Shown: one piece after another, positions 1-64,000 of the stretch
How the letters are laid out: each line of letters starts with the position of its first letter
Numbering within the stretch: the first letter of the stretch is position 1
From: Blastocladiella emersonii ATCC 22665
Taxonomy: Eukaryota > Fungi > Blastocladiomycota
Assembly (NCBI GenBank): GCA_025594325.1
Contig: JANHCV010000003.1
Location: forward strand, 744,001-808,000
Length of the DNA: 64,000 nucleotides
Reading direction: 5' to 3'
Program-made: the position numbers and the translations under genes
The notes under the pieces: model-generated
What the model was told of the DNA's origin: nothing
The model's input: only the letters and a program-made list of their open reading frames with translations
Databases searched by the model: none

Positions 1-176
1 TGGCCAGCGCGGCGCCGGCGTCGGCCTCACGCGCGGCAAGGCCACCGTCGCGCGCGCCCAGGGTACCTACCCCTTTGACTCGGCTCGCGCTCGCGGTTGA
101 GGTCATGGACGTGCTAACTAACCGTGTGCGCGCCCGTGTAGCCCGCGGCCGCGGCATGTCGATGCGGAGGCACTAG
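1..176 (+). CDS. SMD3: 3' end of snRNP core protein SmD3 (partial; exons <1..62 and 142..176)
   Basis: Splicing the intron at 63..141 (GTACCT...GCTAAC...TAG) gives GQRGAGVGLTRGKATVARAQARGRGMSMRRH*. This matches the SmD3 C-terminal RG tail (G-x-G-L-x-RG-K/R-AT-V-x-RA). Confidence 0.75.
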   Translation, partial: ASAAPASASRAARPPSRAPRVPTPLTRLALAVEVMDVLTNRVRARVARGRGMSMRRH

Positions 177-596
177 GCCGTGGTGACGCGACTCGCACTC
201 GTCGCTGCACCGCATCCTGCTGTCTCGGGCGTCCTCGCCGCCACCATTGTATTTAACACGCTGTTTTGAATGATCCTCTCGCTGCTCGCTCGACTTGGTC
301 TCTTGCCCGATTCTGCCGATGCAGCCGACGGCTCTCGTACGCGACGATCGCGGCCTCGTTTGGGATTCTGCCGCTGCTCGACCATGATCTTTGACCGTGA
401 ATAGCGCGCTCGCTGCCGCGGGCCCGACGCTGCCGGCGACTGAGCAACCGTGGACCTTGCACCGAGCCTTGCCGCCGCGGCCACCACCTCGTCGATTCTT
501 CGCATCCCCGTCGACCAGTCTCACTCCCACGCAACGGTAGATTGTTCCGGCATGTACGGAAGCCCATGGTGACTGTTCGAACCGCTTCGCGTTGTG

Positions 597-910
597 TGTC
601 CAACGTGTTCTCAGTGACGGCCCGTTCCGCGAGATGCCGCGCCGGCTCACGACGCAGAGCTCGGTCCCGTGTGACATCCTAATCGTGCGCGACTACACCG
701 AGTCCCTGTACATCAAGCAGGAGCGCCTCGAGACGGATCCCGAGATGGGCCTGTTCGTGGCGTACGCGACGCGCCGCATCTCGGAGCGCACGACCCAGCG
801 CGTCGCCCGCGTCGCCTTCATCATGGCCCGCGCCCGCGCCGCCGCCCGGCCCGAAGGGCGCTCGTGGTCCCCGCGTCCGCCCACATCCACGGTGTGGATT
901 ACGAACAAGT
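597..910 (+). pseudogene. Degenerate fragments of homoisocitrate/isocitrate-isopropylmalate dehydrogenase (LYS12-like)
   Basis: DILIVRDYTESLYIKQER...VAYATRRISERTTQRVARVAF...TVWITNK resembles the conserved D-x-x-IVRENTE-x-LY...ATxRISE...TVTHK block. An SNV/LSDGPFRE piece (KSNVLS-x-x-DGLFRE) lies upstream across a frameshift. No ATG start and no complete domain. Confidence 0.6.
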
Positions 911-942
911 TTACTCATAATCTGCATCGCCGGACAGCACAG

Positions 943-1932
943 TTACTCCTGGGCAGCTTGGTCTTGCAGGTACGTGTCGATGATGGCCGCGACGTCGCCG
1001 AACGCGGTTGAAGCGGCGTTCGAAATATCAGCCGCGGCCTTCTTGACCTCGAGGAGCGCCTGCTCGGCGACCATGCACTTCTCCTCGAAGTCGGACTCGA
1101 GGGCCTTGAACTGCTCGGAGCGGTTCGACGCCTCCGACTTTGCCCGCACGAGCTTGGTCATGGCGTCCACGGCTTTGTGCTGCTCAGTCAAGAGCTCGTC
1201 CTTGTGCTGCGCCACGATCGCCTTGCGCTCGGCGGCGCTCTGCGCCACGAGCTCGGCGCGCTCGGCGGCATGCTGGGCCACGATCGCGTTGCGCTCGGCG
1301 GCGTTCTGCGCTACGAGCTCGTCGCGCTCCGCTTCGACCGCCGCGACGCGGTTGATGAGTTGCACGATGACGTTCTCGGCGGTCGACGCAAAGTGTAACA
1401 CCGAATATCTCGCTTCGCGGCCGAGCTTCTGTAGCGTGACGTCGATTTCGCTGCCGCCACCTCCGTAGACCAGTTGCTGCGCCGTGTTAAAGAGCTGCGA
1501 GCCCATCCCCTGGAGTTGCTGGATTGATGCGCGAGCAGGTGCATGAGCCACAGCGGCACGGTCCACGATGGCCACGAGTGCGTCGAGGACGTCGCGCGGT
1601 AACTGAATGAGCACGGGCGCCGAGACGCTTGAATCCATGGCGGGGAGCGCGGCCTCGGTGGTGACGGTCGGCGGCGCAGCTGCACCGCCCGCCGACGTGT
1701 TGGCGCTCGTCGCGGACCCCGCGGCCACGTCGATCAGACCCGCCGAGGCGGGCACAGGCGGAACGGCCGAAACCCCACCGGGAGTCGCGGGCTCGGTATC
1801 GGCAGCGGCGGACGGCGTAGCCGCAGCACTCGTAGGTGCGCCAGCGGGCGGCATGGCCGTGGCGCTCGACGCGCTCGGCGGGCCGGGCGAGACGGGTTCC
1901 GATGGCGTCGGCGTGATCAGAGTAGATTCCAT
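943..1932 (-). CDS. Hypothetical protein (329 aa): Ala/Pro/Thr-rich N-terminus, C-terminal coiled coil with 11-aa repeats
   Basis: Open frame from ATG at 1932 (MESTLITP), preceded by a (CA)n tract; GC3-rich codons; ELVAQNAAERN/AIVAQHAAERA/ELVAQSAAERK/AIVAQHKDELL repeats. Confidence 0.7.
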   Translation of the reverse strand: MESTLITPTPSEPVSPGPPSASSATAMPPAGAPTSAAATPSAAADTEPATPGGVSAVPPVPASAGLIDVAAGSATSANTSAGGAAAPPTVTTEAALPAMDSSVSAPVLIQLPRDVLDALVAIVDRAAVAHAPARASIQQLQGMGSQLFNTAQQLVYGGGGSEIDVTLQKLGREARYSVLHFASTAENVIVQLINRVAAVEAERDELVAQNAAERNAIVAQHAAERAELVAQSAAERKAIVAQHKDELLTEQHKAVDAMTKLVRAKSEASNRSEQFKALESDFEEKCMVAEQALLEVKKAAADISNAASTAFGDVAAIIDTYLQDQAAQE

Positions 1933-2789
1933 AGTGTGTGTGTGTGTGCGTGTGTATGTGTGCGTATTCGAGACGCCGAGGTGATCAGAGAGCCGCGCCA
2001 TGAGAGTGAGAGTTTGTAGCGGTAGTCCGGCGGGTGCAATTCAGCGAGTCGCTGCGCGGTGGGAGACTCAAGTCGATGCGGTCTGGCAAAACAGGCCAGT
2101 CGTCCGAGGCAAAAAGATTGTCTCCAGTTCAAAAACACGTGGCGGAAGCGACGCACGCGTGCGAGACATCTCTGCCCAACGGATACGTGTTTCATATTCT
2201 TGCGTGGTCCCGAATTAACGCGGGGAACCTTGGCGTCCTGAGCTCTAGAAGAGAGCATTTCATGTTCCCCCACGTATCAAGCCGGACCAGCGGCGGGGAG
2301 ACGGGACGGGAGACGCGCTGCGCCACACACGTGTTCCATCAGGTTCTGGCTCGCTCCTCACGGCCCGGCGCCACGCAGCGCTCATACAGCCGCGTGCCGG
2401 TACCATGAACGAAGGCGACGCTATGTGCGCATGAAGTCGAACGGGAGCTCGCTGGCCCAACAGCGCGCTCAAGCGAGCTCGATTGAAGCAACGCGAACAC
2501 AAACGCGACTGAGGGCCAAGGACTAGCGTAAGACAGTTCCCTCGGTGCAACCGCCCGTTCAGCCCGGTCCTTCGCCGATCGTGAGCCCGTGTACCGTCTG
2601 CTCAGTTTCGGCGGTTCACGGCTTACGTCGAGGGACTCGCCGCTCAGGTTGCGGCGGACGACTGCAGGGTGCAGCGGCCACCTCGGATCACATCCCGTCC
2701 GCCACCAGAACACCATATGCTACATGGGTTTCCTTCGCGCGTGTAAAGACCGAGTGGAGAAAGGCACACGAGCCAGGCGCTCCTGCAGT

Positions 2790-5401
2790 CAGAGGGCGGC
2801 ATCGAAGTGGGAGACGGCAAGCCCTACTAGGCTCGTGACCGCGGGTCAACGTGGCGCGTGAAAGCGACGCGTCGGCGGCGCCGCCTGCGCGGCCACTTCA
2901 CCACTCCTCTCCTCGCAGCCGGCAACGTGCGGACCACGGTCGCCTCGATGAAACTCTCACTTTATGAATAATACACGACCTCTTGCGATACATGATACAC
3001 TACTCCTTGTACGGCCCGTAGTGGTGAATGGATCGGAGCTGCGCCGACACGATGATCCCATCCTTGGCGAGGTCGAGCTCGGCCTGTGGGCCGACGCTCT
3101 TCGGCTTGTTCTTGCACTGGCGCTTACTGCCGTGCTCCTCCCGCTGGCGCCCCGCGTCGATACCGAGCTCCATTGGCTCGACGCTGGCCATGCGCTTCGC
3201 CGTTGAGCTCTTGGCGCCGGGCCCGTTGGGCCGCATCGCCATGGTGGCGCGCCGTATGATCTCGTTGAGGGACCGCTCCGCCACGAAGAAGTTGGGCCGG
3301 ATCGGCGCACCGTCCTTTGTCTTGACCGGACCCCGCCATGTCGGCCGGTCCTCGTCGTATCCCGCGACGGACAGCTCGTGCACGTTGTCCTCGTCGTCGG
3401 ATCCCTCTTCTCCTCCGCGCGCGCGTACCGCCGGTCCGGACACTGCAGGGCCAGTCGCGGCCGAGGATGCCGCTGCCGCTACCGCCGTGGACGCCGCGTG
3501 CGCTTTTGCGCGCTTGGCTTCGCGCCGGTTCGTGTAGCTCGCGCGGCGACTCTGCCCGGTCGTCATGAAGCCGAGCTCCTCGATCGTCAGCAGGTTCTGG
3601 CGCTCGAGCTCGTCGTACTTGGCCATCATCCGCACAATCTCGGTGGCCATGCTCAGCTTGAGCCCGCGGCCGTCGCGGTTGCCGATGGCCTTGATTAGCG
3701 AGAAAAAGCACTCGACGATGTTGGTGCTGAATGCGCGCAGGATGGCCCAGAGCGGCTTGTTCTCGTCGACCTCGTCGTGGGCTAGCTTGACGAGGAACTC
3801 GACGGCGAGGACGAGCATCATCAGGGCGATGCCCGTCTCGAAGTTGAGCCCGTTGGACAGGTCGTTGCGCCGTTTATTGTACGCGACGGAGAACATGCGC
3901 TCGGCCAGCGACTTGAAGAGCCACTCGCGCACGGGCACGAGGAGCTCGCGCATCTGCTTGAGCGCGAGGTCTGGATCGTCGTGGACGTCGTACAGCGACG
4001 TGATCGCCGTGGCCGCACGCTCGTACTCGCCGACTGCCGCGGGGCCGACCAGGGCCGCGTACTCGTGGAGCGCGGCGATGACGTCGGGATCGAGCATACG
4101 CATCGCCTCCCGCTCGTTCTGCTTGTCGCGCTTCTCCCAGCGCACGTGGAAGGGCCCGCCCGGGTTCGCGATCCCGAGACGGCGGAGCGGACTCGATTCG
4201 ACGTCGAGCTGTGCGAGCACGCTCGGATCGGCCGTACGCCGCGCCTCGGCCGAGATCACGGGCACGGGCGCCTGCGCGCGCTTCGTCGTCTTCTTGTCGC
4301 TGCACTTGGACTCGTGCACCTGCGTCACGGAGCGCTTGAGGGCGGGGGAATAGTCCACGATCGGAATGAAGTCGCGCGCGTTGGGACCGCTCGAGTGCCC
4401 CCAGTAGCCGCCCTTCCAGGTCTCGGCTCCGTTGCGCGCGACAATGTCCATGATGCCGTCGGCGAGCAGCTCAATCAGGGACTCGCGCACGGGGACCAGG
4501 GCCTTGAGCGTCGCGGGGACGCCGTTCTCCATCTTGGTTTTTCCATTGCCCGGCACCTTGAGGGCGGCAAGCGCTTGAGCGAGCACGCGCTTCTTGACCA
4601 TGGCGCAGTCGGTCAGCGGCTGCTGCAGGTACCCGCCGGCTCGAAGCGCTTCTTCGATGGCGGCCTCGGACTCGAAGGTGCGCTTGCCGAACTCGGCGGC
4701 CGGGTCGATCGCGTTGGCGGGGACAGAAACTACGGCGGGGACTGTCGCGCAGGGTGCAGGGTCCGGGTTCAGGCGCCCACCTTCAGCGAGCGGGTGCAGC
4801 ATCGCTAGCTTCGCCGACGCGAGGTTGGGCCCAGCCAGCACCATGCAGCGCATGATCTCCCAGGAAAGGTCGACCGTTGCGCAGGGAGTGGTCGGTTCCA
4901 TGACGCCGAGCGCATTCGGCCCGTCCGTGATCGCGGTGATGATGGCCGCCGTGCCCTTGGGCAGCGTGACGTTGCTCGGCAAGACGCGCAGCGGGGGCTC
5001 GCCCTTTATCAGGCTCTCTCACCACCCCACCGCTTCAGCTCACGCTCTTTCGTCGCCACACGTCGAGACTCCCTCAAGATGCACCTGATCTGGTTGCTCG
5101 AAAGACTCGGGACGGCGTAGTGCAAGCAGCAGGGGGGTTTATATGATGTACAGGATACTCCGTCACAACACGCGGATCGCCGCCGCTACTTGACCACCAC
5201 GCCGGAACCAGCCGCCACCACGCCTCGTCATGGATTCGGCAGCGAGGAGAAGGGAATGCAGGCGGCAGCGGCGGGAGTGGCGCGTCGCGGCGGCTCGCGG
5301 TGAGCGGTGAGCGCGCCGACGCGTCGCTTTCACGCGCCACGTTGACCCGCGGTCACGAGCCTAGTGGGGCTTGCCGTCTCCCACTTCGATGCCGCCCTCT
5401 G
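2790..5401 (-). mobile_element. TIR DNA transposon copy 1 (2612 bp; 88-bp TIRs; 9-bp TSD TCCTGCAGT), P-element-like
   Basis: TIRs beginning CAGAGGGCGGCATCGAAGTGGGAG at 2790..2877 and 5314..5401 (one mismatch at 5366). TCCTGCAGT flanks both ends (2781..2789 and 5402..5410). Same length as, and near-identical to, 52036..54647. Confidence 0.95.
3000..4982 (-). CDS. Putative DDE transposase, P-element-like (copy 1; no ATG, 5' end uncertain)
   Basis: Inside the TIR element. Motifs AITDG, IVDYSPALK (DxxH-position), EKRDKQNEREAMRMLDPDVIAAL and FSTNIVECFFSLIK parallel P-superfamily transposase motifs. Confidence 0.7.
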   Translation of the reverse strand: MPSNVTLPKGTAAIITAITDGPNALGVMEPTTPCATVDLSWEIMRCMVLAGPNLASAKLAMLHPLAEGGRLNPDPAPCATVPAVVSVPANAIDPAAEFGKRTFESEAAIEEALRAGGYLQQPLTDCAMVKKRVLAQALAALKVPGNGKTKMENGVPATLKALVPVRESLIELLADGIMDIVARNGAETWKGGYWGHSSGPNARDFIPIVDYSPALKRSVTQVHESKCSDKKTTKRAQAPVPVISAEARRTADPSVLAQLDVESSPLRRLGIANPGGPFHVRWEKRDKQNEREAMRMLDPDVIAALHEYAALVGPAAVGEYERAATAITSLYDVHDDPDLALKQMRELLVPVREWLFKSLAERMFSVAYNKRRNDLSNGLNFETGIALMMLVLAVEFLVKLAHDEVDENKPLWAILRAFSTNIVECFFSLIKAIGNRDGRGLKLSMATEIVRMMAKYDELERQNLLTIEELGFMTTGQSRRASYTNRREAKRAKAHAASTAVAAAASSAATGPAVSGPAVRARGGEEGSDDEDNVHELSVAGYDEDRPTWRGPVKTKDGAPIRPNFFVAERSLNEIIRRATMAMRPNGPGAKSSTAKRMASVEPMELGIDAGRQREEHGSKRQCKNKPKSVGPQAELDLAKDGIIVSAQLRSIHHYGPYKE

Positions 5402-7075
5402 TCCTGCAGTCAGCCCGCTGCACGACGCGCCCGGCTCCCTGCCCTCCCCCCGCGCGTCTTCGCGCAGGGTGAGGAGAGCGACGCATGTTCAGGGACAAAG
5501 AGCATTGCAGTAGGTAGCAGGAACGTCATGGCGGATCCGTTTTGTCCACTCTCACATCATAGCAAGCATCCCATTTACGTGACACGCACGATTGCTCATC
5601 TGCGCGTGTCTGTTGGGGAGGAGACGCTCTCGGCCGTTGAGCGATTCAACTTGTTTCCGCAAACGGAGTTCTTCCGACAAGTAACTGCGCAAAGAGCAGC
5701 GTCACAGAATGAAGGTCCGCGTGCGAAGAACGGCCGCGCGGTTGCCGCGAGCAGAAGCGCGAGCATGTGCCGGGGCTCTGCCAGCTCGCAGCGAGCCGGG
5801 TGAAACCCCGGGGTCACTGGCGCGGGCTGAAACAAGCGCGTGACTGTGGCGCAACGCGAACTCCTTCAATGGCGGGGCGTGGGAACGCGACGCGTGCTCC
5901 GTGCAACGTGGAGGGGGTTGGCCCAACGGCAGATCTCCGATCTAGGTGGGGGACGCAGTGTAGGCATTTTGGGTTCGGGTTCGGGTTCGGATGAAATATC
6001 ACGGTTTGAGCGCAGATCGCGCATCCAAGAGGAAATTTGCTATCGACCACCTTTGCGTGGCCCTCATGGGGCCCGATTGTTGGGCGCGACTCGTCTCGCG
6101 TCTCACGTTCGCTTCCCGCCGCCGACACGCTCACACCGCGCGTAATCGGGCGCACACGAAGTGTCTCAACGCAGTCACATGATTGATTGACGTGTCTCGC
6201 ACTCGATCGACTTGCATGGCTTCCTCTAAACGGTTTGGCGGTTTGCAGAGCTCGCCGCTCATACAACTTCTTCGCTCGGAACGGAAAACCTGTGAACCTG
6301 ACGGTGCGCAAAATTCGTGCAAGGAGGCCCGTCGCGAGGGGTCCCATCACAAGGCGAGATACGTTGCAAATTGCGACAGTTCACTTACCCTCGAAAATCG
6401 GTGGTCCTATTTTTGAGGGTAGCGAGCACCATCGAGGGTCGCCGCGGGACTGCGACGGCCGTGCCGTTGCCGCTCACGACAGTGATTGGTGATGAGGGTG
6501 GGTAAAATGTTCCGCGGTGGCTGTTAGAGGTGAAACGGATCAATAGTATCCTATTATGCGCAAGCCCGTAGGATTTGGTCAGGTAGCGGAGGAAATTAGG
6601 CAAGCTCCTGTACAGCCGCGCACTTGAGTGGTCGCGGGGGTCAATGGCCCAAATCAACCCTGTGATCATGGACGGCGAGCGGGCGCTTGAGAAGGCGCTC
6701 GGGAGCTCAGATCACGGACTGATTTCAAATTCAGCAGACTGCCGAATGTACTGATTTTACTGTCCAAGTGCGCAGATTCATGGAGATGCGGCTCACCTCG
6801 ATGATACTACACGTACGGCGGACGAGGGCTGAGTAAAGCCAGGGCGGGCAAGTTGATGGAACATATAATCCCATGTAGTGGAGACTGTACTATTTGTGAT
6901 CATCTTCAAGTTTGCTTGGACGACAACAAACGCATACAGTCAGAGTGAAGCGAAATAGTTGCCGCGTGCCGTCACAACACCCGCCGACGATGAGTGGCTT
7001 GGTCGAGTCGTTGCCCGCGCTCGGCCTCCCGACCACCCGCGCTCTCTCTCTCCACGGCTGCTGCTGTGAAAATAC

Positions 7076-7636
7076 TTGGTATCGCATCGTTTTTATGTGC
7101 AGAGCGTAATGCATCAAGAACACATTCCAAACGTTACCGACGGCACGCGAGGCGCTGTCCCCGACCAACAAACAACATGCGCTCCTCCAAACGGACAAGG
7201 GACTGCATCTGACGCAGGGTGGCAGTGCCTGAGTGGTGACAAGCTTATTTCAGCTCAACTTTCCGATTTATTTGCTCGCAGTTTTATCTTCCAAAGCACA
7301 ATTTATCGAGTCAGCGAACTTTTAAGCTCGTTGGAAGCGTTTGCGCAAGCTCTTCGCGAAATCGTCCCACAAGGTTCAAGCAGTGGGGACACTGTCATGG
7401 AACAACTCGGAGCTATCTCTCACCAGCTTTCGTGCACCCGGCTTCGGCTCAACGAAACGGACGTGATGCTGAACATGCGCATAGGGGAATTGTGCCAAAT
7501 GTACAGCGCCAATGATTTCGAGCACCTTTCCGAACTTGAAACCGAGTTCCGTGCTGTGGAAGACGCCGTCCCCGTTCTTAGTCAACAAGTTGGGCGGATT
7601 AACGACGAGTTGACAAGTTTTCGGCGCGTATTCTGA
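7076..7636 (+). CDS. Orphan helical/coiled-coil protein (~186 aa), low GC
   Basis: ATG-initiated open frame in noticeably AT-richer DNA; amphipathic heptads; ungapped similarity to 28049..28636. Confidence 0.55.
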   Translation: MVSHRFYVQSVMHQEHIPNVTDGTRGAVPDQQTTCAPPNGQGTASDAGWQCLSGDKLISAQLSDLFARSFIFQSTIYRVSELLSSLEAFAQALREIVPQGSSSGDTVMEQLGAISHQLSCTRLRLNETDVMLNMRIGELCQMYSANDFEHLSELETEFRAVEDAVPVLSQQVGRINDELTSFRRVF

Positions 7637-7821
7637 CGGTCTCGAAGAAGAAGAAGCGTCCTTGGCGCGAAAATATACGGTTCATTTCGATTGTTTTGCG
7701 TCGTTTCTGTACCATCCGCAAGCAAATATCCCTCCTCCGCGGTGAACATTGATGACTTTCTCCTGGCGATCGATACTGTAATAGAATATTTATTATCAAA
7801 TATGGCAGAAAGGTCAAAGGA

Positions 7822-9463
7822 TCAACACGAAATGTCCAAGCCTGAACATTTGGCCACCTTGTTGGCAGCCGCTCTGGTCACCTTGGTCCGACCCAGGCGG
7901 ACCCGCACGTTGATGTTGAAGGGCCACGTTGTTTCAATATTGTACTTGCGAAGTTTGAGAAGCGCGTCGATGATTGCACTTGTGACCGGGTTACCCGTCA
8001 GGTCGAGCTCCATGATCGGCGCACTGAACCACTGCGGTAGGAGAGCCAGGTCGTCGTCACCAAGGCCGCAGCGTGTCATATTGATGCGCTGGACCTTGGC
8101 CACGCCCATAGCGAGAAGGAGCATGCGCATCGGCATCAGCTCGTTGCGCTTCACGTCAGTGATCGAAAGCCTGATCAGGTTTGCTGGCAAGTTGGCCGCG
8201 AGCTTGACCATGCTCTCGTCGCCCAAGCCGCATTTCTCGAGGAACAAGGTGTAGAGGGATGAAGGCAGGAGCCCGGCAAGGGTTACGCCGCCCGCGTCAC
8301 CAAAAGGAAATTCAAAAAGGTCAAGCGAGCAGAAGGCCTTGGGAAGGTTGGGCAAAAGCGTAGAGAGGTCGGCCACGGTGAGGCCTGTTTTGCGCAACGA
8401 CAACGAGTGCAGCGCTGGCGGGAGAGATGAAGCGAGGCGAGCAATAAGCGGACAAGGGCAGCCACCGTTGGTCACGTCATCTCGGTAGAAGCGCGACTCG
8501 TCAAGAGCGAGCGTGGTCAGGGTGGCGGGAAGGTCCTTGAACAGCTCGGCCGCGTCGCCAAGCCGCGTCAAATCGTAGCTGACGATGCGGAGCGACTTGA
8601 TACCGGGCGGCAGGATGCTCCGCAGCGGGACCACACCCTGCGGCTCCACGCGCGACTGCTGGAAGAAGACCTCGGTGACCGACTCGGGGAGGCGAGGACT
8701 GGACTCGTAGTCGTAGTGGGGCGCGTCCGCATCGTTGTGGCGGAAGTTGGTGAAGATCAACTGGCGGACTGAGGCGGGGAGCTGCAGTCGCCGCGCGAGG
8801 CCAACGCCCATGTTGACGCGGTTGAAGCCGAGCGACGTGGCGCACTGCGCCGGCGACGCGAGAGCCGCATTGAGAGCGTTGATGCCGACCTCAGTCAGTC
8901 GGCCCGGCCCAATTTCAAAGAATGGGCCCGACTTGCCCGACACAAGGTCGTCTGTCCGTTGGAGAACCTCCGCGTCCGCGGGCTCGATGGGAGGTTTGGA
9001 CTGCGCCTACATCAGACAAGGGTCAAGACGCAAGGGAACAAGCTCGGAGTGCAGCTGCATGAACGCGTGCCCTCAGTGCGCGAATGCCGAGCGTTGCCGC
9101 CGCCAGCGAGGAACGCTTGCCTTCTACAAGGAGAGGCAGGCCCGAGTCGCGCCACCAGTCAAGGACCGCAAAATGCATGCCCTGTTCAGCGCCCTTGATA
9201 GCTTCTGCCGTGTAGTTGAGTGGCAGGCCGGACTGCTTCCACATTTCGAGGCCGCTGACGCAGCCCCTCGAGCTCAACACGTCCATGTGCAGCTGCTCCG
9301 AGCAGCGCCAAAGAATTGCGCGGGCGACGGCGGGCATATCGGCGCGGCGCATGACACGAGCATACTGCGCGAGCTCGGCCAGGTTGCTGTTCGGGTGCCA
9401 GCGGACGGCGTAGCAAAGCGAGCGCTCGATGACATGCGGCAAGTTGAGTTCGTTGCAATTCAT
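7822..9463 (-). CDS. Ankyrin-like repeat + RNI-like LRR protein (525 aa; exons 9463..9071 and 9006..7822)
   Basis: Exon 1 has VSGLEMWKQSGLPLNY and HFAVLDWWRDSGL ankyrin-like repeats. Exon 2 has LPxxLxxLxL LRRs (LPPALHSLSL, LPSSLYTLFL, LPANLIRLSI). A 64-nt GC-AG intron (GCACGC...CTGAT GTAG) joins them in frame. Confidence 0.75.
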
Positions 9464-10090
9464 TGCTGCAGCGTGTCATTGATGAGGTAGTGAAAGAGCG
9501 GTGGCCGAGGTCGGCGAGCCGTTTTGCGGTGGAGTTGGCGCAGCCCGGTCAGTGCGTGTAATGAAGTATGCGCGAGACATCATGCGAGACATCACGTGGG
9601 CCATGAACTTCAGATCTCGCTGATGGCGAGCACGACCAGCACCACCTCACCCATCCAGTCCAAATTGAGTTAACTGGGCGCAAGACGACTTCGGAGACAA
9701 CGTTTCTAAAACTATCGGCCGAAGTTCACGTCGTGTTCCGACGAAAGACCAATGGCACGTCTACTATGGCCGCGGCGGGGAAACCTTCACAAAACCACCT
9801 TTTGAATACCTAGGCTCTAGTCCAGGCACCTTCAAGCCTGCTGGGTTGCTGGCCGGGGATCCGATGGACGCGTTGGAGGAGCCGGTGGACGCGTTGCGCG
9901 AACTGATGGACGCGTCGCGGCGGTCATGTGATGTTGCGGCAATTTCGGTTTCGCGACGCGTCGGTCGGCCCGCTCGCGCGCTTCTCACCGCCGCGCCGAC
10001 CTCCGACCTCGATCGGCCGGCTCTCCGCCAATTATTCATCCCCCTGCAACGGCAACGAACCAACGCAAGCAGACGAATCCCACCCCTACG

Positions 10091-11812
10091 ATGAGCGAGG
10101 CGGCCTACCACGTCACCGCGAGCGCGGTCTCGCGGTACGTGTCGCAGCTGGCGCACTTTGCGCAGCACCCGGCGCTCGTCTACTACGAGCTGGTGCAGCC
10201 CGCGCTCAACAGCCCCGGCGAGTACCTCGACCTGCTGCTGCTGCGCGAGCACCCGCTGGTCCTGTCGCTGCACCTGCTGCTCGTCAGCGTCGTCGGGACC
10301 ATGGTCGCGAGCACCGTCACCAAGAACTACTCGCAGGTCGACCGGCTCTGGTACGCTCTCCTCCTTGCCTGTGTGCCGTTTGGAGATGAGGAAGCTGATT
10401 GAGCGCCGCGGTTTAGGTCGATTCTGCCCGTCGCGTACGCCTGGATCTTCCTCGTCCAGTCGCTCCCGCACCTGGTCCGTCCCTTCCCCCCTTCACGCGA
10501 CGGTGACCCGGACCGCCTTGACTCACCCCGTCCCCCTTAGGACATGCGCCTGATCGGGCTCACGGGCGTCGTGACCGTGTGGGGCGCGCGGCTCACGGCC
10601 AACCTTGCGCGTAAGGGCGGGTACTCGGCGCGCTACGAGGACCACCGGTACGGGCGAGCGCACCTTCACGACGGTCTCACCGAGTCCCTGACGCATACTA
10701 CGACCAATATAGCTGGACCTGGCTGCAGAACCACATCCGGCACCCGTACGGCGCCGCGGGCGAGGTGGCGTGGCACGCCTTCAACCTGGTCTTCATCTCG
10801 CTGTACCAGAACCTGCTCCTGTGGGCGCTCGTCGTGCCCGTCGCGTACGTTTTGCCGTCCCGACGACCTTCGCCGAGACGGCGTACACTCACTTCCGACC
10901 CCGCCGAGCGTAGCATGGAGGCGTGGGAGGTGCGCGCGCGCCCGCGCAAGCAGCTGGCGCGGGACAACGCGGTGCACGTTCCGTGGAACAAGCTCGACAC
11001 GGGCGCGCTGGCCGCGTCGCTGGCGTGCATCGCGCTCGAGACGGTGGCCGACCAGCAGCAGTGGGTGTTCCAGACCAACAAGTACCGCATGCTCCAGGAG
11101 GCTTTTGGCCGCGTGTCGCGCGGCGTCATGGGCACCTCGCTGAAGCCCGCGACCGCGGCAGCGCTCGCCGGCAGTGGGAGCCCGACGATCGAGGCCAAGT
11201 CGCGCGTCGACTCCAACTTCACGCCGCGCCAGGACAAGGCCACGGCAGCGGCGGCGGCGGCGAGCGTCCAGGTCGACCTCAACCAGCCCGAGTACCTCAA
11301 CAAGCTCGAGGCGCCCTACAACCTCGGGTTCCCGAGCACGGGCCTGTTCAAGTACTGTGCGTATCGCGGGCGCGCGGCCGATGCCCTCGGCCATCGACTA
11401 ACATTATGAGTTTCTAGCCCGCCACCCGAACTTCTTCGCCGAGATCACCCTGTGGTTCGCGGTGCACGTCTTCGCCATCGCAGCCGTCTCGACGGCGCAG
11501 TCGCTGCCGATCAAGCTCAACTTCCCGTACGCGACGTCGGGCGCGGTGGCGCTCAGCACCGACTGGAAGACCGTGTACGTGTTCACGCGGCGCGCGACGC
11601 AGATGCTCGCGCTGCCCGTGGTCCGGTGGTCGCTCGTGGGCGCCGTCAACCTGTGGGCGCTGTTCAACGGGTCGACGTACGTGACCGAGGCGATTACGGA
11701 GGAAAAGTACGAGCACTACGCCGAATACCGCGCCCGCACGTCCCGCTGGATGCCGTTCTTCAGCGGCGGCGAGGTGCCCGCGGCGCGCGGGCAGCAGGCG
11801 GTCATGTCGTAG
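10091..11812 (+). CDS. DUF1295 / steroid 5-alpha reductase-like membrane protein (multi-exon)
   Basis: Spliced motifs NYSQVDRLWSILP, WGARLTANLARKGGY, EDHRW, ETVADQQQWVFQ, GLFKYSRHPNFFAE, EAITEEKYEHYAEYRARTSRWMP. Confidence 0.9.
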
Positions 11813-11885
11813 GATTGGGTCGGCGAGTGGGAGACTGTTGATCGAAGTAACAAATGATTGATTCAAGTTCTATGGACACACACGC

Positions 11886-13346
11886 TCACGACAGATCGAC
11901 CTCGTGGAGACCCAGCAGGTCGCCTGCGGCAGTAGCGGTCCCGCGCTGCGGCGAGTCGGGGAGCGGGTGGCTCGCGGCGTGGGCGGTGGCCGCCTCATCG
12001 GAGTGCTCCTCCTCGACAGCGGCAGATGGTGCCGGCGCAGCGGGAGCGGGAGCGGGTGCGCCGCGCGGAACAAAGACGGGCGCGTTGACGTTGAGGCGCA
12101 GCAGGTCGGCGACGGCGGCGAGACCCTTGTCGGCCTCCTCGACGCGGTCGGCCGTGGGCGCAGCCGTGGGCGCGTCGTCGGGCTTGGCCATCTCCTTCTC
12201 CGCCTCCTCCTTGGCGGCGATCACGTCCTCGGTCACGACGGGTTCGGGCGCAGCAGTAGCAGGCTCCGAGACCACAGGGCCCGCGGGCGCCGGAGTCGAA
12301 GTGCCGAGCAGGTCAATGGACGCGAGGTCGCCGAGATCGCCGCCGTCGGCGTCGAGGTCGAGCAGGGACGACGATGCGGGGACAGCAGCGGGGGCGGGCT
12401 CGGGTACTGGCTCCTGGTGCGCAGGCGCGGGGGCGGGGACGGCGTCGAGGTCGCGCGAGTGGTCGGGCTCGGGCGCCACGTCGTCGAGGGCAAAGGGCGA
12501 GGCCGAGGGCTCGACGAGGGCGGCAGACGCGGGGCTCGGGGCGGCGGCGGCGACGACGGCGGGTTCAGGGACAGGGGCGGAAGCAGGGGCGGGTTTTCCC
12601 TCTGCAATGGAAGGTGCAAGGGTATCGTTGGAGAAGGTCGCCGTACGCGGCGCGTCGATGGCCGCCGGGTGCTGCGGCGGCGTCGCGACCGTAACGGACG
12701 CCTTGCGGGCCGAGGGCGGCGACACGACGCGCTCGCCGAGGGTGCGGACAATGACGGGCTCGGAGGTGATAGGCGGCCCGGCGGGCCCGCGCAGGACGAG
12801 CTGGCACGTGTAGGCGTAGCCCGGCTCGAGGCCGTGCACGTCCCACTCGCCGTCGACGGGCCCGGGCCCGACGGGGTGCGAGGTGACGACGTTGTTGTTG
12901 ACGACGACCTGCAGCTCCGAGGGCTCGGGCCCCGTGGCGAGGCCGTGGGCCCAGTGCAGCGTGGCCGAGTCGCGGGTGGCGCGGGCGACGGCGAGCGTGG
13001 GCGCGACGGGCTCGGCGTCGCCCAGCTCGGCCAGCAGCGTGTCCTGCAGCACGGCAAACTCGCGCAGCGCCTCGGCCTCGGCGTGCACGTTGCGCGACAC
13101 GGACACGTCGATGATCGAGCCCGTCGCAATGTCGGGCGGCAGCAGCAGCGTCGGGAACTCGAGGATGTGGTGGTCGCCGGTGCTACGCGTTGGGTGATTG
13201 TGAGATTGAGGGGTGCGAGAGAGGGACCGCTGAGGGTAATACAGCAGGATGGCGACGCCCGCGTCGATCTTGCCGACGACGAGCTGGATGGCGGCGCTCT
13301 GCGCGGCGGCGTGCGCGTGCGCGTGGTTGTCGGCCGCGATGGACAT
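11886..13346 (-). CDS. CHS5: Chs5-like exomer subunit (CHS5_N + FN3, low-complexity tail); intron 13183..13242
   Basis: VGKIDAGVAILL|TGDHHILEFPTLLLPPDIATGSIIDVSVSRN is the Chs5 N-terminal signature, followed by an FN3 domain. Confidence 0.85.
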   Translation of the reverse strand: MSIAADNHAHAHAAAQSAAIQLVVGKIDAGVAILLYYPQRSLSRTPQSHNHPTRSTGDHHILEFPTLLLPPDIATGSIIDVSVSRNVHAEAEALREFAVLQDTLLAELGDAEPVAPTLAVARATRDSATLHWAHGLATGPEPSELQVVVNNNVVTSHPVGPGPVDGEWDVHGLEPGYAYTCQLVLRGPAGPPITSEPVIVRTLGERVVSPPSARKASVTVATPPQHPAAIDAPRTATFSNDTLAPSIAEGKPAPASAPVPEPAVVAAAAPSPASAALVEPSASPFALDDVAPEPDHSRDLDAVPAPAPAHQEPVPEPAPAAVPASSSLLDLDADGGDLGDLASIDLLGTSTPAPAGPVVSEPATAAPEPVVTEDVIAAKEEAEKEMAKPDDAPTAAPTADRVEEADKGLAAVADLLRLNVNAPVFVPRGAPAPAPAAPAPSAAVEEEHSDEAATAHAASHPLPDSPQRGTATAAGDLLGLHEVDLS

Positions 13347-13771
13347 GGCTGTGACGTGTTGCGTTGCGTTGCGTTGCAAAGGAGAAGAGTGGGCGTCTCG
13401 AGCGTGAAGCGCAGTGGCGTTCCGGGGGAAACGAGGAGCGCCGCGCCACCGCAGCGGTCGCGTGACGCGCGCGTGGGCGTCCTGCACCGCCCGCGTTCGC
13501 CTGCCTCGCTTTTCCGGGTCTTCGCTGAGCCTTCCGCTCTCCTTCCCTTGAACCCGATTACCGCAAGGACTACGAAGGAGTCGCATCCCCGACGACGACG
13601 ACTCGCCGCACTCTTGCATTGCATGGAACTCCCGCCGCCGCCGTCGCGAGCGCTGCGCACCAACTCTGAGACCGCGCCGCCGCCGCCGCCTTCGCCGCCC
13701 GCGACTCTGCTTCCCGGCCGACGCATCGCCCCGGCCACTTGCTCTCGCTCCGGCATAAGAACCAGCCCACC

Positions 13772-15184
13772 ATGCTGACCGACTTTGTCCGCCGGTGCTG
13801 GAGCCCCGGGCCCGCGGCCGCCTCATCGCGCAGCGCATCGCCGGCTCCATCGTCTCCCAGCTACTCGATGCACGACGACCGCGCTCCCGCCTTTTCGACC
13901 GACGCTGCTGCTGCTGCTGCTGCTGCTGCCCCGTCGTGCCTGGCGTCGCTCTCGCCGCGCCGCCTGTCTCGCCGGCTCTCGCGCCGTCGCCGCAAGCACC
14001 ACGGCAACGCCGCGGAGCCCGTCCCGCTGCTCTATGCGGTGCACGAGATGGGCCCGCTCGTCATTGCCGACCGCAACCTGCCGTCGACCGCGAACCGCAA
14101 CGCGGCGCAGCCGCGGCTTCCTCCACCGCAATCGGTGCTGCGGGAACCGCCGCCGTCGGGATCAATCTCGGGCTCGGGCTCGAGCTCGCTGGCCGGCTCG
14201 GCACCACGGTTTCCGACGACTGCGGCTCGACCCGTCGCGGCGGCAGCGGCACGCGTCTCGAGCGACTCGGGCGTCGCGCCATCGCTGACCGCCCTCAACT
14301 CGGTCACCGCCGCGACCGCGACCACGACTTCCGCCCCGCTGCACTTGCTCGACCCGGTCCTGCTCGCCGCGTCCATCCCGCTGCCCGCCTCGCCCCCGCC
14401 GAGCTTCGTCACTCTGCCCGCTGCCGCGCCGCCGCCGACCCCGCCCGCACCCGCCGCCTCGGCGCCCGCCGATGCCGTCGACCGCATGTCCGACGCCGTC
14501 GAGGCCGTGGCGCTGCACGTCCGCGGCGTCCTGGCCGAGTGCGAGGCCTCGCTGCGCGCGCGCACCGCCGTCGTGTACCCGCCGAAACCCATGTCGACCG
14601 CGAGCGCGTCCTCAACCACGGGTGCCGCCACGGCCGCGGCGGCCCCGCTGCGCGGGATCCTGTCGTCGGCATCGGCCTCCGCCTCGTCACGCAGCAGCAC
14701 GCTTCTCCGCCGCCTGTCGCGCGGCGGCAGCGACCCCGCCCCACCACCACCCCCGCCACCTCCGCCAATACCCCGCCGCTCCGTCCACTTTGACGCGCGC
14801 CCGCCGCGCATCGGGCGCGCCCCGCACTACGACCGCGCGCCGGACCCGCGCAACGTGTCGGAGCGGCTACGGTGGGGCCGGATCTCGGCCGCCGAGCACC
14901 GCCGGCTCGTGGACGAGGTCGCCGAGCTCAAGCGCGTCGCGGCGATCGTGTCGGGCACGGTGCCAAGGCCCGCGAAGCCGCCGCTGTACCTCACCGCGGA
15001 TCCCGACGATGAGGATGAGGGGTCGGAGGAGATCGAGGTCAGCTGGACCGACTCGGACGAGGATGAGGATGAGGATGAGGATGAGGATGGGGATGATGGC
15101 CAGACGCTCGAGCAGTTCATCCTGGCCTCGGTCCCGCCGACGCCGCCCGCTTCGTCGTCCTCGGCGGCCACCGCGTCTTCCTGA
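13772..15184 (+). CDS. Ser/Pro/Ala-rich protein with RVxF-like motif (RRSVHF...HYDR) and acidic tail
   Basis: Single open frame from ATG 13772 with GC3-rich codons; RSVHF followed by YDR resembles PP1-docking modules. Confidence 0.7.
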   Translation: MLTDFVRRCWSPGPAAASSRSASPAPSSPSYSMHDDRAPAFSTDAAAAAAAAAPSCLASLSPRRLSRRLSRRRRKHHGNAAEPVPLLYAVHEMGPLVIADRNLPSTANRNAAQPRLPPPQSVLREPPPSGSISGSGSSSLAGSAPRFPTTAARPVAAAAARVSSDSGVAPSLTALNSVTAATATTTSAPLHLLDPVLLAASIPLPASPPPSFVTLPAAAPPPTPPAPAASAPADAVDRMSDAVEAVALHVRGVLAECEASLRARTAVVYPPKPMSTASASSTTGAATAAAAPLRGILSSASASASSRSSTLLRRLSRGGSDPAPPPPPPPPPIPRRSVHFDARPPRIGRAPHYDRAPDPRNVSERLRWGRISAAEHRRLVDEVAELKRVAAIVSGTVPRPAKPPLYLTADPDDEDEGSEEIEVSWTDSDEDEDEDEDEDGDDGQTLEQFILASVPPTPPASSSSAATASS

Positions 15185-15302
15185 CCTGCAGCTCACTTGT
15201 ACTTTTTTGTCCCACCCACTCTCACCCCCCTCCCTTTTAATACACACGCACAAAAGAATCTATCAAATATCAAATCACACCCACTCTCCCCTCCTCGCCT
15301 CG

Positions 15303-18300
15303 TCAATGACACAGCGACGGCGTCAGCGCAACGCGGATCGTCCACACGTTAACGTCATCGGCGCACACGACCGACCGGCGCATCTCGGCCGGGATCGGCG
15401 CGCGGGGCTTCTTGCCGCGCTTGATGGGCCTTCCGCCGCGGGGCAGTTCCTCGCTCGCGCTGTTGCCGGTGAGCAGAAACGAGCTGCGCAGCGTCTGCCA
15501 CGTCCGCCGCGTGCGCTGCGTCAGCGTCGCCGGGCGCGGCCGCGGCTGGGGTTCCGCGGGCGGGAACGCGGACGCGTGGTAGTGCTGTAGCGGCGAGTTG
15601 ACGAAGGACAGGACCGGGGACGGCGCCGCCGCGGCCGTCGTTGAGAAGGCGACGCTGACCGGGCGCGACCGCGGCGTCGGAGCTGCTGCCGCGGCAGTCT
15701 CGCCGTCGAGGAGGAGCGGCACCTCCTCGTCGCGCTCGGCCGCGGGGGCCACCGGCTGGTGGCTGCGCCCGATCGAGTCGTAGTGCACGAGCCACCGGTC
15801 GAGCGCCTGCGACAGCGGCACGTCGCCCTCCTCCTCCGCCGCCTCCTCGGCCTCGGCATCGCGCTGTGCCGCCGGGCGGAACACCTGCGACAGTCGGTCG
15901 CGCAACGAGGAAGCCGCCGTCGACGCGCGCTTGCTGCTGACGCCGCTCTGCCGCTTGAGCCGGCGCGCGGTATCCGACGCGAGCGGGAGCGAGGAGGTCG
16001 ACGCGAGGACTGCGGGGTCCATGATGGTCGGGAGCGCGGGCATCGACGACGTCACCGGCGCGGGCGCGGGCGCGTTTTCGTCGAGACGGTGCAGGGACGG
16101 CGTCGACCGGCCCCCCTTGCCGAACGCGCGCGACAGGCTGAGCCGCGACAGCGACCCGTACGACGTGCGGGCCTCGTCCGCCTCGGCGAGTACGGGGGTG
16201 GGTGGTGGCGGCTCGACGATCCCGATGACGCCGACGGCGTTCGCGAGAATCGCGTCGCGCTTGTCGGACGAGAGCGACCCGCGGCGCCGCTTGAGCGACA
16301 GCGACCCGACCGGGTGCCGCAGCGCGACCGACAGCGTGCTGATCCGGTGCCGCATCTTGGCGAGCGCGGTATCGTCTGCGTCCTCGTCCTCGACGACGAG
16401 CGGGGCACCGCGGGTCAACGGGACCTCCACACCCGCCTCCTCGTCGTCCGTGTCGTTCTCGAACCACGCCGCCTCGAACCCGCCGCCGCCTTCCTCCTCG
16501 TACACCGTGGCGGGCGAGCAAGCGACCTCGACGACCTCCTTGATCCCGCGCGCGCCGCACACGCGGAACCCGAGCTCGAGCGCCTCGTCGAAGGGCGTCT
16601 CGCGGACCACGGGTTTCCAGTCCCGGACCCACTCGGCGTACGAGACGTGGAACACGAGGTGCTGCGGCGGCGCAAGCGGCGTGACGGGGACGCCGGCCGC
16701 CGGGTGGTGGCGCAGGGAGCCGACGGACGACGGCGTATGGCGATGCTGAAAGTGCTGCTGTGTCGGAGGCGGGGACCCAAGGGTGGGCGTGGGAGGGACC
16801 GACGTCGTCGCGGGCGTCGCGGGCGTCGTGTGCCCGTGCGACTGCGCGCCGCTGCGGTACCCCGAATCCACCGTGTGCGGGAGCGACGACGCGACCGACG
16901 AGCCGCGCGAGAGCTGCGACGCGACGGTCGTGCGGCGGTCGTTTGCCGGCGGGACCTGTTTCGCGGTCGCGTCCGAGGTCAGCGACGACGACGAGGACGC
17001 GGACCTTGCCACACCGCTGCCGGACGTGACGATATGCAGCCCGCTCCCGCGTCCGCGCCGCGCCGAGCCGCTACTGTTGCCGGACCCAACACGCTGCAGA
17101 CTCCCCTTCCGCACGACGGTCCGGTGCGCGCGGGACCGGCGCCGGGCGAGGACCGGGTTCCCGTTGACGTCAAACGCGAGGAACTCGAGCGCGAGCGAAG
17201 CGTGTTTCGGCGCGGGCGGCGTGGTCGGGTCGACGAGCCGCGGCGTGGACGGGGCCACGTCGAGGTCCAGCATCAGCTGCTGGAACGCGGCGCACGTCGC
17301 CGGGTCCGACCCCGGTACACACAGGCCCGGGATCGGGTGCATCGCCGTGTGCGGGTGCTGCTCGCCGTCGGCGCCGCCGGCGGCGGTGGGGGTGTCGAAC
17401 AGGTCGGCGCGGCGCGCGGCGAGCGAGGGCGCAGCGGGCTCGGCGGCCGCGGCGGCGACGGAGGTCGTGGAGGAAGTGGCAGCGGCAGCGAGGCGGAACG
17501 ACGCGGGAATCGGTAGCCGGAGCTTGCGACCGCGCTTGCTCGGTTTCTGTACGCCGCCGGACACACCACCACCGCCGGGCACAGCAGCCGCCGCCGCGGC
17601 CGCCCGCTTCCCGCGCCCGAGCCCCGGCGTCCCCGGCGCGAGGACCGCGGCGAGCGACTGCGACAAGATCGCGCGTTTCCCGCTGGCCCCGCTTGCGCGC
17701 AGCCGGTTGCGCAGGCGGCGGCGGTACCCGCGCTCGGGGCTGCCCGCCCCCGGCGGCGGGAGCACCGCCGCTGACGACTCGTCGCCATCGGTCTCGGCTT
17801 CCTCGGACTCGTCCGTCTCGGACGCCGAGAAGTGGTACTTTGACGGGACGACGGGCGGCGCGCGGGCGATGGTCGCGGGCTGCGGCGCCGAGACGCTCGC
17901 GGCGAACCCCAGCGTACTTGTAGACGCGGCCGGCGCGAGGCGGCGCGGGCGCGGATTTGGGAAATTTGCGACGGCGGGCGATGGCGGGAGCGGGGTCGCT
18001 GCGGCCAGGTCGAGTTGCGCGCGGTGCTCGATCTTCCGCAACGCGAGCAAGCCGGCGCGGTACCACGCCAGGTACAGGCACGCGTACCAGACGGCGAGCG
18101 GGGCGGGGTGCGGGAGTGGTGGGAGCGGGCGAACGATGGACGCGGGAGGCGGCGTGGCGAGCGACTCGTCGTCGTCCTCGTCGTCCTCGACGTCAGCGAA
18201 CGAGAACGAGTCGAGCGGGTCGTCAATGTCAATCCACTCGCTGCCGTCATCCTCTTCTTCGGCTGACAGGTCTGGAAGGCAAGAGTATAAGAGAGGGAGA

Positions 18301-19776
18301 TCAGTATATTGTACCAAAAGGGGAGGCACACACAGAGTCGCACGCGCCGCACCGAGAGGATACAGGGAGGGGAGGGAGGACGGTTTGGGGCGACGGTGGG
18401 GAGTAGGGAGGGAGCAGGGGTAGTTGAATGATGGGACGAGGGAGGTGCGGGCGGGCGAGCACAAGCGCGACGATGAGAGCCGCTCACACTTGAGAAACGC
18501 CTGGACGAGAGAAGCGGGGTACAGGAGGTGGGTCGAGCGAGCAAAGCGTTGGTCATCGAAACAAAAACGCAGCGCGAGGCGGAAGGACGAGGGCGGCAGC
18601 GGTGCGGCGAGGGTGAAGGTGCGATCAGTACAGAGGGATGGACGTACCCGCGTTGGACTTGGACATGTCGAGGGCCGAGTCGGGCGCACCGGCGGCGCTG
18701 CGACGCACGGCGGCCGACTTCTTGCGGCTGATGCCCTGGAGGTCGGGCTCGACGATGGTGATGCGGCGGCCGAGGTAGCTCGGGCGCGACGACGAGGAGG
18801 CCGAGCCCACGGCCGAGGTCGACGAGGCGCGGCCCAGCGCCGTGGACGAGGATGCGGCCGAGGCCGAGAGCGCGGGCTCGGACGGGAACTGGATAAGCTT
18901 GGCCTTGGGTGATGGGTTCGCGGCGAGCGGCTGCTTCTCGGGGGTCGAGGCGGCGACAGCGGCGGCGGGCGCAGCGGCCTCGGCGTCAGTGGACTTGACG
19001 TCGGCAGCGGGCTGTTCTGGCGGCGTCTGGGCCTGCACAGCGGCAGCGGGCGGTTGTGGCACGGTCGAGGCGGCCGCGGCCGCGGACCCGGCGGACATGG
19101 CCGACTGATTACGGTGCAGGGGCTCCTTGCGGAGAATCACAATCTCAGGGCGACCAGTCCCCGTCGCCGACGACGTCGTCGACCCGGTGCGGGAGACGGT
19201 GGCCTTGCCCTTGGCCTTGGCGGCCTTGTTCTTGTTCTTCTTGCCGCCCCACCATGCGCGCTCGGTGCGAGCGTCCTCGGGGTAGGGCGTGGGCGAGCGG
19301 GCGAGGTTGAAGCGGGCGAGGCGTTTCCGGGACGCGCGGGTCGCCGGGTCGCGGTCTTTCGTGGAAGAGTCGCGGCCGAGCGACGAGAAGAGCGACGAGA
19401 CCGACAGCTTGCGCTTGCGCGAGGCGGCGGCGGGGTCGACGGGGTCCGGGTACGGCGTCGGGCTGCGCATCAGGCGCGGGATGGACAGCGTGCGCGAGAA
19501 CTTGAGCGCCTTGGGCGGGCGCGGGGGCGCCTCGGCCGGCGTGGACGACGAGGAAGCGGAGGCGCCGTTGAGGTCAGTCGCCGTCGGGCGCTGCACGGCA
19601 GCCGGCTTGCGGCCGAACAGGCGCGAGAAGAGCGGCGGCTTGTCGTCCGGGTACGGCGTCGGGACGCGCGACAGGGCAATGTTATTCCGGGACGCTACGC
19701 GGTTGGTCGCGGAGCATCGGCGCCGTCAGCACACGCATGGCATGGCGCAGGCAGGTGGGCGCAGGGACGTACGCAT
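15303..19776 (-). CDS. Large low-complexity hypothetical protein (~1339 aa; exons 19776..19773, 19694..18648, 18271..15303)
   Basis: ATGC micro-exon plus GTACGT...TAG and GTACGT...CAG introns join the two track ORFs in frame (total 4020 nt). Three PTPYP repeats. Confidence 0.65.
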
Positions 19777-20332
19777 CGTGGCGGCTGGTGGCAGGGGGGT
19801 ACGGTTTAGAGAGAGCACGAGGGAGCCGCAGAGGACGGAGCGCTGTCGAGGAGCGAGAGCGGCTGCGTCCGCACGAGGGAGGGTCCGAGAGTAGCCAGGC
19901 GAAAGTGGCGAGCCCCGACGACGTTGGTGCCAGGTGGCGAGAGGGCGGTGCGCAGAGGGTGTTGCGGGCGGTTGCAGGCGGATTCGCGGGTCGAGGGGGG
20001 CCGGAGTAATCGTGTGCTTAGCGTAGCGTAATCGTGGGGTGAGAGAGCGGGAGCGAAGGCGCGCCCGACTTTTCACCTTCGCCGGTCGTGCCCGTGGCCG
20101 TGCACACCGCTCGTGCCTTCGCCTTCGCCATCCCATCAGCGGTGGGCATGTGTGGCGCCCGGCGCGTGCTGCAGGGCGCCGAGTGCCGCATGCCGCGTGG
20201 CTGCGCTGCATACGGGCGTGCAACGTCACCGCGACACCACTCGCTTCACGCTGCCTGCCTCCATCGCCGTCAAGCGCGACGCACAGGCGCACGGTGGGAT
20301 ACCTTCCTAAGCCGCGTGTATACACTCCCCCC

Positions 20333-21353
20333 TCATGCCTTCTCCTCAATTCCCGCCGCCGCCGCCGCCGGCGCCTCCGCGAGGTCCTCGCCCTTGGCGT
20401 ACACCTCGTGCAGGTTGAACTTGCGGTACTGCGTGTACTTGCCCTCGGGGACGACCGCGACACCGACGCGGTTGCGGTACGCCTCGACGAGCACCGAGAC
20501 GTCGGCGCGCTCGAGGTTGACCTTGAGCCCGCGCGCGTGGAGCACCGCGGCGACCGCCTCGATCACCTCGGTGCGGTCGAGCGACGACCCGACGCGGATC
20601 TTGACCGCGAGCGCAAACGTCTGGCCCTCGGCGACGGGTGGCTGCGTTTGCGCGACCAGCGCCGTGACACGGTCCACGATCCCCGTCACCTCGGCCGCGC
20701 ACACGCCCTGGAACGGCAGGATCCGGTGCGCGTACCGCGTGCGCGCGCCCGCCATGGCCGACTTTTTGCCCCCTTCGGCCTTGGCCATGGACGCGACGGC
20801 GCCGCCGAACACGTGGTTGAGCACGGCGACCGGGTCGACGACGGCCGCGAGCGACGCGGGGACCACCTGCAGGAAGAAGAGGCAGTCAACGCCCATCCCG
20901 ATGTGCGCCAGCAGCGACGACTGGAAGTTGCCGTGCTTGTTGTCGGCCAGCGCCTGCACCTCGGACGCGATCTCGTCCTCGATCGACTTGGGTGCGCCGC
21001 CGGTGCTCTCGGGCTTCTTCTCCTCGGCGTCGGCGGAACTGCCGCCCGTCGCGGCCTTGACCGCCTCCGGGTACAGCTCCTCAATCGCTTCGGCCAGCAC
21101 CGACGTCACCTCCTTGGACGCCACGCGCTCGCGGCCCTTGGTCGACGACACAAAGAACCCGACCATCCCCGGCTCCATCGACTACACACGTTGGTTCAGC
21201 TCAGTCGGCGTCGCTGGCGGAGGGGGGGTTCAGCGAGCGACGTACGGCGGGCGAATGGCGCTGCCGCTTGCCGCCGCGGCCGCTGTCGTCGCCGCCGGCC
21301 GGCCGCTTCTTGTTCTGCTGCTGCTGCTGCTTTTGCTCGGGCTTGGAGCTCAT
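20333..21353 (-). CDS. TAN1: THUMP-domain protein, Tan1/THUMPD1 (intron 21182..21245)
   Basis: GFFVSSTKGRERVASKE, KSIEDEIASEV, TRYAHRILP, HARGLKVNLERADVSVLVE, YRKFNL. Confidence 0.9.
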
Positions 21354-21545
21354 GGTGTTGATGCGTTGCAGTTCAGGGACACTGAAAGAGGGAGAGCAGG
21401 GACCGAGGAGCGATCGACCTGATGGTGAAGCGAGGTGCGCCGCTCATGTGATCCGTTGCTCGCGCCAACAAAAAACGACGCGAGACGCGACCCGCGAGAC
21501 ACTTGCTCTCCGCTCTCTCACAAAGACCGTTTACATGTAACCAAG

Positions 21546-22544
21546 ATGGGCGGTGCAGGCAAATCGCGCGCGTGGATGAACCGCCACGTCAAGGACGCCT
21601 TTGTGCGGCGCGCCCGCGAGGAGGGCCTGCAGTCGCGCGCCGCCTTCAAACTCAAGGAGCTGCACCACAAGCACCGCCTGTTGCGGCCTGGATCCGTTGT
21701 TGTTGGTGTGTTGAGTCCCTCTGTGGCTGCTCCGGTGATGGATGTCTGACCGCTTGCGTGTCTAGACTGCGGCGCCGCGCCCGGCGGGTGGACACAAGTC
21801 GCGGCGGGCATGGTCCGCGCGCCGACCCACGGCCTCGTGGTCGCCGTCGACCTCCTACCGCTCGATCCACCTATTCACAACGCGCTGTTCCTCCAGCGAG
21901 TGCGTTTGACTCGTGGTGTGAGATCGGCGATCACTCACGCGTGAGTTCGTGGTAGGACTTCACGCTCCCCGAGACGCAGGCGACGATCCGCGAGGTTCTC
22001 GAGCGGTTCCACGAGCGGCGGCGGCGGCAGTCGCGCGCGGGGCGTGACGACGGTGAGGCTGCCGAGTCGGAGCAAGAACCCGAGCAGCCGCCGCGGCCAG
22101 CGATACGGCAGCAGCGGCGGCTCGTCGATGTAGTTCTGAGCGACATGGCGCCCAGTACGCCCCTCCGCTCTCCCCTCGCCACACAACCATCACTCACACC
22201 ACCCTTACCCCGACGTAGGCTTCTCGGGCAATAAGTCCCTCGACCGTCTGCGCACCGTCGGCCTCGCCGAGTCAGCGCTCGAGTTTGCGCTCCCGCTGCT
22301 CAAGCCCGGCGGCCACTTTGCGTGCAAGATCCTGCAGGGCCCCGAGGCCAACGAGCTGCGCGCGCGGCTCAAGCGCCACTTCGAGGAGGTCGCGTACGAG
22401 AAGCCCAAGAGCAGCCGCAGCGAGAGCTCTGAGGGGTTCCTTGTCGGGATCAAGTTTGTGGTGCCGCCGAGCGAGGGTGGGGTGCGGGTCGCTGAGGAGC
22501 AGCGGCCGCGGGGGGCGGAAGAGGTGAAGGAGGTGAGCGAATAG
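21546..22544 (+). CDS. MRM2: FtsJ/RrmJ-family mitochondrial rRNA methyltransferase (3 introns)
   Basis: SRAWMNRHVKDAFV...SRAAFKLKEL, DCGAAPGGWTQVA, VAVDLLP, DVVLSDMAP, KPKSSRSESSE. Confidence 0.9.
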
Positions 22545-22615
22545 AAAAACGCAGAGCGGTAGTTGATAAACGGAGACGAATGGTACAAGGCAGGGGGAGG
22601 GAGGAGCGAGCACGA

Positions 22616-23100
22616 TCATTGCTCGTTCGGGTTCTGGATCACGATCATGATGTAGTCCTTGTCTACACGGCGCACACGAGTGTGAGCGACCAGTGAGCGA
22701 CCAGTGAGGCGACGCGAGGGCGCAGCAGCGTACCTGGCGCGACCATGATTTCGTGCTTCTTGGACCGGATCCGCAGGAACGTGAGGTCGTTCTACACATT
22801 CACCCGCAGCATGAGTGACCCATCACCACCGCACACATCCAGCACGAGCCGCACCTGCGGGTCGAGATCGCGCACGACGGACCGCGCCTTGCTTGCGAGC
22901 TGGGTGATGAGCGCCGAGTACTGGACGGTGAGCGAGTTGTCGAGCGTCGACCGGATCGGGATGCCCTCGCTGTTGACAATGACGATGCCCTGCACGCCCT
23001 TGTGGGCCGACAGGCGCTTGAGCGTCTCCTCGACCTCGCTCTAGTCGCTCACGGGCGTCAGTGCGCGGTTCATGGGCCCGCACACACAAGCACCCACCAT
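22616..23100 (-). CDS. DYNLRB: Dynein light chain roadblock type (ATG-only first exon, 3 introns)
   Basis: M|[34 protein letters not shown]...RDLDPQ|[19 protein letters not shown]|[15 protein letters not shown]. Confidence 0.95.
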
Positions 23101-23398
23101 TTGGATATTGCGGAAAGATGATACGTTGCAGTCGGCGATGCGAGTGCTTCTTGAGCAGAAGAGAACGACGCGCGCGACGCGTCTCGCGAGGGGGCGGCGA
23201 CACGCGGCGCCACTCTGCCTCGCACGCTCAGGTGAGCTCATGTGCGCCGCCGCCCGCCGAGTTGATCGCCTCGCCTTGCCTCTTTGCGTTCTTCTTGCCC
23301 TCGGCGATCCCACGAATACTGCTACGCATCGACGCACTGGCCGCGCGCGACTCCCTGCATCGCATCTCGGCCCGCGGATCACATCTCCCCCCAAAAGA

Positions 23399-24304
23399 AT
23401 GCTGCCGTCCTCGACCTCGTGCCTCCGCGCGGCCGCCCGCCGCGCCGCCACGGCCACCCGCCGCGCCGCCACGGCCACCACGACGCAGCGGTCGCTGCTG
23501 CACACGTCCACCGTCTCGCTGGCGCGCCGCCCGCAGTCGTCGCAGAACGCACAGGCCGCGGGGCACCCGGAGATGGACGCGGTGCTCGAGCACATGTCGC
23601 TGAGCCCGCCCAAGACGTACCGCGAAGACGGCATCTCGGGGTACCAGGCGCGCATGGTGACCGAGGCGGTGCTGGTGCGCAGCTACATGGAGAAGGTGCA
23701 CTACGAGCTGCCCGAGCTCAAGGCCGCGCTGCAGCCCGCCGCCTACACCCCGCCGCCCAAGGCCGCGTACCTGCGGTTCCGCACCGTCGACCACCCGGCC
23801 GACCCGACGCACCCGATGGCCCGCAAGGTCACCCTCACCGTGTCCCTGTGCGAGCTCGTCCACGCTGAGCAGCTCACGCCCGCTGCCAAGCACACGCTGC
23901 TCCTCCTCGCCGGCCCGCGCTACAACCCCGTCGACGGCGTCATCACCATGGCCGAGGACCGGTTCCCGTACCGCGCCCAGAACAAGGCGTTCGCCGCCGA
24001 CACCTTTGCCGAGCTCCTGCGCCAGGCCAAGGCTAACGCCGACACGTACGCCGACGTCCCATTGGACCTCCGCCACGCCGCCAAGAAGGTCGCGGTGCGC
24101 GACCGGAAGCGGAAGCTGCAGTTCCCTAAGGAGTGGCTCCTCCAGGCCCAGGCCGCGCCAGAGGCTGCTGCCGCTGCCGAGGCCGTCGCTGTCCCCGCTG
24201 CGACCGAGGCTGCTGCTGCTCCCGCCGCCGCGACGGAGGCCGCTCCGGCTGCCGAGCCCGCTGCGCCCGCCGCGGCCCCTGCTGCCGCTCCCAAGAGCGA
24301 ATAA
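23399..24304 (+). CDS. RSM24: Mitochondrial small ribosomal subunit protein mS35/Rsm24
   Basis: Arg/Ala/Thr presequence; YLRFRT...HPMARKVTLTV...KHTLLLLAGPRYNP...ITMAEDRFPYRAQNK. Confidence 0.85.
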   Translation: MLPSSTSCLRAAARRAATATRRAATATTTQRSLLHTSTVSLARRPQSSQNAQAAGHPEMDAVLEHMSLSPPKTYREDGISGYQARMVTEAVLVRSYMEKVHYELPELKAALQPAAYTPPPKAAYLRFRTVDHPADPTHPMARKVTLTVSLCELVHAEQLTPAAKHTLLLLAGPRYNPVDGVITMAEDRFPYRAQNKAFAADTFAELLRQAKANADTYADVPLDLRHAAKKVAVRDRKRKLQFPKEWLLQAQAAPEAAAAAEAVAVPAATEAAAAPAAATEAAPAAEPAAPAAAPAAAPKSE

Positions 24305-24383
24305 GCTCGCCCACCCACCCCCTTTGTCATCTACACCCAACCCAACCCCGTCTGTCCATTGCCCACATTACACCTAGTTGTAT

Positions 24384-25715
24384 TCAGTTCGACGAAGACG
24401 ACGAGGACCCGCGCTTCTGTTTCTTGAGCCCTTCGAGCACCGCGACGAGCCGGTCAACGGCGTCCTCGGCGATCTGGTAGTGCACCACGAGCCGGGTCAC
24501 GGCCACGTTCCCGCCCGAAATGCGGATCGGCGCCCGCTTCCCGCCCTGCACCGCCGCCTCGGCCGCAACTGCCTTGGCCACGTCGTCGGCGGTCCACCCG
24601 AGCGGGCTCCAGTCGACAAACACCATGTTGGTCTCAACGGGCGCGTTGGTCACCTTGAGCCCGACCTTGACCAGCGCGTCAGCGAGCTCCCGCGCGATCA
24701 CGTGCGACTTGGCCAGCTCCCCGCCGTCCATCGCCGCCGTCAGCGCCACGTCCGCGGCGGCCGCCAGCACGCCGGCCTGCCGCCACCCGCCGCCGTACAT
24801 CTTGCGCAGGTGGCGCGCCCGCGCAACGAACGGCGCGTCGCCCACCAGCACGCTGCCGACGGGGGCGCCGACGCCCTTCGACAGGCACACGCTGACGCTG
24901 TGGCACGGCGCCGCGAGCGTTGCGAGTGGGGTCCCGGTCGCGACCGCCGCGTTCCACAGCCGCGCGCCGTCCATGTGCAGCGGCACGCCGAGCTCGCTTG
25001 CGGCGTCGCCGATCGCTTGGACGTGCGCGAGAGGCAAGACCGCGCCGTTCATCGTGTTCTCGACGCACACGAGCCGCGTCGGCGCGCCGTGCGGGTCGCC
25101 GTCCCCCAAAATCGCGTGCGCGCGCACGTCGTCGGCCGTCAGGTGGTTCGCCCCCCGCTCGCCGCGCAGGTACGCGCCCTCGACGTCAACCGCGACCACG
25201 GCCGCGCCCGTGTGCGCGGCGATCCCGCCCGCCTCCCACCGGTGCACGTGCGCGCGGCCGTCGACGAGCACCGAGTGCGGCGCGCCGCCGCCGAACGCGA
25301 GGTGGGTGCGGATCGCCAGCTGGTTCGCTAGCGTGCCCGTCGTGCAGAATAGGCCGGCGGGTTTGCCGAGGAGGGAGGCCACGCGGGACTCGAGCGCGTT
25401 GACGGATGGGTCCTCCTACGGCGGGTACGGGAGTGAGGATCGGGCCCGATGGGACGTGAGGGAGCGGCGTACCACAAACACGTCGTCGCCAACAGGCGCC
25501 GCCGCCATGGCCGCGAACATGGCGGGCGTTGGGACCGTCACCGTGTCGCTGCGAAAGTCGTACGCGACGGCCGCGGGGCCCGAGAACTGCGGCGCCACGG
25601 GCTGCGGGGCCGCGGGGCCGGGGCGGATGTAGGACATGGTGCGGCGCGTCGTTGGTGTGGTGGTTGCGCGGCGGAGCAGCGGCAGGAGAAGCGATGGGCC
25701 CGTAGCGGCGCTCAT
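24384..25715 (-). CDS. GLY1: Low-specificity L-threonine aldolase (intron 25416..25472; second in-frame ATG at 25637)
   Basis: DFRSDTVT, VGDDVF|EDP, GTLANQLAI, CVENT, LHMDGARLWNA, VCLSKGVGAPVGS, RKMYGGGWRQAG. Confidence 0.95.
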
Positions 25716-25884
25716 TTGTATTGCATGGGTCTACGAGGGGGACGCGAGGGTTACGGGTGCGGGAGAGGGAGGAGGGCCGGCGCCACGTCAGAGTCCCGCG
25801 CGTTTGGTGGTGGGCGCGAGATGCGCCCTTCGCCACACTCGCAGGCCGCCCTCGCTCTCTATCCCCCTAACCACTCAGCTTGCA

Positions 25885-27129
25885 ATGAAATCGTCTCGAT
25901 CCAGGCCGCTCCTCCTCGCGCTGCTCGCGGCCCTCGCCCTCGCCGCCCTGGTGCACCTCCCGACGCCCGTGTCGGCACAGCGCGGCGGGTCTCCGCCGAC
26001 GGACCCGCTGGCGCAAGCCGCCATCTGCGGGCGGTACCCGCCGCGGCACCGCGACCTGTGCGTGGCCTCGTCGCAGGCGCACCTGGCCCACGACGGCGGC
26101 CGCGCGGGCGACGCCGAGCGCACGCTCCCGCCCTCGGCGCGCGACAAGATCCTCGCCTACCTCGGCAAGGCCAAGACCGTCGCCGACGGGAACAAGCGCG
26201 TCAGCAAGGTTGCGCAGCGGCTCGCGCGCGCTGTCAACGAGGCCCGCCGGGAGGATGGCGAGGGGAAGCAGAGCGACCACCTCACGGCTACCGCGCTCGC
26301 GGTGCACCGGCTACTCGGCGCGGCCCGGTTCAGCCCTGTCCTCCTGTTTGGCGACGCGGTCGGCGCGAATGCCGCCGAGGTCCTCGAGGATCTCGCCCGC
26401 GGAGATACCCGGCGCGCGGGGCGGCTCGATACCGACGCGTTCGCGGCGCACGCCATCGTGCGCACCGTCGCGGGCGTGTTCTCGTGCTACGACGCCGAGG
26501 AGACGGCGCGCGAGCAGAGCAAGGACAAGACGGAGGTGGATACCAAGACCACGGCATGCGATATCGAGACGGCGCTGCGCATGCACCAACTCGTCGACGT
26601 GTTCGCGGCGTGGCTCGACAAGGTGCGCCCGAGCTCGCCCGCCGCCGCGCAGCTCGAGGTCGCCGAGGTCCCGACCCTCACCGAGTTCCTCTCGTCGCTG
26701 CCCGACCACGGCGACCAGCGCACCACTGCGCGCGCTATGGTCCTCGATCTCGTCGTCTCGGCCCTTTCGAGCAGTCTCGCGCCCTCCTCCGACTCGGCGT
26801 CCAGAAACGACGGCGCCGAGGCCAAGCAGAAGAAGGCCGTCGCCGCCGCTGCGCTGTTTGACGTGTACTTCCTCCCCGCCTACTTCATCTCGTCGCGCCG
26901 GCCGACCCCGCCGTCGCCGCGCGAGGCGCGCGAGGCCGCGTGGCGCGCGCACGCCCGCATCGAGACCCTCGGCAACGCGGTGCGCACCACGCGCCGCGAG
27001 TCCAAGTTCTGGTTCTCCATGTGCAAGTCCGGCATCGACTGGATCCTCGCGCCCATTGCGCAGATGATGCTCAAGGGCAGCCTTGAGGTGCCGCTCGAGG
27101 ACGCGCCGTGGGAGCGGGATGAGTTGTGA
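25885..27129 (+). CDS. Signal-peptide protein ending in RDEL (probable ER-luminal, unknown function; 414 aa)
   Basis: MKSSRSRPLLLALLAALALAALVHLPTPVSA N-terminus; C-terminus ...PWERDEL*. Confidence 0.8.
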   Translation: MKSSRSRPLLLALLAALALAALVHLPTPVSAQRGGSPPTDPLAQAAICGRYPPRHRDLCVASSQAHLAHDGGRAGDAERTLPPSARDKILAYLGKAKTVADGNKRVSKVAQRLARAVNEARREDGEGKQSDHLTATALAVHRLLGAARFSPVLLFGDAVGANAAEVLEDLARGDTRRAGRLDTDAFAAHAIVRTVAGVFSCYDAEETAREQSKDKTEVDTKTTACDIETALRMHQLVDVFAAWLDKVRPSSPAAAQLEVAEVPTLTEFLSSLPDHGDQRTTARAMVLDLVVSALSSSLAPSSDSASRNDGAEAKQKKAVAAAALFDVYFLPAYFISSRRPTPPSPREAREAAWRAHARIETLGNAVRTTRRESKFWFSMCKSGIDWILAPIAQMMLKGSLEVPLEDAPWERDEL

Positions 27130-27173
27130 TCGGAATGGTAGGTCAATGTATATGATACAACAGGCGGATCGGT

Positions 27174-27407
27174 TCATGAGGACGACTTGGTGGTCTCGTC
27201 GGCGGCGGGATGCGTCCGCTGCCAGCACGCGCGGAACGCCTTCATCTCGCCCATGCACGCGCGCCAGTCTTTCTTCTCAAAGTGGCAGTCCTGCAGCGCC
27301 TCGTGCTCGCGCTGGCACCCGGACCGCCGGATCCGCGCGTCGTACGGGTCCTCGTCGTCGTCGGCGGCAGCCGTGTTGGCTTGCGTGGAGGAATGGGCGG
27401 GTTGCAT
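27174..27407 (-). CDS. COA4: Twin CX9C protein, cytochrome c oxidase assembly factor 4
   Basis: EDPYDARIRRSGC-x9-C...KDWRAC-x9-CW. Confidence 0.85.
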   Translation of the reverse strand: MQPAHSSTQANTAAADDDEDPYDARIRRSGCQREHEALQDCHFEKKDWRACMGEMKAFRACWQRTHPAADETTKSSS

Positions 27408-28048
27408 GGTGTTACGTTGAGACTTGGTGCGGTTTGATGTGTTGGGAAGAGGGAGAGCAGCGGCGAGGTGCAGAAGGTCAACTTTCGCGAAGACGCGACC
27501 GCGGCGAGAGCATCACGTTTTGGTGGCGCAGAGCAGCTCGAGGTGAACGGCGCGACTCTCCCTCCCTTCCGCTCCTTCCTAAGCGTACAAAATGGAATCT
27601 GATGCAAATTCACTCGATGCAATGAAGTTATGAGTGCCTTAAAGACTAGCTGCGACCGAGGTTTGACTGAGAATCGACGCGTGCGCGCCGCCGAGGTCGG
27701 TTGAGATTTGAGGGGTGGAGCGACTCATGGCTTGCGTTATGTGTGTTGACCTTTCCGCGCGGAAACTCCTCCTCTCTTGCGGTTGCCCTTGGTACCTAAG
27801 GGGTCCCGTCATCCTCACCGCTGCGCGGGACGGAGTGTCTGTTCGCCTCAATCGGCGGCTTTCATGGCTCCGAGGAGTGTATCCGGCGGGAAAGCTATCT
27901 CATCGCAAACGCGACAGGGCCATGCCATTGACTGGCGTGCTGGGCTGATAGCGCTCGTGTTCCTTGCTCTCTTAGCGCGCGAGGCACTGCAGCAACGGCG
28001 TCAATGATTCAGGGCAGCACTTGTCACACAAAATGGGGTCCTATTGTA

Positions 28049-28636
28049 TCAGATTGGAGACGTGACTTTGTTCATTAGCGACATAATATCGTCTCTAGCC
28101 GAGTCAACGATTTGCCACCATCCGAGTAAAACGACGTCGATCCGAGCCAAGTCGGCGCTGAACGCCATCTGTTGCTCAAAGCTCGCACCATCACGCGGCA
28201 TTTGCAAGTGCGCGTCGGCGTAATCCAGCTGTGTGGCCACCTCCTTGAGCCGCGCGTGCACACTTGAGACACGCTGCACGATGCTGTCCAATTCTCGCAC
28301 GAGCTCCGCGTGGTTGTATGATCCTCGTCGACCATATGCGATGCATAAGTTGGCCTGGTCGATCAACCTCATGCAACTGCGTACATTTTCCAGCCTACGC
28401 TCGACTGATAGATGGAGCGTTTCCACGACGTAGCAGAGCCCATGCCACGTTTCCAGCGCTTGAGCTGTGATCGGCAAGGTGTTGCGGAGCCTGTCAAAGA
28501 CGGATGCAAGTTCGTTACATTCCGGTTCCACGGCCTCGCTGCCCCGCAATGTCGCCGCGTATAGTATATTGGTGGTGGTGGTGGTTGCATAGCCCGGTCT
28601 TTGTTGGCCTGTACGGAGCAAAGTTGTTCCATGCAT
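28049..28636 (-). CDS. Orphan helical/coiled-coil protein (~195 aa), low GC
   Basis: Open frame in an AT-richer island; ungapped C-terminal similarity to 7076..7636. Start codon uncertain. Confidence 0.5.
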   Translation of the reverse strand: MHGTTLLRTGQQRPGYATTTTTNILYAATLRGSEAVEPECNELASVFDRLRNTLPITAQALETWHGLCYVVETLHLSVERRLENVRSCMRLIDQANLCIAYGRRGSYNHAELVRELDSIVQRVSSVHARLKEVATQLDYADAHLQMPRDGASFEQQMAFSADLARIDVVLLGWWQIVDSARDDIMSLMNKVTSPI

Positions 28637-28884
28637 GTGTGTTGTTCACGTCTGTCCAGGTGACTGACCTGCATGCAACGCGTCTAAACTCATTTTTATG
28701 CGTACATGGAGACTGAGGTCCGCACCGTGGCCAGCGATCGTGACCATGGCTGCGACCATGGCCAGCAGTCAACCCGGACGAACCGAAACTGAACAGGACG
28801 AACGACATAGGACAAAACCATGAGAAAATTCATTCAAGAACAACGCAAGTTCAACAACACAAAAGCGGGTTGAATGCAACACTG

Positions 28885-31800
28885 CTAGAGCGAGAGCTGA
28901 GCGGACCACGGAAAGAATGGCAGCAGAAGCATCTCGCGAAGATACGGGTGCAGAGCCGCGTAAGCTTCAGGCGCGAAACGACTGTCCGTTTCGGGGACTT
29001 CCTTGGACTGGAGCCCCTGGATGGCGGCTTCCAAGACCATGACGAAGGCTGCGCGGTTGTCCACCATAATGAGCCCGCCCATATTCTGATCTTCGCCCAC
29101 CGTGTACATGTCGTAGATGATCCGTTCAAAAATCTTGCAAACTTGCGGATCAAACTTCTTGCCTTTCAGGACGCGCTCGTCGTAGGCAAGGAAGCAGTCC
29201 AGGGCGGGCGTTGCGGCCCTGCCTGGACCAATGGGCGGGACGCGAAGAAAGGAATTGGGAATGATGACCGCGGCAGGCACGCCTTCCTCCTGGCAGTGGA
29301 TGGTGGCGATCCGAACCCTCGGAACAAAGTCAAAGATGTTGCGAAACGCGCTCATGATGATATCGTCGGCGGTGCGTGGCGTCAAAAAATTCCATGGGGG
29401 TCTCAGCGCCGAAACACGCCAAAGGGCAAGGCGCATGCTGGTCGAGGAGACGGGATCCTCGATGCAGCGCCCGACGTGCGCAGCGGGACGCACGAGACCA
29501 CACTTGGCGTGAGCAGCGACAAGGATGCGCTCGAGAATCATGATCACGCGTTTCTGCCGCCGAGAAGTCTGCACCTTGATCACGCGCACATTCGCCGGTA
29601 AACGCATGGTTTGGGCGACGCCGTTGACAAAGAGAGTCACAGCGCCGCGATCAAGGTGTTCGCCCTTGGTCCCGCGAACGGCAAGCACGGCCGACTCCTT
29701 GCCTGGCGCGAGCTGAAGCTCAAGCTCAATGCGGTCAGCCAGCTCGGAAGCGCGTGTCACTGGAAGTGGCCAGTCACCAACAATGTCCGCTACTGAAGCA
29801 CGCAAAAGCATGATGCCGCGGGTCGCCGAGGTAAAGATATCGTTGGGAACACGCGTTACCGTCGCGGACGAAAATGGGACAAGTTCGCCATTGCCGCTAA
29901 TGAGTTCGCGGACGACCTTGGGAGTAGAAGAATCGCCGCTCGTGTGCCAGTCAAAGTGTTCTCGATAAACGCCAATCATAGAGCCTTGAGAGCGCATGAG
30001 CACGGTATAGCCGAGCGGGAGGTACAGCGCAACCCGTCGCTGCTGCAGATCGCTGGGGACGGGCTCAACGACGAGACTGCTGTGCCGGACAATGGACTGA
30101 CCAGTCACGATGTCCATGGCCAGGTGCGACGGCGGTGGAACCGCGCCGCCCCTATCGTCACTCAAGCGAATCGTCAGCTTGACGCGACAAGTGGGTTCCT
30201 GCGGTCCAGAATGGTTGAGGTGTGCGTGAAAGCCGCTGATAAGGCCGTAGTCGTGTGATGATCCCACGAACGGGTTGAAGCTCCCCATTGCTGGCCACAC
30301 GAGCGAGTCGAGCGGTGTCGAGCCCGACCAGACGAGCCGGCCTGACGCGAAGGCGTTCGCAAGAACCTTTGGCAGAAGCGCGTCCGAAATCAATGAATGC
30401 GCTAGTTGGAAGTGGGGAATAGTTGCACAAGAGTGAGAAATATGTGGGCGCGACAATGGACAAGGTCAGGACCGTACCTGCGAAGAGAGCGGGTTTGTTG
30501 GCGGCGCCGAGCCGAGAAAGGGCCTCGCGAAGAAAATCCGATTCTTCGAGCGCGATAGGTACAGTTGACGCGGGAAGCCGGTAGAAAGAAAAGTATTGAT
30601 AGCGCTGGGTCTCGATTTGGTCGAGGCTCCAAGCAAAGTGCTGCAAAACGTTGGTCCAATGGTCTCCGCTCGGCCGCTCAAGGAGGCCAAGCCCAAGCAG
30701 CGTTGGAAACGATTCGAGCGGAAGCTTGGTGACGGCGGCAAGGTACTCGTCGCGCGAGTCGGCGATCGAGCTCATTTTCGTAGTGTACGTGAGCAGCAGC
30801 GACTGTTGATCTGGATAGGTCCCTGGCTTGAGGAGAGCAGAGCCGTGGACAAGGACGCTGAGGAGACCGACCGAGTCCTGCAAGTTGGCCGTGTCAACCA
30901 CGTTGAAGCGCCTGGCCGGGTCCGCTGCAAGCTCCTCCATGAATGTGACGGCGTGGCCGACAGCGAACGAGATCGTGTTGGTCGGATCGGCGTCAGGTCC
31001 GAACGCGGAGTCAAACACGGAAAGGAACCCGCAGACCTCGGCAAGCATATCGGTTTGAAGCGAGTCTTTGTCGATGTAGGTATCGGCCGACTCGAATGGA
31101 AAAAGCTCGGGGTCGACGGCGTAGTAAGCAGAGCCATTGGAGCGTAAAAGCAGCATGGTCGGGTTCACAACGGGACTTGCCTGTGGCACAGGGTCGAGAA
31201 AATAAGCGTTGCTCGTGACATGACGTTCGGCTTCGCAGGCCACGCGCGCCGCGCGGGAGAGGGTCAGATGATATCCAAGTCGCATTTTCATACGCTCCAG
31301 GTAACCCTTCACGCCAGTGATCGGGTCCGCATCAGGATGCAAAGGCGTGAAGCTCGCGCGCTCCTCGAACAACGTCTCGACGGACCAGTCGACGTTGAGC
31401 CACGACTGCCAGCAGTGGCGGATCGCGCGTTGCGTCTCGATGTTGAGAACGCGCAAAGTCGCGGACGGGTTAACCCAGTTCTTGACGAGACATTTGCGCA
31501 TCTGGCCCTCCCAGAACGTGCGCACGTCCGGGTCGAGCACGAGCGAGTACCAAAGCTGGGCAACCCGAGTCGCGAGAGGCTCGTCCTCGTGCTCATCCGG
31601 ATCGTAAAACTCGGAGACAGCGTGAAGAATCAACAGGTTGCGCGCAAGGACCTCGGGACGGATATCGTTGAGCAAAAAGCGGACCGGAGTAGAAGCGTCG
31701 TTGGCGAGCAAATCGCTCATGGTATGCTCAACGTCGCGAAGATCGCTGCAACCGCAAAGCAAGACGTCAAGCTCGCCGTCGCCCTCGCCGGGCTTGGGCG

Positions 31801-32020
31801 ACGCGTCATGATAAAGCAAGAGGTTACGTGGCAGTACGCTGCGGTACGGGCGGTAGGTGTCGGCCCGCTCGTCGCAAAAACGCGCCAGGCAGCTGAGCGG
31901 CGGCCGCACCTTGCCGACGTGCTCGGGTGGCATCGACGGCACGGTGCGAGCGGCCGCCGGCGGTGCAGCCTTGGCGTTGCCGCGAGTTACATTAGCTTTT
32001 CCTTTCTTCTTTGCCTTCAT
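28885..32020 (-). CDS. DUF4470-like large protein (~1019 aa; intron 30402..30477)
   Basis: LDVLLCGCSDLRDV...VRFLLNDIRPEVLARNLLIL matches the DUF4470 pattern. A GTACGG...CTAG intron joins the 620-aa and 523-aa track ORFs in frame. Confidence 0.75.
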
Positions 32021-32213
32021 GGTAGTGGTTTGCGAGAGAGCGGGACGGGAGCGCTGCGCGCGCCCGAAAAAGGTTTCGCTGCCGATCGGCGGTCAGGCGC
32101 TCCTGCCTGCCACTCGCGTCAAGCTGTCTCGCGCCTCCTCGCCAGTTCCGGGGCCGCTCCACGTGGCGATTTGATACGATGCACCGCGCAGGTCACGATC
32201 GTCAATGGTAAAA

Positions 32214-33065
32214 CTACTCGATGACAGCATTATCCTCCGTCGCGGTCTCGCCCGCGTCGCCGCTCGAGTCCCCGTTGCCCAGCAGGCCGCGCGTCTGCCA
32301 AAACCCCTTGCCGTACGAGACACAGATCTCCTCGCCCTTCTTGATCCCGCTGCCGCTCTTGCGCACGAAGACGCCCATGCGCAGCGTGCCCGCGGTGTCA
32401 CGGTAGTCGCGGAACTCGGCGTTAGGGCCCAGCGAGTTGCTCTTGGCCTTGGCGGCGGGCGACGATGGCGCCGCGCGCTCGGGGATCCCGCGGTAGTCGT
32501 TGATGAACCGCGCCTCGTTGCCGGCCTTGTCCGCGTCGATGCACAGCTCCGAGTCGAGCGTGAGGATGTAGTCGCTCGTCGGCGAGAAGGACGAGTTTGG
32601 GTACACGATGCCAATGTAGTTCAAGATGTGCTGCCCGGGCGCGAGCTTCTTGGCCGCGAACAGGCCGCGGTGCGGGAACGCGGGGTGGTTCGGATCTACC
32701 CACGCAGGGTAGTTGGCTGTGGTGAGCAAAGGTGCGTCGAATGTCGTTCACGGACAACAAAGTGCACCGTCGATGAAGCGGATTGAGACGTCAGGGCTGA
32801 TGCTCGGGGACTTGGCCGAAGTAGCCGTGGACCCGGCTGTCCGCCACGACGAGCTGCTGGGCGCAACTCGCTTCCGCTGGTCGGCCGTCACGGCGCCGTC
32901 ATACTCGTAGTCTCCGAGATAGCGGACGCCCACTGGCCACACAGGTCCACGGTTTGCTGGTGGTGAAGCGGCGGCGGTACGAGGTGCAGCAGCTCGGCCG
33001 CCACTGACAGTTTGAGCACCTTTCGATGCCGCCGTTTGCGCCGCAGACTTCTTGTGCTTGGCCAT
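32214..33065 (-). CDS. Small SET-domain protein (intron 32696..32767)
   Basis: HPAFPHRGLFAAKKLAPG, IDADKAGNEARFINDYRG, IKKGEEICVSYGKGFW. Confidence 0.9.
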
Positions 33066-33182
33066 GGCATTCAACGTTGCATCAAGTGAGAGAGCGTTGC
33101 TGCATCAAGTGACCCATCATGGACGCGCTCCGACCCGCACGGCAGAGCCATCTCCAACCCACACGGCAGAACCCCCTCATAC

Positions 33183-33214
<32 letters not shown>

Positions 33215-34959
33215 AGCTTCAACGCAACCGACCCCCTCAAGCAGGGCCAGAGTAAAGGGGTACGAGTCGATGTGTACTGGAAGGTCTCCCCGAAGCGGAG
33301 TGTGCCCTCTCACCAACCAAGCTCGCACAGCCGAGTCTCGAGTGCAAGCTTGCTGTGCGACTTGCGCGCAAGGCCGTTGTCAATGTTACGTGTGGAGAGG
33401 AAAGACCGTTTCATTCCGTAGAGCACAAGTTTTTCGTCTTCAGCCAACTGCGGTGAGCCGCGAACACGGCCACGGCCGGCAAACCGGAGCGGTGCGGTGA
33501 AAGCCGATTTGTTTGATCGGCGCGTGACTGTGGCTGTGGCGCAACGCGTCCATGGTGGGAATTTTCGCCGCCGAAGTCGGGCCGCCGCGTGCTTGTTACA
33601 GAGCGCTCTCACGCGTTCGAGGGGGACAATCTCGTCAGTGGGCGACATCATGCAACCTCAGCGATGAGATCTCGATTTCGAGCTCGCCTCGCCTCTCTCT
33701 CTCTCGCAACAACGCTCCTAACAACGCTCCGTGTTCGCAGCGAGGTTGAGGCCATTTCGCATCCTCGCGGGGGAGCGCGAGCGGGTAAACTGATTTCTGC
33801 CCGAGCACGGACAAGCTCTTTGAACGGCGGTCCGCCTTCAGGAGGAAGTCGGGGCGAGAGAGGAGTAGCTCGCTCGACGGGTGCGGTGCTGGTCGACGTT
33901 CGCGCCGAGAGCGCGTGCGGATCCCAACAGGATCTTTCTCTGCGAGGATGGCGACGTTCAGCGGTCTCAGGAGTGACATGCACGCGCACATGAAGCAGCA
34001 AGTAGAGAATGTAGCAAGCAGTCGGCTACGAGTCCCGCTCGAACCACTCCAGCCGTACTTGGGCCGAGAAGCGTGTCCGTCGAGAGTCATGAAAGCCGGT
34101 GTCTGAGAGAGTGAGTGAGGATGGGCGAGCTCAAGAGCTCAAGGGCTGACGAACGAGGACGTCCAGTCCCGGGTCAGGTCCCACCGCGCATCGTTCGACC
34201 CGCTCGGTTTCTCCGGTTCTTGCGTTGATTGCGTTACATTGCGGGGAGTCGAAACCTGTCAACGGCGCTCTGGCATTGCCTTCGCCGCGGTGGAAGCAGT
34301 GTTGTCCCGAACGCCGGTCACGACGGATCCCACCGCCTGTCTCGCACCCGCGCTTGCGTGACGGCGGCGTCGACCACGTTGGTCTCCGCACCGGACGCTT
34401 CCGCTCGTTTGGCGGTTTGCCGCGCTGCTTCCACTGGCGGTGCGGAGCGATGCTCGGTCGCCGCTCTCCAACTGTGCTCCCACTCGTCCCGCTCCTTACT
34501 CTCGCCGCATCGTCCACGCGCGCGGCCAACTGCACAGCCGAGTGCCCGCAGTTGAGGTCAGACCGCGCTTGGTCCGATCGAGTCCTTTGCGCTGCTGAGT
34601 TCATCGTTGTCAGCGGGCAGCGAAACGCCACAACTGACCAGTTTTTTGCGGGCCGCTCGCGGACTGCGCCACCTGGCAGTGACACACTAGCCGCGGCCAT
34701 GAGACCGTCCGCTTCCTTCAGCCGTGGGCCGTCGTCGCTGAGTGGTCGAGGAACTCATAACCGAGCCCTCGCCATAATTGTTACATGCACGCTCGATCCG
34801 CCCCTGGACCGACGCAACAGTTGCGCACCTTTTCCCTTAGAGTACCTCGCCTACAAAGCTGGGCGGCTCCCCCCGTCCACCCTCTCTCTCGCTCCTCAAT
34901 CCAGCTCGGAACAGACATCGCATCCTCTTCATCGCCATTGCATCCCCACAGCATTCAAC

Positions 34960-36368
34960 ATGAAGACCGCCGCCATCTGCTCCAAGCACCAGTCGCTCCG
35001 CACGCGCAAGGTCGTTTCGGTCACGCCCGTCGTCGCCTCGGTCGCCGCCCCCGGGACCAAGAAGGTGACGCTCGCCCACGTCGCGGCCCTGCCCACGTCG
35101 CGGCCCTGCCCACGTCGACGGCCGCGACCCCGACCTCGACGACCACCAGCTCGTGCGCCAGCAACGACAAGACCACGGCCAAGTCGGTGACGTCGCCCCT
35201 CCACGGTGACGCTACCCTCAAGGCCAACACCCCCGCGCCCGCCTCGGACAAGAAGAAGACGAAGAACCAGCCCGGCAAGCTCAACTTCTCCACCTTCAAG
35301 CCCGTCACGGCGCGCCTCGCGGCGCTCGCTGCGAAGCTGGTCCTCGTCGCGCGGCCTAGTGGCAGCAAGGCGCGCGACGGTGGCAAGGACCCGCTTCAGC
35401 AGCAGCAGCCGCACCCCCAGGACAAGATCATCATCATCAAGGAGCAGCAGCAGCCGCAGCACCAGGAGGACGTGGCCGGCTCGGACCACGCCAAGTCGCG
35501 CCGCGACTCCGGCACCTGCGCTCAAGCTCAGCTCGTGGACCTCGAGGCCTCGGCTTCGGTCCACAGCTCGACGCTCAATCTCGAAGCCGGCCTCGGCGAG
35601 GACGTGGACGTGGCCACCGACGACGACCGGCAGCAGCAACAGGCCAGTAGCAGTGGCACTACGGCCGTCGCTGTGCTCGATCCCGTCGTCGTCGAGGACG
35701 CGGTCCCCATCGAGAACCAGACCCAGGTCGCCCAGGCCCAGGTCGTCCAGGTCGCCCAAGTGCCCGAACCCGAGCCCGTCTTCGAGTACTCGCCGGCCGT
35801 CGCTGCGGCGGCGCTGTACCGGGTCCTCGACGAGTACAACGCCCGCGGCGGCACCGAGCCGGTCGCGGCGGCCGCGGCCATGGTCGCGCACGGCTTCCAG
35901 ATCGAGTCGCCGCTCGGCATCGCGCCGTACGTGTGCGGCGACAACCAGCAGCGCGACGGTCGCAAGATGCCGCCCACCGTGCAGGGCCAGGTCATGGTCA
36001 CTGGCAGTAACCTGAAGCTCACCAAGTACGAGTACGCCGCGCGCGAGGCCGCGCCCGTCGTCATGCCGCGGCCCGTGCTCGACAATCAGGGCAAGGTGGT
36101 CAACGCATCGGCCATCGCGCGGCGCATTGTGACGGCCAACGCGTCGCTCGTCGAAGCTCTCCGCGCCGCCATCGGCGCGCTGCCTCGCGACGCGTTCGAG
36201 CGGCTCGATGCGCTCGAGCAGCTCGGCACCGAGTACCCGGCCCTCGCCAAGCTGTGCCTGTTCGTGGCGTTCCAGTGCATCGACGACTGTATCACGGTCA
36301 CCTTCGAGGCCGACCACTGCCGCGACGCGTGGGTCAAGGTCGGCATGTCCCGCATCCAGGCCATCTGA
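34960..36368 (+). pseudogene. Hypothetical gene frameshifted by a 17-bp tandem duplication (463 aa if one unit is removed)
   Basis: GCCCACGTCGCGGCCCT occurs at 35074..35090 and 35091..35107, with a partial third copy. The ATG frame stops at 35190; the downstream frame runs to 36368. Confidence 0.75.
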
Positions 36369-36723
36369 GCCCGCGGTTGCCGCGAGTTTCTTGACCGTTA
36401 TACCCCAGACGTGTTTTTACCTTGTGTCCTAAATCACGCACTCGTGCGTGATGATACCTCGTTTTCTCCAACATATAAGTTATCGTTTGTTTCGCACCTT
36501 GTTGGACTCCGACTGACTTGGATAAGCATGGAAGGGAACCGACTCTCGGTACGTCACGGTGGCGGTCATCGATGGCCATGACCAGTGACGCTCACGACTT
36601 CTTCGCGCAATGAGAAGCGTAATTGGATAAACGCTGACGCAACATACATTCTTCAAGTTCAAACTCGTTTTCTCACATCAGTGCTCAAGAACTCCGAAGT
36701 CGGCGAGGCGGCCACGTCGTTCG

Positions 36724-37827
36724 TCAAGGCGCGGACGGATCCGACTTTGAATGGTGCTCAGGCCGGTTGAGCATAAGGGCGGCGAACATGGCGCGGAGCT
36801 GCTTGTTGGGCTCATCGGGGCGCCGAATAAGCTCGACATAAGGCATCGAGCGTGCCCCGTAGCGGCGCACGCGTTCGAGACCCGGACTCGAGGCGAAAGC
36901 AGCCTCGCGAGCAGGATCGTCTGGAACGGATGTCGACATGTAACGGTCTTCCGCACCGCTTGCGGAACCGTTGTCTGAGTCGCCCTCGGGGCCGTCACTC
37001 GAGTCGCCCTCGAAACCGTCGTCTGAGTTGCCCTCCGAACATTCGTCCGAGTTGGTTTGGGAGCTGTCATCCAAGTCGCTCGCGGGATCGCCAACCGATT
37101 TGCCCTTGGAGCCGTCTAAGCCGCACTCGGAACCGTCATCCGAGTCGCTTTCGAAAGCACCGCATGGACCATACACGGGCTCTGGAAATTGCTCGCCGGG
37201 AAGCACGCGAGCGGTTTCATTGAGACCATATTCGTCGCGAAGCTGGATAAATTCATTACGAGCGATTTCGATGTCGGCGTCAAGCGAAGCCAGTTCGTCC
37301 GCTGAGAGCTCGAAGGGAGGGATCTCCACGCGCGACTCGACCCACCAAGGAGGAGGAAGATCATCATCATCATCAGAAGTCGACGCAGGGTCCGTTTGCT
37401 GGATGTCGGAGCCGGGCTCGGGAGCCGACGATTGGAGAGAATCCGGTTGCGCGAGAGGCAGGCGCAGCTGGGTGTTGAGGTCCGTCAGAGCTGAAGCGGT
37501 ATTGAGCAAGTCATCGTCGCCTTCGAGGATGTGCGCGCCGGAGTCGTGAACTTGCGCAAGAAGAAACTCCGATTGCTCCGGGGAACCGGGTCGCGACTCG
37601 ATTGGCTCCTCGTCGAAAGCCGGGGCAGCGGCCGTGGACACGATCGATTCGGTACCGCCGGCCTCGGGATTGAGCGTTTGGTCATGCTTCGAAGAAGGCG
37701 CGCCGACGGTCTCGGGCGGGTCGCTGCTCGGCGGGCGGTCGCGCTTGCGCGCGTTGGCCGGGTCGAGGCCCATGACATTCTCGGGACCCGTCAGGCTCGA
37801 TTGCATGAAGTCTTCATTCGCTGCCAT
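36724..37827 (-). CDS. Acidic low-complexity orphan protein (367 aa)
   Basis: Open frame from ATG 37827 (MAANEDF); D/E/S-rich, with EGDSSDGP/EGDSDNGS repeats. Confidence 0.55.
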   Translation of the reverse strand: MAANEDFMQSSLTGPENVMGLDPANARKRDRPPSSDPPETVGAPSSKHDQTLNPEAGGTESIVSTAAAPAFDEEPIESRPGSPEQSEFLLAQVHDSGAHILEGDDDLLNTASALTDLNTQLRLPLAQPDSLQSSAPEPGSDIQQTDPASTSDDDDDLPPPWWVESRVEIPPFELSADELASLDADIEIARNEFIQLRDEYGLNETARVLPGEQFPEPVYGPCGAFESDSDDGSECGLDGSKGKSVGDPASDLDDSSQTNSDECSEGNSDDGFEGDSSDGPEGDSDNGSASGAEDRYMSTSVPDDPAREAAFASSPGLERVRRYGARSMPYVELIRRPDEPNKQLRAMFAALMLNRPEHHSKSDPSAP

Positions 37828-38441
37828 TGCGTTGGATGCTGCTACGTGGGAGCGAGGGCTGGCCGCGGAACGCCACCGAGGTGAGCGACGCGGTGGAGCT
37901 GACTCACCCCCACAACTCACCCGTGGGCCCACGTCCACGCCTTTCTTTCAGCTCGCCCACTCCCGCTCCTCCTCATGCCCACAAAAAAATGAGTCGAAGC
38001 TTGTCGTTGAAGGGACGCGTCAGCTTCACAAAGAGCTCGATCCTTCACGGCCGCTTCCAACGGTCCTGCTCGAGAGGACCCCGTTCCCATCGCTCGAACG
38101 AACACTCTCGTTCTCCGCTTCCTTAAGTCCCTTGTCGACTGGGAAGAGCGATCAACTAGGACTTCACCATGACCGACGACTTGCTCCAAAGCGAGATGAC
38201 CGAGGCCGAAGGCGGGGAGGGCGGTGAGCTTCGCGTCGTGTGGCGCAACGCGATCAGATCAAGTGGCGCAACGCCAGCCGAGTCGCGGTCGCGGGAGAAC
38301 AACTGTCGGGCCGGCTCGAAGGGTCGTGGAGCTTTTCAGCGAAAGGCACAACAATGGTGAAAAACGGCATGGCTTCTATTACCATGCCAGAGGGACGCGC
38401 GACAATCAAACGATCTCGCGCGGCGTCGCGCACCTGCTCGT

Positions 38442-41400
38442 CTACTCGGCGGTACCCTCCGCGTCCGTCTCCGAGATGACTACACGCGGGACGAGCGAGC
38501 GAGTCAGCGATCACGATCAGGACACGAGGCGACACGAGGGGTGAACACGTACGGCGCAGGAAGACCTCCTCGAGACTCGTCTGCGAGAGCCCCCAGTCCT
38601 CGATGTTCCACTCCTTGGCCTTGTTCTGCATCGTGTCGAAGATGCGGGCAATGGAGCCGGGCGTGGGCATGAACTCGATGGTCTTGGTAGCGGCAAACGA
38701 GTCGGCAATCTTGGCGTCGGGAGGAAGCAGCGCGAGGACTCGCTCCGTCGCCGCGGCCATGTGCTGCGGCTGCGTGATGTACGTGAGCTTGAAACCGCTG
38801 CCGTACTTTTCCTTGAGGCGCAGCTGGTTGCCGATGCAGCGCATGGTGCCCTTGGCCATAATCCCGAGGCGGGAGCAGAGAACCTAGACGTTCGAAGGGC
38901 GGGTAAGACCCGTTAGCTTCCCGGGCGCGTTCCGGACCCAAAGAGGGTCTCGATCATGCAGAAAAAAACACGGAAATACCTCGACCTCCTCCATACTATG
39001 GGAAGTGATCACGATGGTCTTGCCCTTGCGCGCCTCGAGGATTATCGTCCAAATGATTCGCCGCACTGAGCGTAAAACGGACCGAAGACAGTTAGATACG
39101 ACCCAGAAGTGTCCCTAGCCAAGCGGCGAAGCAGATCGGCCAGGTGGCAAGTCGTAGAGGCGTACCAAGCACGTCGAGACCTAGACGAGTTCACCGCGCG
39201 TCGATTAGTTTTCGTTCGTGCGTTTCAGCGGCTTGCGCGAGTGCAGCAAATCGTACCAGTAGTGGGCTCGTCGAGGAACACGACCTTGGGGTCGCCGGTC
39301 AGGGCGATGGCAATCGAGAGGCGACGCTTCTCGCCGCCCGAGAGACCCTTGCTGAGGCGGTTTTCGAAGGCCTGAAGCTTGACGGAGGCGAGCGCGCGGT
39401 CCTTGGCCTCGTTCTCCTGCGACGGCGGGATACCCTTGAGGCGGGCGTAGAACAGGAGGTGCTCGCCGACCGTGAGGTCGTCCCACAGGATGTCGTGCTA
39501 CACGGATCGGACAGTCAGCCTCCGTTGCACAGCAGAGAAGGTGCGAGACAGCGTACCTGGGGGCAGATACCCGTGATGCGGTACACATCGTCGCGCTGCG
39601 TCGCAATGTCGAAGCCGCCGAGCTTGGCCTCGCCGAGCGTCTAGACGTTCTCGTGGTGAGTGACCTGGACGGTTGGTTGATCGAGCCCAAGCGCACGTAC
39701 CGGCTCGTAGACACCCGTGAGAATCGAGATCAAACTCGTCTTGCCGGCGCCGTTGGCTAAGGGACGAATCGTTAGTCTGGTGCGAGGATGTGAGAGAATT
39801 CGGGTGTAACGTACGTCCGAGGAGACCAAACACCTCGCCCTCTTCGGCGACGAACGTCACGTCCTTGACGGCGACCTTGTTGGTGCCCGAGTAGATCTTG
39901 CGCATGTGGCGGATGATGAGCGGGGCCTCCTGCGGGAACCGGTTCTCGTCCACGCGGGCGCGCTCGGCGCGCACGTCGTCGTCCTCGAACTGCGTCTCGT
40001 TCTCGTTCACGGCGACCACGTACTACAGTGCGTGCACGCGGGACGTCAGTGCATGTGCGCAGGATGACCCGCACGCACGCTCGAAAAATCGTACGTTCTG
40101 GCGGTCGAGCTCGGCCTGCTTCTGCTTCTTGCCCGAGAACCGCTCGTACGCCTCGACGAAGATGAAGTTCCACCGCTTGCTCACGCCGTACTTGGACTTG
40201 AGGACCTGCGACAGGTACCACGCGAGGAGCAGGTACACGAACACCTCGACGATCATGAACACGAGGCACCGGAGCACCTCGTCACCGCCGCGGAGCATCG
40301 AGACCGTGTACGGAACGAGCGACTTGTTGAACGTGGCGCGGTTGATGAGCGAGAGCGCGCGGTAGAAGGCGAAGGCCGGCCAGATCAGGTACGCGGCCGG
40401 CGCCTGGTCCGTGATCAGGTTGTCGGTCGACGTGTTGACGATGACGGCCAGGAGAACAAACAGGAACGAGACGACGAGGGCGTTGCGGCTGTTGGAGAAG
40501 AACGCCGCGAGGAAGAACGCGAGCGCGATCTGGACGAATCCCCACACGATGAACAGTATGATGAGGACACCCGGGTCGGTCATGGTGAAGAACTCGAGCT
40601 TGAAGATGTAGCCCGACGCGAGGAACACGATACTCGAGAGGAGGTGGAGGAAGTAGAAGTGCGTCGCGTGGGCCAGGTAGTAGGTGCTTGACTTGAGCCC
40701 GTTCATGACCATCATGACCTGGATCCGATCCTACACATGTGCACAGAGGCGAATAGAGGTGGGAGGGAGAGAGGAGAAAAAAAATGAGGAAGGGGGTGGG
40801 ATACACCGCGTCAGTCGCCGCGAACTCGGCGGAGACGGCGCGAATCGTCACGTACCTCCTTCTCCTTGACGAGGGTGATGATAAAGATAGGCAAAAGGAA
40901 GGAGATCCCGAACGGGTATAAAATACGGCCGATAAATGAGCCGATAGGGAGCGAGACGGCCGTGGAGATGAAGGACGGGAACGCGCGGAGGCCCTGGACG
41001 ACCGAGCTGCCAGGGGCGGCCGTGTCGAGGATGGCGTTGGTGATCATCGAGTTGAGGATGAACCGGCGGAACCCCTGGGCGGGGAACGAGGCGGCGCGGG
41101 CGATGCGGCGGTCGGCGCCGATCTGCAGCGTGTACGAGTAGTTGCCGTTGGCCTTGTCGAAGTTGCGGTACAGCACGGCGCCCCACGGGACGCGCGTGAT
41201 GATGGAGGCGATGCTGATCTGGTACTTGAACAGCTGCACCTGGTCGGGCGTCTGCGAGAGGATCGCCTGCTTGTTGACGCCGCTCAGCGCGGCCAGCGTG
41301 TCCTTGATGATGCGCACGAGCTCCTTGTCGATGGACTCCTCGGTCGACCTGTCCTCGGCGCGCTGCTTGGCGAAGAAGGGCACGGGCTGCAGGCCCGGGA

Positions 41401-42936
41401 TGCTGATGTCGAGCGACGCGCTCGTCGACGACGACGTGATGTTGGTGTAGAGGCGGGTCGGGAACTTGCCGAGGAACCCGGCGCTCGACGCGTTGACGAG
41501 CTGCAGCGCGTTGCCGGCGTTGGCCAGCGTCACGAGCTCGGTGCGGTTCTTGTCGCCGAGATCGACGCCGCGGGGCTGGTGCACGATGGCCCACGGGAAC
41601 TGCTGCGCGCCGGCGACGGGGATGGCGAGGGCCGGGATCGTCACGGCGAGCGGGTTGAGCCACCCGTACTTGGGGTCCGGCTGGTACACGCTGGCCTGGC
41701 GCGCAATGGCGCGGGCGATCTGGCCCTGCGCCGTCGACGCGTTGAACAGCGACGTGAAGGGCGGCACCATGTTGAGGAACGGGTCGCGCTCGTAGACGGG
41801 CGACGTGTCGTAGGTCGGCGACGTCCACACGACGCAGGGTGCCGTCGCGCCGCCCGACGGCGGGCCGCCCGTATTGAGGGCGACGGGCGTCACGAGGAAG
41901 TTGGTGAGCTGCACCTTGACGCCGGCCGTGGCGCCGGGCACCTTGGACCCGTCGACGGTCGGGAAGCCCTTGGTCAGGGGCGTGTTGGTGGTCGCGTTCA
42001 TGGCGTCGGCGTTCGAGCACGCCACGTACTGCTGGACCTCGGACGACGAGGCGACCAGGTTGGTGAGCACGACGGCGAGGAGCGCACTGAGTGCGACCAT
42101 GAGGAAGGGGCATGCCGAGACACTACACGAGCGGGCGAGGTGAGTTCTCGTCGCGGTGCGACCCGAGTCAGCTGCGCGCGAGGACCGTACCAGCAAAAGT
42201 TGGTCACCCGCTGGCGCTTCTGGTACGAGATGGTCTTGCGGACCTACACGCGCACGAACAATAACGGTCAGCATGGAGATCAGCAGCGGGATCAGGCAGC
42301 GGGGAGCCAGCGAGCTGGGTCGGTTTGCACGAAGCGGGTCGCGTCGCGCCACACCGGCCTTCCGATCCTGAGCGCGCGTGCCGGGCCCTGAAAATGTGCC
42401 CAATGTCTCCCACCCATACCGGGCACAAGAAACGGAGGCAATGCGCGCGCGCTGATAATCCACACGAGGACACGTACGAGGGCGCGGACCTGATACGACT
42501 TGCGCTCGTCGCCCGAGGCCGGCGTCGGCGTGAAGGACGCCGTGGGCGCCACGTCGACGGCGTGGTGCTGCTGCGGCTGAGCCGTACCGGCGGCACCCGC
42601 TGGTGGCGGTGCTGCCGCCGAGGCGGCCGGGGGCTGCGGATCCATGAGCGGGACGTGCTCGGGATGCGGCGACGAGGTGGTGGTGGTGTGCGGGTGCGGG
42701 TCGCCGTGGAGCGAGTCGAGGATGCGCGGGCGGGCGCGAGACGGCGACGCGGTGGGGGAGGCGTCCGATTCCTGGACTTGCCCGACGTTGAGCGGGATGA
42801 AGTCGGCGTCGCGGGTAGTGGCGGCGGCGGCGGCCGTGTCGGAGAGAAGAGGCCGAGTGGCGGCGGAAGGGTCGTCGATGAGGACCGAGTGTGCCGGAGG
42901 GCTTACTTCAGCCTTTGCTCGGGAGGAAGAGTCCAT
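38442..42936 (-). CDS. ABCA-family half transporter (TM + ectodomain + TMs + single NBD), many introns
   Basis: Walker A GLLG|PNGAGKT, signature LSGGEKRRLSIAIAL, Walker B VFLDEPTTG, H-loop TSHSMEE, C-terminal LSQTSLEEVFL; N-terminal RKTISYQKRQ. Only one NBD between start and stop. Confidence 0.9.
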
Positions 42937-43771
42937 GGCCAAGGCCTGGCAGCGAGCGTCGGCGGGTGAGGGAGGGGAGGGTTGCCCGGGACCGGGTGTG
43001 GCGGAGGCGGAGGCGGCGCCTACTCAGCGAACGTGCCGTGTCATATCATGTGTCAGTGCGATACATTTTCCGGCTGAGGCCATGATTGGGGGCCGTGGTC
43101 AACATTCGCGACCCGCCCGATCCGGCGGAAAATCGCGGCCGAGGCCGAGGCCGCGGTGCGCGCGCCCGCCACCTCATCTCGGCGGCGAACAGCAGCAACC
43201 CTAGGCCCTCGATCCCTCCCTCCTCTCGCCGCAAATTCGGTCGGGGGACTGGACGCACTCTTAGCGCTCGCGTCGAGCAACGTGTTCCGAAGAGGCCTTG
43301 GCGGCGGACCGAGAGGAAGTTGTGAGCGTACAGGTCGAGGGTCGAGACGACGGTCACCGTGCGGTCTGTGGGCGGCGCAGAGCTGGCCGGGAGATGCGCG
43401 ACGACGTTGTGCAACAAGTACGAGGCCCGGACACGGGTGTACAGGCCGACTTCTGGGGGGCTTTCAGGACTCTCCTCTGCGGGGGCTGCCCTGTCCGTCT
43501 CGCAGCGGCGCGTCGTTTATCCCGCCGATCGCCTCGGCCACCTGCCTGAGCGCCGAGGCCCTGCGACGTGACGCTGACTGAGGCTGGCACTCTGCGAGGG
43601 CGCCGACCATCGAGTGTTCACGTAGAGTTTGCGGGCCCTCACTTATTCGGCGGCTCTGCTCGATCCGCTCCGTGTCTCGCGCTTTGTCTCGCACCGCGCC
43701 GCCGTCACATGATAACCGACGCGTCGCTCTTCGCGTCGCCGCTTCGCCACACACACCCACGAACCATGTAA

Positions 43772-45107
43772 ATGCACGCCATGTCGGCCCTCGCACCTGA
43801 TGCAATCGGAACGCCGAGCCGGCGCAACTCGATCGCCCCGCCCGCGCCGCTGCTCGGTGGTGGCGGGGATAGCCTCGCGAGCGATGGCGGCAACGGTGGC
43901 GGGGATCCGCTCAACGACGGGCTGACGCTGCCGCAACTGCCCACGCTGTCCGTCCTCGAGGTCGAGTCGCAGCCCGCCGAAGAGTCGCCGTCCGACATTA
44001 TCGACATTCTAATCGCGCACTTGACGCCGAACAGTGCGTCGCATTCTCGCTCGCATCCGCGTCGATCCACCAACACTCACACATGTGTGTAGAGGACAAG
44101 GCCGCGGCGAAAGACCCGCAAGCCGAAGCGTACCTGGCCGCGTGCAAAGTCTACTCGACGATCCCCGTGTCGTGCCTGACCAAGTCGCTGAACCTGACGA
44201 CCATCTCGCTGCGCAACCGCGGGCTCGGGTCGAGTGGCGCCGTCGCGCTCGCCCACGTCCTGAAATCCAACCGCACCGTCACCTCGCTCGACCTGACGGG
44301 CAACGCCATGGGCCCGGCGGGGGGCGTCGCCATGGGCGACATGCTAACGTGCAACATCACGATCCGCGACCTCGTCCTCACCGACAACCTGCTCGGCAGC
44401 GTCGGCGGCCAGGCCGTCGCCGACGGCGTCGTCGATAACGTCACGCTCAAGTCCCTCGGCATGCGCAGGAACAAGCTCGGCGACAGCGAGGCCCGCGCGT
44501 TCGCCCGCTCGCTCGCGGCGAACCGCACGCTCACCGCACTCGACCTCGGGCATAACCTGATCGGCAACGTCGGCGCGTGCGAAGTACATTCACACTGCGC
44601 TGCTCACCGTCTCGCCGGTACTCACTCTCCGTCGTGTAGCTCGGCGCGAGCCTGGTCGCCAACGACGTGATCCGCGAGCTGGACCTCGAGTGGAACACGC
44701 TGGGGATCAAGGGCCTGAGCGCGTTCCTGAACGCGGCCAAGGACTCGACGTCGCTGACGCGGATCAGCCTGTCGCACAACGGGCTGGGCGAGACGGGCGG
44801 GCCCGCGGTCGCGGCGTTCCTGGCCAAGAACAACTCGGTGACGACGCTCGACATGGCGCACTGCCGGCTCACGGACGCGGCGCTGCCGCAGCTCGTCAAG
44901 GCGCTCGACTCGACCTACACGCTGCGCGAGCTCAACATCGCACACAACCTGTTCTCGGACGCGGGCGTCGCGCAGATCCTCAAGGCGCTCATTGCCAACA
45001 ACTCGCTCAAGCGGCTCGACATTTCGGGCATGAAGATGACCACCGTGACGCGCGCCGTGCTCAAGGACGTGCGCGACGAGAAGGCCGGCGTCACCATCGT
45101 CGAGTAG
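43772..45107 (+). CDS. RNI-like LRR protein, LRRC74-like (2 introns)
   Basis: EAYLAACKVYSTIPVS...ISLRNRGLGSSGAVALAHVLKSNRTVTSLDLTGN, followed by 28-aa LRRs. Confidence 0.8.
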
Positions 45108-45197
45108 CGAGCGGCAGGAGATGCAAAAAACAACATGATATTAAACTTTCAAATCCCATACTTCACCATCATCATCAGCGACTCGGGACGCGGTCAC

Positions 45198-48100
45198 CTA
45201 ACCGCGGCGCGGGCGCCAGGCACCGCCGCTCGACGCAGCGGGCGGGGGCGTACCAGCGCCGCCGGCGGCGGGACTGTCACCGCCGCGGCGCCAGCCGGAG
45301 GCACCCTCGGCGCGGGGCGCGGGCGCCGCGCCGCCGGACGGGGTCCACGCGCCAGTGGGACGACCAGCCGCGGGAGCGGGGCCAGCACCGGACGCGGCGC
45401 GACCGGCACCCGGGGTCCACGCGCCGCCGCGAGCGGGCGGGGCAGCACCAGCGGCGGGGCTGTCGGTGCGGCGAGCACCGGGGGTCCACGCGCCACCGCG
45501 CGCGGGCTCGGCGGCGGCCGCGGGACGGGCGCCCCAGGCGGGGGCAGCCGAGCCGGAGCCCGAGCCGGGGGTCCACTTGGCGGGGCCGGCAGCAGCCGCG
45601 GGGGCGTCGCCGCGGCGGGACGGGGGAGCCCAGGCGCCGGAGCGGCCAGCCGCGGGGGCGGCGTTGCGGACGGCGGGCGAGGCGGACCGGTCGCGGTTCT
45701 CCTCCTCGGGGTAGTCCTCCTCGTCCTCGTTGTCGGAGCGGAAGAACTCGTCGTCGAGCCCCTCGTCGTCGTCGAGGCCCTCGCGCTCGGCGGCGAGCGC
45801 CTCCTCGAGGCGGCGCTTGCGGTCGGCCTCCTCGGCCTCCTTCTTGGCGGCGATCTTCTTGGCGATGAAGGCGCGGGCGGCGTCGCGGCGCTCGGCCTTG
45901 GCGGCGGCGAGCTTGGCGGCGGCCTCCTCCTTCTGGGCCTCGTGCTGGGCAATGGCGACGGACGCGACCTTGGTGCGGTACTCGTTGTAGTCGTCCATCA
46001 TGGGGAGCACGCGGTGCTTGATGGCGACGGCGGTCGCGTGGCGCTCCTTGGCCTCCTCGACCGTCTGCTTGCGGGCCTCGTCAAAGGCGGCGCGGTCGGC
46101 GATCTTCTGCTCCTCGTGGGCCTTGTGCAGGAGCGGGATCTCCTCCTTGCGCATGGCGCGCTCAAAGTAGTCCATGCGCTTGGTCTGCACGTTCATCTTG
46201 GCCTCGATCTCCTCGCGCTCCTTGCGCACCTGCTCGGCCTGGAGGGCGAAGATGGCCGTCGTGTCCATCTTGTCGAGGTCCTCGTCGGCGATGGTGACGC
46301 CCGACTTGGCCTTGAGCGCCTCGGCGATGCGGCGCGCCTCCTGCTTGCGGATCACCTCCTTCTCGGCCTCGAGGCGCTCGAGCTCGCGGCGCTTGGCGTC
46401 CTCGGCCATCTTCTTCTGCAGCGCCTCGCGCTCCTCCTGCGCCTTGCGCGCGCGCTCCTTGGCCTCCTCGGCCGCCTTGCGCTGCGCCGCCTGCTCCTGC
46501 GCAATCTTCTTCTGCTCCAGCACCGCCTGGCGCGCCAGCGCCGCCTGGTGCTCCTCTTCGACGTGCTCGCGCGCGCGCTGGAAGATGGTGTGCTTCTCCT
46601 CCTCAATGTACTTGGCGTACAGGGGGAGGCGGAACAGGGACTGCAGGTCGGGCGTCTCGGCCTCGGCGGCAAACTCGAGCGACTGCGTCAGGTAGTTGAG
46701 CGTCACGGCGAACTCGTTCTTCTGGTTACCGCGCAGGACCGCCGCCTCGAGCGTGAACATGTCGGTGGGCGCCGACTCGGACACGGACGTCAGCTCGATG
46801 ATGGTCTCGAACGAGATGGTCGAGTAGAGCGACGAGACCGACTGGAGGACCTTGGCGAGCGTGACCTGGCGCAGGTGCGGCACGTACTTGGCGAACTCGG
46901 GCTCGGCCTCGAGCTGCGCGAGCAGCGGGCGCACGGCCTCGGCGACGGTGAGCGGGTGGAACGCGGGCTCGAGGGCCTCGTACAGGTCGCGGACGACGGC
47001 GGGCAGACGGGCGAGGACCGACTTGGTGGCGGACCCGAGGAGCGACGCGCGGTCGGGGATGACGGCGAGGCCGAGCATCTGGGTGAGGCGCTGCTTGCGG
47101 TTGAAGCGGTGGTGGGCCTCGGGGTCGACCACGTCGGCGAAGACGGGGGCGGCGAGCGCCGACAGGACCACGTGGCCGGCGACCGTCTGGTGCTCGGCGT
47201 CCGACAGGGACTGGGCGCCCTTGATGCCGGCGACCCAGCCGTGGTACATGTTCCAGGCGGCGGCCTGGAACAGGCGGTCCTCGGACACGGCGAAGATGCG
47301 GGTCATCTTCTCGTAGTACTGGGCGACCATCTGCATCATCTTGGCGCCGTGGCGCTTGTGCGAGAAGAGGGCGGCGGGGAGGAGGCCGGCCATGGGCTGC
47401 GGGTTGTTGGGGTTGCTGGGCGCGATGAGGTTGCCGGCCATGACGAGCAGCTGGTAAATGTCCTCGGCCGAGCGGAACGACTCCTGCCACAGCTCCATGT
47501 CGTTGGCCGTCTGCAGCTGCAGGAAGCGCGTGTCGAGGAACCGCTGCAGGACCTCGGGGTCCGACAGGTTGATGCCGTTGTGCTGGCTGGCCTGGCGCGG
47601 CAGGTTGGCGAGGTGCGTGCGCAGCGTCTCGCACAGGCGGCGGAACTCGTTCTTGCGCGCGTTGATCTTGCAAAAGGCAAACGCCTGGGCCACCGTCTGC
47701 TGGTACAGCAGCTCGAGCCGCGCGTTGTTGCGCAGCACGTCGAGCACCGTGCGGTATGCGTCCCACAGGAACTTGAGGCGGGGCGTCACCTCGTCGCGCT
47801 CGCGGCGCGCGGGCTTGGTGCCCGTGGCGAGCGCCGTCGCGAGATCGGCCGCGCCGTCGTCGAGCGCGTTGATCATGGTCGCGTACACCGACTCGAACGT
47901 GTCGGCGGCCTCGAGGTCATCCACCTCCTCGTCGGCGGCGGCGGCCGCGGCAGCGACCTTGGCGGCCTTGGCCTCCTTGGCGTCCTTGAGCTTGATCTCC
48001 GAGTACTCGAGGAAGCGGCGCACGACGCGCTCGACCGAGCCGACCGACGTGTTCTGGGCCAGGTTCTTGAACGAGTGCAGGGCCTCGCGCGCCGACAGGC

Positions 48101-48390
48101 CGCGGTTCAGGTCGACGGCGAGCTCGATGAAGCGCAGGGCGAGGGGCTCGACCGACGCGATCGGCGCACCGCGCGTGCGGCGCGACTTGAGCGTGTCCTC
48201 GAGCACATGGAGGGCCTCGACCGATGCGTTGACGGCGACGAGCTCTGTTTTCGGGGCAAGTTTCGTCAGGCTCCATGTTCGAGGGAGAGGCCCGATCTGA
48301 TCGGATCACGGGCCCCGAAGCTAAAGTCGGCGACGACGCACCCTCGGCACGCTGGAGCGCGTTCTCCGGCTTAATGTACATGGGCCGCAT
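45198..48390 (-). CDS. TIF32: Translation initiation factor eIF3 subunit a (intron 48245..48341)
   Basis: MRPMYIKPENALQRAE|EL, LKFLWDAYRTVLDVLRNNARLE, EFRRLCETLRTHL, FLQLQTANDMELWQESFRSAEDI; PCI domain and charged coiled coil. Confidence 0.97.
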
Positions 48391-48733
48391 GGTGGCGGGC
48401 GGGTTGCGGGGTGTGTCAACGACGGGGCAGCGTGCACACGGCGTCGATAGGGTCGCCCGAAAGTGGCTGGCCTGCACGACGACGTGTGCGCCCGGCGCCC
48501 GCCCCCGCAGCCCGAGCGGTGACGCCCGCCACCTGTTTGCGTTGATCCGGGCATCAGCTGATCTCACGCCGCCCGGTTGCCCCGCGCGCGTCGACGCGTT
48601 TTCTTCCACTCTCGCGCTCTCTTTCGTGTGGTTTGCCGTCACACAGCCTTCGGCTGGCACCAGCGCAGGGCTTTGCCCTTTCGCCCTTGCCTTTGGCCGT
48701 CCTCGCCTCGCGTTCGCTTCCCCTCTTCAGCGT

Positions 48734-49110
48734 TCATGAGTGTAAGTCGGCAATGAACACCTTTTCAGTTGCACACACTTTTCTGATTCCGGCTCGCATC
48801 CTCGGGAAGAATGCTCGCGAGATAGACGCGTTACCCGCGTCCAAGTTGACCACGTTGCGCAGCGCGTGCACCTCCTGGCGCATCAGCGAGCGCTTGCCGA
48901 CCTTGAACTCACCCACGGGCGTAAGCACGCTGACGTGCAGGTTGCGCGTGATCGCGAGGTCGATGAAGCGTCGTTGTAGGCAGACAGCATCGTCGTCGCC
49001 TCGTTAGGTCGATAATCAACGCCGCAGCCGTTCATCTTCATGATCCCGCAGAGCGCACAGTGCACGGGCGACGCCAACGGCAACGCGCGCAACGTCCGCG
49101 TTGTTGTCGG
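48734..49110 (-). pseudogene. Frameshifted gene remnant of unknown family
   Basis: GC3-biased stretch RRFIDLAITRNLHVSVLTPVGEFKVGKRSLMRQEVHALRNVVNLDAG follows a frame change from the 48883..49128 ORF; no family recognised. Confidence 0.3.
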
Positions 49111-49114
49111 CAGC

Positions 49115-49884
49115 CAGCGTCGCCTCATTATATTGAGGAACAGCGCCGCCTTGTTGAATAGATGATCAGCGTCGCCTTGTCGCGTTGATGATCATCGTCG
49201 CCTTGTCGCGTTGATGATCATCGTCGCCTTGTCGCGTTGATGATCATCGTCGCCTTGTTGAGTTGAAGTTCAGCGCCGCCTTGTTGAGTTGGTGATCAGC
49301 GTCGCCTCGTTGCGTCGATGATCAGGTTTGCCTTGTTGGGTTGATAACCAGCGTCGCCTTGTTGCGTAGATGACCAGCGTCGCCTCGTTGCATCCATGAC
49401 CAGCGTTGCCTTGTTGTGCTGGCGAGCAGCGTCGCCTTGCTGCGTTGATGTCCAGCGTCGCCTCGTTCCGTGAATGTCTAGCGTCGCCTCGTTACGTCAA
49501 TGTTCAGCGCCATCTCGTTACTTCAATGTTCAGCGTCGCCTCCTTGCGTTGATGACCAGCGTTGCCTCGTTAACTTGCGGATCAGCGTTACCTCGTTGCG
49601 TTGATAGTCAGCGTCGCCTCCTTACGTCAATGTTCAGCGTCGCCTCGTTACGTCAATGTTCAGCGTCGCCTCGTTGGGTCGTGATCAGCGTCGCCTTGTT
49701 CCATCGATGACCAGCGTCGGCTCGTTGCATCGATGACCGGCGTCGGCTCGTTGCATTGATGACGAGCGTCGGCTTGTTGGATCGATGACCAGCGTCGCCT
49801 CATTAAGTTGAAGTTCAGCGTCGCCTCGTTGCGTCAATGACCAGCGTCGCCTCTTGCGTTGATCATCAGCGTCGCCTTGCCGCG
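49115..49884. repeat. Tandem array of ~30 units of 26 bp, consensus CAGCGTCGCCTYGTTGCGTTGATGAY
   Basis: Units start at 49115, 49141, 49167 ... 49661, 49686 ... 49842, 49867. Two units are 25 bp. The first ~15 nt are conserved and the last ~11 variable. Confidence 0.95.
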
Positions 49885-50489
49885 CAGCACTAATTGGAGC
49901 CAAGATGAGGATTGAGTGCTGCGCTTGAGAGTCGACAAACAAACGAGTTGATTTAGCTCAGACTACGCTGAAGTCGTCATAGCGAAAGTATTGCGTTCCT
50001 GTCGAGTTTCTGCCCCAGCATATGGTTGCTCATCTCCATCGCGACACGATCAAGGCAAGGAGCAGGGGCTGCGACTCAACCCAGCCGCGCTGCTGCTGCT
50101 GTTGCCGCATAACATGCTGCGCAGAGCGACAGTGACAAGGTAACACGTAAGGTGAACCACCGCCTTGGCTCAGCTGCAAAATTAACTTTGTAAGGAAGCT
50201 AAATGAGGTACAGTCGCCAACTTGGCGCGGATTCGGCTGAAGTCGCACATCAACCAAGAAACGTCATTGACACATGAAGTAGCAACAACAGAGTACATAT
50301 TTGTTGCGGGTTAACCTTGATTCAGCGAGGGCGCGCAAGGGAGAAAGGGCGAGGGGACGCGTTCAGCCACCCACGTGGCATGTATCAGCCCGATGAGGCA
50401 AGCCCAAATGTGACAAGTAACGCCAGACCCGGTGGCGGAGCAGGTGGAGGTACGGTTGCAGATGCGGTAGGCGGAGGCGCAGAACCAGA

Positions 50490-50914
50490 AGCCGAAAGCA
50501 AGCTGGGTGCGACCGTTGAGGACAAGGTGGTCGAAGTAAGTGCAGTGCTTACATGCGCGTTGAACGGTGGCACACGTGTTGAAAGTTCAGCGCGGTCGTT
50601 GGATCGTTGTTGATGAGGGCGAGGCGGAGAGCTGAGAGAGAGGACGGGTCGCGCAGATCTGCGGCGGTCAGCGACAGCGACGCGAGCAGTCCATGCTATG
50701 CGTCGATCAGCTCATGGAGCTTCTTGCCGACGGGTTCAGGGGCGCGTGTATGAGCAGAATGTTGAGCGAGCCAGGCGGCAGCGTGTCGAGCGGCAGCAGC
50801 GCGGTGGCCGTGCGACGCGAAGGTGGCGTAGTTGCTCGAGTCGAGGCAAAGCCAGTCGACGAGGCGGTCACACTCCTCCGCGGTCCGCCTTGGCCGACTG
50901 TCGTGTTGCGGCAT
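50490..50914 (-). pseudogene. Decayed Myb/SANT-like DNA-binding protein gene
   Basis: MPQHDSRPRRTAEECDRLVDWLCLDSSNYATF...HTRAPEPVGKKLHELIDA* (TAG at 50696..50698). After a frameshift it continues with KHCTYFDHL, resembling the CPYYxxL motif of this family. Confidence 0.5.
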
Positions 50915-51150
50915 GTTACAGCCGCTCAAGCTTTCGTTTCGTGGAGGAGAAGTGGAGTGCGCAACGGCGCCCGAGCCAAAGTCGCGAGCAAGCCGCAAAA
51001 CGCGTTCAGCCACAGTCACGTGACATGTATGACTTGATGAAACCAAGTGAAATCCGCCAAAAGCACGTGACACAGACCGAGACTTTCGAAGGGGCCACCC
51101 AATATTTCAGGGCAAAGCCCTGCACCGCTGATAGTAATGGTGATGGGGAC

Positions 51151-51192
51151 ATATATATATTACACAGTGTAATATATATATTACACAGTGTA
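51151..51192. repeat. Two perfect 21-bp tandem copies of ATATATATATTACACAGTGTA
   Basis: 51151..51171 and 51172..51192; the junction forms a 14-bp inverted repeat. Confidence 0.9.
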
Positions 51193-51210
51193 CGAACGCG
51201 GAGCCTCGAT

Positions 51211-51952
51211 CTACTGCGCCGAGTGGCAATCCCAGCACACGAGCTGCTGGCCGTAGTAGGTGTACCTACAGCGCGAGCGCGAGCGCGAGCGTCAGTCCAC
51301 GTCCACCGTCGCACGCAGTAACGAGGAGGGAGCCGTACTCGTTGATGTTGCATTGGACACAACACGGCCGCTCGCACGACTCACACGCGTCGAGGCACCC
51401 GTCGCAGAACGCCTTGTCGCACACGCCGCACTTGGTCCCGGCCGGTCCGGCCACGGGCTGGTTGCAGTGAGCGCACGGTGCAGGAGGTGGTGGTGCCGGC
51501 GGATCCACGGCCATGGCCTCGTCGACGCCGCCCGCTGCCGCCGTTGGTGTTGCGGCGGCCTCGCGCCGCGCGCCGCGGAACAGCTTCTCGAGCGTTCGCG
51601 CCTGCGCCTCCTGCTCCGTGACGCGCCGCGGGCGCGCGTCGCGGACGATCTTGCGGAGGACCGGGTTGACGAGACCAGCGTCGGACGCCGCTGCCTCACC
51701 CGCCTGGTCCGCGGGGACGCCAAACCCGCCGCTCCCGTCGTCGTACTGGTGGCGCTGCCGCTTGCGCGGGTTCCAGTAGAGTGTCTGCATCATGGCTGGG
51801 TCGTCGGTGGCTGCTGCTGTCTGGCTGTCGTGATCTGCTGGATGAGGAGCGAGAGTGTGTGATGGTGTTGGTGCAGCCGGCACGGCGCGGCCGGTCTGGT
51901 GGTGGTGTGCGGGCAGCGCGCCGTGCATTGGTCGCCATGCAGCGTGGTTCAT
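51211..51952 (-). CDS. SIVA-like C-terminal zinc-finger protein (intron 51266..51338)
   Basis: Spliced C-terminus CAHC...KCGVCDKAFCDGCLDACESCERPCCVQCNINE|YTYYGQQLVCWDCHSAQ* has the Cys spacing of the Siva B-box-like/zinc-finger region. Confidence 0.7.
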
Positions 51953-52035
51953 TGCGGATTATGCGGGCGGTGGCCGAGATTCATGCAAGCTTATCGTCGT
52001 TGAGAGGGAGCGCGACCATGCGAGGGGCTCGCGCC

Positions 52036-54647
52036 CAGAGGGCGGCATCGAAGTGGGAGACGGCAAGCCCTACTAGGCTCGTGACCGCGGGTCAACGTGG
52101 CGCGTGAAAGCGACGCGTCGGCGCGCTCACCGCTCACCGCGAGCCGCCGCGACGCGCCACTCCCGCCGCTGCCGCCTGCATTCCCTTCTCCTCGCTGCCG
52201 AATCCATGACGAGGCGTGGTGGCGGCTGGTTCCGGCGTGGTGGTCAAGTAGCGGCGGCGATCCGCGTGTTGTGACGGAGTATCCTGTACATCATATAAAC
52301 CCCCCTGCTGCTTGCACTACGCCGTCCCGAGTCTTTCGAGCAACCAGATCAGGTGCATCTTGAGGGAGTCTCGACGTGTGGCGACGAAAGAGCGTGAGCT
52401 GAAGCGGTGGGGTGGTGAGAGAGCCTGATAAAGGGCGAGCCCCCGCTGCGCGTCTTGCCGAGCAACGTCACGCTGCCCAAGGGCACGGCGGCCATCATCA
52501 CCGCGATCACGGACGGGCCGAATGCGCTCGGCGTCATGGAACCGACCACTCCCTGCGCAACGGTCGACCTTTCCTGGGAGATCATGCGCTGCATGGTGCT
52601 GGCTGGGCCCAACCTCGCGTCGGCGAAGCTAGCGATGCTGCACCCGCTCGCTGAAGGTGGGCGCCTGAACCCGGACCCTGCACCCTGCGCGACAGTCCCC
52701 GCCGTAGTTTCTGTCCCCGCCAACGCGATCGACCCGGCCGCCGAGTTCGGCAAGCGCACCTTCGAGTCCGAGGCCGCCATCGAAGAAGCGCTTCGAGCCG
52801 GCGGGTACCTGCAGCAGCCGCTGACCGACTGCGCCATGGTCAAGAAGCGCGTGCTCGCTCAAGCGCTTGCCGCCCTCAAGGTGCCGGGCAATGGAAAAAC
52901 CAAGATGGAGAACGGCGTCCCCGCGACGCTCAAGGCCCTGGTCCCCGTGCGCGAGTCCCTGATTGAGCTGCTCGCCGACGGCATCATGGACATTGTCGCG
53001 CGCAACGGAGCCGAGACCTGGAAGGGCGGCTACTGGGGGCACTCGAGCGGTCCCAACGCGCGCGACTTCATTCCGATCGTGGACTATTCCCCCGCCCTCA
53101 AGCGCTCCGTGACGCAGGTGCACGAGTCCAAGTGCAGCGACAAGAAGACGACGAAGCGCGCGCAGGCGCCCGTGCCCGTGATCTCGGCCGAGGCGCGGCG
53201 TACGGCCGATCCGAGCGTGCTCGCACAGCTCGACGTCGAATCGAGTCCGCTCCGCCGTCTCGGGATCGCGAACCCGGGCGGGCCCTTCCACGTGCGCTGG
53301 GAGAAGCGCGACAAGCAGAACGAGCGGGAGGCGATGCGTATGCTCGATCCCGACGTCATCGCCGCGCTCCACGAGTACGCGGCCCTGGTCGGCCCCGCGG
53401 CAGTCGGCGAGTACGAGCGTGCGGCCACGGCGATCACGTCGCTGTACGACGTCCACGACGATCCAGACCTCGCGCTCAAGCAGATGCGCGAGCTCCTCGT
53501 GCCCGTGCGCGAGTGGCTCTTCAAGTCGCTGGCCGAGCGCATGTTCTCCGTCGCGTACAATAAACGGCGCAACGACCTGTCCAACGGGCTCAACTTCGAG
53601 ACGGGCATCGCCCTGATGATGCTCGTCCTCGCCGTCGAGTTCCTCGTCAAGCTAGCCCACGACGAGGTCGACGAGAACAAGCCGCTCTGGGCCATCCTGC
53701 GCGCATTCAGCACCAACATCGTCGAGTGCTTTTTCTCGCTAATCAAGGCCATCGGCAACCGCGACGGCCGCGGGCTCAAGCTGAGCATGGCCACCGAGAT
53801 TGTGCGGATGATGGCCAAGTACGACGAGCTCGAGCGCCAGAACCTGCTGACGATCGAGGAGCTCGGCTTCATGACGACCGGGCAGAGTCGCCGCGCGAGC
53901 TACACGAACCGGCGCGAAGCCAAGCGCGCAAAAGCGCACGCGGCGTCCACGGCGGTAGCGGCAGCGGCATCCTCGGCCGCGACTGGCCCTGCAGTGTCCG
54001 GACCGGCGGTACGCGCGCGCGGAGGAGAAGAGGGATCCGACGACGAGGACAACGTGCACGAGCTGTCCGTCGCGGGATACGACGAGGACCGGCCGACATG
54101 GCGGGGTCCGGTCAAGACAAAGGACGGTGCGCCGATCCGGCCCAACTTCTTCGTGGCGGAGCGGTCCCTCAACGAGATCATACGGCGCGCCACCATGGCG
54201 ATGCGGCCCAACGGGCCCGGCGCCAAGAGCTCAACGGCGAAGCGCATGGCCAGCGTCGAGCCAATGGAGCTCGGTATCGACGCGGGGCGCCAGCGGGAGG
54301 AGCACGGCAGTAAGCGCCAGTGCAAGAACAAGCCGAAGAGCGTCGGCCCACAGGCCGAGCTCGACCTCGCCAAGGATGGGATCATCGTGTCGGCGCAGCT
54401 CCGATCCATTCACCACTACGGGCCGTACAAGGAGTAGTGTATCATGTATCGCAAGAGGTCGTGTATTATTCATAAAGTGAGAGTTTCATCGAGGCGACCG
54501 TGGTCCGCACGTTGCCGGCTGCGAGGAGAGGAGTGGTGAAGTGGCCGCGCAGGCGGCGCCGCCGACGCGTCGCTTTCACGCGCCACGTTGACCCGCGGTC
54601 ACGAGCCTAGTAGGGCTTGCCGTCTCCCACTTCGATGCCGCCCTCTG
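52036..54647 (+). mobile_element. TIR DNA transposon copy 2 (2612 bp; 88-bp TIRs; 9-bp TSD GCTCGCGCC), P-element-like
   Basis: TIRs at 52036..52123 and 54560..54647. GCTCGCGCC at 52027..52035 and 54648..54656. Inverted relative to copy 1. Confidence 0.95.
52455..54437 (+). CDS. Putative DDE transposase, P-element-like (copy 2)
   Basis: The 660-aa translation is identical to 3000..4982. Confidence 0.7.
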   Translation: MPSNVTLPKGTAAIITAITDGPNALGVMEPTTPCATVDLSWEIMRCMVLAGPNLASAKLAMLHPLAEGGRLNPDPAPCATVPAVVSVPANAIDPAAEFGKRTFESEAAIEEALRAGGYLQQPLTDCAMVKKRVLAQALAALKVPGNGKTKMENGVPATLKALVPVRESLIELLADGIMDIVARNGAETWKGGYWGHSSGPNARDFIPIVDYSPALKRSVTQVHESKCSDKKTTKRAQAPVPVISAEARRTADPSVLAQLDVESSPLRRLGIANPGGPFHVRWEKRDKQNEREAMRMLDPDVIAALHEYAALVGPAAVGEYERAATAITSLYDVHDDPDLALKQMRELLVPVREWLFKSLAERMFSVAYNKRRNDLSNGLNFETGIALMMLVLAVEFLVKLAHDEVDENKPLWAILRAFSTNIVECFFSLIKAIGNRDGRGLKLSMATEIVRMMAKYDELERQNLLTIEELGFMTTGQSRRASYTNRREAKRAKAHAASTAVAAAASSAATGPAVSGPAVRARGGEEGSDDEDNVHELSVAGYDEDRPTWRGPVKTKDGAPIRPNFFVAERSLNEIIRRATMAMRPNGPGAKSSTAKRMASVEPMELGIDAGRQREEHGSKRQCKNKPKSVGPQAELDLAKDGIIVSAQLRSIHHYGPYKE

Positions 54648-54671
54648 GCTCGCGCCGCTCTCCGAGTCACT

Positions 54672-54778
54672 GCAGTCTGGCGAGGTCCCGGCTTCGAGTC
54701 CCGCCGACGGCACTTTGTTTTCCGACGTGGTGCAAGCCCGAAATGCAGGTTCTCGGTTCGAATCCTCTCGCTCGCACA
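54672..54778 (+). other. Degenerate tRNA-like remnants (two B-box/T-arm motifs)
   Basis: GGTCCCGGCTTCGAGTCCCGCCGACGGCA followed by a T-rich run, then TCCGACGTGGTGCAA...GGTTCGAATCC. No complete cloverleaf could be folded. Confidence 0.35.
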
Positions 54779-54933
54779 CAACTCCAACGCCTTTGTGACC
54801 ACAAATCAGTTGTATCGATCGACTTTCAGACAAAGGAGGGAGGGAGATGACGAGAGGAGGTAGAAGCGCAGCGGATCCGAGACCTGCTCCGACCCGCGCG
54901 CACGGTCGCGAGACGACGACGACGCAGCGACGC

Positions 54934-56277
54934 TTAGGCCGAGTAGTCGTAGCCGTTGCCGCGGCCGTCCTCCTGCTGCTCCTCGGCCTCGGGCTGGCGG
55001 CGCTTCGGGTGCTTGGACGCGGCCGCGGCGCGACGGCCACCACGGCGGCCACCGCGGGCGCGGAGGCGGCCGAAGAGACCGCCGATCCCACCGCGGGCGC
55101 CCTTCTTGGCGCGGGCGCGGAGCGAGGCGAGCGCCTTGCCGCCCTTGCGACCCTTGCGGCCGCGGCCGAAGCGCTTGGACAGGCCCGACAGCTTGCCGCC
55201 CTTGCGGCCCTTGCGGCCCTTGCGGCCCTTGCCGGCGCGGCGGGCGCCGAAGCGGAGGCCCTTGGACTTCTTGGCCTTGGCGGCGCCGCAGCCGCACCCG
55301 GCGAGCTTGCCGACGGCGCGGAGCTTGCTCACGATGACGCGGTCGGGGTGGCCCTCGGCGACCGAGCGCGCGAGCGACAGGATCGTGCGGCGGGCGCCGA
55401 TGCCGCGCTTGCCGATGCCGCGCGAGTTGAGGCCCTTGCGGCCGCCCTTGCGACCCTTGCGGCCGGCACGGCGGCCAGCGCGGCGGCCACGGCGCGGGGC
55501 GCGCTCCTCGGCGTCCTCGTCGCCACCGCGGGCGCCGCGGAGGCTGAAGCGGCGGCCCTTGCGCCCGCGGCGCGCGAGACCCTTGCGGCCCCCACGGCGG
55601 CCCTTGCGACCACCGCGGTGGAGGCGGCTGAACAGGCTCGACAGGCGGCCGCCCTTGCGACCCTTGCGACCAGCACGCGCGCGGCGGGCGAGAGCGCGAC
55701 CGCGACCGCGGCCCTTGCGGCCCTTGCGGCCGGCGGGACGGCCGAAGCGCGCCGACATGCCGCCCGAGCCGCCAGCGCCGCCCTGCTGCAGCATCACGTG
55801 CTTCTCGTCGTGGTCCTCCTCGTGCGACGAGCGCTTGAGGCGGTGGCGGACTAGACGCGCGTCGCGAGGAAGAGGGGGCGAGGGTCAGCGCGCGTGGGAA
55901 TCGCGGGTCGCGCGAGGTCGAAATGATACGCACGCGACTTGACGCCGGCGCGCAGGCCGCCGCGGTTCTTGGTCTTGCCGACGCGGAGCGAGAAGGCTAC
56001 GTGGGCGAGAAAGGTCAGATCTCGGCACCGAGGGAGACCGAACCGCGAGAACGTACTCTCCGAGTTGATGTCGAGACCAGCGGCGAGCGGCAGCTGCTTG
56101 CCCGAGCCGCGCGACACCTCACGGCCAGCTACACGGGCGGGGTGGGGACCGTGAGAACCGAGGTCGCGACGCGTGCGCGAGAAAGCGCGTACAGTCGGCC
56201 GTGGCGACCAGCGAGTTGGCCAGCAGGGTGACGGAGCACGCGACCAGGAGCGTGGCCTGGAAGACGGTGGGCTTCAT
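54934..56277 (-). CDS. Secreted highly basic Gly/Arg/Lys-repeat protein (378 aa; exons 56277..56193, 56128..56057, 55996..55934, 55850..54934)
   Basis: Signal peptide MKPTVFQATLLVACSVTLLANSLVATA. Three canonical introns (64, 60, 83 nt), all phase 1, total 1137 nt. Repeated GRKGRKG blocks. Confidence 0.85.
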
Positions 56278-57181
56278 GGTGATGGTGGTGGTGGGGGGTA
56301 GAGTCTCGAGGGAGAGTCGACGGCCAGCGTTCGAGGGCGAGACTCGAGCGAGGGGAGGGGGGAGGGGAAAGCGACCGGCGCGGAAGCAGCGAGGACCGAG
56401 GGCAGATGCAGACGCAGCAGCCAGGACGGATGGGATCGGTCTCGAAGAGAGAGAGGGCGGGGCGAGGGGCGGGAGCCAATATAAGATGCAGCGTTGCCTT
56501 CCAGGCGCGCACGCGTCCGCGCCGCGAGCGGGGGTCGGGGGTCGGGCACGCGCGAGGGCGCCCGCTCCCACGTCGCTCCCACGTCCGCCGTTAAATACCG
56601 TGGGAGTGAGAAATGCGCCCTGACGCGGCCCGCGCCCGTCTCGCGCCCGGTGGGAGACACGCGCCGCCCGGGCGAAGACGCGTCGACGCGTCGCCGATCG
56701 CGCATCCCTCACCTGACGTCCACACGCGCCCGCATTCGCCCCATCCGCGCCATCCCGATTCGCCGCATTGCGCAGTATTCGCCCAAATCAATTGCGCAAA
56801 GTATCATCTGTCTCTGCTGCCGTGCCCGCCGACCGCGCCCTTCTTCGCGTCGCGACGTCTTTTTCAACCGCCCCGTCCCTCGCGGTCACGCGCACATGAA
56901 GCACGGGTCAGCGACATCACCGCGGGCCGGGCCCCGGATCCGATCGCCGGCCGCGGCCACATCTCCGCGCTCGGCCCTCGCGCCGCCCTCTCTCTCCCTC
57001 CTGCTGCCAGGAACCCTTGCGCAACGGCGCCCACGCATACACACGGATCAACCCACTTGGCGCACTCGGCCGCACCACTCGCGCTCGGGCTCGCTGGTCC
57101 TCGACCACCACATTGCACTCGATCCGATACCACGCATCAACTGCATCCCAGTAACAGGAGAGGGGCTTCCACGCTGACGCT

Positions 57182-60105
57182 ATGCTGGACCACCTCTACG
57201 GGAAGCCGTCGACCACCTGGAAGCGCTTCGAGGCGCTCCTGGTCGCGCTCGTCTCGTACGCTCGCCTCGTCGCTGCACGCCCGAGTGCCTCTTGCGCTGA
57301 CCACCTCCATCCAGGCTCAAGATCCTCAAGGCCTACCACAACCGCCCCGCGCCCGGCGGCCGCTTCGTCCGCGGCCTCGACGCCAAGCTCAAGCGCTTCG
57401 CGCCGTGGCAGATTGTCCTCGGCACCCTCACGTCCGGCTACCTGCTCTCCAAGTTCAGTCTCTTCACCTTCATGAACTGTACGCTTCCTGCTGTACCGGT
57501 TTCGGCCAGCCTGATCTGACTCTGCGACGCGACCGCGTGTAGCCACGGAACCCTATGCTCGCTACGTACGATGGTCACCGACAGACCGCTCGCTAGTCGC
57601 GCTCACACGACACCCGCTCTGTAGTACAATCGCAACTTCTACCGCGCGACGTGGATCATGGTCGCGCTCGACGCCGGCTTCTGGACCGCCATGAACATCA
57701 AGCCCAAGATCCTGCGCGACGTGTGCAGCATCCTGTTCACGCTCTTCTACCTCGTCTTCGCCAACCGCGCCGACTACAAGGTGCGCCGCCTGCGCGCCTC
57801 GCCGACCCTCGACATGATGCGGCTGTCGTGGGAGAAGCAGCGGCACCCGCTGTTCCGCCTCGCGTCGCGCGCCATGCAACCCAAAATCACCTGGCGCGGG
57901 AAGCGCGTCGAGCTGCCACGGCCGCCGACCGCGTACGGGTACAACCCGGCGGATCCCAACACGACGCGCACGGTGCTGTCGCTCTTCTTCGCGGGCGCCG
58001 TGGCCGACCTCGCGCACGTCCGCAACGTGATCCTGCACTTCCCCGGCGGCGGGTTTGTGTGCATGGACCCGTCGATCCACGAGGACTACCTCGTCGAGTG
58101 GGCGCACCTGGCGCCGCACACGCTCGTCGTCGCCGTCGACTACGCCAAGGCCCCCGAGTACCCGTACCCGTACGCGCACGAGGAGCTGTTCGAGCTGTAC
58201 AAGCTGATCCGCGAGACCAACGGCGAGTGTCTCGGGCTTGCCGGGTGGACCGCCGATTTCGCCGTCACCACCGTCACCAACGGCCGCGCCGCCCACACCA
58301 CGGAGCGCCGCCGGTGCGCGCCCATCGTGATCGCCATGTCCGGCGACTCGGCCGGCGGCAACCTCGCGGCCGGCGTCGTGACCCGGTGCATCGAGGCCAA
58401 GGTCCCGCTCCCCGACTCGCTCGTGCTCATCTACCCGCACCTCGACATCGACATGGCGTGTTGGCTCTCGCCGCAGACCACGGAGCTGCTCCGCGTCGAG
58501 TCGGCCAAGCACGTCAACGCCCACGTCGACATTCACCGCACCGCGAGCGTCGGCCACCTCAGCCAGCTGCACCTCAGCGCCCTTGCGACCACGACGGCCG
58601 CGGCCGCGGCGGCCGCCGTCTCGGCGCCGACCAGCCCGCGCGGGCTCGGCCCCGCGGGCACGTCGTCGGGTGTCCTCGACCACTCGGCGCCCATGTCGTC
58701 GCTCTCCATCAACACCAATATGGACGCGTCGGGCTCGTCGTCGTCGGGCGGCGGCCTGCAGCGCAAGCGCAGCTTCTTCGAGATGGCCTCGTCCAAGCTG
58801 TCGGCGCTGCGCACGCAGAAGCCGCACACCGTGTTCGACGACTACGGCAACCCGACTTCGGCGCACCCGCCGTCGTCGGCCATCGACGCCACGCCGACGG
58901 GCACCGGTACCGCGACGCCGCCGCCGCCCAAGTCGCCGTACCGCGGTCCCTCGGCCACGTACCCGCTGCCTCCGTCGACGGGCGGTCCCGCGGCGCTCGC
59001 GCGGCACGGCGGGGCGACGGCGGGCTCGACGCTGGCACTGACGTCGCACATGGCCAACTTCAACGACCGGGTGCTGACGCCCGAGACGATGCGGGCGCTG
59101 GCGCTCCTGTACCTCGGCCCGTCGCCGATCCCGATCGACCTCGAGCGCGACTACTACCTGTCGCCCGTCCGCACCCCCGACGCGATCCTCGCGCAGTTCC
59201 CCAAGACGTACCTCGTGTGCGGCGAAAAGGACCCGCTCGTCGACGACACCATCACCATGGCGGGCCGGATCCGCGAGGCCAAGCAGCGCGCGTGGCACCG
59301 GAGTCTCGGGCGGCCCCGGCCCCGCGACACGGATGTTGCGGAGGTCGTGATCCTCGAGGGCGTCTCCCACGCGGTGCTCCAGATGATGGCGTTCCTCCCC
59401 GAGGCCAAGGACACGTGCCGCCTGATCCACGGGTGGTTCAACGAGACGTTCCACCCGGCCGGCGAGCCCGCGGTCGCTAAGATGGCGGCCGCGGCCGCGC
59501 AGCAGCAGGCGCGGTCGACCACGAGCGCTACCATGGGCTCGCGCACCACGTCGCGGTCCAAGTTCACGATCGGCGCCGACCACGAGGGCCTGCACAGCCT
59601 CGTCGGCAGCAATGGGTCGGCCGGCTCGTCCTTCGCCGCCGACGACGCGTCGCCGCAGCCCACGGTCGTCCACCGCACGCAGCAGCCGCGCAGCCGGTCC
59701 GCGTCGCCCGTGCGCCCGTCGTCGTCGTCATCCAACACGCCGACGCCGCGCACGGCTACCGCCACCTCGGCGTCGCAGCGGCCCAAGCTCGGGTCGGCAC
59801 ACGTCGACGAGGAGGTGAGCCTGCTGACGGGCAGCGAGGCGGACGATGATGACGATGACGACGACTACCTCGAGTTCCGCGACCAGGCGCACGTCGACCA
59901 GGCGCGGCTCCTGCAGCGGCGCACCATGCACCTGAGCCACGGGCTTTTCGGGTCCCAGGAGCAGGCGGATAAGGCGTTCCGGCAGAAGATTGGGACGGGT
60001 ACGCCGACCAAGCGCGCGGCGTCGACGACGGGGACGCCGAGCGGGAAGGCGGTGGCGCCGGTCGTCACGGTGCGCACGGCGAGTCCCGCGCGCAAGGCGG
60101 AGTGA
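57182..60105 (+). CDS. Hormone-sensitive-lipase-like alpha/beta hydrolase (fungal type; 3 introns near 5' end)
   Basis: HFPGGGF, VDYAKAPEYPYP, GDSAGGNL, CGEKDPLVDD, GVSHA; N-terminal membrane segment FYRATWIMVALDAGFWTAM. Confidence 0.9.
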
Positions 60106-60257
60106 TGAAGGAGGGTGGAAGAAAGGAAGCGTGTGTGTGCGCTTCGCGGTTGTTGTGTCACTCTTTTTGCACTTGCATCTCTCTCTCCCCATTGATAATC
60201 GATCCAGATGCGTTTCTCGAAGAGCAAGTGTATGTACAGGTTGAGAAGGACAGGGAC

Positions 60258-60921
60258 CTAGCTGTGGTCGTTGTACGACTTCTTGTCGTAGTGCGACGAG
60301 CGGCGGTACTCGGCGAGGAAGCCGCGGAAGTTGAAGTGGTCCGCGTTCGTCTTGTCGCTCTTGACTGCCGACACGAGAGAACGTCAGTCCACGTTCGCAG
60401 AACCACGGCGAGAAGTACATACGCACAACGAGCCCAGGCTTCACCGTCAACAAGATCCCATCGACCGCGACCTCCGTCCCGGCGCGCAGTGCCTTGGCGA
60501 CAGGATCCACGCCCTCCTCCGTCTGCGCCCCCGGCAACCCGCGCGCGAGCTCCGCCGGCAACTCGGCCTTGTGCACGAACTGGACGAGCCCCCACTTCGT
60601 CGGGCGGTGCGTGACCACGTCCTTGGTGATGCGCACGTCCTCGAGCGCGCCGTACCGCTCAAAGTGCCGCGCCACCGACGCCTCGCGCAGGCGCGGGTAG
60701 TCGCGCGTCGTCGCCGCGAAGAAGAGCGCGGGGCGTTGTGACGCGATGTCCTTGCGCAGGTGCGCCAGCGACGCGGTGCCGGGAGCGGGGCGGGCGGGTG
60801 TGCTGCCGCGGACGGCGGGGCGCGCGGAGGAGGGCGAGGTGGCGGCGGTGCCGGGGGCGAAGGTGCCGGACTTGGGCCCGAGGGTCTGGGCGAGCTTTGT
60901 GATGCGTTTTGCGCGTTCCAT
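60258..60921 (-). CDS. RRM-domain protein (1 intron)
   Basis: VARHFERYGALEDVRITKDVVTHRPTKWGLVQF RNP-like motif; spliced 3' exon ...FNFRGFLAEY...NDHS*. Confidence 0.7.
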
Positions 60922-61111
60922 TGCAGATTTAGGAGTTGTGGAGAGAGCGGGGGCGGACGCGACCAAAGCTTCTCGGTCGGCCGGCGGCCCCGATCACCGC
61001 GTCACCTGCCGTCGCCTGAGCGCCTCGCACTTCCCTCCTCCCCTTCCCTCTCTTCCCCTCGTTCATTGCAACGGATTACCGCGAACCCACTCACTGCAAC
61101 GTAACCATACC

Positions 61112-61937
61112 ATGACATCCGACTCGGGCGAAGACGTCACGTACCCGCGCTTCGTGCTGCCGGGCGAGCGCGTCGCGTGCCTGATCAAGGACGAGGCCGA
61201 CACCGCCGACAGCGGGCCCATTGTCGTCAAGCTCGGGCCCGGGCTCGTGCAGGAGAAGGGGTGGGTCGTCACCACCAAGGCCGGCATGCTCGACCACGAC
61301 CCCGAGACCAACGCGTGGATTGTCGAGTCGGACCAGAAGCGGGTACGGCCGTTTCCGAAGCGAAATGAAGCCGAGGCTAACACGATCCCCAACGTAGTAC
61401 GTGCCCGTCGTCGGCGAGAACGTGGTGGGCGTGATCACGCACAAGCTGGGCGAGGCGTTCCGCGTGGACATTGGGACCGCGCACCCGGCGGTGCTCTCGT
61501 ACATGGCCTTCGAGGGCGCGTCCAAGCGCAACCGGCCGAACCTGGACGTCGGCGACCTGGTCTACGCGCGCGTCGCCGTCGCCAGCAAGGACATGGACCC
61601 GGAGCTCGAGTGCACCAACCCGCGCACCCACAAGGCCGACGGGTTCGGCCACCTCGCCGCGGGGTTCCTCGCCAAGGTCCCGCTCGCCTTTGCCCGCCGC
61701 CTGTTCGAGGACCCGAACTGCGCTCCGCTCAAGGCCCTCGCCAAGCACTTCACGTTCGATATGGCGATCGGGCTCAACGGCCGCGTCTGGGTCAACGCCG
61801 GCGGCTCCAACCCCGCTACCACGGTCCACATCGCGCACGCGATCCAGGTCGCCCCAACATTGGCCGACAAGGCCTTCGAGGTGCACGTCAAGGAGGCGGC
61901 GCTCGCTGTCAAGCGCGGGCGCACGGACCAGTCCTAG
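61112..61937 (+). CDS. RRP40: Exosome complex subunit Rrp40 (1 intron)
   Basis: VLPGE, KLGPGL, KR|YVPVVGENVVGVI, AFEGASKRNRPNLDVGDLVYARV, DMAIGLNGRVWV. Confidence 0.95.
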
Positions 61938-61972
61938 GGGTTTCGTATATACACATAATTTATTTCTCTCCT

Positions 61973-64000
61973 TCATCCCGCCCCTGACGCCGTACCCGCG
62001 ACGCCCAGCGCCTCGACCAGCGCGTCGAGCGTCGTATACAACAAGTGCCGGTTGAGCAGCTGGTTCTGGAGCAACGACGTGACCCGCGTCGCCGCGCGCG
62101 TCGCGTTCTGGCGCCCGACGACGCCGCCGAGCAGCTCGGGCACCAGCGTCAGCAGCGTCTGTTTCGCGCTGACCTTGACGCGCTCGCGCTCCGCGGCCGT
62201 TGGCGCCGGCCACTCCGTGTTCCACTTGCCGCCCGGCCACAGCAGCGCGTCGAGGGACGACACGTACCCCGCGACCATGGCGGGCGAAGAGAGGTACGCG
62301 ACGGCGGTGCCGAGCCGCCGGTCAATCGTCTCGCCCAGCAGCTGCTGCAGGACGATCAGGATCGCTTGCCGGCGCAGCCAGTTGTTCTTCTCCTTGAGAT
62401 CGAACACCTCGATGAACAGCTCGCTGAACACGGATGCTGCCGCCGTCTCTTCGGTCCGCGCCGAGGTGGAGGTGGATGAAGGGGAGGGGAACAGCGCGTC
62501 GCTGCTCGTGCTGAGTTCCTGGAGCCACCGCGCCGCCGCGGTGCCGAGACCCGATGGTGCGTCGGGGCCGAAGCCCGGGAAGCGGAGGAACCCGGACGAG
62601 GATGACGAGGACGCGGACGCGGCGCCGACGGGAGCGGCCGCGGTCGCCGACGAGGCCGAGTCGGTGCTGCCGGGCGTCAGCGCCTCGAGCCCGCTCGCGA
62701 TCTTCTTCTGCCACTGCCGCATCAGCGACATGCCCGACGTCTTGTTCCCGAGCTGCTGCTGCGGCTGCGGCGCGCTGCCCGTGAGCCCGGCAAACAGCCC
62801 CGCCGCACCCCCTCCCGCACCCGAGAAGCTGCCGCGCTTGCGCAGGAGGATCTGCTGCTGCTGCAGCTGCAACCCGGCGACGTCGAGTTCCTCCTGGCAG
62901 ATGAACTGGCGGAACGCGGGCGAGTCAGCGACGTCCGGGTGCGTGCAGAGCGCCTGGAGGTACTTGGAGAGTTTCTCCATGCGGCTGGCGGCGAGCGCGT
63001 GGAGCAGGGTGCCGCCCATGAACGCGTTGGGCGCCTTCTTGGGCAGCTCGTACCCCGCCAGGACCGCGGGGAACTGCGCCTTGAGCAGCTGGTGCAGCAC
63101 GAGGAACTCGGAGAAGCGGCGCGTCACGACCCACCCGGGCCCCGCGGACTGCCCGGTGTCGCCGTACACCTGCTTCACCTCGACCACGTACAGCGCAAAG
63201 TCCTTGGTCCCGTCCGACTCGAGCGTGAACGAGGACACGGACACGGCGCACTTGGCGCCCCCGCCGCTTCCGCTTCCCGCGAGAAGGGAGTAGGGCGCGT
63301 CGCGCCGGTCGTCCTGGATCTCCTGCCACAGCAGCTCGCGCATCTCGTCGCGCAGCATCGCTTTCGACTTGGTCAGGATCTTGATCAGCTCCGCGTTCTT
63401 GTTGGCGCGCCGCGCCGAGCCCAGCAGCGAGTCCACGATCGCCTCCTGCTGCGACAGACGGTCGAGCGACTGCCGGATCGTGCTGCGGCCGGACGTCGCG
63501 GCGGGAAGCGGCATCGCGGGCACGCTCGTCGACGAGCTCGCCGACGACTGGCTCGCGCCGCGCACGTGCGATGGTGGCGCTGCAGGAGGCGCGGGGTCGG
63601 CAGAGACGAGGTCGAGCACCCCGCCGCCGCTGTCGGGATCCGCCAAATTGAGCGTCGACGCGGACGACGATGATGCGGCGCGCGACGACGCGAGCGGGCG
63701 CGGCGACCGCGGCGGCGGGTCGAGCAGGTCGTCGGCGGTCGTCAGGATCGACCGGAGCTCCGCGGCCACGGTCTCGACCGCGTCCGACGGCAGCAGCGCG
63801 TCCTCGTCGAGCAACCGCAGGTCGAGGACCGCGCCGTCGCCGCCACCGTTACTCGCTGCGGGCGTCGCGGCGGCGGCGGTGGGCTCGTCGGCCGTCGTCT
63901 CGCCTATGGCGGCAGCGCTCGCGCGGCGGCCGAGCGCAAGGGCGGCCTCGACCTCGGCGATAAACGCCGCGTCGTTGATGAGGGCCAGGTACAGGTCGCT
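61973..64000 (-). CDS. PX/PXC sorting nexin (SNX13/14/25-Mdm1 family), 5' part outside window
   Basis: PX: FALYVVEV...WVVTRRFSEFLVLHQLLK...LSKYLQAL. PXC: FIEVFDLKEKNNWLRRQAILIVLQQLLGETIDR...QNQLLNRHLLY. The frame is open to position 64000. Confidence 0.9.
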   Translation of the reverse strand, partial: SDLYLALINDAAFIAEVEAALALGRRASAAAIGETTADEPTAAAATPAASNGGGDGAVLDLRLLDEDALLPSDAVETVAAELRSILTTADDLLDPPPRSPRPLASSRAASSSSASTLNLADPDSGGGVLDLVSADPAPPAAPPSHVRGASQSSASSSTSVPAMPLPAATSGRSTIRQSLDRLSQQEAIVDSLLGSARRANKNAELIKILTKSKAMLRDEMRELLWQEIQDDRRDAPYSLLAGSGSGGGAKCAVSVSSFTLESDGTKDFALYVVEVKQVYGDTGQSAGPGWVVTRRFSEFLVLHQLLKAQFPAVLAGYELPKKAPNAFMGGTLLHALAASRMEKLSKYLQALCTHPDVADSPAFRQFICQEELDVAGLQLQQQQILLRKRGSFSGAGGGAAGLFAGLTGSAPQPQQQLGNKTSGMSLMRQWQKKIASGLEALTPGSTDSASSATAAAPVGAASASSSSSSGFLRFPGFGPDAPSGLGTAAARWLQELSTSSDALFPSPSSTSTSARTEETAAASVFSELFIEVFDLKEKNNWLRRQAILIVLQQLLGETIDRRLGTAVAYLSSPAMVAGYVSSLDALLWPGGKWNTEWPAPTAAERERVKVSAKQTLLTLVPELLGGVVGRQNATRAATRVTSLLQNQLLNRHLLYTTLDALVEALGVAGTASGAG

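Follow-up and report, generated by a model that had tools for sequence, protein, structure and literature searches.

A recently mobile, internally deleted DNA transposon in the zoosporic fungus Blastocladiella emersonii and its probable, very distant relationship to P/THAP9 elements

Introduction

Two insertions of a 2.6-kb element in Blastocladiella emersonii ATCC 22665 raise the question of which kind of transposase moves DNA with long terminal inverted repeats (TIRs) and leaves a 9-bp target site duplication (TSD). The original prediction, made from the letters of the sequence, described a recently active, P-element-like transposon with TIRs and TSDs that are unusual for P, possibly from an undescribed P-related lineage in zoosporic fungi. 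Here, we describe the two insertions and their relatives in the same genome, weigh the transposase superfamilies to which they might belong and compare them with known systems. Throughout, the window refers to the whole stretch of DNA that was analysed (64,000 nucleotides).

Two insertions of one element

The window copies are a real DNA transposon that has been mobile recently in this zoosporic fungus. They are inserted 46.6 kb apart in opposite orientations and differ by a single nucleotide across 2612 bp (window position 5366, within a TIR), which bears out the predicted recent activity. Copy 1 corresponds to positions 4129-6740 of locus L003. The two copies and their ends are:

2790..5401, minus strand: copy 1, a non-autonomous element of 2612 bp with a TIR pair and a TSD; the transposase sense is the minus strand
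2790..2877, plus strand: copy 1 TIR at the 3' end in the transposase sense, 88 bp, with the terminus CAGAGGGCGGCATC
5314..5401, minus strand: copy 1 TIR at the 5' end in the transposase sense, 88 bp, with the sole difference from copy 2 at 5366
2781..2789, no strand: left TSD of copy 1, perfect 9-mer TCCTGCAGT
5402..5410, no strand: right TSD of copy 1, perfect 9-mer TCCTGCAGT
52036..54647, plus strand: copy 2, 2612 bp, with perfect 88-bp TIRs and an open reading frame (ORF) at 52455-54437 (plus strand)
52027..52035, no strand: left TSD of copy 2, perfect 9-mer GCTCGCGCC
54648..54656, no strand: right TSD of copy 2, perfect 9-mer GCTCGCGCC

The TIRs are 88 bp long, as predicted: the two 88-nt arms are 99% complementary in copy 1 (2790-2877 and 5314-5401) and 100% complementary in copy 2 (52036-52123 and 54560-54647). 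The element ends read CAG...CTG with CAGAGG termini, the conserved TIR terminus being CAGRGGSCGGCATC, and the 28-nt terminal sequence occurs exactly four times in the window (0 expected). Across the family, TIR length ranges from 88 to 139 bp. Sequencing runs in contig form, all of them from one sample and probably that of the assembly itself, yielded no empty-site joint.

A constant 9-bp target site duplication

The 9-bp duplications claimed for both copies are there as perfect 9-mers, and they differ in sequence between copy 1 and copy 2. For copy 2 by itself, a TSD of 7 bp with one added TIR base would be an equally valid reading, which is ruled out by the flanking bases T...T of copy 1, while an 8-bp TSD requires a different added end base in two otherwise identical copies; 9 bp is therefore the sole consistent length. 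Tabulation over further copies gave 9-bp duplications at two more loci, L004 (GGTGCGGGC) and L006 (ATGAACTGG), so that all four informative insertions, that is, those with intact flanks, carry 9 bp, with no 8-bp case among them. Neither L001 nor L002 has a recognisable TSD. A 9-bp duplication lies beyond the 7-8 bp of canonical P elements and within the published range of the P superfamily.

An internal deletion with filler

The deletion map was drawn against L001, a related element of 4636 bp (~4.6 kb). By blastn, at ~96% identity, positions 1-172 of the short element match 1-172 of the full one, 384-568 match 2370-2554, and 553-2612 match 2593-4636. The deletion junction holds the following:

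5019..5229, minus strand: filler at the internal-deletion junction, 211 bp, with no match in L001 (blastn)

The window copies have lost ~2.2 kb that code for the N-terminal region plus the N-terminal RNase H half; in an alignment with the lineage A protein P0003, the window ORF is short of 430 N-terminal residues. The window copies are thus internal-deletion, non-autonomous derivatives of a ~4.6-kb element, unable to move alone because of that deletion. L001 itself is decayed, with a 16-bp deletion within its Glu motif and Asn in place of the DxxH Asp (N399/S402), and lineage A yielded no intact autonomous copy. Between copies, dN/dS is 0.40-0.65, and read depth suggests a total copy number of ~4-5. 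The loose ends among those listed are the flanks of L001 and L002, with 11 more besides.

From this structure we infer the following course of events. A full-length transposase, supplied in trans, would bind the 88-bp TIRs by their conserved terminus, excise the element and insert it at a target cut with a stagger of 9 bp, which would give the 9-bp TSD. The 2.6-kb form may have arisen when gap repair lost ~2.2 kb and inserted the 211 bp of filler; this kind of deletion and filler scar is known from interrupted gap repair of P elements. The shortened form would then have been mobilised at least twice, very recently.

The transposase family

What is left of the transposase in the window copies was mapped in copy 1 as follows:

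3000..4982, minus strand: 660-aa ORF covering ~60% of the transposase from its C-terminal side; the N-terminal RNase H half is absent
4920..4934, minus strand: AITDG, aa 17-21; in place of the Asp, lineage B has Ser and lineage C has Ala
4116..4139, minus strand: WEKRDKQN, an insertion-domain motif kept in all three lineages
3699..3725, minus strand: TNIVECFFS, aa 420-428, with the candidate catalytic Glu E424

The ORF contains an expanded insertion domain, a helix with the candidate catalytic Glu and a C-terminal domain, and it has zero Pfam matches. Each predicted motif is present, namely AITDG, WEKRDKQNEREAMRML (aa 282-297) and TNIVECFFS, as is the segment VKKRVLAQALAALKVPGNGK (aa 129-148). 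Two possible roles among these are not borne out. The segment had been called SAP-like; the SAP domain (PF02037) is unmatched even at E<=10 (window ORF aa 1-374), and the segment is not kept in lineages B and C. Nor is the Asp of AITDG one of the DDE residues, since it is unconserved in those same lineages. At the position of TNIVECFFS, STNxVEGYFSxxK is kept in all three lineages. TFDGA was considered for the second catalytic Asp; both residue spacing and Pfam profile geometry spoke for DxxH instead.

The family consists of three lineages, all within B. emersonii, with a full-length transposase of ~1,300 aa; L006, of lineage C, is a near-intact, master-type copy whose coding region spans 3890-7815 and is broken by a single frameshift. 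Identity between lineages is only 25-40%, yet the 9-bp target stagger is constant. An exhaustive protein search of 1.84 billion cluster representatives gave no relative outside B. emersonii and, at E<=0.001, no match to any Allomyces protein. Word-index searches with the ORF and with a three-lineage profile recovered paralogues from the same genome only, and scans of viral and metagenome contigs gave no relatives. L001 and L006 are associated with DUF4470 genes, but the window copies are not. For annotation, six 'hypothetical proteins' (H9P43_003096, H9P43_000653, H9P43_006943, H9P43_003690, H9P43_006442 and H9P43_008664) are transposase remnants.

Probable relationship to P/THAP9 transposases

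Judged from sequence, the enzyme family is most probably related to P/THAP9, very distantly and by a link of moderate strength. The link comes from full-length relatives of the window copies, from which the matching region has been deleted; the HMM check that had been proposed thus found TNP-like_RNaseH_N (PF21787) in those relatives and nothing in the window ORF itself. A domain-sized piece of lineage C (L006:5674-6180) scored 26.2 bits (E 1.1e-5) and was the only piece, from that one lineage, to pass the curated cut-off of 24.6 bits; the whole L006 ORF scored 22.6 bits (E 1.4e-4) and lineage A (P0003:300-470) 15.2 bits (E 0.028). All three matches cover the same profile span, starting at position 66, and PF21787 is the sole transposase family matched; the two other TNP-like Pfam domains are not. 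The GTP-binding insertion domain (PF21788) is unmatched at E<=10; an insertion of ~450 aa occupies its expected place, and the ESM-atlas neighbours of the window ORF carry TNP-like_GBD. The third domain, RNaseH_C (PF21789), is unmatched despite the Glu motif kept in three lineages. The N-terminal ORFs of L001 and L006 match neither the THAP finger (PF05485) nor the P-type HTH (PF12017) at E<=10. The THAP finger may not be universal in the P superfamily.

The candidate catalytic residues of L006 are spaced D254-(74)-D328-(45)-D373GAH376-(450)-E826, as read from the sequence, and those of DmTNP D230-(73)-D303-(36)-D339xxH-(192)-E531 (PMC8230255). The candidate spacing up to DxxH thus resembles the P signature, in which a DDE triad is accompanied by a [C/D](2)H motif directly following beta5. 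The candidate first Asp lies outside the local Pfam match and is unconserved in the decayed L001; the DxxH position, lost in L001, reads DGAF in lineage B. ESM-atlas neighbours are TNP-like for the window ORF (0.86) and for the L006 ORF (0.93; 180 features shared), and the N-terminal 462 aa of L001 (L001:5830-7215) had no usable neighbour there. Among PDB sequences, phmmer and profile searches matched no P transposase, giving only a chance restriction endonuclease (E 0.01) and a hypothetical protein (E 0.52). AlphaFold2 models were unusable for both the window ORF (pLDDT 29.8 from 4 sequences) and the L006 ORF (pLDDT 31.7 from 5 sequences).

Taken together, we favour the reading (probability roughly 0.7) that the window copies are deleted derivatives of a ~4.6-kb cut-and-paste transposon that encodes a very divergent P/THAP9 transposase of the DDE type, ~1,300 aa in length.

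Alternative superfamilies

The footprint of the element recalls Mutator-like elements (MULEs), which typically have 9-bp TSDs and long TIRs, a Glu motif 'TNxxES' and a spacing of ~100 aa from second Asp to Glu. The 9-bp TSD, the 88-139-bp TIRs and the resemblance of 'STNxVE' to that motif fit such an origin, but ~450-500 aa separate the Glu from the conserved Asp residues upstream of it, MULE, Transposase_mut, DBD_Tnp_Mut and SWIM are unmatched at E<=10 in any family member, and no MULE cluster occurs among the ESM neighbours, so that we give this reading hardly any credence. A hAT element is scarcely easier to accept and appears very improbable. Its case is made by the CAGAGG termini, similar to CAGAG of hobo, Hermes and Tol2, and by 'VE.FFS...R..L' after the Glu, which resembles the hAT C-terminal motif and serves as a lead only; in hAT elements, too, an 'E..FS' motif follows a large insertion domain. 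They make 8-bp TSDs, however, whereas all four insertions here have 9 bp; Dimer_Tnp_hAT (PF05699), BED and the other hAT Pfam families are unmatched at E<=10, the ESM neighbours include no hAT cluster, and the Pfam signal goes to TNP-like_RNaseH_N instead.

Harder to set aside, though still unlikely, is a separate, undescribed DDE superfamily with a very large insertion in its RNase H fold, akin to P, hAT and Kolobok by fold only and with the 9-bp TSD as its own hallmark. The blank protein (1.84 billion cluster representatives), word, metagenome and viral searches would suit such a group, as would the lack of matches to PF21788, PF21789, PF12017 and THAP, an insertion domain of ~450 aa against ~190 aa in DmTNP, and 9 bp in four of four insertions. 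Against it, the only significant family-level signal is TNP-like_RNaseH_N, found over one profile span in two lineages, the spacing of the candidate D-D-DxxH residues is P-like, every named ESM neighbour is TNP-like, and 9-bp TSDs already occur inside the P superfamily. A further idea, likewise unlikely, sees the three lineages as a deep sister clade to the P superfamily or as an adjacent new superfamily, marked by an obligate 9-bp stagger, the lack of a THAP finger and an insertion domain over twice as large as usual; such a clade would still be active today, given the single nucleotide by which two copies of 2612 bp differ. If so, it would offer a natural system for how insertion-domain geometry sets TSD length.

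With P/THAP9 membership as the favoured reading, the window provides a well-delimited DNA transposon family that seems still to be mobile in an early-diverging fungus, with its ends, footprint, deletion derivatives and a near-intact master-type copy (L006) all defined. It would widen the sequence range of P-type transposases to enzymes without a THAP finger, with a doubled insertion domain and a constant 9-bp stagger.

Comparison with known systems

Internally deleted, non-autonomous copies mobilised in trans are a feature of P elements, and the same arrangement probably applies here. With P/THAP9 (DmTNP and hTHAP9; PF21787, PF21788 and PF21789), the fungal family further shares a cut-and-paste TIR element, the match of its N-terminal RNase H half to PF21787 and, going by the candidate residues, a P-like D-D-DxxH spacing and a large insertion between beta5 and the Glu helix. 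It differs in having no THAP finger, no detectable HTH, GBD or RNaseH_C homology and an insertion domain that is ~2.3 times longer. The canonical P element has an 8-bp TSD, 31-bp TIRs and a protein of 751 aa, in contrast to the 9 bp, 88-139 bp and ~1,300 aa of the fungal family.

The two features predicted to be unusual for P both have precedents. In the Drosophila repleta group, 9-bp TSDs are made by the P element of D. buzzatii, and D. mojavensis BuT5 has a 9-bp TSD in 13 of 17 copies and an 8-bp TSD in the other 4 (PMC3698922). This P-superfamily lineage resembles the fungal one in its 9-bp TSDs and in its non-autonomous derivatives with internal sequence unrelated to the master copy. It is an insect lineage of clearly P-like sequence with 3-bp TIRs, mixed 8- and 9-bp TSDs and a THAP-binding site, whereas the fungal family has 9 bp only (n=4) and long TIRs. 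Long TIRs are known from Galileo, a Drosophila member of the P superfamily, where they reach hundreds to >1000 bp (PMC4168063), so a P-superfamily element cannot be recognised by the length of its TIRs; Galileo differs in its 7-bp (rarely 8-bp) TSDs and far longer TIRs.

P elements are also on record from Allomyces macrogynus (Yuan & Wessler 2011, as cited in PMC5751038), and with them the P superfamily in Blastocladiomycota; no Allomyces protein matched in the exhaustive search at E<=0.001, so that any kinship of the B. emersonii family with those elements would be distant at most. The predicted undescribed, P-related lineage in zoosporic fungi accordingly stands as to its host, B. emersonii, and as to P/THAP9 as the most probable, very divergent affiliation, and not as a new kind of element: with 9-bp TSDs, long TIRs and Allomyces P elements already published, what the window adds is a very divergent lineage.

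Two near-identical insertions with 9-bp target-site duplications

Two short copies of a P-like element lie in the window, bounded by terminal inverted repeats (TIRs) and flanked by target-site duplications (TSDs):

2790-5401, minus strand: copy 1
2790-2877 and 5314-5401: TIRs of copy 1, an 88-nt inverted repeat, 99% complementary
2781-2789 and 5402-5410: TSD of copy 1, TCCTGCAGT on both sides
52036-54647, orientation opposite to copy 1: copy 2, TIRs 100% complementary
52027-52035 and 54648-54656: TSD of copy 2, GCTCGCGCC on both sides

The recovered TIR arms of copy 1 agree exactly with the originally predicted element coordinates. The copies, each 2612 bp, differ by a single base (window 5366, within the copy 1 TIR), and the window holds four occurrences of their 28-nt terminus versus 0 expected. 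By itself, copy 2 is also compatible with a 7-bp TSD plus one extra TIR base, a reading ruled out by copy 1, where the flanking bases are T and T. An 8-bp TSD would demand a differing terminal base between two otherwise identical copies. This leaves 9 bp as the sole consistent length, so that comparing the flanks of the copies bears out the 9-bp TSDs originally called at both. Segmental duplication was rejected as the origin of the second copy: the flanks are unrelated, resulting in the reading of two separate insertions.

Copy 2 sits 84 bp before the start of a 228-aa ORF (51266-51952, minus strand) with a weak, sub-threshold Siva-like Pfam match (E 3e-4). The insertion at L004, a B. emersonii locus carrying a related element, is likewise just 5′ of a gene start; this could reflect a 5′-region preference or merely short intergenic spacers. 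An ordinary host gene ~3 kb from copy 2 (57658-60105, plus strand) has an ORF of 815 aa, whose product shows an alpha/beta-hydrolase fold (Abhydrolase_3, E 2.5e-31), and 26-bp tandem repeats form a long array at 49036-49888 (60-82% identity between registers). Within 5446-5566, a ~50-60-bp core (about 5513-5564) has a summed contig depth ~35x that of its flanks and many differing loose ends. It occurs once in the window, has no Rfam match, and may be a high-copy repeat fragment or the product of cross-matching contigs.

Deletion structure and copy number

A protein search with the window ORF (3000-4982, minus strand, 660 aa) returned three proteins (P0001, P0002 and P0003), all from Blastocladiella emersonii ATCC 22665 (GCA_025594325.1). 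The corresponding loci are:

L003: window copy 1
L002, 3453-6062: third copy, 2610 bp, 97.8% identical
L001, 4949-9584: 4636-bp element with the same TIRs as the window copies

The L002 copy has its terminus mutated to GAG, and a 1-bp insertion together with a 3-bp deletion disrupts its ORF; no recognisable TSD was found at L001 or L002. Contig depth in one sample suggests ~3-4 internal copies and TIRs worth ~5 elements, and the loose ends listed at the terminus (11 further ones are unlisted) are the flanks of L001 and L002, which together indicate a small family.

In transposase sense, bases 1-172, 384-568 and 553-2612 of the short element correspond to bases 1-172, 2370-2554 and 2593-4636 of the L001 element, the last at ~96% identity. 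The ~2.2 kb missing from the window copies is replaced by 211 bp (window 5019-5229) without a match to L001 or the other sequences compared. Judged from this alignment, the window copies are deletion derivatives. Since they lack this ~2.2 kb, and P0003 has 430 residues upstream of where the window ORF begins, the 660-aa ORF is a remnant that has stayed open on account of the copies' young age. L001 is decayed: its frame is broken at several points, it carries a 54-bp insertion, and a deletion of 16 bp takes out the Glu motif. The dN/dS of the window ORF (0.65 vs L002, 0.40 vs L001) would fit past selection on the transposase followed by neutral decay.

A 134-aa ORF (L001:5158-5562, plus strand) without a Pfam family lies just inside the full-length element at its 5′ end and is conserved in a second lineage, where its counterpart (L005:6031-6387) shares 27% identity with it over 121 aa. 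This ORF probably represents either an N-terminal exon or a second transposon ORF.

Three lineages, one TSD length

Searched exhaustively with HMMER, 1.84 billion cluster representatives yielded four matches, all B. emersonii, and word-index, viral-contig and metagenome searches added no further relatives. Besides lineage A (window copies, L002 and L001), the family comprises:

Lineage B, L004 and L005 (a fragment): 38-41% identity to A
L004, 5227-8934: 3708-bp deletion derivative, ~138-bp TIRs, terminus CAGGGGCCGGCATC, TSD GGTGCGGGC
Lineage C, L006, 3493-8096: 4604-bp element, terminus CAGGGGGGCCGAC, perfect TSD ATGAACTGG, 24-27% identity to A

In L006, a 993-aa ORF is preceded by a 404-aa ORF; read across one frameshift near 4909-4915, the two make up a protein of ~1,300 aa that is near-intact. 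At L004, a 7-or-9 ambiguity in TSD length is resolved by the conserved CAG...CTG termini. Together with the two window copies, 4/4 insertions with intact flanks, in lineages down to 25% identity, thus have 9-bp TSDs.

The left end of the lineage B element (5227) lies 26 bp from the start codon of a 535-aa gene (L004:3544-5201, minus strand), which is Fanzor/TnpB-like given its Cas12f1-like_TNB domain (PF07282). Paralogous DUF4470 genes, whose proteins begin MKQKKKT, are found at L001:4320-4871 (minus strand), L006:7909-9729 (plus strand) and L006:244-3355. P-like elements precede the start codons of two of them, the L001 element by ~120 bp and the L006 element by ~70 bp, and these look like two independent insertions into similar promoter regions; no such proximity was seen at the window copies.

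Placement of the transposase

Neither the window ORF nor P0001-P0005 has a whole-protein Pfam match. The HMM search proposed originally gave its P/THAP9 signal in relatives of the window ORF: residues 314-381 of the L006 ORF match PF21787, the TNP-like RNase H N-terminal domain (E 1.4e-4; 22.6 bits, cut-off 24.6), rising to 26.2 bits (E 1.1e-5) with a domain-sized query (L006:5674-6180). The corresponding piece from lineage A (P0003:300-470) matches PF21787 over an identical stretch of the profile (positions 66-128) with 15.2 bits (E 0.028). No match to hAT, MULE, KDZ or any other transposase family was obtained at E<=10. For both the window ORF (score 0.86) and the L006 ORF (score 0.93, 180 shared features), the neighbours in a protein language model are TNP-like clusters; the named neighbours of the L006 ORF all belong to one family set.

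The P signature consists of D230, D303, a [C/D](2)H motif at D339 directly after beta5, an insertion domain (339-528) and E531 (PMC8230255). The candidate residues in L006 are D254-(74)-D328-(45)-D373-G-A-H376-(450)-E826, a reading in which the 137-position Pfam profile spans beta1 to just beyond beta5. We infer this assignment from sequence, and D1 is outside the Pfam local match. The Asp of the AITDG motif, highlighted originally (P0003 D448), falls inside the insertion domain under either triad reading; at this position lineage B has Ser and lineage C has Ala. The window ORF begins ~30 residues past the DxxH position and is thus missing the first two candidate catalytic Asp residues. A SAP-like segment, also proposed, has neither Pfam support nor conservation across lineages.

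Proposed mechanism

The observations are best read as a cut-and-paste element: a P-type DDE transposase would recognise its TIRs and make target cuts staggered by 9 bp. Interrupted gap repair in P elements yields internal deletions with filler, and the 2.6-kb form has the structure of such products. Local reinsertion is also known for P elements and would fit the near-identical copies 46.6 kb apart. No intact lineage A master copy was seen; the transposase might come from a master copy that is unannotated or missing from the assembly, or from a related lineage by cross-mobilisation. Lineages A and B share almost the same terminal 14 bp, and the L006 element is close to intact.

Comparison with known P-superfamily elements

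The 9-bp TSD and 88-bp TIRs had been regarded as unusual, but 9-bp TSDs and long TIRs have precedents in the superfamily. TSDs of 9 bp are documented for the D. buzzatii P element and in 13/17 copies of D. mojavensis BuT5 (PMC3698922), Galileo has long TIRs (PMC4168063), and P elements are reported in the blastoclad Allomyces (PMC5751038). What distinguishes the B. emersonii family is its extreme divergence, with only one of the three TNP-like domains (PF21787, PF21788, PF21789) detectable, a transposase in which THAP is absent, an insertion domain ~2.3 times the usual size, and a TSD length that stays at 9 bp in all three old lineages.

Follow-up and report, generated by a model that had tools for sequence, protein, structure and literature searches.

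A stretch of the minus strand of Blastocladiella emersonii ATCC 22665, at positions 56277-54934 of the window analyzed here (64,000 nucleotides of contig JANHCV010000003.1), raises the question of whether its arginine-rich reading frame is a gene at all and, if it is, what its product would do. A reading made from the DNA letters alone (the sequence-only reading) had proposed a secreted polycationic protein built from GRKGRKG repeats, processed at dibasic sites, and possibly a precursor of antimicrobial peptides. The analyses described below point to a genuine, single-copy, lineage-restricted gene that is apparently absent from public annotation, and they separate the features of the predicted protein that follow from its composition from those that exceed it.

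Structure of the Reading Frame

The frame is assembled from four exons on the minus strand, with the ATG at 56277 and the TAA at 54936-54934, which are exactly the limits that the sequence-only reading had given. Together the exons amount to 1137 nt (85 + 72 + 63 + 917), which corresponds to 378 codons and the stop. Exon 1 (56193-56277, 85 nt) opens in a cacc-ATG context at the first ATG 3' of a TATA-like box and encodes 28 residues plus one nucleotide. It is followed by intron 1 (56129-56192, 64 nt), exon 2 (56057-56128, 72 nt), which encodes part of the N-terminal region beyond the predicted signal peptide, intron 2 (55997-56056, 60 nt), exon 3 (55934-55996, 63 nt), which encodes a basic stretch of the same region, intron 3 (55851-55933, 83 nt), and finally exon 4 (54934-55850, 917 nt including the TAA), which holds 304 full codons. 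All three introns are in phase 1 and end in TAG, with the 5' hexamers GTACGC, GTACGT, and GTGCGT and the branch-like boxes CTCAC, CTGAC, and CTGAC in introns 1, 2, and 3, respectively.

These splice signals are of the same kind as those in the single intron of the neighboring gene H9P43_003117 (GTACGC...CTGAC...CAG, about 58 nt), the one annotated intron that was recovered, and the 5' hexamer of intron 1 is identical to the one found there. It is important to note that the composite intron motif by itself is hardly more frequent than expected, with 20 matches on both strands of 128 kb compared to 14 ± 4 in shuffled sequences, and therefore carries weight only through the clustering of three copies and their agreement with the frame. 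Three intron-like elements follow one another on one strand within 342 nt, all of them restoring the frame, an arrangement not expected by chance. At introns 1 and 3, the phase of high GC content at third codon positions (GC3) shifts in precisely the way that the proposed junctions demand. Retention of intron 2 would keep the frame, because its length is a multiple of three and it contains no in-frame stop; its third-position GC content is about 0.65 by hand count, compared to 0.83-0.95 in the flanking exons.

Evidence for Coding Outside the Repeats

At this locus, the length of an open reading frame is no evidence, since the interval 54806-55942 is open in four of the six frames. Synonymous codon usage was scored with a table derived from the neighboring lipase, the sorting nexin, and two other Pfam-supported open reading frames. 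By this measure the proposed frame reaches 0.87 bits per codon, and none of the other five exceeds 0.38. The highest of these five is a plus-strand Ala/Leu open reading frame, which the sequence-only reading had considered as the possible transcribed one; the remaining frames range from -0.10 to 0.27. The third position of the Ala/Leu frame coincides with the first position of the target frame and has a GC content of 0.77, compared to 0.915 at the third position of the target frame in exon 4. The Ala/Leu frame is a shadow open reading frame. In exon 4, Arg is encoded by CGC in 62 of 69 codons and Lys by AAG in all 32, and a neighboring bona fide gene has a GC3 of 0.95.

The GRKG blocks themselves are weak evidence for coding, because a (GGC CGC AAG)n repeat gives a three-base periodicity without coding. 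When the repeat copies were compared as DNA, their mismatches were spread evenly over the three codon positions (0.25, 0.21, and 0.23), and the repeats thus carry no signature of purifying selection. Third-position variation among the GRKG copies was also considered as coding evidence and was rejected as circular, since the copies are chosen by their amino acids. The coding argument consequently stands on the non-repeat parts, and the repeats contribute nothing to it.

Throughout exons 1-3 and all non-repeat segments of exon 4, the predicted phase shows a GC3 between 0.83 and 0.98 and positive codon scores, while the scores in alternative phases are lower and mostly negative. GC3 and codon score are 0.96 and 0.96 for exon 1 and 0.83 and 0.67 for exon 2, with the other phases negative in both cases, and 0.95 and 1.21 for exon 3. 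Within exon 4, GC3 is 0.92 in the segment preceding the repeats, 0.83 over residues 100-128 (the second acidic spacer and its flanks), 0.98 over the 65 central residues 141-205, and 0.97 in the C-terminal tail. Based on these data, we hold with good confidence that the minus-strand locus is a real protein-coding gene.

Layout of the Predicted Protein

Each exon was analyzed individually. Exon 1 encodes a signal-peptide-like segment, three introns upstream of the long open frame as had been read from the letters, that consists of Met-Lys-Pro, a hydrophobic region of about 20 residues, and Ala-Thr-Ala preceding an Asp. In a rule-based check, residues 4-25 have a mean Kyte-Doolittle hydropathy of 1.71, with Ala at both the -3 and -1 positions; the n-region carries one Lys, and the N-terminal flank of the hydrophobic stretch is at least as positive as the C-terminal flank. 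A hydrophobic region of this length would also suffice for a signal anchor, and the segment may serve as such instead of being cleaved.

Exons 2 and 3 and the start of exon 4 encode about 50 residues that end in RHRLKR, which matches the furin/kexin consensus R-X-K/R-R. The RLKR within it (55831-55842) is the one site in the protein that fits this consensus and lies at the border between the N-terminal region and an acidic, His-containing patch, SSHEEDHDEKH (55798-55830; 11 residues, net charge -4). Cleavage after RLKR is predicted on this basis, and it would expose an N-terminal Ser-Ser-His, possibly as the X-X-His form of the Cu/Ni-binding ATCUN motif.

Beyond the patch, cationic block 1 (55528-55749; 74 residues, +33) contains GRKGRKG units and the segment RLSSLFSRL. 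It is followed by a second acidic spacer, GGDEDAEER (55501-55527; 9 residues, -4), by cationic block 2a (55387-55500; 38 residues, +17), and by a central segment (55237-55386; 50 residues, +10) that is less repetitive and more hydrophobic, contains the only two Cys residues of the protein (CGCG), and accounts for most of the 65 residues whose coding signature is cleanest. Cationic block 2b (54997-55236; 80 residues, +32) carries the segments KLSGLSKRF, ALASLRAR, and IGGLFGRL as well as a 9-bp tandem array of 4.6 copies (55192-55232). The protein closes with an acidic, Tyr-containing tail (54937-54996; 20 residues, -5) that ends in GNGYDYSA; it has no hydrophobic end, and hence no GPI signal, and no KDEL-type ending. 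All of the elements named in the sequence-only reading are thus present, from the pro-region ending in LKR and the acidic patch, through the long Arg/Lys/Gly-rich region with its four short segments, to the acidic tail.

The exon 4 product comprises 23% Gly, 22.7% Arg, 11.5% Ala, and 10.5% Lys, with 101 basic and 18 acidic residues and a net charge of +83, and the region rich in these four amino acids extends over about 270 residues. In it, GRKG occurs 15 times, and there are 7 overlapping heptads that follow the form G[RK][RK]G[RK][RK]G. Of the matches to a degenerate DNA pattern for GRKGRKG in the 32.6-Mb genome, six lie in the gene and one lies elsewhere, compared to a single genome-wide match for the reversed-pattern control; the repeat is therefore far beyond chance and essentially unique to this gene within the 32.6 Mb. 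A collagen-like reading of (GRK)n was rejected, as the longest Gly-X-Y run spans only four triplets. Modeling of the exon 4 product with AlphaFold2, run without an alignment, yielded low-confidence helices and coil (pLDDT 54, pTM 0.19), a result that is compatible with intrinsic disorder.

Dibasic Sites and Amphipathic Segments

The sequence-only reading had described dibasic processing sites, and the idea that these recur as a designed feature of the protein is not borne out by the composition. Dibasic pairs are abundant because the sequence is one-third basic. KR and RR together occur 16 times, compared to 22.7 ± 3.4 in shuffled sequences of the same composition (depletion P = 0.035), and it is RK that is enriched and dominant, with 15 pairs compared to 7.3 expected (P = 0.001). 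RK places Lys at P1, which kexins disfavor, and is a poor kexin substrate. Support for Kex2 processing as such comes from kexin/furin-type P-domains (P_proprotein, PF01483), which occur at four loci in the genome (63-96 bits), and from RHRLKR, which fits the consensus.

In-silico cutting after KR and RR produces three related pieces of 29, 21, and 22 residues that start with (AR)AG[RK](G)RKGRKG and continue into a short segment with periodic hydrophobic residues, and a fourth related unit of 23 residues appears only when KK is cut as well. Full cutting also leaves many fragments of 1-9 residues, and the ends of the units are irregular. [quoted passage not shown] In the target, the four related units cover about 95 of 378 residues, or about 25%. 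The predicted protein therefore passes this permissive filter on repeat content, yet a design for repeated cleavage is not apparent in it. A precursor of amidated peptides, as the combination of Gly and basic pairs might suggest, was considered and rejected, as no PHM domain was found in the genome; exon-by-exon searches with PF01082 and PF03712 gave no match there, nor did they in the control genomes.

The four short segments described as amphipathic are the top-ranked windows of the protein, with hydrophobic residues spaced at i, i+3/4, and i+7, and to that extent the description was accurate. Their strength is less than it implied: the best 11-residue windows reach hydrophobic moments of only 0.55-0.67, five windows exceed 0.6 compared to 1.1 ± 1.8 in shuffles (P = 0.057), and the helices in the AlphaFold2 model of exon 4 are of low confidence. 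The amphipathicity of these segments is thus rated as marginal.

An Orphan Protein Apparently Missing from the Annotation

Searches with the exon 4 protein returned no relatives, in keeping with the proposal of an undescribed type. No Pfam family matched at E ≤ 1, a word-indexed search of a 5.8-billion-protein collection with the whole of exon 4 recovered neither the protein itself nor a relative, and residues 141-205 alone found no relative in the same collection. An exhaustive phmmer search against 1.84 billion representatives and a search of the ESM Atlas were without a match, and PDB sequences gave only chance matches to gyrase at E of about 1. A six-frame search of the organism's own genome at E ≤ 10 revealed no paralogue, and a literature search for the string GRKGRKG found no paper. 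Exact look-up of ten open reading frames of the window in the protein collection gave no match and is uninformative.

The exon 4 query scores 565 bits against its own DNA, which means that composition filtering cannot explain the empty protein searches. The databases searched include the proteomes of B. emersonii, B. britannica, Allomyces, Catenaria, Paraphysoderma, and Coelomomyces; given that the proteome of the species itself is among them and that exon 4 finds no self match, the frame is apparently absent from public annotation. The B. emersonii genome was annotated with funannotate, which yielded 10,031 genes (PMC9730499). The gene was apparently missed because four frames are open at the locus and the signal peptide lies three introns upstream. 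Taken together, the searches suggest that the protein is an orphan, single-copy and apparently unannotated.

Genomic Context

On the plus strand, the adjacent open reading frame is 100% identical to H9P43_003117, a lipase of B. emersonii ATCC 22665, whose next-best matches are in Allomyces, B. britannica, Catenaria, Paraphysoderma, and Coelomomyces. The lipase gene starts at 57183 and is divergent from the target, with 905 bp between the two start codons. The neighbors are housekeeping genes, encoding the lipase, an RRM protein, Rrp40, and a PX sorting nexin, and no tailoring enzymes or biosynthetic cluster were found among them. Beyond the stop codon of the target, at a distance of 284 bp, lies the end of a recent transposon insertion that is 100% identical to its partner copy.

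A Model for the Protein and Its Alternatives

The reading that we favor, and to which we would give about an even chance of being right, is that of a real, unannotated orphan gene whose product is a disordered polycation of the secretory pathway that binds polyanions. In this model, the 378-codon product would enter the secretory pathway via a cleavable N-terminal signal peptide and may then be trimmed after RHRLKR, probably once, by a convertase of the kexin/furin type. The product of these steps would be intrinsically disordered and extremely cationic, with Gly/Arg/Lys/Ala repeats, and its action would most likely be electrostatic and multivalent: GRKG repeats, spaced by weakly amphipathic segments, would bind polyanions and condense or cross-link them, either outside the cell or inside a secretory vesicle. 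Candidate polyanions are acidic wall or coat polymers, membranes, polyphosphate, and nucleic acid, and the three small patches of acidic residues may serve to counter the positive charge from within the protein. The gene structure, coding frame, composition, repeats, and lack of relatives come directly from the analyses above, and signal-peptide cleavage, convertase processing, localization, and the binding function are what we infer from the features of the predicted protein.

A more specific version of this model, which we regard as very unlikely, would have the protein be a secreted or vesicle-stored polycation of a kind new to fungi that phase-separates with a polyanion such as polyphosphate, an acidic wall polymer, or nucleic acid. 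It would then form the adhesive or coat deposited as the zoospore, which has no wall, encysts, or else make up the dense matrix within a zoospore vesicle, and could be regarded as an analogue in function, invented independently, of the silaffins of diatoms or the cement proteins of invertebrates.

Other explanations account for part of the same evidence. In one of them, a Golgi kexin would cut after KR and RR and free membrane-active cationic peptides of about 20-29 residues, making the protein a multi-peptide or antimicrobial precursor. Related pieces of suitable length do emerge on in-silico cutting, all the more so when KK is included, but complete cutting would also produce many useless fragments of 1-9 residues and leave the unit ends irregular. 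Likewise, kexin genes are present in the genome and the KEP definition is permissive, but the pairs that a kexin would use are depleted while RK, with Lys at P1, is enriched. Precursors of cationic peptides typically carry acidic spacers and an acidic tail, and both are found here, but 18 acidic residues are far too few to neutralize 101 basic ones. With modest amphipathic moments that are marginal compared to shuffles, and with housekeeping neighbors that include no tailoring enzymes, we judge this explanation to be unlikely. A different concern is that the N-terminal region might not direct secretion at all. Proteins of the nucleus and nucleolus typically show low-complexity sequence rich in Gly, Arg, and Lys, RGG triplets, and basic clusters resembling an NLS, and the target has all three, with six RGG triplets. 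It could thus be an intracellular binder of nucleic acids or ribosomes, for instance in the nucleus or nucleolus, if exon 1 were not used as a signal peptide or if translation started at the in-frame Met of exon 4 (55794), which would give a 286-residue protein lacking the signal peptide. However, the coding signature of exons 1-3 is as strong as that of exon 4 and falls in the phases predicted from the splice sites, so these exons are most probably part of the protein; 56277 is the first ATG downstream of the TATA-like box; and neither an RRM nor an AT-hook (RGRP count 0) nor any other nuclear domain was detected. We therefore consider an intracellular role quite unlikely.

It is also improbable, in our estimate, that the locus is non-functional, that is, a very young or decaying open reading frame or a coding-like GC-rich repeat that yields no stable protein. 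The gene-like, frame-specific codon bias in the non-repeat segments and in three small exons argues against this possibility, as do the three well-formed introns, the good start context, the intact 378-codon frame, and a 905-bp divergent intergenic region that is compatible with a promoter region shared with H9P43_003117. In its favor stand the four open frames, the lack of a homologue or paralogue in the protein collections and in the genome itself, the apparent failure of funannotate to call the frame, repeats that show no excess of third-position differences, and the end of a recent transposon copy close to the stop codon.

Expression of the gene, if it occurs, would extend the B. emersonii catalogue of 10,031 genes by one and equip an early-diverging, zoospore-forming fungus with a secreted polycation unlike any described family. 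Such a protein would be a candidate for a role in adhesion during encystment, in the assembly of a wall or coat, or in host-free defense against microbes. More generally, low-complexity secreted proteins in GC-rich genomes may be rescued from shadow open reading frames by tracking the GC3 phase across candidate introns. What the locus offers is sound gene discovery in a GC-rich genome that is hard to annotate, in the form of an orphan low-complexity gene of uncertain role.

Comparison with Known Systems

The extreme positive charge, the Gly/Arg/Lys/Ala composition, and the predicted disorder are reminiscent of nuclear RGG and Gly/Arg-rich proteins and of protamine- or H1-like proteins. The target differs from these in its signal-peptide-like exon and in having neither an RNA- or DNA-binding domain nor an AT-hook core (RGRP 0, GRP 1).

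With the KEX2-processed repeat proteins of fungi, such as alpha-factor and Ustilago Rep1 (Le Marquer et al. 2019, PMC6339444), the target shares a signal-peptide-like start followed by a repeat region with KR and RR, kexin in the genome, and about four related units of 21-29 residues that start just after a dibasic pair. In contrast to KEPs, its units are irregular and similar in sequence to no KEP, its dibasic sites are slightly depleted relative to a composition that is 33% basic, and in its GRKG repeats the basic residues stand in the order RK, which suits kexin poorly. Precursors of linear cationic antimicrobial peptides, such as the mussel myticalins, combine a signal peptide, cationic peptides, anionic pro-pieces, and dibasic cleavage (PMC5577615). 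The signal-peptide-like start of the target, its cationic stretches beside acidic patches, and its acidic C-terminal extension resemble this arrangement, and an X-X-His N-terminus, which a cut after RLKR could expose, would resemble histatin-type His-containing cationic peptides. However, its cationic part amounts to about 250 residues with a charge above +80, not a few short peptides, its acidic parts do not balance that charge, and it shows weak amphipathicity and no homology to such precursors.

A further group comprises the diatom silaffins and the cement proteins of sandcastle worms and ticks. To our knowledge, no biomineral or cement is known in B. emersonii. Unlike the silaffins and cement proteins, the target is dominated by Arg (69 Arg compared to 32 Lys), with 6% Ser, two Tyr residues, and little Pro, and unlike the silaffins it has no repeated RXL-type processing sites, no regular RXL-bounded units, and no sequence similarity to them. 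Nevertheless, it shares with this group a secreted-type, disordered, Gly-rich architecture of strongly basic repeats, with K-x-x-K spacings occurring 12 times. The Gly-rich cement proteins of sandcastle worms and ticks phase-separate (e.g., PMC11794139), and the multivalent charge of the target makes complex coacervation with polyanions plausible.

Genomic Surroundings of the GRKG-Repeat Gene

Between positions 54806 and 55942, the same DNA can be read without a stop in four of its six frames, each for 287–375 codons. Such a shadow-ORF trap is typical for repeat-rich sequence of 71% GC, and it probably explains why the GRKG-repeat gene is absent from the annotation. In the whole B. emersonii genome, a single match to the degenerate DNA pattern encoding GRKGRKG lies outside this gene, on the plus strand of contig 8 (197832–197851); it is written with the rare codons GGA, AAA, and CGG and is probably a chance hit.

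The gene's stop codon lies 284 bp upstream of the end of the right arm of a 2615-nt inverted repeat, the two arms of which (2787–5401 and 52036–54650) are separated by 46.6 kb within the window. The arms are 100% complementary, a pattern consistent with a mobile element present in two copies of very recent origin. Within the right arm lies a plus-strand ORF of 660 codons (52455–54437), and a search of this ORF against Pfam returned no match. On its plus strand, the 3′ flank of the gene (54672–54778) also carries stretches similar to GGTTCGAATCC that recall the T-arm of a tRNA. Because ARAGORN found no tRNA and Rfam no family anywhere in the 64-kb window, these sequences would at most be tRNA relics. 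Farther out, a tandem array of approximately 30 copies of a 26-bp unit occupies 49036–49888, its units showing 60–82% identity to reference stretches.

On the other side, the annotated neighbor H9P43_003117 (57183–60102, plus strand) encodes an Abhydrolase_3/hormone-sensitive-lipase-like protein of 913 residues. The two genes are divergent, with start codons 905 bp apart. Because its orthologues occur throughout Blastocladiomycota, H9P43_003117 is a useful anchor for synteny comparisons.
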